Source: Fistulifera solaris (taxonomy: Eukaryota). Taken from it: a stretch of 64,000 nt of DNA. Both the position numbers and the translations under genes were made by a program. Location: positions 682,001 to 746,000 of the forward strand of contig AP026123.1 of the NCBI GenBank assembly GCA_030295235.1, in the 5' to 3' direction. Positions 1 to 64,000 of this stretch are shown here, in pieces. Below the pieces are notes generated by a model. It was not told the origin of the DNA and did not search any database. It saw nothing but the letters and a program-made list of their open reading frames with translations. The number at the start of each line of letters is the position of its first letter. The first letter of the stretch is position 1.

Positions 1-224
1 TCTTGCTTCGTTCGTCGTTGTCGTCCCCGCATCGCACTTCGCACGCGCATCACTGCGTTTTGCAAGCAGCATTATTTTGCAGATCGGAACTCACCGTTGC
101 TATCTTGCGTTGCAATTGCGAATCATCCTCCGCATCAGCTCCCCTTTGATTATTTACAAGCATCATACACGCAATAACCGACTTTACGCGCCCGTCTACG
201 AATTTCGGATTTAAAAAGCAAAAA

Positions 225-854
225 ATGATATTCAAACTCGTAACATGCTTCATGCTGTTCTGCACTATTGCAGCGGAAGTCATTGTTCTAACCGACAAGA
301 CTTTTGAACATCAAACACAAGCTTCCACTGGACAGACAACCGGAAAATGGCTCGTTATGTTTTCAGCCCCCTGGTGTGGACGAACGTGTGCGGAAATGAT
401 CCCGACGTTGGAACAGCTAGAAAAGAGTGTGGGAGATGGTTCGGTCCTCGTTGCTACCGTTAACACCTTGGAGAACCTGGAGTCAGCGGATCGCTTCGGC
501 ATTTTGTCCCAACCGACGCTTGTCTTCTTTGCGGATCGTAAGATGTACAAATACCGTGGATTGAAGACGCTGGAGGCCATACAACAGTTCGTCGAGGGTG
601 GTTACAAAGATGCTGTCGCAATGCAGGTACCAGCACCCCTTAGTTTCTTTGACATTACGAGACGAAAGATTGAACGCCTGTTTGATGACCATAAAGAATT
701 GCGCTTTCTTCGTGAAGATTTTCAGCACATTGTGGCCGTGCGTAAGAACGCGGCTGTTATACTCATGATTCTAGGAGCCATACTCGGCATGTTCATGACA
801 TGCACCTTGTCGTGCCTCTTTTCGTCCAAGAAAGGAAAAGTGAAGCAAAACTAG
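225..854 (+). CDS. Thioredoxin-domain transmembrane protein (TMX/PDI-like)
   Basis: Signal peptide, then VLTDKTFE...WLVMFSAPWCGRTC...FGILSQPTL thioredoxin fold, a C-terminal TM helix and a lysine-rich tail. Confidence 0.85.
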   Translation: MIFKLVTCFMLFCTIAAEVIVLTDKTFEHQTQASTGQTTGKWLVMFSAPWCGRTCAEMIPTLEQLEKSVGDGSVLVATVNTLENLESADRFGILSQPTLVFFADRKMYKYRGLKTLEAIQQFVEGGYKDAVAMQVPAPLSFFDITRRKIERLFDDHKELRFLREDFQHIVAVRKNAAVILMILGAILGMFMTCTLSCLFSSKKGKVKQN

Positions 855-967
855 ATCATGACGAAGTATTATGATTTCAAACATGGCCTTTAATTCACCT
901 AAACCTTTATTTATGTGTCATTCGAATTCATCTTTTTGCACATTTAATTCGCATTAGAAATAATCTG

Positions 968-1707
968 TCATGAAGAAGCAGCTTTCGCTCGCTGGTCTCT
1001 TTCCTTCATCTTTCCTTCAAATGTAAGCTTTTGCGTTCGAGAAGCAGCACGTCGAATGTCATCGACCGAGGGCAAATCTCCCATATCGTCTTTCAAACCG
1101 GCAACCGTGCGATACTTCGACAATGCCTCGGACATGCCTTCGAGAGCTTCAGTAGCCAATGCCGTGTCTTTCTTGGAAATAGCTTTGAGTAGACGCTTCT
1201 GATTGGACTCAAATTGATCAGCACACGCATACATATCTTTGGTGTACGACACCTTGACATTCGTGCCACCACCGGTCAGCGACGACGTATATAATTTGAG
1301 AGGCAAGATCGTATCATCCGCCACGGTTTTCGCGAAGCTATCTACGGCTTCCCAATCCTGTGATCCCAAGAGATCAGCGACATTGGGGATCATGTTGCTG
1401 CATTTTTGAATGCGAGGCAAGTAGCGTTTCTTGTTGGTGGGGTAGTAGTAATTGGAACGCAAATTGGGTTCGATGACGGACTCGGATTTTTTCTGCGGAA
1501 CGACGGGAGTAACAGGCTTTTTGATTCTTCCTGAACAATCTTGGTCGGATCCGTTCCGAACTCATCCAACAAACCAGCATTGGCCAGCGTAGGCACACAT
1601 GCCGATACTCCAGCCACTTGGCCAAGGAACGACCGACGATTGACCGAATACGCCGTGATGCCAGGCACTGTGACGGCGCCAATGAGAGCAACTGCGCTTA
1701 TCTTCAT
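968..1707 (-). CDS. Plastid thylakoid-lumen protein (PsbQ-like helical bundle), one homopolymer frameshift near 1520
   Basis: Signal peptide, twin-arginine RRSFL and ANA cleavage site. Adding one A in the run near 1520 joins ORF 1390..1707 to ORF 968..1462 (EESKKPVTPVVPQKKSESVIEPNLRSNYYY). Confidence 0.65.
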
Positions 1708-3204
1708 TTCTACCTATGTATGAGAAAATAATGGAAGTCTGAAGACAATTCTTTTGTGATGAAGTGAGCGGCCGAGAGTTGAAATGGAAATTTTTCGATG
1801 TTGATGAGAACGCTAACTTTTACGCGAACGAGTGATCGATGACGTAAGACCACGAAGCGATTACTGTACAGCCTACCGACGACGACACACCTTCCGTGAC
1901 TGATAGAAAATTATAGTTGGGGCGCGAATCACTTAGCATCTTTTGCGTAGAAAGTACAGTATAATTCACTTTAACCTAGCACAGATCAAGCAACCAATCG
2001 CATCCCTTTCAAAATCAGCCAACGGTCGAGCGCCTCAGTTTTGTGTGCTTTAGTGGAAATAAAACACACAATATTTAAAGTACAAAAGGAATCGACAGTA
2101 CCGGTACCGATAGAACAACTTTACAGCTAGACTTTGTGTCAGCTATTTCAAAAGTGATCTTTCGTCGCCGATCGTCTTTACGTCCTCGTGAAATGAATGT
2201 AGAAGTTGAGCGATGTATCGATCACATCTATAAGGACTGTAACTATTCCAGTGTCGGGTACGTGGTACGTGACCAAGGGGCTACACGCACCCCCACAAAA
2301 TACCGCAGTGGACGGTGCCCGAACCCCGAACTAGATAACCAAAGATGCAACACGCTAGAGCAGACAAGGAAGGTCATGCTAGACAGTGGTTTGTATTGCT
2401 GATGAGGGCTGTAAATGCATAGAACTTCGCAAGTCGGATATGGCAAGGTTTGTGCTTGATCAGAGGCTGACTCAGGTCGTCTGAGTTACGGCGTTAGTAG
2501 GCGGTGTCCCCTCGAACACGAAAATATCATTGTGATCGTTACCTCATTAGGATTACACTTCCGTTCATTCATATGGAAAAACGGGCCACGTATGCATCAC
2601 GTACAAGTCCGTATAGGAACCTCTTTGTAGTTACAATTTGTCAGAGAAGTTTCGCGATGTTGTTTCAGCGATTCGACGATTGTGGCTAGGGGTGGCGGTT
2701 GAATGTTCTTTGAGAATTAAATAACGACCCAATAGCAAAATATTGGATCTTGTTGGACGTTTGAGGGTCGCACAAGTCATCCCAACACTTCGAATTGAAC
2801 CTGCTTGATAGCAGATAACAATTGCTTCACCATTCGCAAAGCGGACTTGCAATCCGCTTCGCCCATGTTCGATCCAATCCTCTTGGTTCTCGGTGTGAAA
2901 TCATTGTTGTTCGTTGATCCGACCCGACTGTTGAAAGCTCGCGTTGCCAATCCCAAGATCAGTCATTTTTTTATTGTCAAAACGGCTACTTGATTAACGT
3001 GTTGCGTTATCTGGTGCAAACGCCATGCACCAATTCTCGACGATTGATAGTAGCGGGAGATGATCGTCCGTGATCAACTTAGTATTCGATAACGTCCACC
3101 TCTAAGCGATATATTCGGTAAAGTCAATTCTGAAAAGTCCAGAAGGTCGATAGTTGCTGATTGATTGATGCCGCAAGTCAACTATATTTCGTGCGATCTT
3201 CGTC

Positions 3205-3676
3205 GTCACTTTAACATGCCCCGACCGACTCGAGTTGACGGCAAGAGTGTCAATTGTGAAGCATTAAACAGTCAATTTAGCGCCTTTCGCGTCATTCTCG
3301 TCGTCCTACCACTCTAATGAGGAAGAGTGACGATATTCATCGAAGAAACGCCATGAAATGAAAGGTTTTCCGATTTAAAATTGACCTTTGCGGTCGGATG
3401 AAGTATGGGCAAAAGAATGGCCAAAAATCATGGGCAATCCCCTTGCATTTTGGAGCAAAATTTCACGGTTTGGCACAATAATATCATAAAGTAGGCTATA
3501 ATACGCTCTAGGTCCAAAAGTAGTCTCGCGCTCGGAGCGGTACTTCTTGGATAATACGTGTCGGAGCGCGTATCAAAATTGATCCTCAGGACGCACGGAC
3601 AGACTGGACCCTCTTTCAAACTCGTGACCAAGCTGAAAGACCGTGACTCGTAATTTCGTACTATTCTGTCTATAGT
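3205..3676 (-). mobile_element. Dispersed ~470-bp non-coding repeat, copy 1 (probable non-autonomous transposon remnant)
   Basis: Reverse complement aligns visibly with 37973-38445 (ACTATAGAC...GAGTCACGG...GAAAGAGGGTCCAGTCTGTCCGTGCGTCCTGAGG...GTACCGCTCCGAGCGCGAGA). Confidence 0.75.
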
Positions 3677-3845
3677 ATATGACTGGTGGTGCGCGTGTGC
3701 GCGTGACGATTGACGACGAACGGCTTTTTTGTAAGTTAGCCGCGCAATAAACAAGAAACATAAGCAACGGCTTCATTCCTTCGCCTTTGTCGGATCGTTC
3801 CCAAGCAAATCCGTTTATCTTGACGTTAATAACGCAATTATTACA

Positions 3846-4948
3846 ATGAGCACTCTCAAGACAGCCAATCTTCTCCGCATGGCGAGTCGCCGCGTCAGCA
3901 GCAGTGGACGTCGCGGACTTTTTTACTAGTACGGCCGCCTTTCGACAGGGCACCAGCAATAACTCCAGCAAATCGCTTTTGACGGCGGCCGGTTTGGCTG
4001 TAGCGGCGACGACAATTGTGGAGTTGCAGCGTCAGGAGGTATGTGCAACTTTGCATTGATTAATGGAAATGTTGGTGTTCTCGCGTCCTTGTTGCCTGTT
4101 GATGATTTTGTGTCATTCCTTCTCACACACTTTTTACATCACTATCCTTCTGGACGACGATTTAGACACAGATCACGTGGAACTCGTTCTTCGGGTCTAC
4201 CGAAAAAGCGGTCAAGGATGTTGAAGACAAGTTTGGAAAGTACTGGCCGCGCAACATTTTGATTTTGTTCGGACCTCCTGGTGCTGGAAAAGGCACACAT
4301 GGTCCTGCCATCCAAGACATGTTGGGCTTGCCGCAGCTATCGACTGGCGATATGTTGCGTGCGGCGGTGGCGGCTAAAACCGAAGTTGGTAAGCAAGCGG
4401 ACGCTATCATGAAAGCGGGTGGTCTTGTTTCGGACGATATTGTCGTTGCGATCATAAAAGAACGCATCAAGGATGAGGACTGCAAATTTGGTTTCATTCT
4501 CGATGGATTTCCACGCACTCTGCAGCAGGCCAAAGCTTTGGATAAAATGTTGGCTGAGGAAGGAACTTGCGTCAGTAAAGTCATTGAGTTGCAGGTTCCC
4601 GATTCGGTTCTCGAGGAGCGCATTTGCGGACGTTGGATTCACAAGGAATCGGGACGATCCTTTCATGTGAAATACGCGCCTCCCAAGTCGATGAAGCTCG
4701 ATAAAAACGGAAAACCCATTCCCGAAACGATGAAGGACGATGAAACTGGCGATTTGTTGATGCAGCGTAAGGATGACACTGCCGAGGCACTTGTTGCCCG
4801 TCTCAAAAGCTACCACAAGGAAACGGTCCCTATCTTGACTCATTACAAGCCGCACGGAGTGGTACGAACGGTCAACGCCAATCAAGAGATGGAAGGAGTC
4901 TGGAAAGAAATCAACGAGGCACTACAGCGGGGCGGAAATAATCAGTAA
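3846..4948 (+). CDS. ADK: Adenylate kinase, probably mitochondrial; intron 4039..4165
   Basis: Arg/Ser-rich presequence MSTLKTANLLRMASRR, P-loop GPPGAGKGT, LSTGDMLR, GFILDGFPRT and QRKDD motifs. Confidence 0.93.
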
Positions 4949-5029
4949 TTTTAGAGTAATCATGAGGAACCCGCACTTTAGATCGGATAATGAAGCATAG
5001 CTAGAGTCCTACAATCACTTCAGTACTTA

Positions 5030-6629
5030 TCACCTTGATCTTCTATTACGAAAGCGTCGCAGGGGTCTTTGTATTCGAAGACGAAACCAAACCCAGAGTC
5101 GTCTTCTTGATGGGAATTTGATTGCACCCGTTTCAAGTCCTTGTTGAACGAGCCCTGCCAAGAAACCAAGCGCCGCTCCTGCTAAAATTAACGTCAACTC
5201 ATCTTCTTCAAAAATTGGATGCAATACGCGTTCGAATTGGCGACTGGTCATTCTTTCCATTCGGACACGTAAGGTGTCTTGCAAACCTAGTTGATTGTCC
5301 ATGTACGAGTACGTGACCGGAACATGCTGCGGAAGCTTTTCAATTGCTGCGTTTGACCATGAGGATATAGTCTCTGACTTTAGTCCTAGCATCGCACCAA
5401 ACGTAAGCTTGCCTAAAAATCGCTCGACATGATCACGAAAGAGAGCAGCAAATGCGGGTTTGGTTTCCGGATCCGTGAGAACACTCTTCCAGAGCTGCTC
5501 AGCGTTGAGCACGTTGTTAGCAAAATAGCTTGAAAACTCCTGGGCCACTTCTTTTTGACGACGTAGAAACATTCCCTGTATTGTCCCAAAAGGACCAAGT
5601 GACACCGGATCCACTGGCTGAAAAATCCATTTCAAGGCAAGCCAGTTTGTTGCCAAACCAACGATTCCGCCACCGATGGATAAGCTCCATGGATTCTCCC
5701 AAAACAAAGCGACCACCATTTGGATAATTCCCAACAAGAAACCGAACCACAAGCCACTGTTTGTAAGAAAATCCAGTTCTTTTGTCCACATTTGCGAAAC
5801 AAGATGCCCAGTTTACTTCTGTCTTGAAGCATTTGATTCACGACACAATTTTGCAAGTTGAAGACGGTGTCTATGTTCGCTTGTATTGAAATTGTCAGTT
5901 GTTTGAGAAATTCTATGTTTAGATGTCGAACGGCACCCTGCGAAATACCCCCAGGCCGGACATTAGCACTGCCGGACCACCCGTCAACCATCCTGGAGCA
6001 ACATCTTTTAGAACAGATCGGGTCAATGCAGGGACTTCCGGTGCCAGTAAGTTAGCCACCTGACCAGGATCTAACCGAGCGAATGCCTCCTTTACGCTAA
6101 GAAGCTGTGATGTAACCCTGAAGAAAGGATTGAAAGACATGAGTGCAGAACAACAACGCGAAATTCTGTCTCGTGCGTCGACTTACATGTGCACCATTGC
6201 TTCAGTCATCGGTCTCGTTTTGCAAGGTATGATTCCTTGCCATCCAAGCAAGCCCAATGGTACTTCCTGTCGTCGATACAGAGGTATTCCGCGAAATTCA
6301 ATAGGATAAAATATCATTTGCACAGCTAGCCAGTTGGTGAACCACCCGACAAAGGCAGCAATGAGGGGAATCATAAGATGAGTTCCGGGTCGGTCTCTAA
6401 ATTTTTGAATGGCGCGCGCAATAGGACCATCATGAGCACTGCTGTATATTCTGGAATGATATTTTTGACTGGGAAACTTTATAACGCGGGCATACGTTTT
6501 CGGTAGCCTTGTGCTCGTAGGATTCTTTCCTATGAAAGCATGACAACTTGGGTATCTTAGGCATAGAATCAGCAAGATACATAGATACTTCCGAAACTTT
6601 CGACCATTTTCCGTCGTTACGTTCCCCAT
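5030..6629 (-). CDS. DUF445/YheB-like membrane protein, probably plastid-targeted; intron near 6118-6187 and frameshift(s)
   Basis: VGWFTNWLAVQMIFYP, GWQGIIP, GLATNWLALKWIFQP and FERVLHPIFEEDELTLILAGAALG motifs; N-terminal CHAF leader. Confidence 0.8.
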
Positions 6630-7299
6630 TTTAATTGTTTATCGTCTGCAATAAGAAAACGACGAAGTAGATTCGAGTCGACGAAGAATGCCGACAACAC
6701 AACATCCATCACAGCATTACGTGACACCGCTCCGTTCAACGTTCATCGAGTAAAAAATTCAAAGAAAACATCAGTCGCAATTTGTCACACTGTTACCCAA
6801 AGCACTCTTTCCGGTCACGGATATCAGTCACGTTTCTAGGATACGTTCATTGCACATGCCGAAAAAGTTCAACTTCTCGGAATGCGTTCCGACACGAGTT
6901 TTGGCCCGCACTCGCGTGTACGTGGTCTATGACTCGGGACTCAAGTGAGTCCAGAACCGGAATGAACTGAAATCGTATAGTAAAACTGTACACGAGACTT
7001 CGCCCGACTGACGAGACTGGACCTTCAGATTTTTTAATTCAACTTGCATCACAACAACATTCATCTTTCGGATCATCCGTTTTACAAAAGAGAAATTAGT
7101 CCATGAACAAGTGCCTGGCTTCATCATTTCAAGCGTTATAACTGAACTCGAAGGTACAACTAATTCGGAGTCTTGCCAGCTTGCCGATAACCAAAGGTTG
7201 GCCGAAGAATTTCGACACCTCGTGCTCACATAACAGAAATCCGAGGTCGTTTTCAAGTGATTGTTTTTCGAATTAACAGCTACCAAAGAACATATTCGA

Positions 7300-8844
7300 A
7301 TGCAGATGACTGGATCACAGTTGCTCACTGAGTCAAGTGACTTCCGAGAAATGAACGGTCTGCAAAAGACAACTGGTGCTTTTATTGAGGTATCAGAGGA
7401 AGCCGTCAGAAGGTTGAATTCCTCCACAAGCGTTACTTCCAGTCCATCAGCCAGTTGCTCGGGCTTTCCGAACGACCAGCCAAGCGAGTCTACGTCAACA
7501 ACAACAGCAGCGACCAGCACAGATTCGGTTACTAACTCCACGGTCACCGTTGCGAAGACGACCAAGAAACAACTGCAAAAGCAAGAACGAGATGCGGCTC
7601 TGACGTATGTGTTGCAGCAGCAACTGGAGAGACAAATTGCTTACTACTTTTCGCCTTCTAATATGAAAACAGATACGTACCTTCGAACTCTGCAGGAACT
7701 GAACGACGGCTGTGTCCCTGTGAGAGCCCTGGCTAATTTCGGTAAAGTAAAAAGAATTTTATGGGCGACGCCGACGTTGACGAGGCAGTATCTAGAGGAA
7801 GAAGCGCGTATGGACATGATTGTGCGGTCGATTCAGCAAAGTGAGACCTCCATCTTGCAAGTTGAAGAAATTGACACTCTGACTGGAAAGATCCTAAAAG
7901 AGAGCGATGATCGACACGCCAGAAACACGATCGAAGGGATACGCGTCAAGCCTGGCATTGACTTGAGTATGGGCTCCTCTGGAGAGACTAACGTTTCAAA
8001 CAGTTTATCCGAGACAGTTGCTAAAACAATACTTCTTCGTGATGTACACCCTGATGTTAGCGAAGAGCAGGTTCGCCATTTATTGCTAAATGAAGTGGTG
8101 AATTGTCCTCCCGTAGTGAGCGTGCATCGAGACGTAGCAAACTGCTGGTGAGTTCGGTATGGTTGTGCAGTACATACGACGCCGATGGTGTGTTTCTAAT
8201 GTGTGTTGTTTTCTTACAGGTTTATTGAGCTTGATTGTGACTCCAAGGAAACCATGCTGGCTGTCGTCATGCAACTGCGAAGTCTTACATTGGCGGGTGA
8301 GTACATTCACGCCAGACTAAAATCCTCTACTCTTCACCAAGCTCCTCCCTTGGATCCTGTGGCAGTGGTGATTGCTGAGCAGGTCGCACGTAGGAGAAGG
8401 AAGAAGCGAGGACCTCGGCGGAATAAGAAAAAGTTGCTAGAACTCGACAATCCGGATATAATTGGGAAGATGTCAAAGACAGCAGCCCCGTTGGGCGATA
8501 ACAAGCGTAGCAGAGAAGTCAACGACCCACCTCGGCTGCTTGAAGAAAGTGACTTTCCAGGACTATCTGAAGAAGCTGCGAATGCAATATCTTCGAGCGA
8601 TAGTATTCGCCCATCCTCTCAACCAAATAACTTTACTGATCGTCACAACGAAGTACCTGGGAGATATGCTGCAGCTCTGCTAAAACCAAAATCTTCTTTG
8701 ACGGAAGGTGGAGCAGTGAAAGACATCGTTCCAGTCGGGGGCGATTGCAAAACAAAGTCCGCAGAAGACCGTGGAAGTGCATGTATTCAGCCACAACGGA
8801 AGTCGTTCGCTGAGGCTGCCCGTGCTGTCTCTCTGAAGCCCTAA
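7300..8844 (+). CDS. La-related RNA-binding protein (La motif + RRM); intron 8148..8219
   Basis: QLERQIAYYFSPSNMKTDTYLR La motif; RRM TILLRDV...NCW|FIEL spliced across a GT-AG intron. Confidence 0.82.
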
Positions 8845-9047
8845 TCTCGTTTGCTCTTATCTTTGACTCTTTGCCCATTGTTTATCGCATTGAATGAGCA
8901 CGCGAGGAGTCCTCGTTTACCATATGGTCCGCCATATGTTGCTACTGACACATTAATATACTACAAGCCATTACTTAAGTTGAGCTGCGTTGTGTTTATA
9001 AAATTTTTTTGTCTTAGTATGCTCTATAGTTAAACAATTGCTGTGGA

Positions 9048-11447
9048 TTAGGTCTTTGATCGAAGTTTCGCTTGTCGGCGGAGCTCTGCCATTTCAAAAA
9101 GAGACGGTATCTTTGGTACGCAACCACAAGCACACCTATTGTCGTGTGTCACATTCTCTGTTGGTAGTACCGGGGCTCCATTATTGTGAGGTTGAGTGGG
9201 TTGGACTACACCAGGCGAAGTCGTTGGCTCCTCACTGGTCAGCGCAGTAGGCTGGCAGAACTCCAATAGTGGGGCACGCGAGGCTTGCGCATCTCCGTTT
9301 TGAGAAGCGACCAACGAGATTCGGTCATCTGCAATTGAATGAATTGGCTGGCAAAATTCAAGAGTTGTTATGTCGAAAAGTGAGTTCTCGTCTTTGCCTC
9401 GTTGCTGAGTAGCATTGGAGATTTTTGGTATCAGTGCTTCGGAGTGCTCAACTGATGCCGAAAAACAATTATTCAAAACGAAGCGAGACCCAACTGCTAG
9501 ATGGTCACTCGGCCATAAACTACTCGGGAGCAAGTGACCCCGGGCGATACTGCTTGAATTAAGATCGTTTAAACTTTGCGGAACGTAAAGCCGATGGGTC
9601 AGTTCCATCTTCTTTGCATCGAAAAATATGTAATCCAGCGTATCCACGAAATCGTCTGTTACGTTTGTAAAGGTAAAAAGTTCACCAATAGAATTGGTAT
9701 TACTGTCCCTTTTGCATATGCGCTTTCCAGTCTGAATGGGCATTCTGTCTTTTCGCACTTTAGCCATTCAATGGCCATCAACCGAGACTCGAGATTGGTT
9801 TCAGTAACATAGCCGCCATCCGAGTCCACTTGTTCTGCTGAGACATTATCGAAGATGCCAAGACTACCTGTATACGGAACACCCGCGCGTAAGCAAATTT
9901 CCAGCAATCGCGTTGCTGTTGTCTTCACGCGCGATGCGGAACTCGTCGGAATATCACACCACCAATATGGCTGCTTGCAACCGTCACATTGATAAACTTC
10001 CAAGCTGTTGCCCTCGGCATCATTAATCAACGTTTCTGGTGCTTCATAAGCAATTAGAATGTTTTTAGCCTGCGAGGCATCATCCACAGAAACAATGAGC
10101 CCGTTGCAAACGGTGCATCGGCTGAGAAATTTTGAAGGCTCCAATACGACGCCGTGAGTGACCAGCATTTGCGCTAGCGCCCCCTCTAGATTTCGTAAAC
10201 CGGTTGGGCTTATGCAATAAGCACTACTCGGGCAATCTTTGCGTTGTAAAAGACGATTTGACGTGGTAACCAGTGTTCGACGCTCTTTCCTACATCTTTC
10301 TAGAACAATCATTCTTCGTTCGTCTTTGTCCATTGTCGTGCGAAGTCGTTCCTCTTCTTCCGTTTCTAGCTCGGCATCAATGCCCAGAATTCGTAGCCAA
10401 CGACATAGCTTGTTAAGTGTAAAATCCAGCAGGTACCGGGGTGCACAAGGAATACTTTGCGTTGGGGTTGAATGTAAAACAAGCTGACCCATATCATCCA
10501 CAATTTGTACAAGTTCGTCCTCTTCTAGACCAGGCTCATTGTACCATGGGGCCACATGCTTCATGTTGATGACACCCCGCGTCAAATACGAATGAGTCGC
10601 CCCACCTGGCTGTGAATTCAGGTCCCCCGCAAAAAGAAAGGGCTCGTCATTTTTGCAGAATTTTCGGGCGCGCGTCAAAATATAATGCGCTTGACATATT
10701 TTGACATACTCAACCGCTGGATGCCAAAACAAATGACTGTCTCGAGTTTCGTGAGGTGGTTGAAATGGGGTAATTCACTGTAAGAAAAATGGGGAGCACT
10801 TACGCATTGGCCACAACTACGGTTTGTTTGGTCCTTCGATGTTGAATGCGAACGAGGAGGGCAACGTTGCGACGGAGAAAGGACTGCTGAATACCTTGAA
10901 TGCTACCATTATTGTTGCTGCTAATTTGATCAGGTACATTGCAATTTTTCGACGAGAGAAAAGCCAGATCATCTAAGCGGACGAGTTCGTCGTCCAAAAT
11001 CATCCAATCGGCATTTTGTACATAGATGACACAGGAATCAACTCTCCCCCCTGTACTGCCTCCACCCTTTTGACTGCGCGGTGTTTCGACACCTACATAT
11101 CCTTTTTCTCGTAGAGTATCGCCAACATCGTCCATGTCGACTTCTTGTAAACAAATAACATCAGCATTTAACTTTCGCAAACACCGACAAATGAGTGCTT
11201 TGCGCCGATGCGGAGAAAAGACAGTCGATTGATACGCGGCTGGTAGATTGCTCTGTGATCTTCGGCTGCAGTAGCTATTCGCTAAAATATTCCATGAGAT
11301 GATAGATATCTCCGTCGAATGATGTAAATATTCTTTTGCTTTCACCGGATAAAAATCGATCCGATCAACCCACGTTTCTTCTTTCGGTTGCGTCTTTTCC
11401 TTCTTGGCGCGCTTTGTTGCATTCCGGGCCTTTCGTGGCTTTGTCAT
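9048..11447 (-). CDS. CCR4/Angel-type EEP phosphoesterase with inserted Mut7-C (PIN-like, Zn-ribbon) domain; intron ~10737-10804, frameshift ~9710
   Basis: EEP motifs SWNILA, LQEVD, AHLFWHP, GDLNS, LDYIF and PSDH flank the Mut7-C motifs YLLDFTLNKLCRWLRILGID, SRCTVCNG and CDGCKQPYW. Confidence 0.85.
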
Positions 11448-11653
11448 GTTGTTCGCGCCAATGTATAGGATTTTTTTAATTTTCAATAACAGCTGGCACG
11501 CAATCTATTGAATAGCAATGGCATATTAGTTGTCAAAGAAATACCGGTAATGGCGCGCTGTCATACACCGCTTCAAAGTGTCTACGTGAAATTCAGGTAG
11601 GCCCCGTAGGAATATTTATCGACAGAGGCATACCCGGATTTATGGACTGTAAG

Positions 11654-12126
11654 CAGAATTTCTGTTTGATTCAACACACCGAAATTCCAGAATTTCTGGA
11701 ACGTCCACAAATTTGCTGGAAGACCACCAACACCGATTCCAAAAATTTTGGAAGCTAAGCAGAATATCCGTATGATCCAATGCACCGATACCAGGTTGTT
11801 TGGATTGCTCACAAGATTTCTGTTTGATGCGAAACGCCGATTCCAGAATTTCTGGAATGTAGACAGAATTTCTGTTTGATTCAACACACCGAAATTCCAG
11901 AATTTCTGGAACGTCCACAAATTTGCTGGAAGACCACCAACACCGATTCCAGAAATTTTGGAAGCTAAGCAGAATATCCGTATGATCCAATGCACCGATA
12001 CCAGGTTGTTTGGATTGCTCACAAGATTTCTGTTTGATGCGAAACGCCGATTCCAGAATTTCTGGAATGTAGACAGAATTTCTGTTTGATTCAAATTCCA
12101 GAATTTCTGGAACGTCCACAAATTTG
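11654..12126. repeat. Tandem repeat, ~2.3 x 210-bp unit made of four diverged ~52-bp palindromic monomers
   Basis: Unit starts at 11654, 11864 and 12074; core TTCCAGAATTTCTGGAA. Confidence 0.9.
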
Positions 12127-12182
12127 ATTATGAAGACCAACCAGACATGAAACCGACAGCAGATTGCTTTGTATTATAATTA

Positions 12183-13637
12183 ATGAAGGTGTGTGTTTCA
12201 CTTCCGCCAATGCCAGAAACTGTAACTGTAGGTTTGCATGGAGTGCAGTTGAAGCGCTTCGAACAAGTGGTGGCAAAGTTGTTGACGCACATCACACCGC
12301 GGTATTCGCAATTGCCTTCTCCGCCTCATCCATTGCAAGAATGGAAGGGAACAGGGAAACAAGGACAGATTGAAGATCCTGTTCGCGCCCAGCGCAAACA
12401 AAATCAGATTCGATCGCTGATGCGCTGTATTTTGTCGCTTATACCAGAAGAAGTACTTTCTATCGAAACAACCACGAAAGAGGAGGAAAAAACTTATACT
12501 ATTGTCGATTTTGGAGGAGGATCGGGACATCTCTCAATCCCACTGGCGTTGACGTTGCCTCAATGTCGTATCATTTGTGTCGATCTCAGTGCTCCCGCTT
12601 TGACATTATTGTACGAGAAAGCAAAGGAATTTTGCACGGCTGGGTCGGTTCCTGAAGGAGTCACAACTGCAACAATCAACTCCAAGGAACTACAAGCAAC
12701 CTGCATTTCCAATTTGTTCACCTTCCATGGCCCTGTTCAAGCTTTCGACTTTCATTTAGACATGGCGGTGGCCTTACATTTGTGCGGAGAAGCGACGGAT
12801 GTGGCGTTAAGAGTCGCTGCAGAACGACAGGCCTCGGCGATGGTTCTATCACCGTGCTGTGTGGGAAAACTAGCTGGTGATGGTGGCAATCCCTATGTGT
12901 TTCAAGCGAGCGGTCAAAATCATTCCACCATTTCGTATCCTCAATCGAGTAAGTTCTGTCAGCTCATTCTCGGGACCGCCGCATCGGCAAACAAGTACAA
13001 TCGAAAAGTCAAAACATCGGAATATTCGAACCCAGCCGAAACAACAAATGGCGTTGTTAGTGACAGGAGTGATTGGGATGCCTTGGCCAAAAGTGCAGAC
13101 TACAGCTCCATGCCCGAAACTCGAACACCACGGAATGCGGCTCGGCGGACGGCAAAAGCCTTGCTGGAGACGGATCGGAGCTTGTTCTTACAAGAAGCCT
13201 TTCAATATGAGACTTGTTTGACGCGGATGGATCCGTGGGAAGCGAGTCCCAAAAACGATATCATACTGGCGTGGCGTCGAGCGAGTCGTTATTCGTCTTA
13301 TCATCCAGCCAAGATGCCAGCTGACGTGCTGTGCGAACAAGATATTCTTCAAACTATGAATCATTTATTGAGTACGTCTAATGAGAAAGACAGGGTTCAA
13401 TGTGATACTGTAGATTGGACCAAGGAAGAGGAGGACGAAATAAGGCAGAAAATTATAGAATTTTTAGAGTCACAATCGGGAAGCAGTGGTGTATTACTGT
13501 TTCCAACACGCATGGGTGGCCGGAAACGCAAATTAATCCACTTTGTGGCGGAACAAATGCATCTCGCGCATTGGTCACACGGTAAGAAAGAAGCGGAAAA
13601 AACTGTGGCTGTTTCTCGCGTGCGTCAAAGAATATGA
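12183..13637 (+). CDS. SAM-dependent methyltransferase (Methyltransf_32/GSTCD-like) with C-terminal R3H domain
   Basis: IVDFGGGSGHL motif I, VALHLCGEATD, PCCVGK and SPKND; C-terminal LFPTRMGGRKRKLIHFVAEQMHLAHWSHG R3H pattern. Confidence 0.85.
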   Translation: MKVCVSLPPMPETVTVGLHGVQLKRFEQVVAKLLTHITPRYSQLPSPPHPLQEWKGTGKQGQIEDPVRAQRKQNQIRSLMRCILSLIPEEVLSIETTTKEEEKTYTIVDFGGGSGHLSIPLALTLPQCRIICVDLSAPALTLLYEKAKEFCTAGSVPEGVTTATINSKELQATCISNLFTFHGPVQAFDFHLDMAVALHLCGEATDVALRVAAERQASAMVLSPCCVGKLAGDGGNPYVFQASGQNHSTISYPQSSKFCQLILGTAASANKYNRKVKTSEYSNPAETTNGVVSDRSDWDALAKSADYSSMPETRTPRNAARRTAKALLETDRSLFLQEAFQYETCLTRMDPWEASPKNDIILAWRRASRYSSYHPAKMPADVLCEQDILQTMNHLLSTSNEKDRVQCDTVDWTKEEEDEIRQKIIEFLESQSGSSGVLLFPTRMGGRKRKLIHFVAEQMHLAHWSHGKKEAEKTVAVSRVRQRI

Positions 13638-13864
13638 CGGTTTCGCAAAAGCGGACAAAGTGCGCATCATCAAGAGGTTGATACAATCGTCCTAGCGTAC
13701 GAACTACTCTTATGCTTCGATGGCTTAGGGCGAAATTGTGTCGCCAGCTGTTTGTTAAGCTACCTGGTAATGTAGTAGACTCTCCCACCCTGTTGTTTAG
13801 TTGTCGTCTAAAATACATGCATTTGACTAAAAAATACTATAGACTTGTTACAGAGACTCCTTTC

Positions 13865-14849
13865 TTAAAGTTGTTCCTGTAGTTTAGCCAGCTCGGCTTG
13901 CTTCGCTGCCAGGATGGCTTGTAAGTCAGCCAGATCGGCATCGGCATCGGCATCTTCCTCATCTTCTCCATCATCATCTTCGTCGCCTTCGGACTCGGCG
14001 TTTTCATTGTCTCCGGCCTGTTCATCTTCCGGCTCCTCCGTGAGATCATCTTCCCCGTCGTCCTGAATCTCGATCGCCGTCTCGGTCTCTTCTGCGCGTG
14101 CTTCATAGACCTGTTCACTCACTTCCGGCGTGGGTGCTGATTCGGCAACGACGGGTTCTGGTTCTACTGGTGTTTGAGGTGAAGGGATGGGTGCATTCAC
14201 GACAGCGGCCGGAACGGAAAGTGATTCGTTCATTTCCATTTGCATTCGACGACGGTAGTGTTTGTTTGGACTATCATCATACTGCCCTTGACGGATATTT
14301 TGACCCGCTGCAGTCGAGCGGAGCTTCGTTTTCGTCCAATTTGGTTTGAACGCCGGTCGCTCCGCCTGACGGCCGTATCTTCCGTAGTCGGTCTGATGCG
14401 AGTTGTTGGGGATACCTTCGGAACTGTACATAGTCCTTAATTTCTCAATAAAACCAGGAGGAAGTTTCGCTCCACGTAAATAGGATTGGTAGTCCGGATC
14501 GGATTCTTTGACACCAAATCCTTCGAGCACCTTCGGGTCGATCCTAAAGTTACGACCGCTGGCTCTCGGACTCGCCGGGCTTTTCTTCTCCTTTTTCACT
14601 ACGGCCCTGCCAGTTGCTATTGAAAGCAACAGGGATACCATCCGATCCCAGCTTCAAGTTTCCCTCTTCGTCGAACAGAGCCCCCATATCGTTGATTTCA
14701 GCAAACTGATTGAAGTACGTCGCCATTTGTTCCTCGAGCTGACGCTGCGCCTGCTCCTCGTCGAGATCCAAAATATAATGAGGTGTGCATTCCATCCACC
14801 ACTCCGGAACGCGGCCGACTCCTACCGGTAAATCTTCTACTTGAGCCAT
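13865..14849 (-). CDS. Uncharacterised KPxW-module protein A (paralog of D); frameshift ~14590
   Basis: N-terminal LPVGVGRVPEWWM domain aligns with 20114..21850; FKPNWTKTKLRSTAAGQNIRQG module; acidic region and C-terminal LAAKQAELAK helix. Confidence 0.8.
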
Positions 14850-15448
14850 GATCTGCTGTATTTGAAGGTTTGTTTAGTTGTAACGTGGCTAGAGGTTTAA
14901 GTATCACGGTTGCGTTGTTGTTTTGGTCATTGACAAACGGCTTTTGAGGGTCTTGTTTGATGCGCGGGGATCTTTTCAAAGAACCAAAGAAAGCGAGGAG
15001 GCAGGTCATTTTTGTTTTTTGAATGTCTTTCGACGGCATGACGCATGACAGACGATGTACTTGTTACCTTATACTAGTAACAATGTCTTCTGACTTGGTA
15101 TTGTGTCCCAACTGATGACCTGAGCCTAAACCCTTTGGTGACCAATTTCTGTCGGTAAGAACTCCGCCGTCTTTTGGTTTTCAGAATGTTTGATCTAAAG
15201 ATCTGCTCCTATCCTAGATCCTCTCTCTAGCAAGGAACAACAAACACATCAAACGAGCTTCGTTTTCTAGACCGGTGAAATCGGTTTCCTCTAAACATGC
15301 GACACTCTTGACGATGTGAATCATCAGCTAGATATTAGACTTATTTATGTTAACTAACACCGAAAAAGTTATATAATACTAAATATGAATATAGAGGTCT
15401 AAACAATTTGAGCAAACGCCATCAAAACTATTCAGAAATGATGGTTGA

Positions 15449-16080
15449 TCAGCTTGTAGGGCTCATTTTCGTGCTACTGCCGCACAAACTTTGGGGTCCG
15501 AACAAGTCCTCCACCGACAATTTCCGAACCAATCCTTGACGAGGAGTTCGGGTTGCACTGCGCATGAACTCTAAGCTACCCGAAGATTTATAATTTCTGG
15601 GTTTTGTTCGTTTATCCAGAGTGGAAAGAATCACTTTCCCTTCTTGGCCATCAAAGGAAATGTTACGAGTGACACCCCGTCTTGGAGGCGAGTCGCGTTC
15701 ACGGCGAGGTTTAGGGAAACTTTCGTCCGAGAAAGATGTGTTTCTTCCTGGTGGGATTCGTAGATGATGGGTTCGTCCGCTTGGATCCTTGGGGCTTGGT
15801 GTAGAACACGCGTGAATCATCTCAGTCTTCGATAGAACAGATCTGGGTGTCTTTGTGCTCATTTCGTCCTCGACAGTGTTGGTTGTTTCCGCTGCAATGC
15901 TGTGGTCCTCCTCGTCTGAATTCGTCCCATCGACCTCCTCGTCGCTTTCAACGACGACTACAGATTCGTCCTCAAAGTCTTCTCCGTCACTTCCCAGATC
16001 ACTGATCGAATGAAATGAGCCATGGAACGAGTCTCCGAGCGTTTCACTCTTCTTTTCGGGCTGCTCAAATATTCAGTCAT
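15449..16080 (-). CDS. Low-complexity acidic/Ser-rich hypothetical protein; probable frameshift near the start
   Basis: The frame of ORF 15449..15862 stays open upstream to ~16070 (acidic SDGEDFEDES tract). The ATG at 16080 is one base out of frame. Confidence 0.45.
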
Positions 16081-17038
16081 GGCCACTTTAAACTTCAACT
16101 ACCTGCTAATGAGATAATGCTGTTTGTGATTATTCCTTCCAGCTTTCAAATGTTTGCTTTGCATGAAATGGAAACGGAAGTGGCGAAACGATGATCAAGG
16201 TGCCGCTCATCGTCTGCATCAATGAGTATCGCGTAGTCCTAAAATAGGCCCGGAGCGCTTTCTTGTTGCAATGCCTCAAGTCGTCTCACACAATTAAGTG
16301 TACCAAGTCGAAGCCTGCTTCTTCTTCCGTCGCGGCTTTCTTATTTCTCAGTTCTATTGGGTCATTCATCGTTCTTCCAAAAAACGCAGCGGTACTTGAT
16401 GTACAACTTACGTCATATTCAAATAGAGTTATGACCCCGTCTACCTTTACTTAGTAGTCTTTTATTGATGATACTCCGAAACCGTACAGGTGTTATTGAA
16501 GAACGAAACTAGTGAAATGTAACGAACAATATCTGTACTGATCGGAAGAGTGTAAATAAAGTTGGACATTAGATCCGAAGTCCCACGTATGAGTCGCGAG
16601 TGGTGAAGGAAAAGTAAGTTTGGGACACGAATAACGAATGACGCATGAACTAGGAATTAGCAACAACTTTCAACTACCCCCGGAGTACAACATAATAAGA
16701 TGAAAAGCATCAACAACCTCTAAATCAACATCAAATCCTAGAGTTTACCTCTTGATGTTGATGTTTCTCCTTCACCTTGGATCTTGGACGCTTGTTAATC
16801 TAGATTCGACGACGATGGTGAGCTAGCTTTCGATGAAATGATGCCATAAAACCAATCTTTATTACTCTCTCACATAAAATTAGGAACATACATGTGTGTA
16901 ATACGAAGAGAGGTATGCTGAAATCTAATAGTAATCAATTTATTTGCACGACCATTACACGACCGGGCGTCAGACCCAAGACACAATGGATTGAGAAAGT
17001 TCGACAAGCAGAAAGGAAAACGTAGTCTCCGTCAATTT

Positions 17039-17425
17039 CTAATCATCGACAGGTTTGATACCACCAATGGGTCTAGCAATTTCTTTTCCTTCCTTCAAAG
17101 CAGCACCCTTGTCACTGGTCTTGATCGGAGCATTCTTCGTCCAGTCGGGCTTTTCCCACTGAAGGTTTCCTTCGGTGTGAGGAAGGCTCGTAATAGGCTT
17201 CGCAAGATCACCTTGAATTCGCTGTCCCTCTTTAGCAGCAGCTTCACCAGTCCATTCGGGCTTCTTGAAATCAAGGTCTTCTTGTTTCTGATGCGGCAGA
17301 TTTGTGATGGGCTTGGCCAAGTTGCCGCCGGATTTCAAATCGTCGCCCTTTCCGGTAGACCGAAGCTTGGGGCCATTCGTAGCCCAATCGGGTTTCTTCC
17401 AGGAAAGATCTTTATCGTCGTCCAT
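17039..17425 (-). CDS. Uncharacterised KPxW-module protein B (128 aa, three tandem modules)
   Basis: MDDDKDLSWKKPDW...LAKPITNLPH / DFKKPEW...LAKPITSLPH / QWEKPDW...IARPIGGIKPVDD. Confidence 0.85.
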   Translation of the reverse strand: MDDDKDLSWKKPDWATNGPKLRSTGKGDDLKSGGNLAKPITNLPHQKQEDLDFKKPEWTGEAAAKEGQRIQGDLAKPITSLPHTEGNLQWEKPDWTKNAPIKTSDKGAALKEGKEIARPIGGIKPVDD

Positions 17426-18237
17426 GGTTTGAGCGTCTCTGTGATGATAGCAACGATCTTTGAGGTTGTGCGGCCGTTTGATGTTCGTTTGCTTTGTGCC
17501 AGCTGATGCGCGCAAGAAGCACGGAGGAGCGATCCCGGTCTACAATCGTGGTAAGACAAGGGCAGTTACAAGATCTTTTTATACTGTGGGATAAAAAGTA
17601 AGCAAAGCAATCTTTTCGGCTTGCCTTGGCAAGACTTCGGTTTGGCGCGCATTTTTAGCGGTCATTATTTCGGTCATTTTGATTTGGGTCATTATTTGCG
17701 TCCGTCGTCCGTGGGCTCCTGAAACTTCCTTTCGTCTCGATGAAGCCTTACCGGTTCTAAAAGTCATTGTGCCACAGAAAGGAATGACGCCTGAAACGTC
17801 CTTCCCATAACTAGCAGCTTGCCACTGGTACTCGTTTTGTACTGTCTTAGTAGGAACATCTCGCAATCAGCTCTACATTTGAGTCTTACAGTAATTCTGT
17901 AATGTCAGTCTTTTGTCTTTTGAGGTCGTAAATAAAAAAATCGAGTGTTGACGCAGTAAGAAGCGGTTAACAACAGCCTCATCTTGATCATGAAGAAAGG
18001 GAGCAAAATCATTCGACTTTGACTTCTTTTCACCCTTCTGCTGTTTCTTGTTCATGTGAATTAGCTCTAGATAAAAGAAGAGCAAGAAGAATAGCTGAAA
18101 TAGCGAGGAGTGTCGTCCGCATCTAATAAAAATAACTGCTGGTGAGCCCTTTACCGGCCGAGACATTTGCGACACCGCCGCTTGAATATTTATAAGTTAC
18201 TGCGGCTTACCTGTTGATATAAATTGCCTGCTTTGAG

Positions 18238-19933
18238 ATGGCGGAAGACGATGGCATCGAAACGGATCCCCTGGCGCCCTACCAGAAGGAGAAAGTGATA
18301 TGGAGCGAGCATATGGCAGAAGCCCGGCCTTTTTTAATGCCAGACGAGGAAAATGAAGGTGAAGTCGTTGAAATACTTCCACCGGAAAAAGAGAATCGCA
18401 AAATCATGTGGGCGGACGAAATCCACATTTGCGAGATGCCGAATAGACGACAGCTTGGCATGATAACGGATGAAGAAGATGACGAAGATGATAATAGTTA
18501 CGAAATTGAGATCGTTGAAGATGATGGCGATGCCGACTTTTATCTTGAGATTGTCGACGGAGAAATTTTCTATGTGTTCGAAACCGAAGACGACTCGGAC
18601 GAGGATATGGATGATGGTAGTCTTTCAGACACAGGGTCGGTCATTGAGGAATCTCGACCGACGCTTTCTTTGCCAACATCGCAAATGATGGCGCTTCCGC
18701 TGGGTGACGATGACGGCGATGCGGTACATCAAACGGAGAGCGATGCGATGGTTGTCGATGATGTCCCGTTACATTTGGTTGAACTAGAAGAAGAACTGGT
18801 CAATATGGAGGATGATAAGGTTGTAGAATCGATGCCGCAGCAAGATCAAGCCGACGATGAAGTAGCTAGTGCTGATGGAGAAGTAACAGATGCTCGCAAA
18901 GCAATGGATGTAGCCATTCCTGTCGAAGTTGACTTCATGTCTCCAGTAACTACTCCTGAACAAGAACCGAAAGCAAAGATGGCACCCGGGCCGTCAGAAC
19001 GGGCGGCTCTTATGATTCCATCATCACCGCAGGCCCCTGCACAGGTTTCGGTGAAAGCGCCACCTAAGTCTCCAACGAGCCCAGGACGGTCCATTTTGAA
19101 GGCATGCCCACCGAGCCCGCAACGTAGACATAGAGAAAACAAAGAGAAGAAGGCCAAAGGAATCAGAAAGACTTACGTCCGAGCCGATACATTCGACGGT
19201 GAACATCAGGTATTTACGTGGACTAAGCCGGATTGGGTTCAAGAAAACAAGTTGAAGCAGACCGATCGTGGCCAAGACGTACGCCAGGGGGGTCAATCTG
19301 GCGAGTCCTATTACTTTTCCGAAGCAGGGCAAGAGGTACAACGAGCAGAATGATCACCACGCCAAGGACGTATACGAAGACGAGAATGGTAATGTAATTG
19401 ACAAGGAAGAACTCATTCGACGTATCCAAGCGGGTGAAGAAGGTGTCATGGCTTTCGTTCCTCGTCCTACTTACGGTGGAAAGTATCAACGAAAGCTCCG
19501 TTTCAGTGAGAAAGGGCAGCAAATCAGGAGTGGTGTGAATCTCGAGAAGCCTATTACGAAGGCTACAGTTGATCGAAAGCGTGACGATATAAACTTGTTG
19601 GCGCAACCAAAGGACGTTCTGAAGAAACATGTACAAGTTGAAAAGAAAGAATATGGTTGGCAGAAACCGGAATGGGCGAAAAAGGCACCAAACAAACTCA
19701 TGCATAGTCCTTCTAAAGCAAGGAAACATTACACGTGGGATGCTCCGGAATGGACGAAACCAAATCTAAAGGGATCCGGAAGAGGCGATGCAATGAAGAA
19801 GTTAGGGAAATTAGAAAAACCTATTACGCATATTGCTGAACACATAAGGCGTCATTCAGGAACGAAGACTGGGCTACCAATAGACACGGACCAGGAGTCG
19901 GAAGAGATTACCCTTACCGAGATCGAAGATTAA
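18238..19933 (+). CDS. Uncharacterised KPxW-module protein C (acidic N-terminal half, ~4 modules); frameshift in G run ~19290
   Basis: TWTKPDW...QDVRQG|VNLASPIT, GQQIRSGVNLEKPIT, GWQKPEW and TWDAPEW...KLEKPITH. Confidence 0.82.
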
Positions 19934-20113
19934 TTGCCACGCTGTATTTTGAACAGCCTAGTTTTGTAACATATCCAGCAAAGTCATTTAATCACATAAT
20001 GTCCACATCATACACATAGCAAGCGCTTCACATGACATGCAACGGCTACTTGGCAATTCTTCTAATCGAATGAAAACGAACTAAAAATTTACTGTGGGTC
20101 TGCCTGGCGTTAA

Positions 20114-21850
20114 CTAACGAAATCGAGCCAGCTGAGCCTGCTTAGCTGCCAGCTTGGCTTCGAGCTCACTAATCGCTTCCTCCTCTTCCTCTTCGTAATA
20201 TTCAATCTCGCCAGAATCTTCAATTATCTCTTCTTCATAATACGATGATCCATCTTCGACAGTCTCTTCGTCCACAAATACTTCATGGATAGAAAGGACT
20301 TCTTCCTCTTCTTCGTAATACAAATTCTCACCATTTACTTTGTCGTTATGATCGTAGTATTCTTCGACCTCCTCATATTCTCCTTCGTCGTAACGTTCTT
20401 CGGTAGCTGGGGTCACCAGCGCCGGCTCTGAATCATCTTCATCTGCCAAGAACATTAATTTATGTGTCACTCGTGGCTCTGCTGGCGCTGGTGCACGCGT
20501 AACTGCAACCGGTTGCGCTTGTTGGTAACTTTGAGAACTTGGCGCCTGCGTGGGTCTTAAGGAAGGTGGTGGCTTACTAGGAGCGGGCTTCGGTGGCGTC
20601 TTTTTCAATCCAGCACGTGCGTCCAGAAAGTGTGTTCCCTGTGCTACAGGTTGATAAGATGAGACACGTATTGATGGTGGCTCATTCAGCAGTGAGCCAT
20701 TCATCAGCCGCTCTGAATGTGCATGTTTGTTGTTGGTCGTTACGGGCGTTTGCGCTTCTGACTCGTCGCTTATTTGCCTCATTTTACTCGGAGGTGGTGT
20801 CCTCGCTGGGACCAGCTTACTTCTAGGCGGTGACATTGCTTGGGCGGGCTGCTTATTTCCTTGACGGTTGATGTTTGATTTTTGTCGACCCGCAGCGTCA
20901 GCGTGTGTCAAATGAGATGAGCGTGTTCCGTTGGTTGCGCTGTGCTCAAGACTCTGCGAATTCTGATGCCTCTTTGGTGAACCATTCGTTGCTTTCCAAG
21001 ATGGCTTCTGCGCAGGTGGAGGCGAAACTCGTCGCCGTGGGGAAGCCGGATTTCGTTTGGGTGAAGACGTTATGCTCCTACCGTTTGCTTGTGGTGCTGT
21101 TAACTTCTTTGCTTTAGCCCCTGAAAGTGCCCTGGGACTTCTTCTTGGTGATGATTGGTCGTGCTGTGGCACCTGGGTAGCTGCTGGCTTTTCGGGTGAT
21201 AAAGGAGTTTTTTTCTTCGGCACTCGCCTTACTTTTCGAACTAGCCGTTTGCCTCCAACAATCATTACTGCAGGCTTTTCACTCATATTTGATGACGGTG
21301 ACCCACCAAAACGGCGTGTGTAACCATTAGGACCCTCGTCAATATCGACTCCGCTTCGTATCATATCGCCTTCTTTCGAATGTCTGAGTTTCATTTTTGC
21401 CCAACTCGGTTTGTTATCGTCTTTTGACGCCCCATACTTCTTGTATTCAAGTTGATTTGGAGTAATACCACCGTACATTTCCTGCATTTTCAATTTGAAT
21501 TCATGTGGCAAAAGCTCTCCAGTTTCATACAAGTGGAAGTCAGGGTCTTTATCAGCAATTCCAAATAGCTTCGGATTCAATCGTATGCGTTGCTCTTGTA
21601 TTCTCGACCAATCGGGTTGCCCATCTGGAAGCGTCACCAAATGACCGTCGTGTCCTACGAGACCCGCAGCGGCAAGTTTCAAATAATAGTGAGACATTTG
21701 TTCCTGCATCTTTGTTTGAGCCTCATGTTCCGCCAGGTCTAATTTGTCGTGAGGTGTGAGATCCATCCACCATTTGGGCACTCGCCCCACCCCGATCGGC
21801 AGGGGCGCCTCACTCTGCACTATCTGTTTTGCGACGGGTTTCGTTGACAT
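20114..21850 (-). CDS. Uncharacterised KPxW-module protein D (paralog of A)
   Basis: 578-aa ORF with an LPIGVGRVPKWWM N-terminal domain, NKPSWAKMKLRHSKEGDMIRSG, an SPR/Pro-rich middle, a Tyr/Glu-rich tract and a LAAKQAQLAR end. Confidence 0.85.
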   Translation of the reverse strand: MSTKPVAKQIVQSEAPLPIGVGRVPKWWMDLTPHDKLDLAEHEAQTKMQEQMSHYYLKLAAAGLVGHDGHLVTLPDGQPDWSRIQEQRIRLNPKLFGIADKDPDFHLYETGELLPHEFKLKMQEMYGGITPNQLEYKKYGASKDDNKPSWAKMKLRHSKEGDMIRSGVDIDEGPNGYTRRFGGSPSSNMSEKPAVMIVGGKRLVRKVRRVPKKKTPLSPEKPAATQVPQHDQSSPRRSPRALSGAKAKKLTAPQANGRSITSSPKRNPASPRRRVSPPPAQKPSWKATNGSPKRHQNSQSLEHSATNGTRSSHLTHADAAGRQKSNINRQGNKQPAQAMSPPRSKLVPARTPPPSKMRQISDESEAQTPVTTNNKHAHSERLMNGSLLNEPPSIRVSSYQPVAQGTHFLDARAGLKKTPPKPAPSKPPPSLRPTQAPSSQSYQQAQPVAVTRAPAPAEPRVTHKLMFLADEDDSEPALVTPATEERYDEGEYEEVEEYYDHNDKVNGENLYYEEEEEVLSIHEVFVDEETVEDGSSYYEEEIIEDSGEIEYYEEEEEEAISELEAKLAAKQAQLARFR

Positions 21851-22541
21851 GATTTGTATCCGATATAATCAATGAGTGTTTGAGACGTTATACTATCATG
21901 CAAAGACGCCTCTGCTCTCCAATTTGTTGTTGGCACTGTCAAGGCACTTCTTCGAAACATTCGTCTTTCCTTGATGTCATTTCGAAATGCTTTGTCAGCT
22001 TCAAAGAGTGAAGCGACCGGTACTGAAGGTGTTTCTTGCAAGCAATCGGGTCATTTTCGTTGAAGAGGTCAACGAAAATGGTGGCAAGGAAAAAAAAATT
22101 GTTTGAAAGTCGCACCGCCGCACTTCCATGAGTACTTAACAGGTGCTTCGACAGAATTCGCTTAAGTATTAGAGCCAACGGAATAAAGAACTTTTAAGTA
22201 TTCATGTGGACTATCCCTTGATCTGTCTCTCATCCCACTGGTACTGAATTTTGGAATGGGAAGTACAAATGACCCGAACCATGACTAATGTCACCTTGCG
22301 TTCCGCACTTTGCTTTGATAAGTGAATGTCTCACATTTTTCACGGGAAGTACAATAAGAGTCACACAAACCCTCGTGTCAGTACTGCTTTGAATGGCTTT
22401 GCAAGGATGGAGAAAGCTCCCCTCACCAAGACCTCATTCCTTGGTTTGACGATGATGGTGAATGAAACAATCCATTTCCTGTGAAGTCAAACATCAAACA
22501 ATACAATCTTACTTCAAGCCGACAACTTAAATTCTTTCGCC

Positions 22542-23504
22542 ATGACAGTCTACGATCAAAGCGATAGCGACGACTCTTCCTATGAAGAACAGAGTGAGAG
22601 CGAAAGCGAATACACGGAAGAAGAAGTGGAGGAGGAAACTGAAGAGGACGATACAGAATCTTCGAGTGTTGTCATAGAGTCCAAACCTATCAAGATTACA
22701 TCCTTCTGGGAAACAGCCACTCCCAAATCCCCCCGGCAAGAAGGAAGTCGAAAGTTCCAGTAGCGATGAGGAAGACACGGACGACTCTAGTAGTAGTGAC
22801 GCGAAAAAAATATCGGTACGAAAGACGTCGATCACCAAGGTTCCAGACGTGTCACAAGCTTCACCGGTGCGGGTCAAAGAAGATATCCCTTCCGTGCTAA
22901 AACAACAGGGTCCTTCGACTCCAGTCGCACCGTCTCCACCACCCGTCGTTGTTGTGAAACCGTCAGCACCCGTCCCGACCCCAGATGTTGTGGTAGAAAC
23001 CCCGGCACCGTCTTCTGTCGTTGTGGAGGAGCCCGTATCCCCTGTCTCTCCACCGTCTCCTGTGATCAAATCATTAGTGGCCGTTCCGACTTCTGTAAAA
23101 GCATCTTCCCCGCCTAAACCATCCCCCGTCAAGGTGCCGTCTCCACCGGCGACCAAGAAAGAACCGTCACGAGCTCCGGCGACTACGTTTCATCGACCTG
23201 CAGGCTTTACACCTGAAAATGAACCAGCGGACGACGACAAATTGGCTTGGAAGAAGCCGGATTGGGCGAAAAAGACGGTCCTACGGGCCACCGAAAAGGG
23301 CGATTTGCTCAAGCATGGTGCTACTTTGGCAGCTCCTATTACGAAAATCAGTGAAGTAGTAGAAAAGGAAAAGAAAAATTTAGGCTTTGCCAAGCCTGAA
23401 TGGACCAAGACGGTGAATCTCAAAAGTCACAGAAAGGAGATAAGATGAAAGCTGGTGAATACATCAGCCGACCCATTGGAGGCATCAAAGCGTTGGAAGA
23501 CTAA
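22542..23504 (+). CDS. Uncharacterised KPxW-module protein E (acidic, Pro/Val-rich, two modules); frameshifts ~22730 and ~23425
   Basis: AWKKPDW...KGDLLKHGATLAAPIT and GFAKPEW...KGDKMKAGEYISRPIGGIKALED; the C-terminus matches protein B. Confidence 0.8.
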
Positions 23505-23606
23505 TCTCATTTTATGTCTGCGTGACATCAAATACATTGTTCTTGAACTAGTCATAACTAATCTTATATATTATGAGTATCGGCTATCATTACACCTTGG
23601 ATACCA

Positions 23607-25981
23607 CTAACGCCCTTGTCTTTGTCGCTTTGCGAAGAGGGGGTGCTTCTTCGAAGAACCAGACGAGCTTTCGCGATACCTGAGACCACTCCCGCCACTC
23701 ATTTGCGCCATCGTAAGACCCGCTGTGCGCTTGACGCTTGCATCGGCTAAAGCGGCTCCATCTGCATTGGTGCGTCGTATAGCAGTGTCCTCCGCCCTCT
23801 GGTCCTTTTCAAGTTCTGTTTCGCTGCCAAGCACTGTGCGAAGGAGGTCTCGGTCGTTTTCTGGTGTAGAATACGCGTAGCCTTTCTCGACTGCTTCCTT
23901 ATCTGCTCGTTCGCAAAGGTTCGTTACGATTTTAAAAGTATAACCTTGGTCAATCAAGTACTGCTGACGCTTGGCCGAGTAAAACATCTCTTGTGTGTCG
24001 GTACTGACCAAGGTGTAAAAGAAAGCATTAAAAGACGACCGATTGCTACCATCTTGTTGGGTGAAGGATTTAGGTCTAAGAATGCGTCCTAACCGTTGTG
24101 CTTCTTGTCGCCGTGATCCGAAATGAGATGACACTTGGATAATAACATTCGCCTCGGGAAGATCGATTGACGTATCACCGACTTTGCTGATACAAATGGT
24201 TCTCACAGTGTCTGTTGATCGAAACGTTCCTAAAATGGCTTGTCGTTCGTACTCCGGTGTTTCTCCGTATATCAAAGGCTTCTTCAACATCTCGGCAAAC
24301 TTTTTCAAACTGTACACCAGGTCAGAGAAAACTATAATTTTGTCTCCTCTTTCCTCGTGAAAGCGAACAAGAAACTCCGTCGCTCTGAGCTTGCTCGGGT
24401 TCATTACATAGAGAAGCTGCTTCAAACGAGAGTTAGATGCCATCAAGTATTCCTTCATGAACGGGCCAGTCATGGGGCACCACACTTCAACACACTGCAC
24501 GTTGGCAAGATAGCCTTGCGCAGTAAGATCCATCCAATTTGCTTCGTAAAGCTTTGGTCCGATCAGAAAGTTCAAGTCGCTGATAAGATCGTCTTCGCGG
24601 ACTAGAGTTGCGGTCAAACCCAGTCGACAATGGGCCTTAACAGAACCAACTACGCGACGAAACATCTTGGCTGGGACGACGTGGACTTCATCCATCAATA
24701 GCAAACCCCATTCACGGGAGGTGATGATATCCATAATTTCTTGGGCTTTGTCGGAGCGTTTTCCTGAAAAGCTAACCATGGTATAAGTGGTCACCAATAC
24801 ACAAGCACCTGGGTTGATTGTATCCTTGCGATCGGACGTAAACACGGCAATGTTTTCGTCGGGAATGTTAGTCCATAGCTGAAATTGAAACTTCCACTGT
24901 AGTACAGAGACTGCGTTTGTGCAGAGACATACAACAGATTTCTTGATTGTTTGCGCCGCGGTTACTCCGGTCAAAGTCTTCCCCGCGCCGCATGGTAGCA
25001 CAATGATGCCCGACCTCGCTCTGCCGTTCCCAAACATTTTAGCTAAAGACCGCTCTTGGTACCGCCGAATGCGTGTGTGAGGTTTTAAATCGAATTGCGG
25101 TACATTGGGATTGATTTGATCGTTTCGGAAATCATACTCTTCCATGAGCGGGTAATCCAACTCAATCGCTTGCCGCTTCACTTGCTCGACGGCTTCGGCT
25201 TTTACCTGAAAGCTTACCACGACTGTAGGCTTCTTGACTTTCTGTGCTTCGTCTCTGTCTTCGTCGTCGCTATCTTCGTCGGGTTCTCGGAGTATTTGTA
25301 GATTCTCCTTCATTTCCTCTGCTTTCGTGTAAGTTGTAAAACCCTGCTCGTCTACGTTCTCCGTATCCTCCATTAATCGGGCCTGAGCAATGGTCGGATC
25401 ACGAAGAAGCTCGCGGAGAACCATAGGAAATTCGGATTCCACATAAAATCGATTGTGTTTCAAAACTAATTTGGCTTTGCCATATTTCATGGTACAATCG
25501 CGAATGAATTTCTTCACTTCTTTGGGCAGTTCATTCTTCGACAACCGTTCCAAAACGCTAATGATAGCTTCCGTTTCTATGTTGGTTGCCACAGCAGCAT
25601 ATAAGCTATAAGGTGTGAGTTTGTATCTTTGTAAAGAAAAAGGAAACCGCCGGTGAGAAAGGAAAGTCATAGCGCGCCTTGATAAGATTGAAAGAAACAA
25701 CTTACTGATGGAGAAACTCGGGTCTCGCCACAGGCTCAGCAATTGCTACTAAAAAAGTCGTAGGCAGCAGCATAGAGATCGTGAAACGCCTCCATAAATA
25801 TATTTCCATCCGGACAAGTCCAAACCGGGCGCTGAATGTGGTCGGGTTTCAAAGGAAGGTGCGAAAAATCGGCTCCTAAACCGCCGGTGCTGTTCTTGGT
25901 CAATGCAGCCTCGCGCTTCTCGGCTCTCAATACCAGTTTGCGCGCGCTGGTGTATTCATCGGGGGCATCGACATCACCCAT
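23607..25981 (-). CDS. XPB: TFIIH helicase XPB; intron ~25626-25705, frameshift ~25750
   Basis: YKLTPYSLYAAV, RSGIIVLPCGAGKTL, DEVH, LGLTATLVREDD and QEAQRLGRILR motifs. Confidence 0.96.
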
Positions 25982-26369
25982 GGCTGAAGGTAAAGGTAGA
26001 GCGAACAGAAACTTTGAATGGAATTGCTTTGCACCGCCGGTCGGAAAGAATGAAAACAATAAACAACAAAAAATTTTGCGATCCGCGTTCATCGTACATG
26101 CGTACATGCGTCAACCGTTCCATTGATTTAGTATAGACCCAAAGTGTCACTTAAATTATCCACGACTGCATTTCAGTCATGAATCTTCAGTCCGTCTGAC
26201 ATTCGCTCACCATGACACAAACCGCAAGAAAAACTCGACCATGCTTATTGTTGTTATTGGTAATAATGCTTATCATTTGGTTGGCGAAACCTATCGTTTA
26301 GACAATTGCTTTGCAGTAGATCACCTCTCGATCAAGTAGTCTTCAGAAAACTGAGTAGCTGTAGTGAGC

Positions 26370-26669
26370 ATGGCTCCGAAATTTCAAAAAGGACCGGACT
26401 TAAAACGCTTCATGGTGAGTGTTTCATTTTTTAGCGACATTGTGCGTTGCGCTCACGTTCCATTCTCACCCAAGCTGTTACAGGACAAGCGCTTGCGTGT
26501 CTCTTTGAATGGTAATCGACGTATCATTGGAACTTTGCGAGGTTACGATGCGTTCTTGAATGTGGTTTTAGAGCAAGTAGAAAATGAGGCAAATGGCGAA
26601 TATTTGGGACAAGTTGTCCTTCGAGGAAACTCGATTGTGCAGTTTGAAGGCCTTGAACGAGTATCTTAA
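26370..26669 (+). CDS. SNRPG: Small nuclear ribonucleoprotein G; intron 26415..26483
   Basis: PDLKRFM|DKRL...LRGYDAFLNVVL...GQVVLRGNSI Sm1/Sm2 motifs. Confidence 0.9.
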   Translation: MAPKFQKGPDLKRFMVSVSFFSDIVRCAHVPFSPKLLQDKRLRVSLNGNRRIIGTLRGYDAFLNVVLEQVENEANGEYLGQVVLRGNSIVQFEGLERVS

Positions 26670-26865
26670 TGTTGACTGTCGCGTGGGTTTCGAAGTTTTA
26701 TCAATTCATTTTAGAAAAAACGTTCCATCGCGTCGAAGCTTAAAAGCTACGAAAACTTGTGTAGCTACTGAAGCTTTATCAATTAATGTAACTTGTTCGG
26801 GGCCCTTAGTTACTGGACTAATCAAGACTTAATTAAATGTTTGTGCAAATTTCAATGCTCCTCCT

Positions 26866-29180
26866 CTAAACCTCGGAAACATCCGAACTTTCCGTACGGG
26901 TCACGTACTTCATTCCGATTGCTTCGTACGGACTTTTCGCTAAAGGCGTTCGACTGTGTGTGACGGACCATGCGCCCGAGGCGACTGACGAGCTCGAGCT
27001 CATATTTAGATCGTTTCCATGTACAGGTAGCTTCTCCAAGAAAGAAGAAAGAATGTAGAGGGTGTTGGGCAGCTTGAGCTCCACTGTACCCTCTGTCAAT
27101 TGTTTGCGAATCGAGCGAACGAATGCTTTGCACGTCTTCGCCCAGATCTCAAGGGCCATGGCACATGACTTAGTTCTGAACGATGAGATTCCTTTTTTCT
27201 TTTGGTATTGACGAAGTGCGGTAGCAAGCGCGTTCCCACTACGATGATGCGCTTTGACCATTTCATCACCCCGGTAGATGCCGAATCCAGCTAGGAAATC
27301 TACTTGCCAAGGGCGTAGAATGTTTTCAAGCGAAGTTGGCTCCTCAGGATTTCGCAGACCGGTGGAGTACTTGCCGCACGTACATCCAGTCCCCATCAAT
27401 GGTAAGAAGAAGTCGATCAGGTCATCCTTCCCGGCAAACAGTCCGCTCGAACAGAAACATTCGCCGTCCGCGGGAAATCTCGAATCACCAATGCTTCCCA
27501 CTCTGTTAATAATGATGTCACGGTGCCACGGTCGCCCGTCTCGCGAAGCGCTGCCAATGGCTGGCTGTGTATTATGCACCTTCGGGTGAATGTTCCGGGT
27601 CCAAGGTGAATCGGCTGGAGTTTTGATTGGCGAAGGACCAAGACTTTCACACTCCGTTCTAATGTCGGTAAGCTTGCTATCAGCCACGGAGTAGTGCTCA
27701 TCATCGTCAATTTCTACGTGTGACGGGATAGAACAGTTGTCATCGGTGTTGAACGTTTTCGTTTCTCTCGTGAGGTCCATAAAATCCGTCATGCGGCGCT
27801 TGCTGCCTTGGTTTGGTTTTACATCCCTCTCTGGACTCGGAAAAACTAATCCACTGCTTTTTCGATCAGCATCTGACATGTTGTGAAGGGTGTTACGATC
27901 GATTGAACGAGGTGCAGATTTCGACCGCTGGTATCTAGCTCCATTTCCCGACTTTCCTCTATGATCCAAAGGTGACGGAACGAAATCAAACTCAGAGTGC
28001 AAGCAATCAGTGCTGTCTTCTCTCTGGTAATCAGGATGATCTCGGTGTGTCGGTGTGTTTGCGAAAAGTGCCGATTTTGAGCGGGGTAGCGGATGTACCG
28101 CATCGACATTTTCAAGAACTTGTTGAACAGCAGTTCTAAAGTCACCACGGCTTCTGGATGCAGATCTTGTTCGACGAATGTTTCGTCCCGGGCCATCCTG
28201 ACCAGCTTCGGGTACTTGGGTTCGAGTTCTTCCTCTCGAGCTTGCTCGTGTGTCGCGACGGCTCTGAAAGTACTGTTCCCTGATTTTCGATGCTTGACTA
28301 ACACATGCAGAATCGTCGTCCGGCTTACTTTTCGAATCAGATGTACGAACTGCCGTTGCCTCATGGACCCTTCCACGTTGAAAGCTATCCCCCACAGGGG
28401 CAATTTGCTCTTCCTTAGATGTACTGCGCGATGATCTCAATGGAGAAAGCTTTCCTGGTGACAAAAAATGGGCATTTGGCTTGTCATCACTCTTTTCACG
28501 CCAGTGTTGGAGAATGTGGGCGAAGCTCTTTCTTCCTTCTTGTTTCTTTTGAATGAGTTGCGACGGTAGACTCATTCGTCGACGTGCACGCTCGTTGAAA
28601 GTGCTCGGAAATGTTGAGCTTCTTGGAGTGATCAGGGCCACCATGTTCTGTTCTCGCCATTCATTCTCCTTCTTTTTCTGCTGCATTTCTTGCTGCTTTC
28701 GCAACTCCTCTTGCTTTTCCTGTTGTTGCTGGTGTACTCTATCTTCGATCCCCCCGATGATGTCTGAAATCAGATGAGATTCAACAAGAAGCGTTGTCTG
28801 TGGTATCACCTTTTTCTCGATCCCATCAAACCCATTTCTCTCCAAATTTCATAGGCCCATTCGTACGGATCTTCGATAGTTTGAGTGGCTACACTCGTTT
28901 TGGTTGTGCGCGGCGGATTTTGAGATGCCATAATGCTTTCATGTGCAAGGGAAGGAGCAGATTCCTTGCACTCTAACAAGAATTCGAGATCTTTTGATTG
29001 CGCATTGCTCTGACTTTTACTCGATCGCTGAGGAGATTCCAACTGTTTTGCGACGTCGTTTTCCTTTTCATTGCCATGGTTCGTGGAAGTTTCTTTCGGT
29101 TTGCTGTTGTTCGATTTGGCCCCTTCACTGCTCTTCTTCGCCGAAGCAGTGTTTGGACTTCGATTCCAAAGACGAAGCAT
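26866..29180 (-). CDS. Hypothetical protein, disordered N-terminus with Cys-containing C-terminal domain; frameshift ~28815
   Basis: Long ORFs 28806..29180 and 26866..28845 overlap at a T run. The C-terminal CFCS...GCTCGK...LENILRPWQVDFL segment looks globular. Confidence 0.65.
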
Positions 29181-29968
29181 TTGTAATTCGTCTAATGTAG
29201 CACGCTTTGATTCCTCTGTTTCTTTGTAAGTGAAGGGATGTATTTGTTGTTCCTATCAAGTGGCGAGGCAAAAAGTGACGACAGAGCTCATTCATCCTTG
29301 ATTTCCTCGTTGATTTGAGTGTGGAGCATAGAGCAGTGAGAGCGAAGGTGCGGACAAAAAAAGTGTCTTGCAATTATACGTTTACGTATACTTTGATTAT
29401 CTAGGGTGTTTTTTCTAGTTTCGTACTTACAGCTTTCGCGAAGCCGTCTGTCATAAGAGTAGTAAATCTGAAAGTACCGGGACGACATAACAAACTCTAT
29501 CTCGAGAAAAGCAACGCGCAACGCCCCTGCACCTATACCGTTAACCTTTATTATGTTTAGCAGGTAGACGACCTTTCCAAGAGTGAAACACGTACCTAAC
29601 AAAAAAAATTCCAAGCATGCAGACCTACCGTCAGCAATGACAGCAATTAGAAAAGCGTTAAGGTTTCATGCATGATAAAGATAGGCGATAGGTCAATGTC
29701 GCGACAACCATCGATGTAAACAAGGCCGTGAAACAGACTATAGAGAGTGTCTGAAAACTGTAACTGCAATCGTCGATCACGAGCCAGGGAACCACCTAGC
29801 TATTACACGGGCTCTCGCAGCTAGTCTCGCCTTTAGCCTGACGCATCTAGAGCAATCTATGCAGTATTTACTCGAAGTGGTCGGTGTTTGTGAAGTATGC
29901 AACGCTCTAAACCTATTATAGCAAACCGTCGATTATAACCATCATTTATTACGAAAGAACTTTCTGAA

Positions 29969-30512
29969 TTAACTAGGTGCGTTAGCCCTTTCGTTAAAAA
30001 AACGAGTCGAATGCATCATCTGACATAGAAGCTGGAACTCCGGGGGCAGGTGCGCCTCCAAGTGGCTCGGTATCAAACAAATCTCCAGACTTCCCTGCAA
30101 CAGGCGCACAAGTCGTAGATGATTCTGCAAACAATAGATCCTCAGCGACATCTGGTTGTGGAGCTGCTGCTACTGTCGTGGTAGCAGGGGTTTCGGTCAA
30201 AGCAACCGTGTCGATATCCGTCATAACTTTTGTCAGACGATCATTGACTTCCAAACATTTCACCAGAACAGGCTCCGAAACAAATCCTTGAGCAGCGGCT
30301 TCGACTAACTGGACCATGCGTGGGGCACAAGCCTCTAAGAAACCAATTAACGACATCACAGTTGCGTCTTTTCGAACACTAGGAACAGGATTGCCGCCGC
30401 CTGGTCGCAAAAGACCCTCAATAATGTCCATTTTCTCGCAAACAGTATTCAAGTCGCTCATGATTTTATTATCGACAATGTCTTGCGACGGGGTACCAAT
30501 GGTGGACGTCAT
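29969..30512 (-). CDS. GAT-domain (TOM1-like) protein; terminal frameshift ~30000
   Basis: FLEACAPRMVQLVEAA...LVKCLEVNDRLTKVM GAT helices; DLF and DDAFDSF adaptor-like motifs. Confidence 0.7.
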
Positions 30513-30799
30513 TGTATAATACGGTTCCGGTGTGGTGAAGTTTCGGCAGACAGGCGGTGCTTAGCAATTATCGTAAGAATGCAAGCTAGCTAATCTTTCG
30601 TCGCTCTGATTTATTACTTGGGACGGGCGCTAAGTATGTAGGCTGTATGTTTTCGTTAGTTCAAAGACGAAGAGTTTCGTTCGAATGAACAAAGTAATTT
30701 CACCTTTAACGCGATGAGATGCGACGTTCGGATCTTTTGGCACGTCGCATTCGTCGCTTTTTTTCTCCCTCCAATCATAGGTAACTGTGGGGCAATAAC

Positions 30800-31890
30800 C
30801 CAGATTTTCTGTATGAATGAAATGCAACTGGTCCAGATTTTCTGGACCACTCCAGATGTTCTGTATGAATGAAATGCAACTGGTCCAGATTTTCTGGACC
30901 ACTCCAGATGTTCTGTATGAATGAAATACAACTGGTCCAGAATTTCTGGACCACTCCAGATGTTCTGTATGAATGAAATACAACTGGTCCAGAATTTCTG
31001 GACCAACCCAGATTTTCTGTATGAATGAAATGCAACTGGTCCAGAATTTCTGGACCAACCCAGATTTTCTGTATGAATAATATACCACTTGTCCAGAATT
31101 TCTGGACCACCCCAGATGTTCTGTATGAATGAATTACAACTGGTCCAGATTTTCTGGACCATCCCAGATTTTCTATATGAATGAAATACAACTGGTCCAG
31201 AACTTCTGGACCTCCCCAGAGTTGCTGTAGGAATGAAATACAACTAGTCCAGATTTTCTGGACCAGCCCAGATTTTCTATAAGAAGGAATTACAACTGGT
31301 CCAGATTTTCTGGACCACCCCAGATGTTCTGTATGAATGAAATACAACTGGTCCAGATTTTCTGGACCTTCCCAGAGTTGCTGTAGGAATGAGAATACAA
31401 CTGGTCCAGAAATTCTGGACCTCCCCAGAGTTGCTGTATGAATGAATTACAACTGGTCCAGAATTTCTGGACCTCCCCAGAGTTGCTGTAGGAATGAAAT
31501 ACAACTGGTCCAGATTTTCTGGACCAGCCCAGAGTTGCTGTAGGAATGAATTACAACTGGTCCAGAATTTCTGGACCACCCCAGATTTTCTGTAAGAATG
31601 AAATACAACTGGTCCAGAAATTCTGGACCACCCCAGATTTTCTGTATAAATGGAATACAACTTGTCCAGAATTTCTCGACCTCCCCAGAGTTGCTGTAGG
31701 AATGAAATACAACTGGTCCAGATTTTCTGGACCTCCCCAGAGTTGCTGTAGGAATGAATTACAACTGGTCCAGAATTTCTGGACCACCCCAGATTTTCTG
31801 TAAGAATGAAATACAACTGGTCCAGAAATTCTGGACCTTCCCAGAGTTGCTGTAGGAATGAAATACAACTTGTCCAGAATTTCTGAACCG
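30800..31890. repeat. Satellite, ~21 copies of a 52-bp unit with inverted core GGTCCAGA(A/T)TTTCTGGACC
   Basis: 52-bp period (e.g. 30852 to 30904) with point variants and no unique spacers. Confidence 0.95.
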
Positions 31891-32220
31891 CCCTAGACCC
31901 AGAATGCTTCGTTGGTACGGTGTACCGGTACCGGTACCGTACCGGTTCACGGTATTTGGTATGGGATTTACCTTAACCATAACCTCACGGGATTAGTTTT
32001 TGTTAGGTAACCCCCGCCGCCAAGTAAAGGACGTAGACTGTACGTCGTCCTTCTAGAAAATCAGGTACGGTAACTTGGACCAACAAATTTACTATAACTA
32101 AGCTATTAAAAAATGAACGTTTTACAGCAAAATTATAATTTCAGATTACTTCTCACGTAGGGAAATTGAAGAGCTCCAATTGGCACAACCACAGCGTCAG
32201 CGCTATCTACGTAGGATGTG

Positions 32221-32940
32221 TCATATGCCGTCCTGCAGAGACTTACATAATTCTAGCATTTGTTTGGCTTCTTGGGCTTCCAATGGCGCCCCATCGGATG
32301 ATTCGCACTGTTCTTTCAAAACTAAAGCGCGCTGACAAATGTTTCGAACCATTCGACACCATCCCACGCTCTTATCCATGTTTGCGTGAATCGCAGAAGG
32401 TGGAATCTTAATCATGTAAAGAACAGCCGGAACCATGGTTTCGTTGTCGTTCTCGTGTACCCAACCTACGGCTTTCCCTTGACGACTGGCCAAAACATGA
32501 GCACTCCCTGCAGCCCATGATTCTAATGTGTACCGTCCATCCTCTTCACTGCTAGACCCAACAATACCAGTTCCAATATGTTGCAGTTTTCGTCCAAGAC
32601 GTTGCACGCAAATAATTCGATGATTGTTGCCAAATTCGAGTAAAGGTTCCGCTTCGCTCGGTAAAGTCCATTGCCAAATGGAAAACATGACCGTTTCTTC
32701 GCCAATCTTGACAGCTTCTTGTCGCACAAGCTGTCGCTCCTGTGTTCGTTTCAAAGTCCCCTTTGTTCGTTTGAATCGATCAATCGCTTCCTTGATCTCA
32801 TTCGGAAGGACAAATCCTCCGGGCGTGACACCGCATTCATCGCAATCGCACGCGCCAAAATGGCGATCACGTTTCCTCGCAAACGTCATGGATTGTAGAA
32901 AAGCGTCCGTCTCCTCCTTTTGATTCTCCTTGGAGCTCAT
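32221..32940 (-). CDS. Hypothetical protein
   Basis: 239-aa ATG-initiated ORF with normal composition and a CDCDEC motif; no family recognised. Confidence 0.6.
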   Translation of the reverse strand: MSSKENQKEETDAFLQSMTFARKRDRHFGACDCDECGVTPGGFVLPNEIKEAIDRFKRTKGTLKRTQERQLVRQEAVKIGEETVMFSIWQWTLPSEAEPLLEFGNNHRIICVQRLGRKLQHIGTGIVGSSSEEDGRYTLESWAAGSAHVLASRQGKAVGWVHENDNETMVPAVLYMIKIPPSAIHANMDKSVGWCRMVRNICQRALVLKEQCESSDGAPLEAQEAKQMLELCKSLQDGI

Positions 32941-33335
32941 TGTTGGAAAGGTATCTATTAGTTAAAGTAAGTAATTTATTCTTGATAACAAAAGTATATT
33001 CATTCGTTTGCACTTTTCTGGTTCTTTTTTTGTGTGTTCGCAGGTTGACTTTGCTCATTCATGAGATTGCTCATTCATGAGACAGACGTCATTTCGTTGA
33101 GTGTGACGGGACTCCGCAAGTCATTTTTGGTGGTCTGTATGGCGACCGGTAGGAGGAGTTGCCAGTTGCCAAGCAAGGAAGCAAGCAAGGAAGCAAACAA
33201 GCAGCGAGGCATTTTTGTATCCAACGTACTGTACAACGCCAGATCCGACAAGCCGCGGGCGCCGTTGCGGTCATCCGCAACAACCACAACAACACGCGGT
33301 TGGATGCCTTTTGGTCGATTGAGCTTCATTTAACC

Positions 33336-36300
33336 ATGTCGGTAACCAATAGTAACGAAAGCTATTGCACATTTACGCTTCCTTCAGATGTGGCGGCAGG
33401 CGGCTTGCCATCGCAGGAAGAAATTGCGAAAGATTTGGAATCCAATGATACGGAGGTACGTTGCACGGCTTTGTTGTCGTTTATGTTCCTTTTTCGAACG
33501 ACATTGTGCAAGAACTAGTTATTCATCGTCTACCTTTAAAAAAGAGATTAGTAGAATTAGGCGGGTAGTTTTGGTTCATTTCAAACAAACATGTCTTGCG
33601 GTGTTATTTGCAATACTAACTCACTCGGGCTCACAACGCACAGGTCAAGAAGCTTGCGCTGAAGGCCGCTATTATGGCGATGCTAGGCGGTGAAGCAATG
33701 CCGAGAATCTTGATGCAAGTCATCCGATTTTGCATCAATAGTAGTGACAAGCAACTAAAGAAACTTTGCATGTTGTACTGGGAAGTTGTCCCCAAGTATC
33801 AAGAGCCAACATCGGAAGAGTTACTTGCTGCTCTTTCCGGTGGACCTCCTGCTCCTAGAAAAATGCTACCAGAAATGCTTCTTGTCTGCAACGCCCTCAT
33901 GAATGATCTCAATCATCCCAACGAGTACGTCCGTGGTAGTATGTTGCGTTTTCTTTGCAAGGTGAAAGATGAGGAGATTTTGGGTCCTTTGATCCCTTCG
34001 ATCAAGGCATGCTTGGAACACCGTCACCCCTACGTGCGCAAGAATGCGGCACTCGCTGTATTCCATGCTCACAAGCTTCACGGTGAGGCGCTCCTTCCGG
34101 ACGCTGCGGAAATCATGGCGGCTTTCATTCAGGCAGAAACGGACTTGGCCGCTCGTCGAAACGCTTTCCTCATGCTTTTCAACGAATACGAAGACCTTGC
34201 GATTGAATTCTTGGCCAGGAACATGGATAACGTCAGTCAGTATGGCGATGGGTTTGCTTTACTGGTCTTGGAATTGACTCGTCGTGTGTGCCGACGTGAC
34301 CCGATGCAAAAGTCTCGGTTTGTGAGGGTTCTGTTCGTCATGTTGTCCTCCACTTCGTCGGCGGTATCGTATGAGGCTGCATGGACTTTGGTATCGTTGT
34401 CGTCGGCTCCGACGGCAGTACGGGCGGCGGCATTGACGTACGTCAATCTTCTGAACGGACAGAACGACAACAACGTCAAATTGATTGTCTTGGAACGCTT
34501 GGAAGGACTCAAGAAGAAGCACTCCAAAATATTGCAAGAGCTTCTTATGGATATTCTCCGGGCGCTCAGTAGTCCTAATATTGACATTTGCAAGAAGGTG
34601 TTGGATATTGCCATGGACGCTGTTACGATCCGCAACGTACAAGACGTTGTCACGGTACTGAAACGTGAAGTTACGAAGACCATGGAAGACTCCGACACTG
34701 ACGGAAAGGGATCGGTGTACCGTAACCTTCTTATCCGCTCCATCCATGGTTGTGCTGCTCGATTCCCTCAGGTTGCGGAAAGCGTAGTGCACACTTTGAT
34801 GGATTTTTTGAGTACTGATTCGGGGATGCAAGTTGTTATTTTTGTCCGTGCCATCGTTGAGCACTATCCCGATTTGCGCGTTCCACTTCTCACAAAGCTC
34901 TTGGGATCATTAGAGGATGTACAGTCGAACCAGGTGCTCTGTGTTTGTCTCTGGATCTTGGGTGAATACAGCGAGACAGTGGAAGGCATTGTCGAAGCAT
35001 TTGACACCATCTCGGAACAAGCTGGAACTCCACCCTTTGTCTCGCAAGCCAAGGACAAGGATGAGGATGTCAAAGCATCTGAGCCAAAGATGATTACGAA
35101 GAATGTGGTCTTGGCGGATGGTACATACGCGACACAGACGATCTACAGCGAGGCGAAGGCCCCCGCTTTGAGCGATTCCACACCTGCGCTTCGTCGAATG
35201 CTTGTTAATGGTGATGTTTTTCTCGGAGAAATTTTGGCATCGTCCTTGACCAAGCTTTGCTTACGAGCTGAGGATATGCCTGAATTCGACGCAATTAAGT
35301 TGAAGAAGATGACCGCCGAAGCGGTTCTCATGATGTGTGGTGTAGTCAAAATGGCCGAGCTTACTGTCACAGCTCAACGCTCGAGCCTCAATGACTGCCA
35401 AGAGCGTATTACAGTGTGCTGTCGTGCTTTATTAGATCCAAAGGCAAAAAATCTGCTCAAGAAACCTTTGTTGACGGATGGGCGAAAACGATTTGCGGAA
35501 TTCCTCAAAATCTTGAAAGACAAAGAAGCGAGTGAAGCTAAGTCAAAGAAAATGAAAGAAAGTGAAGAAGTAATGACTCAGGCCGACGATCTTATTCACT
35601 TCCGTCAGCTACGAAGTATGGCCGTTCAAGGAGGCGATGTTGATTTGGATGATGGTGCTGATTTGGCCCGGGCGACTGGTTACGATAGCGCTGACTCGCT
35701 CTTGACTTCAGAGTTGAACCACGTTTACCAGTTGAGCGGTTTTGCTGATCCTGTTTACTGCGAAGCATTGGTGACTGTTCATGACTACGACATTGTTCTG
35801 GAAATTCTTGTAGTGAACCGCACGGCAAGTACCCTTTCTAATCTCACCGTGGAACTGGCGACGATGGGCGATATGAAAATTGTGGAACGCCCTCAATCTC
35901 AATCGATTGGGCCCATGGACCAGATCAACATTCGCGCTTCAATTAAAGTCAGTTCTACAGAAACGGGTCACATCTTTGGTACAATTGTTTACGACGATGC
36001 AGCTACGCAAACGAAGTGCTACATCAATCTCAACGACATTCACATGGATATTATGGACTACATTCGACCTGCCACCTGCTCAGACGAAGCGTTCCGCTCC
36101 ATGTGGGCTGAATTTGAATGGGAGAACAAGGTCGCTATTTCCACTTCGATCACTTCCCTTTTGGACTTTTTTGAACCACATTGTCACGTCGACGAATATG
36201 CGTTGCCTTACGCCACACGATAAAACGGAGAAAGGTAGCTTTTTGGCGGCCAACTTGTATGCAAAGAGGTGAGTTTCCCAGTGTTTCTGAACCCCGGATT

Positions 36301-36674
36301 CGTGTTGGATACCAGTTGCTTCTTCAATAGGTCGGCGTCCGTTAATTCCGGGGAATACAAAATGTAGTTCAGGACGAACGCCGTCAAGGCGCTCTTCTTG
36401 ACTTCTACCCTATTGCAAACACTGGCTATGTTTGCTACTGTCGAGCCAGGGTATCATGCGGTTGAAACATGTTCTGACACGTCTTTTCGTTTGATGTAAC
36501 AGTGTGTTCGGGGAAGATGCGCTTGTCAACGTGTCTGTAGAGAAAAAGGATGACAACGATGGGAAATTAGCCGGATACATTCGAATCAGATCGAAGACAC
36601 AAGGTATTGCTTTAAGCCTGGGCGATAGAATCACGTCGGTTCAACGAGGACTTGCCGAGCCGAACAAGCAGTAG
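33336..36674 (+). CDS. COPB1: Coatomer subunit beta; introns 33456..33643 and 36269..36502, frameshift ~36170
   Basis: [55 protein letters not shown] and [18 protein letters not shown]. Confidence 0.96.
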
Positions 36675-36735
36675 ATTGCGATTGAGAGGTGCGACATGGT
36701 AGATTAAATAACAATAACGCAGTGCGTTTAATCTT

Positions 36736-37765
36736 TTATAAATGGAATTTGCGTCTACTCGTATCCATTTCTTTTCGCTTGTGAAACCATTCATATTCTC
36801 CGTGCAATGTGTCAAAGATTCCTTCCTGAACCCAACGTAATTTGAGCGAGAAACGAGGACCTAGCTCTTGTAGACGAGCTTTCACGGGAGGGCCTTCATC
36901 CTTATTAGCCTCCTTAGACTTCTTCTCTTCCTTTTTCTTTTCATTGAAAATATAACGGTGGTGTCGTACAAAGATGTAATCTCGTTGATTGTGAAAAGTT
37001 ACGACCTGTCTTCCTTGAAACTGAGCTTGATGCGGAAACAGACTGCCCAACAGCCGCCCGACTCGATGCCCTAACCGCGTACCAAATCCGTGTAGATTCA
37101 GTTCTGGGATGTGAGATGTTGCTTTGCCGTGTTTGGGAATGTTCTTGGCGGTCACTACGTTCGATACTTTAAAGAAAGCGGTCGGTCCGGCAAGTCCAGT
37201 ATCGTGGTGTTTCTGCAGATGACTGATAGTGAGACCGTTGCACACTTTGGACTTTGCCGACAAGACTATGAGATGTGTATAATCTCGATTCATGGCAAAC
37301 TGGCAGATTTCCTTGATCGAGTAGGACTGGCGAGGATAAAACTCAAGATTGGGGATCAACATTTGCAGATCCGCAATGAAGTAAAAGACGTTTTGCGACG
37401 GGCGTGGACGTGTAGTAATCAATATCTTTGGCTTGACATCGTCGTCGAAGTAAGGGGCGAATTCATCATCAGCTTCGTCGGCAGCGACTTCGAGATCGTT
37501 TTCAAGGACAGAAGTAGGCTCGACTTCACGTGTGTTGTCGATGGTCTTCGGCACTGGTTTCTGAACATCTTCGCCGAGCTGTTCCTCGCGTATCTTCTTC
37601 TGCTCATCTTTTGCTTTACGTTTCTGCTGTAAATATTTCCCGTACATTTCACTACGCTTGAGTTTGTTGTGAATGTGCGATGGATTTCGGTAGACCAGCG
37701 TTTTGGTTTTCGCCTTGTTGACGGGTTTCTTACCCTTCAACGAGGCATCGGGCTTTCTTCTTCAT
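36736..37765 (-). CDS. RPF1: Ribosome production factor 1 (Brix domain)
   Basis: PKTIDNTRE, PKILITT, GTRLGHRVGR, VTFHNQRDYIFVRHHRY, LQELGPRFSLKLR and RRKFHL. Confidence 0.93.
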
Positions 37766-37972
37766 GATCGCAAGACTGATCACAGGTTTTCTGAAGCGCT
37801 AATAATCAAGTGAATGTGATTTTCAATTACGATGTGTAAATAATTGTCTATGATGAGTGCAATGAAACGCCATCATTGTTATTTTTTTTGTGCGAGATGC
37901 GTTTTTTTTCTTTGCCTCCATGGTTGGTGGCGAAATCTTGCCGGACGACGTACGTGACGCGGGATGCGAACG

Positions 37973-38445
37973 ACTATAGACGCAAAAGTAGCAAAAGTAC
38001 GAGTCACGGTCATTCATTTTGGTCACGAGTCTGAAAGAGGGTCCAGTCTGTCCGTGCGTCCTGAGGCTCATTTTTGATACGCGCTCCGACATGTCGCATT
38101 GGATAAGTACCGCTCCGAGCGCGAGATTACTTGTTATACCTACAACATCTATAATCCTACTTTATAAAGCTAGTGTGCCAAACCGTGATTTTTTTGCGCC
38201 AAAACGCAAGGGTGTTGCCCATGATTTTTGGCCCATTTTTTGCGCCCACTTCATTCGACCGCAACAATCGATTTTGGGACGGAAAATCTTTCATTCCATG
38301 TCATTTCTTTTATGTATCTTACCAATCTCATGCAATATAATGCTAGTACGACGAAAACTACGCGAGAGGCGCTATATTGACTGCTTTAATGATGCATAAT
38401 TGACTCTCTTGCAGTCAATTCAAGTCGACCGAGGCCCGCGAAAGT
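37973..38445 (+). mobile_element. Dispersed ~470-bp non-coding repeat, copy 2
   Basis: Inverted homolog of 3205-3676; both copies begin ACTATAGAC. Confidence 0.75.
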
Positions 38446-39144
38446 GGACAAGTCCGCTTTACGAATGATGCAAGAAGTGTTAACGCTTAGATATCAAGTC
38501 GGTTCGATTCGAAGTGACCGCATGACTTGTGCTGGCGTCAAATGTCAAGCCAATTTTCTTACGTAGTAGTATAGACATTGAGGAGTCGTCCTTATCCACC
38601 TCTCTACCTTCACCCCTACACGCATTCATCGAAACACTGACACAGCATCGCGCACTTTATCCGGCAAATCGCAACTACGTACGATTCTGTTGGGTTTGGT
38701 TCACGATTGCAATGAATCTTTTGTATTTGAGGGGACATAACTTACTATCGCTAGAACACAGACGACCTGATTCAGTCTCTGGGATCAAGGAAAAACTTCT
38801 TCTTTTCCGACTTGCGATGTTTTATCTATTCAAAACCTCACCAGCAATGCAAAGCCCTCTCAAACAATGACCATATTATCTGCATCGACTTGTATTTCAT
38901 TTTCCGTAACTTCGTTGGGGGTACCGTGTACTGCGTTTGTGGGGGTGCATGTAAACTAATCTCCTTGGCAGCACACACGACAATGTCTGTGAGTTACAGT
39001 CCCTAAGGCTACAAACAAATACAACATCATAACAAATATTCTAACTGTAGTATTACGGATTACAAACATAGATATTGAACGAACACCCAACACTCCACAA
39101 GCTGACGACTCAGATTCAACGAGTCAAAACTTCCTATCCGTTCT

Positions 39145-40510
39145 CTAGATCAGGTATAGTTCGAAGTGGTCCATAACTTCAATCCACGCCAGTAGAGTTG
39201 GCAGCATAAGGATAGTACCCATGGTAACGTTCGCAGCCAGACTAGCTTCGCCAATGTCGAACTGCTTGCCAAGAGAAAATGCCGCAAGTGAAATCGGTAG
39301 GGCGGCCACCAGCACCGCGCTTCGAGCGTACGTATTGGGCAAGTCATAAACATCCACCAATCCGACCATTAACAACGGAATCAAGACGAGCTTCACGAGC
39401 ATCGAACCAGCGAGTTCTAGCCAGCTAATAGAAATCAAGTCTTTTCCTTGCTGATGCATCCAGACACCCATCGAAAAGAGTGATAGAGGAGATACCATAT
39501 CTCCCAACCAGTTGAGTAAAGCGACAAACCATTCGAGACCCTCGACATAGTTTGTATTCGGTTCCTTCTCGTCGTTTAGAGGACGAAGATAAGTCTTTCC
39601 AAATGTGGAAAGCGATATGATGAACCCGATGCAAATTCCCCATAGAACAGGATTTCGAAGGACGCGTCCTGTAACCTGAGCTAGGATATCACGACGAGAT
39701 ACCAGCTCGAGCCAAAGCGCAAGTCGGCTTTTTGGCGTCTCGAACTTTGAATCGGACTCCAATTTGATTTCGGCGTGTTCTTCTTCGAGATGTGTATCTT
39801 CATCGACTTTGTTGATTTCATGTGGTTCAGTGGATTCCTTCTCCGCCGTTGGTGCCTCTTCGTCCGTAACTTCAGGCGAGAGCATCTGACGCTCCAAAAC
39901 TGAAGCTTCTAAGAAAAATAGCTGCAGCGGCAGCTGGAATAGAAAGCTTGAAATACCAGCCATGAGACCAAAAATACAGCCATGGCCGGATCCGGCAGGA
40001 TTGCGGTCAAAATCGGAACTGAGAGACGGTGAGCACAGTCGTCAACAAAGATGCAGCAAGTCATCGAGGCACTTACTTCCGTGAACGATGGTGGATATCC
40101 ATGAAAAATTGAGAAATTGAACCGCCACATCACCGAGGCCTTTGCGTTCGCGGAATACAGCAATCACTAAGAAGAAGCTCAATAGCAAGCTTGCTACCCG
40201 TATCAACAAGAACACTTTAATGAAGTCCCAGACAAAAGCATCGGAGTAGAAGTCTATGCCAACTCCGATACCATTTATCACGAGAGAAGGCAGCGCCACC
40301 CAAAAGACGAATTTGGTGGCATCAACGACGAAGGTGTTGTCAAAGACACCAATCCATGACGAAAGGGCACCCAAAACGACTGTCCCCACAATCTTTCGTC
40401 AGCAAGCGAGCAAAACAATTGAGTGGCAAGGCATGGTAAAGTTACATAACAACTATCTCATGACGTACCTGGATGCCAACGTTAACAACAGAAATGTATT
40501 TGTAAACCAT
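39145..40510 (-). CDS. AEC family (auxin efflux carrier / PIN-PILS-like) membrane transporter, multi-exon
   Basis: KFVFWVALPSLV, central acidic loop, RNPVLWG, SPLSLFSMG, AALPISLAAF and NVTMGTILMLP; TM bundles on both sides of the loop. Confidence 0.82.
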
Positions 40511-41076
40511 GATGGGTTCTTGATTTTTGATTTTATGAGACGTCAACCCATCATTTTTTTTGTGCGTGCAAAAATGAGGAACCGATTCGCGTTTCAGTCG
40601 GGTCGTAGCATTTGTACCAGCAACCTACGTACGGTAAGGAACAAGTATAGCGTTCTCTTGACATCGGTGTCAATAAAAAACAAAAAACCGTAAAAAAGTG
40701 ATGATTCTGTTCTCATTGCATCAATCACGTCAATCACATCTTTCTTTCATAAATAACGCGGATATGTAACATTTCAGTGCCTGCGTTATAAGCCCCTCGA
40801 TCGGAACACGGAAGGCGACATGCATTCATTGTTCCGCAAGTGATGTCATCGTTCGAATGCGAACTCGGCAATCACAGGACATATCATCATTATACTCGAG
40901 GACCGAGGACTCTCTTTATTTACGGAGCACGAATCGAAAATCGAATAATTGAATCCTGTCATTACCTTGAACCGACTCTCCAAGCGAAACCGAACACAAC
41001 CGATAATAGCAGCAAACGCCTCCCACACTCGTCACAAACAATTCAAAATATATTTCGACAAGAAACACCAGCAACC

Positions 41077-42573
41077 ATGAAATCTCTTTTAATAACGGTC
41101 CTGTTGGCCTTCATTTCTCGAGCACTTCCCTTTTCTATTCCTTCGAGAAGGATTCAGACGGCACTCAAGTCAACCACGGCCGAGAATCCGATGGAAACTA
41201 CCGAAAAGATGACGCCCGAAGCGATCGAGTTCCAAAATCGTTTGGCCGACAAGAAAGACGCGCTGTTCATTGCTCAAACTGCACCATCGGTACGAGTCGC
41301 ACTTCCGGAAGAATTCGGTCTGGAGCCAGGTAGGTCGATCGTGTTTCGTCGAGCAAGAGATTATGAAGCAACAATTAATTGTCTCACCGCTAAAAATGCG
41401 AACAGGTTCGCTTCCTTCCGGTATTATGGTATCGGCTTTGAAAGAACTTGGCTTCGACAAAGTCATAGACACCAATACCATGGCCGATTTAACCATTTGC
41501 GAAGAGGCCACGGAACTGTTAAACCGTGTTCTTCTTCGCATCGAACGCAACGGCCAAAACGAAACGCAGTACCCACCGGAAAACGATGCACCACTTCCGC
41601 TTTTCACGTCCTGTTGTCCCGGTTGGATGTTTGGATTACAGAAAATGGCTCCGGATCTAGCACCTTATGTATCCAGCTGTAAGTCTCCTCACATGATGTT
41701 AGGCGCGTTGGTGAAGGAATACAGCAAAGAATGGTATGGTCGCGATGATCCAAGGGATATTTATCTTGGTAAGCAAAAACATAGTCGGACATGTGTGTTG
41801 TCGAATTCTTCATTGAAGTCTCACTCGCGCTCTCGTCACAAAAGTTTCGATTATGCCATGTGTCAAAAAAAAGGCCGGAGAGCGACGAAAAAGTATTCCA
41901 GCATGGAGACGTTCGCGACATCGACAATGTACTGACGACCCGAGATGTCGGACAACTTGTCCGGATGCGCAACATTGATCCGACCAACCTGGAACCGAAA
42001 GAGTTCGACTCCATGTTTCAGTCGGAAGAAGATATGAACAGTCTCGGATCGGGTGCTGGGCAACTGTTTGGCACAACGGGCGGTGTCATGGAAGCGGCGG
42101 TCCGAACTGTATACGCGTGGCTGACTGGAAAACAACTACCTCGTCTAGAACTGACCGAGGTCCGTGGGCTCGAAGCGGTGAAGGAAGCGACCGTGTCTCT
42201 GCTTGACAAGGAGACCGGTAAGGGACTGGACGCCGAGATACGCGTTGCCGTTGTCAATGGATTGGGTAATGCCAAGAAGCTGATCCAAGCGTTGAAGAAT
42301 GGCGAAGTGCAATATGACTTTATCGAAGTCATGGCTTGTCTTGGCGGTTGCATAGGTGGCGGCGGACAACCACGATCAAAAGACAAAGATATTCTGCAGC
42401 GACGCCAAGAAGTCATTTATAAGCTCGACCGCAAACTTCCAATTCGCCAGTCGCACGAGAACCCCACGGTAAAGCATCTCTATGAAAAGTATCTCGGAGA
42501 GATTGGTGGCGAAAAAGCTCATCACCTACTTCACGTCAAGCCTATTTACGGCGGTGGTGACGAGAAGCCATGA
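41077..42573 (+). CDS. hydA: [FeFe]-hydrogenase, H-domain-only, with bipartite plastid-like leader; introns 41330..41405 and 41769..41844, frameshift in A run ~41870
   Basis: TAPSVRV, ADLTICEE, FTSCCPGW, SSCKSPHMM, IMPCVKKRPE, GGVMEAA, EVMACLGGCIGGGGQP and SHENP...AHHLLH. Confidence 0.92.
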
Positions 42574-42633
42574 AAGGGATCACAGTGAAACACTTGTATT
42601 CTTCATAAGGACTATAAATGAAAGCACTCGACT

Positions 42634-43545
42634 TCATCTGTATCGCCTTTGCATCCGTTTTTGTAGGAAAAGTACGCGTGCGCCTCCACCACTCTCCAAT
42701 ATACTTCGTTCGTAGTTAGTTCGGCATGATGCTCGCAAATAGGAATCCGGAGCCAAGGGAATTCCGTCCGACGTTCGCAAAGGCCATTCGAGATCGGAGA
42801 GTTGTATGGGACGCAAACCTCGCGATTGGGCGACTGACAAAAATCCATTTATTTCTCCCTGTACACTAAAACCAGGATGCCCCAGACTGAGATAGAGGAT
42901 AATACCCGTGTTGGGCTTAACGAGACTCGCCATGGCGTCCGCCAACAACGGCCAACTCCCCGGATTGTATGTTAAATCGGAACCGATCACCCAATCCGCT
43001 GATTCTTCAGGAATCGGATCAGTATCATAGCCCCATTGATACGATACAGCCTTAACTACATTCTGCAAATTGTTGCGTTGTATATTTCGCTCCGCCAACT
43101 GTATAACATTGAGGTTCCCATCCGTAGCAAAGACGCGCTTAGCTCCCTGTGTGGCCGCTACTAAACTGGCCAATCCGGTTCCGCATCCCAACTCCACTAC
43201 AGTGGCGTCTCGAAAGGAAAGCAATGGCAAGAGTCGCGTTAAAAGAAGGCTGGAATTCCATACTGCGAGTCCGGTAGCTCCCGGTCCCGAAGCTTGTTGT
43301 TCGATGGACAGAAGGGTCGAGTCGTCGACGGCAATGGTTCGGATGGGCAACGTCATGCAAACATTTTCGTACGCTCCCGGAATGGCACGTTCTTCTGTCA
43401 AAAGGCCATTTTCTTGACACAAAGAGGTGTCATCATTGGTCGATACAATCAATGTGGTTGTAGCAGCCGGCGATTCAAAGAGAAATTGTCGACGACTCGC
43501 CATCAGGCACAGCATCGTCATTTCGACGAATGCCGGAAATAACAT
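42634..43545 (-). CDS. Methyltransf_16 (METTL21-like) lysine methyltransferase
   Basis: TGLAVWNSSLLL, VVELGCGTGLAS, ATDG and IGSDLTY motifs. Confidence 0.85.
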   Translation of the reverse strand: MLFPAFVEMTMLCLMASRRQFLFESPAATTTLIVSTNDDTSLCQENGLLTEERAIPGAYENVCMTLPIRTIAVDDSTLLSIEQQASGPGATGLAVWNSSLLLTRLLPLLSFRDATVVELGCGTGLASLVAATQGAKRVFATDGNLNVIQLAERNIQRNNLQNVVKAVSYQWGYDTDPIPEESADWVIGSDLTYNPGSWPLLADAMASLVKPNTGIILYLSLGHPGFSVQGEINGFLSVAQSRGLRPIQLSDLEWPLRTSDGIPLAPDSYLRASCRTNYERSILESGGGARVLFLQKRMQRRYR

Positions 43546-44152
43546 GTGCACCTTCCTATTGAAGCACGGTCTATTGGTTGAATAAGTACACAACAAACAA
43601 ATCTGTTCGATGCAAGGAATAATGTTTTTGCAATCGACGAAGGAGCAACGCAACCATTTTTCGCTTTAACGCAGTCACAGCATTTCAGAATCTCCGTCTG
43701 CCTAAAGACAATGACAATCTCCTGTACTATAGTTGAAAGTGTGGTCTCATTTTCTTCACGACTGCACTTCAGTCATGAATCGTTTTTCTTTCGAGCTACC
43801 TAGACCTACAATTTCGTCTTCCGTCAAATTTGATGCAAAGAACTTTGGTGCGTCTCTGTGTTATATGAAATGGTAAAGAAATAATAAACTCGTACGACTT
43901 TGGATTAATGTCCATTCAACATGGATGCTTGGCTCATTTTCATTGCGATCACGGCATTGCAGACTTTCCGTCTGCCTCGAAATGCTGGCTCGGATTTTCT
44001 CTTTCAGCGTTCATTCAGCAAAGATACTTCAGACAGAATTTCCGCTTGCTTTATTTATAAAGGCCCGATAAATCAAGCATTTTTGATTACTGCTCTGCTA
44101 TTCTCGAAAGAACAAAACAAGGTAAGAGAGACACAACTCTTCTGCAAATGAA

Positions 44153-46357
44153 ATGAAGCACGTCGCTCTTTTCGTATTACTCATCGTAGTCAATGAGAAA
44201 ATTAAGCAATGTCAACCTTTCGCACCTTTCTTGCCAGCCAAAAGAGCATTGATGACGATACGGCGGAATCAATTCTTAGAAGCCGCACCGGAGACGACTT
44301 CGTCCTTGCACAATGCCAGTATAAATACGAATACAACAAAGAATGACATCATGTGGGAACCTTCGCAAAAATACGTTCAAGAAACACTCATGTACAAATT
44401 CAAGAAACACGTCAATATTCAGGGCGAAGGCTACGAAGAATTGTGGAAATGGTCGATCGAGCACAGCGATGAATTCTGGTCGACTTTGATGGACTTTTTG
44501 AATCTGCAGTACTCCGGATCAAAAATTCCTGTAAAAGAAGGAACGATTTTGCCGGATGTTGAGTATTTTCCGAATGTAAGAGTCAATTTTGCGGAAAATT
44601 TACTGAAACACGGTCATCCCAAGTCACCACTCGCACAATCCGAGGCTTTGGTATCTGTCTCGGAAGCCCGACCGGATATCCGATGGACGTTTGCTCGCTT
44701 ACGGGAAGATGCCAGTCGTGTGCAAAGTGCGCTTGCCAAAATGGGTATTACGGAACATGATGCAGTAGCTGCTTATTTGCCGAACATTGGGGAAACCATC
44801 CTGGCTATGTTGGGAACGACCAGCATCGGAGCCCTGTGGACTTCCACTTCGCCCGATTTCGGCGTACCTGCTGTCGTGGATCGCTTTTCGCAAGTTCTAC
44901 CGAAAGTTTTGTTCACTGCGAACGGCTATGTATCGAAAGGAGAACGCATCTCCATGTTGAACAAAATAGAAGACTTGATGGAGGCGTTACCTTCCATTCA
45001 ACGAGTTGTGATGATCCATCTGCTTGATGAAGAAAGAGAAGAATGGGCGTCAAACTCAAAACTAGCTAGCTCAACAGTGAGTTGGGAGAGCTTTCTCGAG
45101 GAAGGGTCTTGTGATGATGGAAGTGCTCCGGAAAACTATTTTACCCGACTAGCCTTTTCGCATCCGCAATTTGTTCTTTATTCTTCGGGAACGACCGGAT
45201 TGCCGAAAAGTATTGTCCACGGAGCTGGCAATACGCTTTTGCAGCACGCGAAAGAACTCATGTTGCATTCGGATTTGCGACCAAACGACCGGATGTTGTT
45301 CTTTACAACCTGTGGATGGATGATGTGGAATTGGATGATTTCCTCGCTCTACGCCGGCGCCACAGTCGTTTGTTGGGACGGTTTTGCTGCATATCCTCGC
45401 TTATCATCGCCATGGGATTTGGTCGAACGAGAAAAGATTACGCATTTGGGTACTACACCGCGTTATTTGCAAGCTTGTCGCGCTCGTGTCCGCCCGCATC
45501 GTGACAATGATTTATCCAAACTTCGTGTGATCCTTTCAACTGGCTCACCTCTCGCTCCACAAGATTTTGATTATGTTTATAACTATGTACACAAAGACGT
45601 TCTTTTGGCATCCATCTCCGGCGGTACGGATATTTGCTCCTGCTTTGCTCTCGGAAATCCTCTTTGCCAGTGCGAAAAAATGAATTGCAAGCAATCGGGC
45701 TGGGTCTCGATGTTTGTGCTTATGACAGTGACAACCGACAATCGGTTGTGGGCATCAAAGCTGAATTAGTGTGCAAGGCTCCTTTCATCGCAGCTCCTGT
45801 TGGCTTTTTTTGGTGACGATGATCAGAAAAGCAAGTACCGATCGGCCTATTTCCTAGATGAACCAGGAGTCTGGTTTCATGGTGATATGGTAGAAGTCAC
45901 CGGTTCTGTCGGGAAAGCGGGTGGGATGATCATATACGGCCGTTCCGATGCAACGTTAAATCCGGGTGGTGTTCGTATCGGCACATCCGAGGTATACCGT
46001 TTTGTTGAGTCCGTGGAGGCAGTGGTGGATTCGTTGGTCATTGGGGACGTGATAAAGTCCGGCAAGAGGGCCGGAGATGTCCGAGTTGTTTTATTTGTCA
46101 AACTCGAGGATGATCTGGCGCTAACACCCGCAATAGAAGAGAAGATTCGAACCACTGTTCGCACCGGAGCTTCAGAGGCGCATGTTCCTGCTGTTATCCA
46201 ACAGGTGCAGAAGATTCCTTACACCAAATCAGGCAAGAAGATTGAAATCGCAGTGCGCAACTTGTTTGCTGACGGGACTTTACCCAATAATTTGGGCGCG
46301 CTTCTAGATCCTAGTGCCTTTGACGAGTACCTAAGATTGGCGGAAGCGGGTCTGTAA
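44153..46357 (+). CDS. AACS: Acetoacetyl-CoA synthetase with signal peptide/F-motif leader; frameshifts ~45660 and ~45805
   Basis: NFAENLL, YSSGTTGLPKSIVHG, FTTCGWMMWNW, SISGGTDICSCF and GRSDATLNPGGVRIGTSE. Confidence 0.9.
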
Positions 46358-46539
46358 AGTCTCTCTCGTGTGACTCTAGTTTTGTTGAATTTTCCTATAA
46401 GGAAGTATTCGATTTTGCAGTGCACTCAAGTTCAAGTCTAGTTTATGGCGGAACGCGGTGCGGGTGTAGCCGTAATCCATTTACAGTGGTTCAGAATTTC
46501 CGTCTGTCTCAAAATAGGAAGAACCGAATCCACTACCAG

Positions 46540-47042
46540 GTATAGTCCAAAGTGTGGGCTCAACTTATCTACGAGTGCACGTCAGTCATGAATCATTTTT
46601 TCTTTCGAGCAACAATGTTACCGTACCTAAATTTCGTCTTTCGCCAAATTTTCTTGTGCTCAATCTATCGATGTTGCAATGCAATAATCTTTAGCAGCGT
46701 TTTCATTGTCCGCCTTGATAATTTTTCAGTCGAAAAGTCTGTGAACGTTTTCTGTGGTAAGTTACTATAGACCAAAGTGTTGTCTGTAATTCACCACAAC
46801 TGCACTTCAAAAATGAATTAATTCTTTGGAGCGACAATTTTACTTACAAATCGTTCCTTCAGCTAACCTATTGAACTCCATTTGTGGTTGCTGCAATGCA
46901 ATAGTCTTTAGCCTTGTTTGCATTGAAAGTCATTATTTTTACGTTGAAGAGCCTTACGAAACGCATTCCTCCGTATTTACTATAGACCCAAAGTGTTCGT
47001 TCAGGGAGATCACGACTGCATTTCAGTCATGAGTCATGAATC
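46540..47042 (+). repeat. Degenerate tandem of a ~220-bp unit beginning CTATAG..AAAGTGT..GACTGCA..CAGTCATGAA
   Basis: Motif starts at 46540, 46764 and 46979; the first two units share TGCAATGCAATA(A/G)TCTTTAGC. Confidence 0.7.
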
Positions 47043-47394
47043 AGTATTATTTGTCCAAGCCAGATTGTCACCTCACCAACTTTTTCATTTTGCTAAAAAA
47101 GCAATACCTGGTATCCTGAGCCCGAGCAGCATATGCAATGCACGTCTCGCTTGTTGACTGTTGACTGTTGACGTCGAAAACCCTGAAGAGCTGTTAATTC
47201 ACTCTGCGACACTGCACAGCACCACTCACTGCACTGCACTACTAACTGTGGCTTCAAAGTCGTTCGTCCGTCAACCCAAGAAAAGTGAAACGTGTAATTA
47301 CGCGACAAGGGTGATGAAAATAAGGTGTCGAAACTCAAACGAGACGAAAAGCAATGCAAAATCGGAGCTCTCATTACTTACATCAAGTTCCGGC

Positions 47395-50300
47395 ATGAAA
47401 CGACCAAGCGTTATATCTTCCTGTTTCTCTATCTGCTGGGTCGGAGCTGCTCTAATATCGATATCATGGCTTGCCGCGGGGAGCCAATCTAATGCACCCA
47501 TACAGCCTCCCCCTCCCCCACCCAAACCGACCGACCGGAAAACATCTCCTTTGCATACTGTCGAAGCTAATGACACTGAACAGCAGCCACAACAAAAAAC
47601 CCACTCAATTCAACATGTTGATCGACCACCTCCACCGCCGCAACGCTCTTCCTCTCCAGGTGTGTCGTCGTATCAGCAACAACCGAACTCAATTATTATG
47701 CCTCCACCTCCCCGAATTCAGTCCACGGCTAGTACATCTGGTGCAAACAATTCCATACAATCTGAGAAGAAACTTCTCGATACAAATATTGAAGAGTCTG
47801 CCGAAGGCATGAATTCTGAGCAGACCGCTGCTAGGCAGCAAACACAACAGCAACCTGAGATGATATCTCCTATCGAGAGAAGCCATGTCACTCCACTTGT
47901 CGGTTCTCAACGACAGGAGACCCAGCTACAGCGACCACCCATTACACCGTCGAGGCCGTCAGTGACTTTTGAAGGAAGGAGTAATTATAGAGAAATAGAA
48001 AAGCCGCCGATAGGCATTCCTCCCCGCCCTGGCGTTGATTCGACGTATCGACAACCCCCCAACGTCCCTCCCCCGGGAACATTTCACGCACAAAGACATG
48101 ATCCACGGACTGGACCGCCACCAGCTGTCCCGAGTCGTCAACCCTATCCGAACCGTCCTCCGTCGGCTGGTTACCGGCAACCAAGGCGGCAACAGTCGGC
48201 ACTGACGCAGTTATGGAAAAAAGTAGAACGTAGCTTGGATGGTTTAGCCGATCTGGAAGATGTCGTCACCGAGAGAGCACAGCAGCTGTATTCAACGGCC
48301 AAAGAAAGTGTTTCGTCAGTCTACAAACGACCCTTGGATGGGAGAAGCTCGGACAATGACCACGACCTTGCTTCTTCGGTCACGGTGCCGTCATTGCGGA
48401 TATGGTCGAAGTCTCGTCCCAGCAAGCCAGCCACGACAGCAATTCCACAGATGGATATGTCACGGTTCACCAAGAAGATTGCCACTGGAGAACGTACACC
48501 CGAAGTGGTGTCCGGAGCTGCAAAGGAAAAGTTACCGTGGGAAAATACGGCTGCTTCCAGTGAGGTTCCGGCCAGTCCGTTTGCTAAAGCAATGATCCAA
48601 GAGTCGGTAGTCACGACAGATACAACCGGTGCACTAAGTGATTATGAAAAGAAGCAGGATAGTGCGACACCATTTGGTCCTAGTTTTACGAAGAAACCCC
48701 CTGATCACTCTGGCAACAGCACGAAACGGATGATTCGAGCCAATGGTGGTGCATCCACACCTCCCTTTCGCAACCCAACAGACCCACTTGACTCTCAACG
48801 GTTGTCGCGACCCCCGTTGGAACGTCCAATGGCACCTCCGGGTCGACCTTCGCCACCAAGACACATTCCTCCCACGAGGGCAGGTCCTCCACCGACACGA
48901 AGGCCCCCCGCAAAAAGGTTACTTGGACGATGATGACGAAGAGGATAAGTCAATCGTTCAGAAAATGATGAAAGCCCTTCCTGGTATTCCCCGATTTTCC
49001 TTCTTTCGTCGGAGTCAGTTTGATTCTTCGGCTTCCGCTACGTGGGATGCGTGGAATGCGGGTGATAGTGATACAGCGGAAGCATCGGCGGGTTTCTTTG
49101 GAAGAATATTTGGCTCGAATGCAGGTCATCGTTCCTCGCCCAAAGCGCCGCGCCAACCGACCACAAAATCCATGTCTGCGCCTTTACAAAGCTTCATGGA
49201 TAGATGCGACGATGGAAAAACGTTTTCTTTACTGAATCCGGCGGAAAGAGCAAGAAGCCGAAATATCGGGCGCACCCTAGCTGCGCTAGATACTGTTGCT
49301 CTTGCGTTCGCTCTCCTTGGTCTGAAACAGTTACCAAAGCTCGAACATATCATGCTTCCGCACTCTTTATCAGAAGCATTTCGTGGTAGCCTTCCTCAAT
49401 TTGCACATTGCGTTATGGCTGGCATGGATACGTGGGCGCCCTTTGCTTTTCTTGCTGCCTTTCTGACAGTACAAACGAGACAGCTTATTTTGAGAGCTAA
49501 ATTAAGATCGTTGGTGCAAACCATGGATGCTTCAATTTCCGAGGAAGCTCAGTATGGCGCTTTATTTCTGAGACTCTACACCTCATCATCATTTGTCCGA
49601 GATGTCAGCGAAAGGTTAAGAAAGGCTGCGCATTCTCAGCTTACGGCGCGAATAGACTTGACTCGATTGCGTGCTCTGGTAACAATTTCCCTGGTGTCAA
49701 TGTTATTGATGACAGTGCCCATCTTCACTCCCCCTAATGATGGCTCTGTTTGGGGCATTGCAACACATTTTCGATTTCAAGCTTTTGCACTCATGGCCGA
49801 TAGAATGGAAGGCTCTTATGACAAATATTATCTCCTCATGGTCCGCATTTGCTAGCAAGGCGAAATTGTTAATAACCGAAGAGCTCGAACAAATGTCAGG
49901 TCATCCAAAGCAAGTCGTTTTCGGCTTGTCAATCGCTGCGGCTCTTCTAATGGTAAGCCGCTTGCCAGTAAGCAGTCAACGCAATATGGAAGCTGAAGTG
50001 ACGGAAACAGACGAAGAGGAAGATGCACAATTTGTTAAGTTCACCGAGCAAGTGTCCAATTTAGGTATATCAAGTGCAAGTCGACTTGCTCTGTTGTCTG
50101 ATGCGGGCGGAATCGATTCGGCTCTTGAACGCTGGAGATTGTTGATCCCACGCGGAGCTGACCTCGCAAATTCGCGAAGGTCATTGAAAACTATCTTGCA
50201 GATCACGTGGAAAGGACTGGTATCAGCCATCATACTTGCACTACCACTTGAATTTTATTACTCCGGCATCTTTTCATCTTCATTTCCTCAGTGGGGATCA

Positions 50301-51413
50301 TTGATGGATGTTTCATGTGTTCTTCTTTTGACGCAGTTTCTTTCATTGAAAGCTCTGTCGTCGTCACTGTTTGCAGACCAATACAAAGGAGCGGTAGCAG
50401 GGTTCGTCATGTCGTTGCGGAAGGCAACGAACGAGAGACTGAGCCGACTGAATGCACCACCTGCTAACTTACAACAGCAAGTAGCGATCTCTCCGTCTGC
50501 GGGACTCGAGGTAAAGGATTTGTGGGCCGCGCATACGACCAAAAGGGCTTGGGCAGTCCGTGGGGTTAATATTGAATGCCGCAGTGGAAACATCCTCTTG
50601 ATTTTGGGAGATGATTCAGCGGGCAAATCACGTTTACTAACGACACTTGCTGAAACGGTTGCGCGCCCGCCGCCTCAGGCATTAACGACGACTCGTGTAC
50701 GCGGAAGCATTCGCGTAGCTGGTATTGAGGTCAACAAGTGGGATCACAAACTTCTCCAAAAGAGGGTATGGCCTGTTTTGCACGACGTCCGGAGCATGAG
50801 TGACTTCGCCCAAGTCTTATCTGGGATGTCATTAGAAGAAATCTTGGAGCCTTCTGGCGGTATACGCTATTTGGAATTATCGCATCGTCCTGGTCCGAAT
50901 GAACGTGCGACTATGATGCTTGCTTTAAAACTTGCTGGCCTCTACTCATCGCTTCTTCCCAAACTTCCCTCTAAGCTTTCGACAGTTGTGACGGCCAATG
51001 AAGAAGACACTAGACCTTCTGCACTCCGCCCGCTGTATTCTATGTTATCACCTGCAGAATGGTCGAAGTTGTTGCTTGCGCGCATCTTCTCGCAAGCTAT
51101 CTACGAGAACGATAATTCAGCCAGTAACAGTGATAACTTGGAAAATTGCCTTGTTGGGTCGTTGCTCCTTTTGGACGATGCAACCTTGTACCTGCCAGAA
51201 GTGGAGGAAGCCCGTTTGATTCGCGATTTACGAGCAACAGGCGCCGCTACTATCTTGACTTCAAATCGTTGGGCACTTGGTCGACTTGCGGATCAGATAG
51301 TAGTAATGAGGGATGGAGCTATCTTGGAAAGTGGCACGCATGCGGAGCTATTGAGTCGAGGACCTCAACAATCTTTATACGCCGCAAAGTGGCATGCTAT
51401 GACATCTCAATAA
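47395..51413 (+). CDS. Large membrane protein: signal peptide, Pro-rich region, TM segments and degenerate ABC ATPase domain; frameshifts ~48915 and ~49735
   Basis: Three overlapping ORFs join at homopolymer runs; GDDSAGKS Walker A, LLLDD Walker B and ADQIVVMRDGAILESGTHAELL. Confidence 0.75.
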
Positions 51414-51493
51414 AGCTATTACGACACTGTCGATGAACAAAATCCCAATTTCTATCATTATAGCATTTACTGAAAAAGCAGCGGAGAATGGAT

Positions 51494-52327
51494 TTAAAAG
51501 GTAGCCTCTCCGTCGCCATCCACGCTCACATCATTGTCAGAGTCGTAATAATTCGTTGTGTAATCTTCAACTTCCTCTTCGTCCATGTCCTCCAGTTCTT
51601 CGCCAATCTCTTCGTCTTCTTCTTGCAGTTGTTCTTCCGTAGCTTGTATTTTCTCTTCTTCTGCCAATAGATCCGTAAGAGTCTTCCGTTGTGGATTACG
51701 TGCCTCGCGGGCCGATTCGAGTTGTTTTCGGGTGCTCAATAACTCTGCTGGAAAGTATCGTTCGTCGGTGGCTAATTTGCTATACACCTTTTGCCTTTCT
51801 ATAGACGCACTGGTTATTGTGACAGGGACTTCTGTTTCGTTCTCATTCAATTCATTACTGCTCATAGGATTAATTCCCTGATGACCGCTCATGGACAAAA
51901 GCACATTCTGATCCGGGGCGGTTCGTATTGTTTGTTGACCGTATCGAGCGACATCGGTCATGGGATTCTGCTGCACAAAATGTGACGATTTGTTCAATGC
52001 TTCAAAAAGCTGTCGCTGTTTTTGTATCATCGAAACGACAGTAGCTGGTCGTTTTGCTATAACAATTTGTTGTGCTTGTCCCGATTCTTCTGTTTCTTCT
52101 TCTTTGATCACAAAAGGGTTCGAGGATGTCGGATGCGCCGCATCGTTGCCAGAAGACTGCCATAAAATATCCGGATATAAAGAAGGACGAACAATTTCCT
52201 GTATTGACATCATTTCACGATCATTGTCTAGACCAGCTTCTTGCGCTGACCGCTTGAGTAATAGTTTGGACTGAGACAACGGGCCGGATCCTCGTCCTCT
52301 GCCACGACCTCGGCCGCGACCGGACAT
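51494..52327 (-). CDS. RPC7: RNA polymerase III subunit RPC7/Rpc31
   Basis: MSGRGRGRGRG start, PSLYP, RYFPAEL and an acidic tail EDYTTNYYD. Confidence 0.75.
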   Translation of the reverse strand: MSGRGRGRGRGRGSGPLSQSKLLLKRSAQEAGLDNDREMMSIQEIVRPSLYPDILWQSSGNDAAHPTSSNPFVIKEEETEESGQAQQIVIAKRPATVVSMIQKQRQLFEALNKSSHFVQQNPMTDVARYGQQTIRTAPDQNVLLSMSGHQGINPMSSNELNENETEVPVTITSASIERQKVYSKLATDERYFPAELLSTRKQLESAREARNPQRKTLTDLLAEEEKIQATEEQLQEEDEEIGEELEDMDEEEVEDYTTNYYDSDNDVSVDGDGEATF

Positions 52328-53221
52328 GCTTGCAATTGAATTTCTCTTCGAGACAATGTACCTTTCCAAGGGTTATTAAACAAGCTGCATGTTAATTTAG
52401 TCTGCTGATAATAAATAAAGAAAAAAGGTCGATTGGCTGGTTATAAATGAGGGACAATGCCACAAATGTATGCTTCTTCTGCCAATTTTCGCTTGGTTTC
52501 AAGGCAACCACCGATCATGGCGCGATCGGAACGTGGTGAAGAATAGATCCGCCTGTCCTTCGTTCCGTGGTCTGCATTAGTGACTGCCAATGAAAAGCAT
52601 TCCCGTTGAAAGGTCGTCGTCGATACCGGTCCATCTTTCGTATACGCTAAAGTGTATCGTCCTATGTACTCCATTTGTATGCACCAGTACCGCTTGAAGG
52701 GCATGCGCGCAGCTCGTGTCAATCGCTGACGTCTTCTCGAAAGTATCTTCCGCTTGTTCATTTCAAAAGGATCCGAACTTCAAACCTTGGCGTGCTCCTT
52801 CTTCGAACTTTCTTCTGCTTCCTCCTCTGCCTCACGATTGTCCTTGTGCAGCAATAAGACAACAACTAGTTGATACTATTCATTTTCTCAAAGGTACGTT
52901 GGAAGGAGAGCCATGCTGCTAGAGAGAAAATGCGCGTTCCTATTTGCGACAGAGCACTTGTTCGTTGGCGTGAACGATGTTGAATCTCCGCTCGTTGCGA
53001 GTGTTGAAGGTTTCGTCGTTCCGCCGGACCATGAACATGCTCTTACTCTGGAGCGCTAAAGTGATTATGGCTTTCCTTGAGTATGTAGGGGCTTGTCTAT
53101 AGTCTAGCACATAATGAGAACGCTCACATTTGTTTTTTCTTTCTTCTAACTTTGACTTGAATTATTGTGGACCGCAGATTTCATTGACAACGACGACGAC
53201 GACGACGACGACACTTTCAAC

Positions 53222-53758
53222 ATGAGCGGTTTATGGGCACGTTACAACAAGATGCTGGACGCACAGCCTCTCTTGACAAAGGCTTTGACTTCCTTGACTG
53301 GGTTCACTTTGGGTGATGTTTTGGCCCAAAAATTCGTCGAACCGACCGACAAGCCCTACGATTTGATGCGAACGGTGCGATTGGGAAGTTTCGGCTTTCT
53401 CATTCATGGTACCACAGGACACTACTTTTACGGCTTTCTGGACGGAAAGTTGCCCGGAACGGCTCCGATGACCGTGGCTACCAAGGTCGCTATCGATCAG
53501 ACGATCTGGAATCCTATTTTCGGTCTCATGTTCTTTGGTTACCTCAACTTTGTGGAGGGCAAGAGCTTTGAAGATTACACCAACAAGATCAAGGCGGATC
53601 TCAAAACGGCGGTCATGGGATCTTGGGCAGTTTGGGTCCCGGCTCACACAATCAACTTTGCCTTTATTCCTCCCAGCCAGCGACTGCTCTACATCAACAG
53701 CATTCAAATCGGCTACAATGTTTTCTTGTCATTCTTGGGAAACAAAAAGGTAGAATAA
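53222..53758 (+). CDS. Mpv17/PMP22 family membrane protein
   Basis: PLLTKALTS, GDVLAQ, KVAIDQ and WVPAHTINFAFIP. Confidence 0.93.
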   Translation: MSGLWARYNKMLDAQPLLTKALTSLTGFTLGDVLAQKFVEPTDKPYDLMRTVRLGSFGFLIHGTTGHYFYGFLDGKLPGTAPMTVATKVAIDQTIWNPIFGLMFFGYLNFVEGKSFEDYTNKIKADLKTAVMGSWAVWVPAHTINFAFIPPSQRLLYINSIQIGYNVFLSFLGNKKVE

Positions 53759-54149
53759 GCGAGATCATATATCATATTCAGAAGAAAGAGTTTGTTTGGT
53801 TGATAAAACGTCATTATTTCTTGATTTGCAACGCTTGGTTTGCTTCAAGACAGAGGGTCGGTTTACTTGTCGTTCGTCGCGTACTATATGCTACAACCCT
53901 ATTCGCTGTTTAAAACGATCGTCGTCTAGTACAAGGCTCAACGATTTTTAAGGTTTGCGTCTAATCGTTGAAGCTATACGACGTCGGTAGTGCTTTGTCG
54001 AGGTGGATGTTAGCTATAGCACATAGTGACACTGATGGGGAAAAGCAAACAAAATTTGTCGAGAAAGATAAAGTGATTATTTCTTTAGTAAATTGAGCCT
54101 TCCAATGTCGAGCCTTAATCTGTCAAAGCTGCAATCGAGAGATTTCGTA

Positions 54150-54376
54150 CTAGCCGAAAGCAGCTTTTGCCATATTGACATTCTCGTTGTCCTTAACAGT
54201 CTTTCTCGTGACTTCCTTTCGCTCTGCTTCGCGTTCATTGATCTTCTTGAAGAACTTTTCTTCATCGGATGCTCCAGGAGTAAAGGCCGTCTTGAGCGAT
54301 TCTTTCGTCTCGCGCTCTTTCTGCTTTTCGGCCTCCTTCTCCTTGTTCTTTTGAGGAAAAACATCATATCCGCCAT
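54150..54376 (-). CDS. Small charged helical hypothetical protein (needs a 1-nt correction after the ATG)
   Basis: The alternative frame reads YDVFPQKNKEKEAEKQKERE...NVNMAKAAFG*, which is more protein-like than the listed ORF. Confidence 0.4.
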
Positions 54377-55853
54377 GGTAAAAGATGTTTGTTGTGCAAT
54401 AGGAACAGGGACGGTACGGAGGTTGTGAAGATGCCTTGCAAGGGTGAGCAATGGAAAGACGTTGTGTTATTTGTATGTTTATTGCTTATTGCTTGTGTTT
54501 CGCCCTTCTTGGCTTGTGGAAAAGCGGACGAGTTTTTTGATCATCGTCATCTTGTCCCGATCATAATGACCCGTGACAATGACTCAGTTTGCACCTTGAG
54601 CGGTGAGGTAAGCTCAAACCAATTTTAAGGCTCGATGTTCTTGACCTTTGACTGATAGCAACTAAATAAGAAATATCCAGCAAATTTAATGCAAGGCAAC
54701 GCCCTTGTCGTCATCGAGAACACTTTTTTAAAGGATGACATGATCTTTCCATAGATCTTAATTGCACCTTCCGGGACTGCACTTTGATTGAGTCATCAGT
54801 CACAACGTGCACCCGCTACAATTTCAGCTATAGTGTGGATACCGTTTTAAGTGTTTCGTGTCCGTAAACCCACACTTTAAGACTATAGTGAATTTTACTT
54901 CGAACGCAGCGACGGACGAGAAAACGAGAAAAGCTTTTTCCGCCACAAAAAAAATGTCTACATTCTACAATGCCATCATTATTCATCATTCATCATCATC
55001 GAGATACAGTTCTGTTGCGTTTCGAATGAATAAAGCCACCAAGAACATTTTTGACGCAGTTAGTACGATGCTCCCAGTGCGCAATCGCAATTTGTCAGCG
55101 AAAAATTAAAAGCGCAAACGCGTTATCCTGAAGTTTTCGCTTTCGCTGCAACATGCTAATGGGCAGCCATTTCAATATAAAAATGCGCCTCCCTTCTGTT
55201 GCACAAGTACCAAATTTATATTTGAAGCTCGGAATGGACAGGTGCTACTTTGACCTTCGTGTTTGCTGAAAACAGTTAGCCAGCCGCCCCTTCAACGCCT
55301 TGCATGGAGTCAACTAACGCTGAGGAAGGCTGTACCACAGTAAAAAAATGAAAGCTGCCTCATTGGTGTAGATCACGATCAGAGGATGCGACTCAGACGC
55401 GACTGCTTAACTGCGCTTACTCTTTTTGAACAGGTAAGAAAGGAAAGGTTATTTGAGCTGTTTCACAGAAACTAAGGCTCGTTCCTTTCATGAGAATGAT
55501 GATCACCAAATAAAACACAATGATAGGTCGTCCGCTACGATGGGCGACAAATTCTATGGTTGACTCTGAATTACTTTTCGCCTGCGCTCTCTTTTCTTCT
55601 CTTTACTCATTCTGTCTTTCTGTCTTCGAACCTTTTTTAACAACATAGGAAATTGAAATACGAAAGCCAACACATTACAGGGTGTGCCATGAGAAAGAGC
55701 ACGTTGTTTAAAGTATCAACCGATGATTCCAAATAGTAGCAATTTGCGCTGTCTACCCACAGCCGCTCCATCTGGTTGCATTGTAATCATTATGTAAATC
55801 CAAAGCAAATGTAGATGAGCTTTAACCTTTGCATTACCTACACTAAAATTTCA

Positions 55854-56402
55854 TTAGCGTCCAAACGTCGTAGTCAAGAAAGCGCGACCAAGAACGCCGG
55901 CTCCGAACATATAGAAATTACAAACGGAAGGGCTAGCATTTTCATCAATCGGCAGGTTTTCCACCGGAAGAGCCGAGACACAGAATATGTAACGGTGAGC
56001 GCCGTGGCCGGGAGGAGGAGCCGAGCCGACAAATCCGGCAAAGCCCGCATCGTTCTTTAACATTTTCGCGCCAGCGGGGAGCTTCGATCCGTCCGGATTA
56101 CCAGCGCCGGTTTCCAAGGAAGTTATGTTTGCTGGAATATCATACATCACCCAGTGCCAAAATCCCGACACCGTGGGAGCGTCCGGGTCGTAGCAGGTGA
56201 CAACGAACGACTTGGTACCCTCGGGAGCACCTTCCCAAGTCAAAGAGGGCGAAAGATCTTCACCTCCTTCGACACCGAAGGCCTTGCTCAGCTGAGGTGC
56301 AGGCATGGTTGCACCGTCCGCAATGTCGGTCGAAGTAACCGTAAACGAGGCAGCGCTGGGCAGCGAGTCGTAGGTGTTATAGCTAAATGGGGCGTCCGGC
56401 AT
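55854..56402 (-). CDS. YbhB/YbcL-family PEBP (Raf kinase inhibitor-like), bacterial type
   Basis: SPSLTW, YDPDAPTVSGFWHW, NDAG and APPPGHGAHRY; intronless. Confidence 0.92.
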   Translation of the reverse strand: MPDAPFSYNTYDSLPSAASFTVTSTDIADGATMPAPQLSKAFGVEGGEDLSPSLTWEGAPEGTKSFVVTCYDPDAPTVSGFWHWVMYDIPANITSLETGAGNPDGSKLPAGAKMLKNDAGFAGFVGSAPPPGHGAHRYIFCVSALPVENLPIDENASPSVCNFYMFGAGVLGRAFLTTTFGR

Positions 56403-56663
56403 GGTATCTACAGCGATGATGGATTGATAATGAAAGAAAGATCGAATGATGAATATCTAGATCGCGATGACGCAAAAATCATCGAAGTGCAAAGAAATGG
56501 GCGGAAAGGCGGCGAACTGCGAGCCAAGTGCGGCTGTGTCGCACCGGGGACAGTGACCTGCTAGTTCGTTGTTGCTCTGCCACGTACTTGGTAAATGAAC
56601 ACCTTCACAAAGAATAAAAACTCATTAACTATTGTATCCAAACATAATAAGAGTAATGGGGAT

Positions 56664-58413
56664 CTATGGTACAATATCTATAGTATCATAGCGCTGCAAA
56701 CGTGCGGACTGGGATCTCAGTCCTTTGCGCGTCTGGAAATGTTCGGAAGTCCATTGCTTCGTTGTCGCTGCCCGGTCGGACAAATTATAAGATGATGAAT
56801 GTCGTGAATATTGCTTGCGAGTGCCCGATTCTGCTTGAACATTATTCGAAGATGATGTCCGCCGCAATCCCAATAGTGAAGATGTTGCAGTCGCGACGGT
56901 GGATTCGTCCAAGGTACTGTCGTCTCTGGCTATTATGGGTGCTTTTCTTCGAGAGGATGCGGCGGTGGGTGCCACATTTTTGTTGGGCGAAAAGCCGTAG
57001 CAACAAATGTCGCCCAGAATCGTATCGTCCAAGCCGCACAAGAGCGAAGAAAAAAGCGGTTGGGGCGGGGGCTTTGCGCAACGAATGCGGCGAAGTGTAG
57101 CCATGATTCTCTCTCATCTCAGCTACCTCATACACCAAAATGTACGCTTGCTGAGCCAGAACAGTCTTGATATCGACCCGATCAACGACGCTGTCGTTGC
57201 ACTGGAACCATTCACCTGCGTGCTTGCAGAACGCAATGTAATGTCCCGAATCACAGGAAGTACCTTGATGGACGAGCAGAGCCACCAGTTCGTAGGGTGG
57301 CGGCTTGGACTTGTTTACCTTCGACATGTAGGAACCGATTTGTAGTCGCTCCGCAAAGTGAATGTGCTTGTTGACTCGGATCAATCGGCCGTATTCATCA
57401 AGAGCAAAGCGTTTGAGGTGACACACCAGAATGGACGGAGCGGTGGCCAGCCGTAATGCTTTCTTAGCGGGTTGCTTGAAACCGCAGGGTGAACAAAAGA
57501 CTTGGTTATCCCCATCTAGTATTTCTGATGAGGTGAAGTCTTTCAAAGCATCCGTCAGGGTCTTGACATGAGGCTGGTCAATATCCAGCGACAAATCCAT
57601 GTATCGGTCTCTTGTATTGCTTGGACATTGACATCCTTGACATGTGACAGTCGACTCCAGTAAACCATCGAACAAACTGCTCAACTTTCTATTTTGCCCG
57701 TTCATCACGAGAGTCGACAAGAGTGCGCGAAGAAATTCGTGCGCATCTTCTTGTTGATAGGGACGGAGGCATGGTGAAAGTCGATCGGGATGTTTGGTGA
57801 TCGCCCCTGGGTTGACTACCGGATTGCTTCCCCAAACTCGCATGGAGGATAACATGTTCATCCAGTCTGACGAAGAAGAAGCGAAGGTTCCTCGTTTTTC
57901 TTGGTGGAACTCGACCGTAATGGCTTTCAACTCTCGTGTCAGCCACCGGCATTTGTCTCGGAGTACTCGATCATGGCGTTTCCGCCGCCTGGAACTGGTG
58001 TCATCCCGAGCATCTCCATCATCACTGGTTATGCTCTTGGTTTCTTCTTCGAGTAAAGTAGGGTTTGATGAGTAGCGACGGAATATTTTACTGGCGGCAG
58101 GGTCTATTAAGGCATGTGTCAAAGCGGTGGATAGCAAGCATTGTAACACAGCGTTAGCGTAGCACGTGTTGCCAACATTGAGAAGACCTTTTGGTTTGTG
58201 TATCGAATCCTCCAAATGTTTGGGTAGCGTAAATACGGATGTGCTGGTGTTAGCACTGGCTACGCTTTCTCCGCAATGATAATGGCTAGGATAGTGAGTC
58301 GTTTCATGATACTCTTGTTGATCATCGCCAGCCATAGAGAAACGAGGGGGAGGACATAAAACGCTCTCTTGACGCCCTCCCCGCACACCGTATCTCGGTC
58401 TTTCTTGCGCCAT
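56664..58413 (-). CDS. Ubiquitin-specific protease (C19, USP36/42-like); frameshift ~57055
   Basis: GLLNVGNTCYANAVLQC, QQEDAHEF, HLKRF, VHQG...GHY, QCNDS and AYILVY. Confidence 0.93.
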
Positions 58414-59086
58414 TTGTTCCACAGTATTACAAACAATGACAAAAAAACAAGAGGAATTGACTTTCAACGGCGATAGGATGCAAACGACAAGTTCCAGCAG
58501 CGTTTGCCACGCCTCACAGAGATTGTCTTGTTGTTGCTTATCCCCCCTCAATTGTCAATCACAATAGCACAACCTTGGAAAGTATCTTTCTCGTTAAAGG
58601 TACATACAACTTCGGAATGAGCAGAGAGCACTATCGGCATGTGACAATTCCTCCTCTCTCTTCCTCTCTTTCAGTGGAGTGGCGTGTGGTGCATAGTTGT
58701 GAAGGAGAAAAACGGGTCGTTGGGTGTAGTCTCAAAACCTAAGTAATGTTTTTCGATGAGAATCAACGGATGTGCCTTTCTAGGTACTGAAATTTACTTA
58801 GAGGGAGAAAAATCAAATTTCTTAAATCGAGTTTCGCCAACAAGGATCTGCACCGCGTTTCATTTAGCGATTACAAATTTGGTCACTAAACGTATGAGTA
58901 CTATGGGGAGCGGCGTGTGTGCTCATGACTCATGACTTCTTATGTTTTCCCAAGTTATTCTCCGTGTCGCACTGTGTCGCGGCGGAGAATTATGATGTTG
59001 TGATGGAAAGAAAGATCGATCCATCACGCGATCCATTCCGACGTCAAAATCAACAATGTCAATACCGTAATAACTAAAAATTAAAA

Positions 59087-59969
59087 ATGATGAGCTCCGC
59101 ATTATTCCGACTCCTTCAAGTATGGCGTCCCGAGCTTCCGGAAAGCAGTGATGGCCGGCCTTTGACGACCGCCGTGTCACATTTTGTCCACTTTCCGTAC
59201 GATCGACTGCCGTCCAACACACTCGTGGCCGTGCTGATGCGGCCCGAAGTCGTTCTCGGCTTAATCATCTTCTATCTTGTGTCCAAGAAAATACTCAAGC
59301 TGGCGATGAAAGTATCGGGATTCCGTGCAGAGACTGCGGCGTTTCAATTCTTTATTGCCGCACACAATCTGGGGTTGGCGGTTTTTTCAGGGGTCTGTGC
59401 CTACAATTCGTGGCCGATTGTCATTCAACATCTCGCGACACGAGGACTGATGGCGACCTATTGCGACAAAGATGGATCCTTATGGGGAGAGGGTGGATTA
59501 GGAGCATGGGCGACGGTGTTTTATATATCTAAGTACTACGAATTCGTCGATACGTGGATTCTGGTGTTGAAAGGAAAAGAGGCGTCCTTCTTACAGGTAT
59601 ACCATCACACGGGGATTGTATTGGCAATGTATGGTGGTGTCGCCAGTCAATCGGCGTGGCTTCTGTTTGTGGTCTTGCTGAATAGTGTCATTCATACTCT
59701 CATGTATGTTTACTTCTTCATCAAGACCATTTCTCCGAAAAACGGAAATCAAAGCCGCTCGCTACCTGACCATGGCGCAGATTGGGCAGTTCTTTACAGG
59801 AATTGGTTGCTCCGTAGGAGTGCTAGTTATGGGCGACCGTTGCGATACCCAAAGTTCTAGGGCTAGTCTCCTTTTCTTGCACATTTATGGATTTGGACTG
59901 ATTGCTCTCTTTCGGGCGTTTGCGAAAAGAAATACAAGAAAAGCTAACACGTTGATGAAAAAATATTAG
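59087..59969 (+). CDS. ELO/GNS1/SUR4 fatty acid elongase; frameshift ~59740
   Basis: FYISKYYEFVDT, LQVYHH, NSVIHTLMYVYF and TMAQIGQF motifs. Confidence 0.9.
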
Positions 59970-59985
59970 TAAAATAATAAGGCTG

Positions 59986-61147
59986 TTATTGTTTTCTTCT
60001 CGCTTCGATTGCGCGTTGATCGACTGCCCGTTGTACAACTCGTCCTGGTTCTCGTAGATCCGGAGTATTGGTCTTGGGGACCAAAATTTGCAGGTCGGAA
60101 AAGGATTGAAGTGACTTTTGAGTAGTGGCATCTATGACAGCCCAATCGTTGGGATAGCACCGTTGTAGGTGTCCTACGACTTGCGAATTGTAGGTCAGTG
60201 GTTTCAAGTAGTAGGCCATGGTGGCAGTATCGGGGACGCTTTTGGTGTCCTGAGAGAAATAATTGTTGTAAGTCAAGTGCAGAGTCGAAACGGCAAATCA
60301 TCGCGATTCATTTATTATGACCGACCTTGGCAAATCCATTCACCAGAACGACAGCTTTGCATAGTTTCGCTAGTTGTTTGGCATTCTCGTAATCAGTTTG
60401 CACACACGGAGCGAGAACAATGCAAACATCTGTCTTTTAACGTTTGTTGGTAAACCATTTTTCAAGGAATGCACATTGGTTGTTACTTTCTTGGCCTTTT
60501 GTGCGAAATTCATCGAAGCAGTGGCACTGGTGATGAGCCACGTGTTGGGCCCCAAAATCCCAGAAATCGATTTGACGAGCTTGGAACAGAAAGCTAGGTT
60601 TGCCTTTTTGTGTTATCGTCGGTATGACGCATCGTGAGGACCTCCTCGTTTGAATAGGCGCAAAGTAGCCAAATTGGTCATGACGAACTTACATCATCAA
60701 CTTGATTTGCAGAACGCATGGATCCGTCTCCTAATTTATTAAGTGATCCCAACGGAGGAAACTCGCATTCAATCAGAGGAAAAGCTTTAGTTTTAGGATT
60801 GGAAATTGCTGCTTTAATGGATGAAATGGCTTGCTTGTCACTGTTTGCGATCGTTCATTGTGAGAATGACAAAACAGCAGTGATGAGAAGAAAACGCGTG
60901 CTACTAGTCTTTCATTTCCGAGACGTCATGCTGGGACGTACCGAGCGGAAATAGAAGATGGAATGATTGTGCCACCTCCGCCTGCGGCAAACAAACCGTC
61001 CATGAATTGCGTTTGCAGCGTGGTGTCGGTGGGTCGTCGACTTTTCGCGAAGCGAAAGCCCGTCTTTGGTAATCCAAACGACGATACGGCGTCAAAAATG
61101 CATAGCAGAATGAATCCACCAGTCAACGCGAACAGATTTCTAAGCAT
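59986..61147 (-). CDS. Plastid-targeted DUF1995-like protein, multi-exon
   Basis: Leader ending VSSF; exons read IECEFPPLGSLNKLGDGS, ANLAFCSKL...WLI and AYYLKPL...GHLQRCYPNDW. Confidence 0.7.
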
Positions 61148-61434
61148 CCTTTACTCTGGCTAGGTGAATTGTCAGATAAACATGGATGTGAGGACGAGAC
61201 GACGCAACAAATACTCCTAAAAAGTAAGTTTGTGTCCATGTCGCAGTGCTTGTATATATTTATCACTATAGGCTAATGTGTCAAAGACTTTTTTTACGAC
61301 TGCAAATCAGTCATGAATTAGCGAAAAAGTGCCGGGTGCTAAGTTACCTAAATCGATAAAATTACTACGCAGCCTACGTGATATCCCAAAAGAATTTTTC
61401 TCAATTGTGTGTCATGACTACGTAGTAAGGTTTA

Positions 61435-62870
61435 CTGTTACAATCCAGTCTTGGCTGGCGTAAACCAACACTCCGTTTCATAGTGGAAAAATCAAGGTGT
61501 CGGTCCTCGGATTTTCGACGTGAAAATAAAAGAAACTTTTAGCAAGTAGTTCAGAATCATCATTGTTGCGACTTTCACTACCCGTAATTATAATTATATA
61601 TTCGCAGTTGAATGACAATGGACGGATGCGAGAGACGCGAAACGCAAAACGGAACCCTTTGTTGTTCGGTTCATGACTACTGTACAATCCAGTCTTGGCT
61701 GGCGTAAACCAACACTCCGTTTCATAGTGGAAAATCAAGGTGTCGGTCCTCGGATTTTCGACGTGAAAATAAAAGAAACTTTTAGCAAGTAGTTCAGAAT
61801 CATCATTGTTGCGACTTTGACTACCCGTAATTATAATTATATTCGCAGTTGAATGACAATGGACGGATGCGAGAGACGCGAAACGCAAAACGGAACCCTT
61901 TGTTGTTCGGTTCATGACTACTGTACAATCCAGTCTTGGCTGGCGTAAACCAACACTCCGTTTGATAGTGGAAAATCAAGGTGTCGGTCCTCGGATTTTC
62001 GACGTGAAAATAAAAGAAACTTTTAGCAAGTAGTTCAGAATCATCATTGTTGCGACTTTCACTACCCGTAATTATAATTATATTCGCAGTTGAATGACAA
62101 TGGACGGATGCGAGAGACGCGAAACGCAAAACGGAACCCTTTGTTGTTCGGTTCATGACTACTGTACAATCCAATCTTGGCTGGCGTAAACCAACACTCC
62201 GTTTCATAGTGGAAAATCAAGGTGTCGGTCCTCGGATTTTCGACGTGAAAATAAAAGAAACTTTTAGCAAGTAGTTCAGAATCATCATTGTTGCGACTTT
62301 AACTACCCGTAATTATAATTATATTCGCAGTTGAATGACAATGGACGGATGCGAGAGACGCGAAACGCAAAACGGAATCCTTTGTTGTTCGGTTCATGAC
62401 TACTGTACAATCCAGTCTTGGCTGGCGTAAACCAACACTCCGTTTCATAGTGGAAAAATCAAGGTGTCGGTCCTCGGATTTTCGACGTGAAAATAAAAGA
62501 AACTTTTAGCAAGTAGTTCAGAATCATCATTGTTGCGACTTTAACTACCCGTAATTATAATTATATTCGCAGTTGAATGACAATGGACGGATGCGAGAGA
62601 TGCGAAACGCAAAACGGAACCCTTTGTTGTTCGGGTTCATGACTACTGTACAATCCAGTCTTGGCTGGCGTAAACCAACACTCCGTTTCATAGTGGAAAA
62701 TCAAGGTGTCGGTCCTCGGATTTTCGACGTGAAAATAAAAGAATCTTTTAGCAAGTAGTTCAGAATCATCATTGTTGCGACTTTGACTACCCGTAATTAT
62801 AATTATATTCGCAGTTGAATGACAATGGACGGATGCGAGAGAGCGCGAAAACGCAATACGGATCCCTTTT
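61435..62870. repeat. Satellite, ~6 near-identical copies of a ~241-bp unit (partial continuation 63331-63403)
   Basis: CAATCCA(G/A)TCTTGGCTGGCG recurs at 61441, 61685, 61926, 62167, 62408 and 62651. Confidence 0.95.
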
Positions 62871-63330
62871 CTCGGCCCTTGAGGCAGAGACTTCTCTTGG
62901 ACAACAATCATCTAACCTCCTGGTTAGTCAATCACCGCGCGAATATCTTAAGATACCACACAATATGGAAAGAGAAAAACGATCGACTCCAGTTACAACT
63001 CAACTTCACACTCCCAGAACCCAACTTACCAGCATCGGAATTCACAACACAACGACACCAACGATTCAATTCGGACCAAGAACCATCAAACAACACACAA
63101 GTCACCACATCTTTACCAGAATCGGCGCTCAACGCGAACCCAAACTAATCATTAAGCCGACGGACCAGGCCGCAACTTTTATTCTGAATCAGATGGCAGC
63201 CCCCCTGCTCATTGTCTCGGCGATGTCTTGGCAATCTGAGTTCTAGACTTAGTCTAGAGACGGATTGTGTCACGGTTCTGTCATAGGGATAGGAAATAAG
63301 CACGCTAAACTCTCAATTTTTATTTTTATT
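62870..63330 (+). mobile_element. Probable 5'-truncated non-LTR retrotransposon fragment inserted in the satellite
   Basis: Interrupts a unit exactly between CCCTTT and TGTTGTTCGG; contains a C/A-rich ORF tail, a UTR-like stretch and a (TTTTA)n end. Confidence 0.55.
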
Positions 63331-63593
63331 TGTTGTTCGGTTCATGACTACACTGTACAATCCAGTCTTGGCTGGCGTAAATTGACACTACGTTTTATAG
63401 TGGTGCGTTTTATCTTCGCTCTTTTTCAACGTATGGATTTCAAACCGATTGCAAGTTGCAAGCAACGTCTCCTAGTGTGGACAGGCTATGTTAGTTCAGT
63501 TTATGTTGACATTGCATGGTGAGAGTAGATGATGATTTCGGTGCAACACTCATAATCGAGTGCAGCTTGTAGCAGGAAAGAACAACACGCACG

Positions 63594-64000
63594 ATGATCG
63601 TTTCGCTTACTAAAATCGTTGCAGCAACCCTCACAATTCTTGTAACGACGCTAGACGATTGTGTGTGGTTAGCACCTTTGTCGCGAAACGAGAGACCGCA
63701 TTCTGTCATGGAAGTCTGTTTGTTGTATCATTGACAAGCATGGCCATTGTCGTCACTGGAGCAACTTGCTTGTTTTCGAGTCGCCTGCCCTTTTCGGAAA
63801 TCGTTTTGCAGGGGACCGGAGCGCTCCTCTGCTGGTTGCTGGCAGGATACCTTCTCTATCGTTCTCTGCAAAAACAAACAAGACGACAACAACAACAGCA
63901 ATCATTTGACCCAAATGAAGCAATGCCTCTTGTTACGCCGCCCAGCAGTCAAATTGGTGCCATTGATGATGACGTAACACAACCATGGATGGTTGTTACA
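63594..64000 (+). CDS. Partial, frameshifted membrane protein (CadD/LysE-like LDD motif), cut by the window end
   Basis: ATLTILVTTLDDCVWLAP; later frames give HGSLFVVSL and ALLCWLLAGYLLYR. Confidence 0.45.

Follow-up and report, generated by a model that had tools for sequence, protein, structure and literature searches.

[FeFe]-hydrogenases are recognized by three sequence motifs, L1-L3, the last of which follows the pattern ExMxCxxGCxxG in the excerpted text of PMC5506873. The best solved relative of the gene described here is HydA1 of Chlamydomonas reinhardtii (P0113; e.g. 3lx4_A), which consists of the H-domain only, carries the three motifs, ends in a small-subunit-like C-terminus and has proven activity and maturases. 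Bacterial M3 enzymes of the CpI type share the H-domain and the motifs but have 570-590 residues and N-terminal ferredoxin-like domains. Among heterokont algae, Nannochloropsis has a nuclear [FeFe]-hydrogenase for which methyl-viologen-dependent H2 has been shown and whose hydA is flanked by hydE/F/G, according to an excerpt of PMC3499364; this HydA retains the F-cluster domains, as stated in part of PMC3897525. In diatoms, the excerpted surveys (PMC10407231; PMC8003979) place HydA in Thalassiosira pseudonana and close relatives, without maturases or H2 and with a possible bacterial origin. The T. pseudonana protein, HYDA (B8CGB6_THAPS, with relatives in Cyclotella and Skeletonema), is described in the available sections of PMC10407231 as related to C. 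reinhardtii HYDA1, and diatom HYDA as confined to 'Coscinodiscophyceae' and grouping with Proteobacteria at a bootstrap of 100. The same excerpts (PMC10407231; PMC8003979) state that HYDEF and HYDG were not found in T. pseudonana and that H2 evolution was at background.

The gene analysed here lies in a 64-kb stretch of DNA, referred to below as the window. Like its T. pseudonana counterpart it is a nuclear diatom gene of the HydA type, and it shares with Nannochloropsis a heterokont host, but it has no F-domain and no maturase gene was found among the ORFs scanned within the 64 kb. We consider it probable that, taken as a whole, this is a three-exon nuclear diatom gene for a group-A, H-domain-only [FeFe]-hydrogenase (M1 architecture, cf. 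Chlamydomonas HydA1) with a bipartite-type leader, in which the eighth A of a homopolymer run is a likely error.

Gene structure and H-cluster motifs

The HydA gene occupies positions 41077-42573 of the forward strand and, in the seven-A reading set out below, encodes a protein of 447 residues in three exons. Its features, all on the + strand, are as follows.

41077..41329, +: exon 1, with the ATG at 41077; the translation begins MKSLLITVLLAFISRALPFSIPSRR... and is collinear with the N-terminus of the relative P0005
Within exon 1, +: a hydrophobic, signal-peptide-like stretch (residues ~1-17), then a Ser/Thr/Arg-rich, transit-peptide-like stretch from LPF/FSIP, then the H-domain start (..IAQTAPSVRVALPEEFGLEP)
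41330..41405, +: intron 1, 76 nt, GT..AG, phase 1
41406..41768, +: exon 2, with the L1 motif TSCCPGW at 41606-41626; PF02906, E 2e-29
41769..41844, +: intron 2, 76 nt, GT..AG, phase 1
41845..42573, +: exon 3; PF02906, E 7.9e-27; PF02256, E 5.3e-21; small-subunit-like C-terminal domain
41853-41861, +: MPC in exon 3, the start of the L2 motif (41853-41880)
41865..41872, +: A8 homopolymer, which shifts the frame in the assembly; the seven-A translation is VSIMPCVKKRPESDEK and fits MPCxxKxxE
42079-42099, +: GGVMEAA in exon 3
42325-42372, +: L3 in exon 3, EVMACLGGCIGGGGQP
42340..42342, +: Leu codon CTT, at the position of L3 that is usually Pro
42571-42573, +: stop codon TGA, the end of exon 3

The two spliceosomal introns of the original prediction are both backed by a spliced transcript contig of run X3 (record 19). 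At intron 1 this contig omits 76 nt, which become GT..AG when the cut is moved by 3; at intron 2 it omits 41769-41846 with two letters in between, equivalent to a 76-nt intron and an altered first codon of exon 3.

The Pfam search of the exons returned PF02906 twice (103.4 and 94.9 bits; cut-off 22.1) and PF02256 once (74.9 bits; cut-off 24). Exon 1 had no Pfam match and no Fer4-type domain was detected in this search, in agreement with the predicted lack of an N-terminal F-domain. Also as predicted, GGVMEAA and all three H-cluster motifs are present. L1 is TSCCPGW, which fits TSCCPxW and includes the proton-transfer Cys and a [4Fe-4S]H ligand; L2 is MPCVKKRPE in the contig-backed seven-A reading and fits MPCxxKxxE; L3 is EVMACLGGCIGG and fits ExMxCxxGCxxG. 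Every Cys ligand is retained, as are the proton-transfer Cys and both the Lys and the Glu of L2. Conservation among the 100 other rows of the alignment reaches 90% or more at 98 columns; the window protein differs at 3 of them, the median for all rows being 2.

The Leu in place of the usual Pro of L3 had been singled out as an oddity. The codon itself is confirmed, being matched with no other letter in two contigs (X3 record 21, 42250-42392; X6 record 23, 42318-42564), but its strangeness was overstated: in the published motif the residue corresponds to an 'x', as given in the excerpted text of PMC5506873. Of the 100 other rows, 94 have P in this column and 4 have N, with a single L and a single R.

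Against the NCBIfam group A model TIGR02512, P0005, taken as a proxy for the window protein, scored 346.4 bits (model positions 77-374 of 375) with the cut-off at 405.95, a bacterial threshold, and its lack of the first 76 model positions may partly explain the low score. The proven C. reinhardtii enzyme P0113 likewise stays under this cut-off (371.2), as do those of C. moewusii (389.1) and Amphora (347.7).

The homopolymer run, expression and constraint

Read with eight A, the spliced CDS is 1345 nt long and reaches a stop after 249 codons; the L2 spacing becomes MPCVKKKAGE and the frame is lost. The frameshift suspected near 41870 is therefore present in the window sequence, but all three run contigs that cover the site have one letter fewer at 41865, that is, seven A. 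They account for the entire contig depth there, 27.7 of 27.7 in X1 (two contigs) and 462.8 of 462.8 in X3 (one contig), figures that come from contigs of small runs rather than from raw reads, contigs being prone to drop rare variants, and in the case of X1 from a run that may be part of the data behind the window's own assembly. No eight-A contig occurs among the contigs aligned over 41865-41872. One X1 contig (record 6) spans 314 nt of the window, among them intron 2, and differs from it by a single missing A, and P0005, which is intact, reads VKKRPESDEK across the site. With seven A in the run, both the frame and the spacing of the L2 motif are whole. Most likely the eighth A is an assembly error, or at most a rare allele.

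HydA is represented in RNA-derived contigs and is spliced, its H-cluster ligands are conserved and it is under purifying selection. A second copy differs from the window copy by 140 single-base changes in all, 40 of which are listed; among these 40, 31 lie in synonymous codons and 9 in changed codons. On the 3' side of the A run, 12 synonymous codons stand against 6 changed ones.

Genomic neighbourhood and relatives

The locus 41077-42573 is a real nuclear diatom gene. Its neighbours encode an XPB helicase, coatomer beta, a Brix protein and a UCH protein. Every named match of coatomer beta is from a diatom, at 71-78% identity, and the closest named rows are raphid pennates.

Two neighbouring reading frames are irregular: an acetyl-CoA-synthetase-like gene has an in-frame stop and the coatomer beta gene a frame change, and the GT..AG candidates there are too numerous to decide.

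Among the 45 solved relatives, the best are Fe-hydrogenase chains, including the C. reinhardtii enzyme, with an E-value of ~1e-62 for exon 3 alone; the same exon matches bacterial 'Iron hydrogenase 1' chains at ~8e-38. Building a HydA phylogeny had been suggested along with the original prediction, and the resulting tree of 102 rows, which include P0033 and C. reinhardtii HydA1 but neither Nar1/NARF nor T. pseudonana HYDA, separates 74 H-domain-only algal rows from 28 bacterial or F-domain rows (support 99). The window protein falls on the algal side, beside green-algal HydA, that of C. reinhardtii (HydA1) among them, and the bacterial M3 enzymes fall on the opposite side. The partner of the window protein in the tree is P0005 (SH-aLRT 100), to which it is identical at 387 of 448 alignment columns; the two sit on a long branch (0.53) inside a 44-row clade (SH-aLRT 99) that contains Amphora coffeaeformis. 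The clade comprises at least 44 cluster representatives, and the majority of them have a predicted signal peptide with Phe after it. Its members are labelled NuoG or HndD by metagenome annotators.

Members of this group from named diatoms are unstudied transcriptome proteins of Amphora coffeaeformis (P0033, P0290) and Attheya sp. (P0286), all H-domain only, 53-58% identical to the window protein and assigned to the clade from the tree in the case of P0033 and from score and identity in the other two. In P0033 the L3 position is Pro, unlike the Leu of the window protein, and in P0290 a classical signal peptide runs up to a Cys|Phe junction. Green-algal rows are 43-51% identical over the whole protein. 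With C. reinhardtii P0113, 193 of 388 aligned columns (50%) are identical, but the long insertion of the chlorophycean enzymes between the GGVMEAA and NGLGNAKK regions is missing from the window protein, which has Leu rather than Pro in L3, has a predicted signal peptide plus transit-like stretch where Chlamydomonas has a simple transit peptide, and belongs to a host with a secondary plastid.

In a scan of genome contigs, the nearest prokaryote (GTDB) loci were 36-47% identical. With no prokaryote above 47%, a recent bacterial donor is disfavoured within the species sampled; the scan names no donor. A metagenome scan with the clade alignment kept 80 loci, all unspliced, bacterial-like and 41-48% identical, with no diatom-relative neighbourhood among them, and an ESM Atlas search gave generic hydrogenase clusters only, with no taxonomic signal. 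Near-identical pieces were found in metagenome data from a wetland and in metatranscriptome data from fresh water. Neither B8CGB6_THAPS nor the name Thalassiosira appeared in the 120 best rows of each protein search or in the 20 clusters opened.

The leader

Stromal diatom proteins whose bipartite presequence is of the ASAFAP type have, by the ASAFind rule, Phe, Trp, Tyr or Leu at position +1 of the signal-peptide cleavage site. The window leader reaches a Kyte-Doolittle 10-mer maximum of 3.23 at residues 4-13, continues as SRA|LP|F and then runs for about 25 Ser/Thr/Arg-rich residues up to the conserved mature start. Its transit-peptide-like part begins at Leu17 or Phe19; cleavage as SRA|L or as LP|F would in either case fit the +1 rule. 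Directly ahead of Phe19 stands a Pro, a residue seldom seen at -1 of a signal-peptidase site. A crude rule (a hydrophobic N-terminus followed by [ASGCT][FWY]), which is not a trained predictor, is satisfied by 37 of 50 clade rows, P0040 spuriously among them. The window protein passes solely through an Ala-Phe within the hydrophobic stretch, and P0005 fails the small-residue-then-aromatic part. A textbook junction of a small residue and Phe is present in most full-length members of the clade, as exemplified by ..LLLTGEVEC|FTPL of Amphora P0290. The leader suggests that the protein is likely located in the plastid stroma.

Maturases and a possible route to activity

Of the 154 ORFs of at least 95 aa in the window, 88 were scanned; three are pieces of HydA itself, and among the other 85 there is no radical-SAM, GTPase or PFOR family of the kind expected for HydE, HydF, HydG or PFOR. 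A HydG search (TIGR03955) found no protein with a diatom-type leader among the 150 best representatives to a bacterial HydG query. Five of these representatives passed the crude leader rule, all spuriously, and in 10 clusters looked up the named eukaryotes were a metamonad, Anaeramoeba and Volvox. The search says little because it uses one representative per 50% cluster, ranked against a bacterial query.

By analogy with the green-algal enzymes, the precursor would enter the ER-derived outer plastid membrane system through its signal peptide and would be handed on to the stroma because the residue after cleavage is Phe or Leu. The [4Fe-4S] part of the H-cluster would be supplied by the plastid SUF system and the [2Fe] part by HydE/F/G. 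Under anoxia, reduced ferredoxin, from PSI or from dark pyruvate oxidation, would then be oxidized and H2 released as an electron valve. We place measurable H2 evolution in vivo slightly below an even chance.

Discussion

That the locus holds an intact HydA-family gene is, in our judgement, highly probable. Were the frameshift genuine in the sequenced strain, the window copy would be a young pseudogene and the second copy alone would work, as the halt after 249 codons in the eight-A sequence would suggest; besides, contigs lose rare variants and the runs are small. The pseudogene reading, raised together with the original prediction, is not supported by contigs of the same organism: those over the run have seven A, one of them (X1 record 6) otherwise matches the window exactly, and none of them has eight. 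Fragments identical to window exon 3 also occur in X3 and in the metatranscriptome X6 (records 20, 21, 23), and the window protein shows no excess of changes at conserved columns. We therefore regard a pseudogene as very unlikely. Even less weight, practically none, goes to contamination from a bacterium or a green alga, or to a cytosolic protein of the Nar1/IOP1 type. Such an origin might be suggested by the H-domain-only architecture, said in an excerpt of PMC3897525 to be restricted to chlorophycean algae, and by the NuoG and HndD labels on clade members. However, the spliced contig confirms two spliceosomal introns, diatom genes lie on both sides within one 64-kb stretch, and neither prokaryote loci (at most 47% identical) nor green-algal rows (43-51%) come close. 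Complete L1-L3 motifs, together with a small-subunit domain, speak against a Nar1/IOP1-type protein, the tree comparison being one without Nar1 rows. The view that this is a true HydA-type gene of the host, with Fe-hydrogenases as its best solved relatives, thus stands as originally put forward.

Taking the gene as an intact HydA, two further doubts concern where the protein goes and what it does. An active protein outside the stroma, on the ER/secretory path, in the periplastidial compartment or in another organelle, would be compatible with the atypical Pro at -1 of the Phe site, with the failure of P0005 under the leader rule and with the internal Ala-Phe through which the window protein passes it. 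Yet Phe, or Leu if the cut follows SRA, comes after the hydrophobic stretch and is succeeded by the ~25-residue Ser/Thr/Arg-rich part, and small-residue|Phe junctions prevail in full-length clade members. No partner in the ER lumen is known for an O2-sensitive, ferredoxin-dependent enzyme. A non-stromal location thus seems distinctly improbable. Somewhat more credible, but still unlikely, is that the protein is made and conserved without being a working H2-evolving enzyme in vivo, the diatoms of the clade lacking HydE/F/G; it might then hold just the [4Fe-4S] cluster and act in some different redox process, or mature along a pathway not yet described. The T. pseudonana precedent, HYDA without HYDE/F/G and H2 at background in the excerpts of PMC10407231 and PMC8003979, points this way, as do the lack of a diatom-like HydG among the 150 representatives and of a maturase gene among the scanned ORFs of the window. 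On the other hand, residues needed solely at the [2Fe] site should tend to be lost from an apo-protein that had taken on a different role, whereas the Cys ligands, the proton-transfer Cys and the L2 Lys and Glu are all retained, only 3 of 98 conserved columns differ and the second-copy differences are mostly synonymous. The T. pseudonana case may not transfer, as its protein has no place in our tree, and the HydG search is weak for the reasons given above.

As a novelty, a diatom HydA stands only in part: the H-domain-only gene is real, but T. pseudonana HydA had already been published, as seen in the excerpts of PMC10407231 and PMC8003979, and Amphora and Attheya transcriptomes hold members of the clade. 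For annotation, the A8 run in the assembly should be read as A7. Our results add an H-domain-only HydA, conserved and expressed, from a diatom that by its coatomer beta is nearest to raphid pennates among named rows. They also place it in a widespread and little-studied clade with no fewer than 44 cluster representatives, the majority of which have predicted diatom-type plastid leaders. If maturases are truly absent, the conservation of HydA is a puzzle. It is improbable, in our estimate, that this is a diatom-wide, plastid-addressed, H-domain-only HydA clade under purifying selection whose hosts lack HydE/F/G and whose origin is a green alga and not bacteria; if true, it would imply that the H-cluster is assembled in an as yet unknown way or that the HydA scaffold has a conserved function other than that of a hydrogenase. 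H2 release in anoxic sediments has been ascribed to benthic diatoms (Bourke et al. 2017, as cited in an excerpt of PMC8443593), and, if active, the enzyme described here would be a candidate source of that H2.

Gene structure and reading frame

The hydA-type gene turned out to be organized as originally predicted, with its coordinates, exons, introns and motifs located correctly.

Exon-intron structure of the hydA gene (window positions)
41077-41329, +, exon 1: ATG at 41077; begins MKSLLITVLLAFISRALPFSIPSRR and leads into IAQTAPSVRVALPEEFGLEP
41330-41405, +, intron 1: 76 nt, GT..AG
41406-41768, +, exon 2: contains TSCCPGW
41769-41844, +, intron 2: 76 nt, GT..AG
41845-42573, +, exon 3: VSIMPC, GGVMEAA and EVMACLGGCIGGGGQP; TGA at 42571-42573

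In Pfam, exons 2 and 3 match PF02906 and the C-terminus matches PF02256; exon 1 has no match. Since no exon yields a ferredoxin-like domain and the two ORFs directly upstream (40045-40398 and 40250-40690) match no family, the gene indeed encodes an H-domain-only enzyme lacking the F-domain. The open frame extends further 5' and includes another in-frame ATG. Nevertheless, 41077 is the likely start codon, because P0005, the nearest relative among the proteins searched, begins with this Met and a diverged second copy of the gene has a 95-nt gap or replacement (40940 to 41036) in the area of the upstream ATG.

In the window as given, the spliced CDS is 1345 nt long but open for just 249 codons: the frame meets a stop after VSIMPCVKKK, and the remaining protein resumes one base further on. 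The break is caused by a run of eight A at 41865-41872 (+), and it had raised the worry of a pseudogene. We aligned Logan contigs from four public sequencing runs to 40900-42700. One A is missing in every contig that covers the run, two in X1 and one in X3, at depths of 27.7/27.7 and 462.8/462.8, respectively; these are contigs rather than raw reads, and X1 is possibly part of the data behind the assembly. The X1 contig record 6 (314 nt, 41722-42036, including intron 2) is otherwise identical to the window. With seven A the protein reads VSIMPCVKKRPESDEK, an exact MPCxxKxxE motif, and the CDS becomes 1344 nt, or 447 codons plus stop. P0005 (446 aa) is likewise intact, with VKKRPESDEK at this place. 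The eighth A thus appears to be a mistake of the assembly or, at the very most, a rare allele, and a pseudogene is not supported. There are seven A/T runs of at least 8 bases in the window (at 22090, with 9 bases, and at 29601, 37882, 37902, 40554, 41865 and 54947); should the run at 41865 prove to be an assembly error, the other six merit a read check.

The second copy also speaks to the frame. Among 40 listed single-base differences out of 140, 31 fall in synonymous and 9 in changed codons. Downstream of the A run the ratio is 12 synonymous to 6 changed, which indicates that the downstream frame is both coding and constrained. Of the 98 columns conserved at 90% or more among 100 other rows of a 102-row alignment, where a typical row deviates at 2 (median of all rows), the window protein deviates at three, namely 240 (Leu to Val), 271 (Gly to Ser) and 371 (Pro to Leu). 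The last of these, the unusual Leu in H-cluster motif L3, withstood the check: its codon, CTT at 42340-42342, is unchanged in X3 record 21 and X6 record 23. This column holds Pro in 94 of the 100 other rows, Asn in 4, Leu in 1 (a Clostridium MAG, L049) and Arg in 1; P0005 has Ile. According to the published L3 pattern, ExMxCxxGCxxG (PMC5506873), the Leu occupies an 'x' position.

Transcripts and gene versions

Both predicted spliceosomal introns are removed in X3 record 19 (758 nt), a spliced contig from the second copy that differs from the window at 55 positions and one gap over three aligned pieces. It omits 76 nt at intron 1 (GT..AG once the cut is shifted by 3) and 41769-41846, with two letters between, corresponding to intron 2 plus an altered first codon of exon 3. 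X3 records 17, 20 and 21 match exons of the window copy without any difference, and record 23 (247 nt) of X6, a freshwater metatranscriptome, shows 0 differences. Runs of the same organism contain two gene versions at similar depth (records 1/2, 4/5, 6/7 and 17/18/19), one identical to the window and the other differing at about 6-9% of bases where pieces align (e.g. 22/268, 17/196); they may be diverged haplotypes, homeologues or paralogues.

X6 and the wetland metagenome X2 have pieces with 0-1 differences over 40900-41231 and 42318-42700 (records 9, 16 and 23); the organism or its very close kin is thus present in such waters. X2 additionally has more diverged variants, with 13-34 differences per piece.

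Host genome

The window has a G+C content of 46%, no N, and otherwise typical eukaryotic genes (XPB helicase, coatomer beta, Brix, UCH, adenylate kinase, LSM, ELO elongase). Coatomer beta has a 100% match in one JGI record, and every named relative among its best 120 rows is a diatom, which confirms the predicted diatom-like genome. Raphid pennates are nearest among these named rows; identities are 78% for Entomoneis, 77% for Epithemia, 76% for Attheya, 74% for Fragilaria and 71-73% for Cyclotella, Thalassiosira and Skeletonema.

Two neighbouring genes have broken frames. The coatomer beta gene itself (33620-36269, +) has a first ORF of 867 aa versus about 970 aa in diatom orthologues, and its C-terminal platform domain extends over two frames near 36220, a split that an intron could explain, as could a further assembly error. 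An acetyl-CoA-synthetase-like gene (ACAS_N, AMP-binding, AMP-binding_C; 44126-46354, +), 1.5 kb downstream of hydA, is split into two ORFs by one in-frame stop (45767-45769). This is probably an in-frame intron, for which enumeration yielded many candidates.

Family assignment and relatives

Exon 3 alone matches 45 distinct solved sequences, the best of which (E about 1e-62) are 'Fe-hydrogenase' chains, including the C. reinhardtii enzyme P0113. Over its full length the protein has the same residue as P0113 in 193 of 388 aligned columns, but it lacks the long chlorophycean insertion of P0113. With P0005 as proxy for the window, TIGR02512 (NCBIfam group A) scores 346.4 bits over positions 77-374 of 375, under the cut-off of 405.95. 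All controls score below it too (C. reinhardtii 371.2, C. moewusii 389.1, Amphora 347.7), and since these include the proven C. reinhardtii enzyme, the cut-off cannot decide in this case.

In searches with exon 3 and P0005, some 45 to 80 cluster representatives, 48-66% identical, outrank the green-algal enzymes. Nearly all come from metagenome, metatranscriptome or Logan assemblies; those with names are Amphora coffeaeformis (P0033, P0290) and Attheya sp. (P0286). We built a quick IQ-TREE phylogeny of 102 rows, comprising the window, 80 of 120 exon-3 match rows and 21 of 80 bacterial loci, with 38 synthetic constructs and two rows >800 aa left out and with neither the root nor, hence, any direction of transfer established. 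The window and P0005 pair with SH-aLRT 100 on a long stem (0.53), within a 44-row clade (99) nested in a 49-row clade (99). A further split at 99 separates 74 H-domain-only algal rows from 28 others, namely the 21 bacterial loci plus seven proteins with an F-domain (named: Tetradesmus P0121, Bacillota MAG P0078). Given this split, and with the closest prokaryote loci (one genome per species) at only 36-47% identity, the 44-row clade joins green-algal HydA and no sampled bacterium. The sequences point to a green-algal rather than bacterial kinship of the diatom clade.

In the five rows basal in the 49-row clade (P0043-P0046 and P0051), some of which lie on contigs as long as 2.3 Mb, the leaders are Ala/Arg-rich and there is no signal peptide. 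Such leaders look like green-algal-type transit peptides and, if so, would be consistent with the diatom clade having a green origin. Clade members P0016 and P0023 (NCBI and JGI records) start inside the ..ESF.. leader junction; such N-terminally short members carry the label 'NADH-quinone oxidoreductase subunit G' or HndD and look like diatom genes called by bacterial rules.

Predicted plastid targeting

In many clade members the N-terminus is hydrophobic and gives way to a small residue plus Phe (..NVSA|FTIS, ..TSA|FTVS, ..SDC|FVVS, ..ADG|FSVQ; Amphora ..VEC|FTPL). A crude rule (Kyte-Doolittle 10-mer of at least 1.9, then [ASGCT][FWY] within 20 residues) is passed by 37 of 50 clade rows, one pass being spurious (P0040, a truncated row); failures are mostly N-terminally short gene calls, e.g. 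P0016 and P0023. The window protein passes only via an Ala-Phe within the hydrophobic stretch. Cleavage at either of its plausible sites, SRA|L or LP|F, would leave Leu or Phe as the first residue (+1), as the ASAFind criterion asks of proteins imported into the stroma. Between this point and the conserved mature start lie about 25 residues in which Ser, Thr and Arg are abundant. On this in silico evidence, plastid targeting is probable.

Novelty and functional implications

HydA enzymes, including a diatom HYDA, were already known, and what is added here is another HydA gene. As of 2014, H-domain-only enzymes were described as restricted to chlorophycean algae (PMC3897525), and as of 2023 diatom HYDA was placed only in 'Coscinodiscophyceae', grouping with Proteobacteria (PMC10407231). 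The window gene and its clade extend HYDA to other diatoms, with Amphora (in the tree) and Attheya (as a search match) as named members. Our literature search found no paper describing this clade, whose Amphora member is already in UniRef under a generic name. The comparison with Thalassiosira pseudonana HYDA (B8CGB6_THAPS) is by published description, not by tree. Gene calls made by bacterial rules might bear on its reported grouping with 'Proteobacteria'.

By analogy with Chlamydomonas, HydA would oxidize reduced ferredoxin under anoxia and release H2, for which the maturases HydE, HydF and HydG would be required. No radical-SAM, HydF-type GTPase or PFOR gene was found within the 64-kb window in a scan of 88 of its 154 ORFs of at least 95 aa; the other 66 were dropped by eye, most because of overlap with a longer ORF in a different frame or on the opposite strand, and three as HydA pieces, Pfam-scanned separately. 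As weak evidence, a HydG search with a bacterial query returned no row with a diatom-type leader, and eukaryotic HydG representatives among the 10 clusters examined were only metamonad, Anaeramoeba and Volvox. The literature on H2 is cautionary. T. pseudonana is reported to have HYDA, with HYDEF and HYDG not found, and to evolve about 5 pmol H2 per min per microgram chlorophyll, equally in oxic and anoxic cells (PMC10407231); PMC8003979 concurs on HYDA without identified maturases. In Nannochloropsis, hydA is flanked by hydE/F/G, and H2 was observed only in the presence of methyl viologen (PMC3499364). The point of real interest is whether diatoms with such a HydA possess maturases at all.
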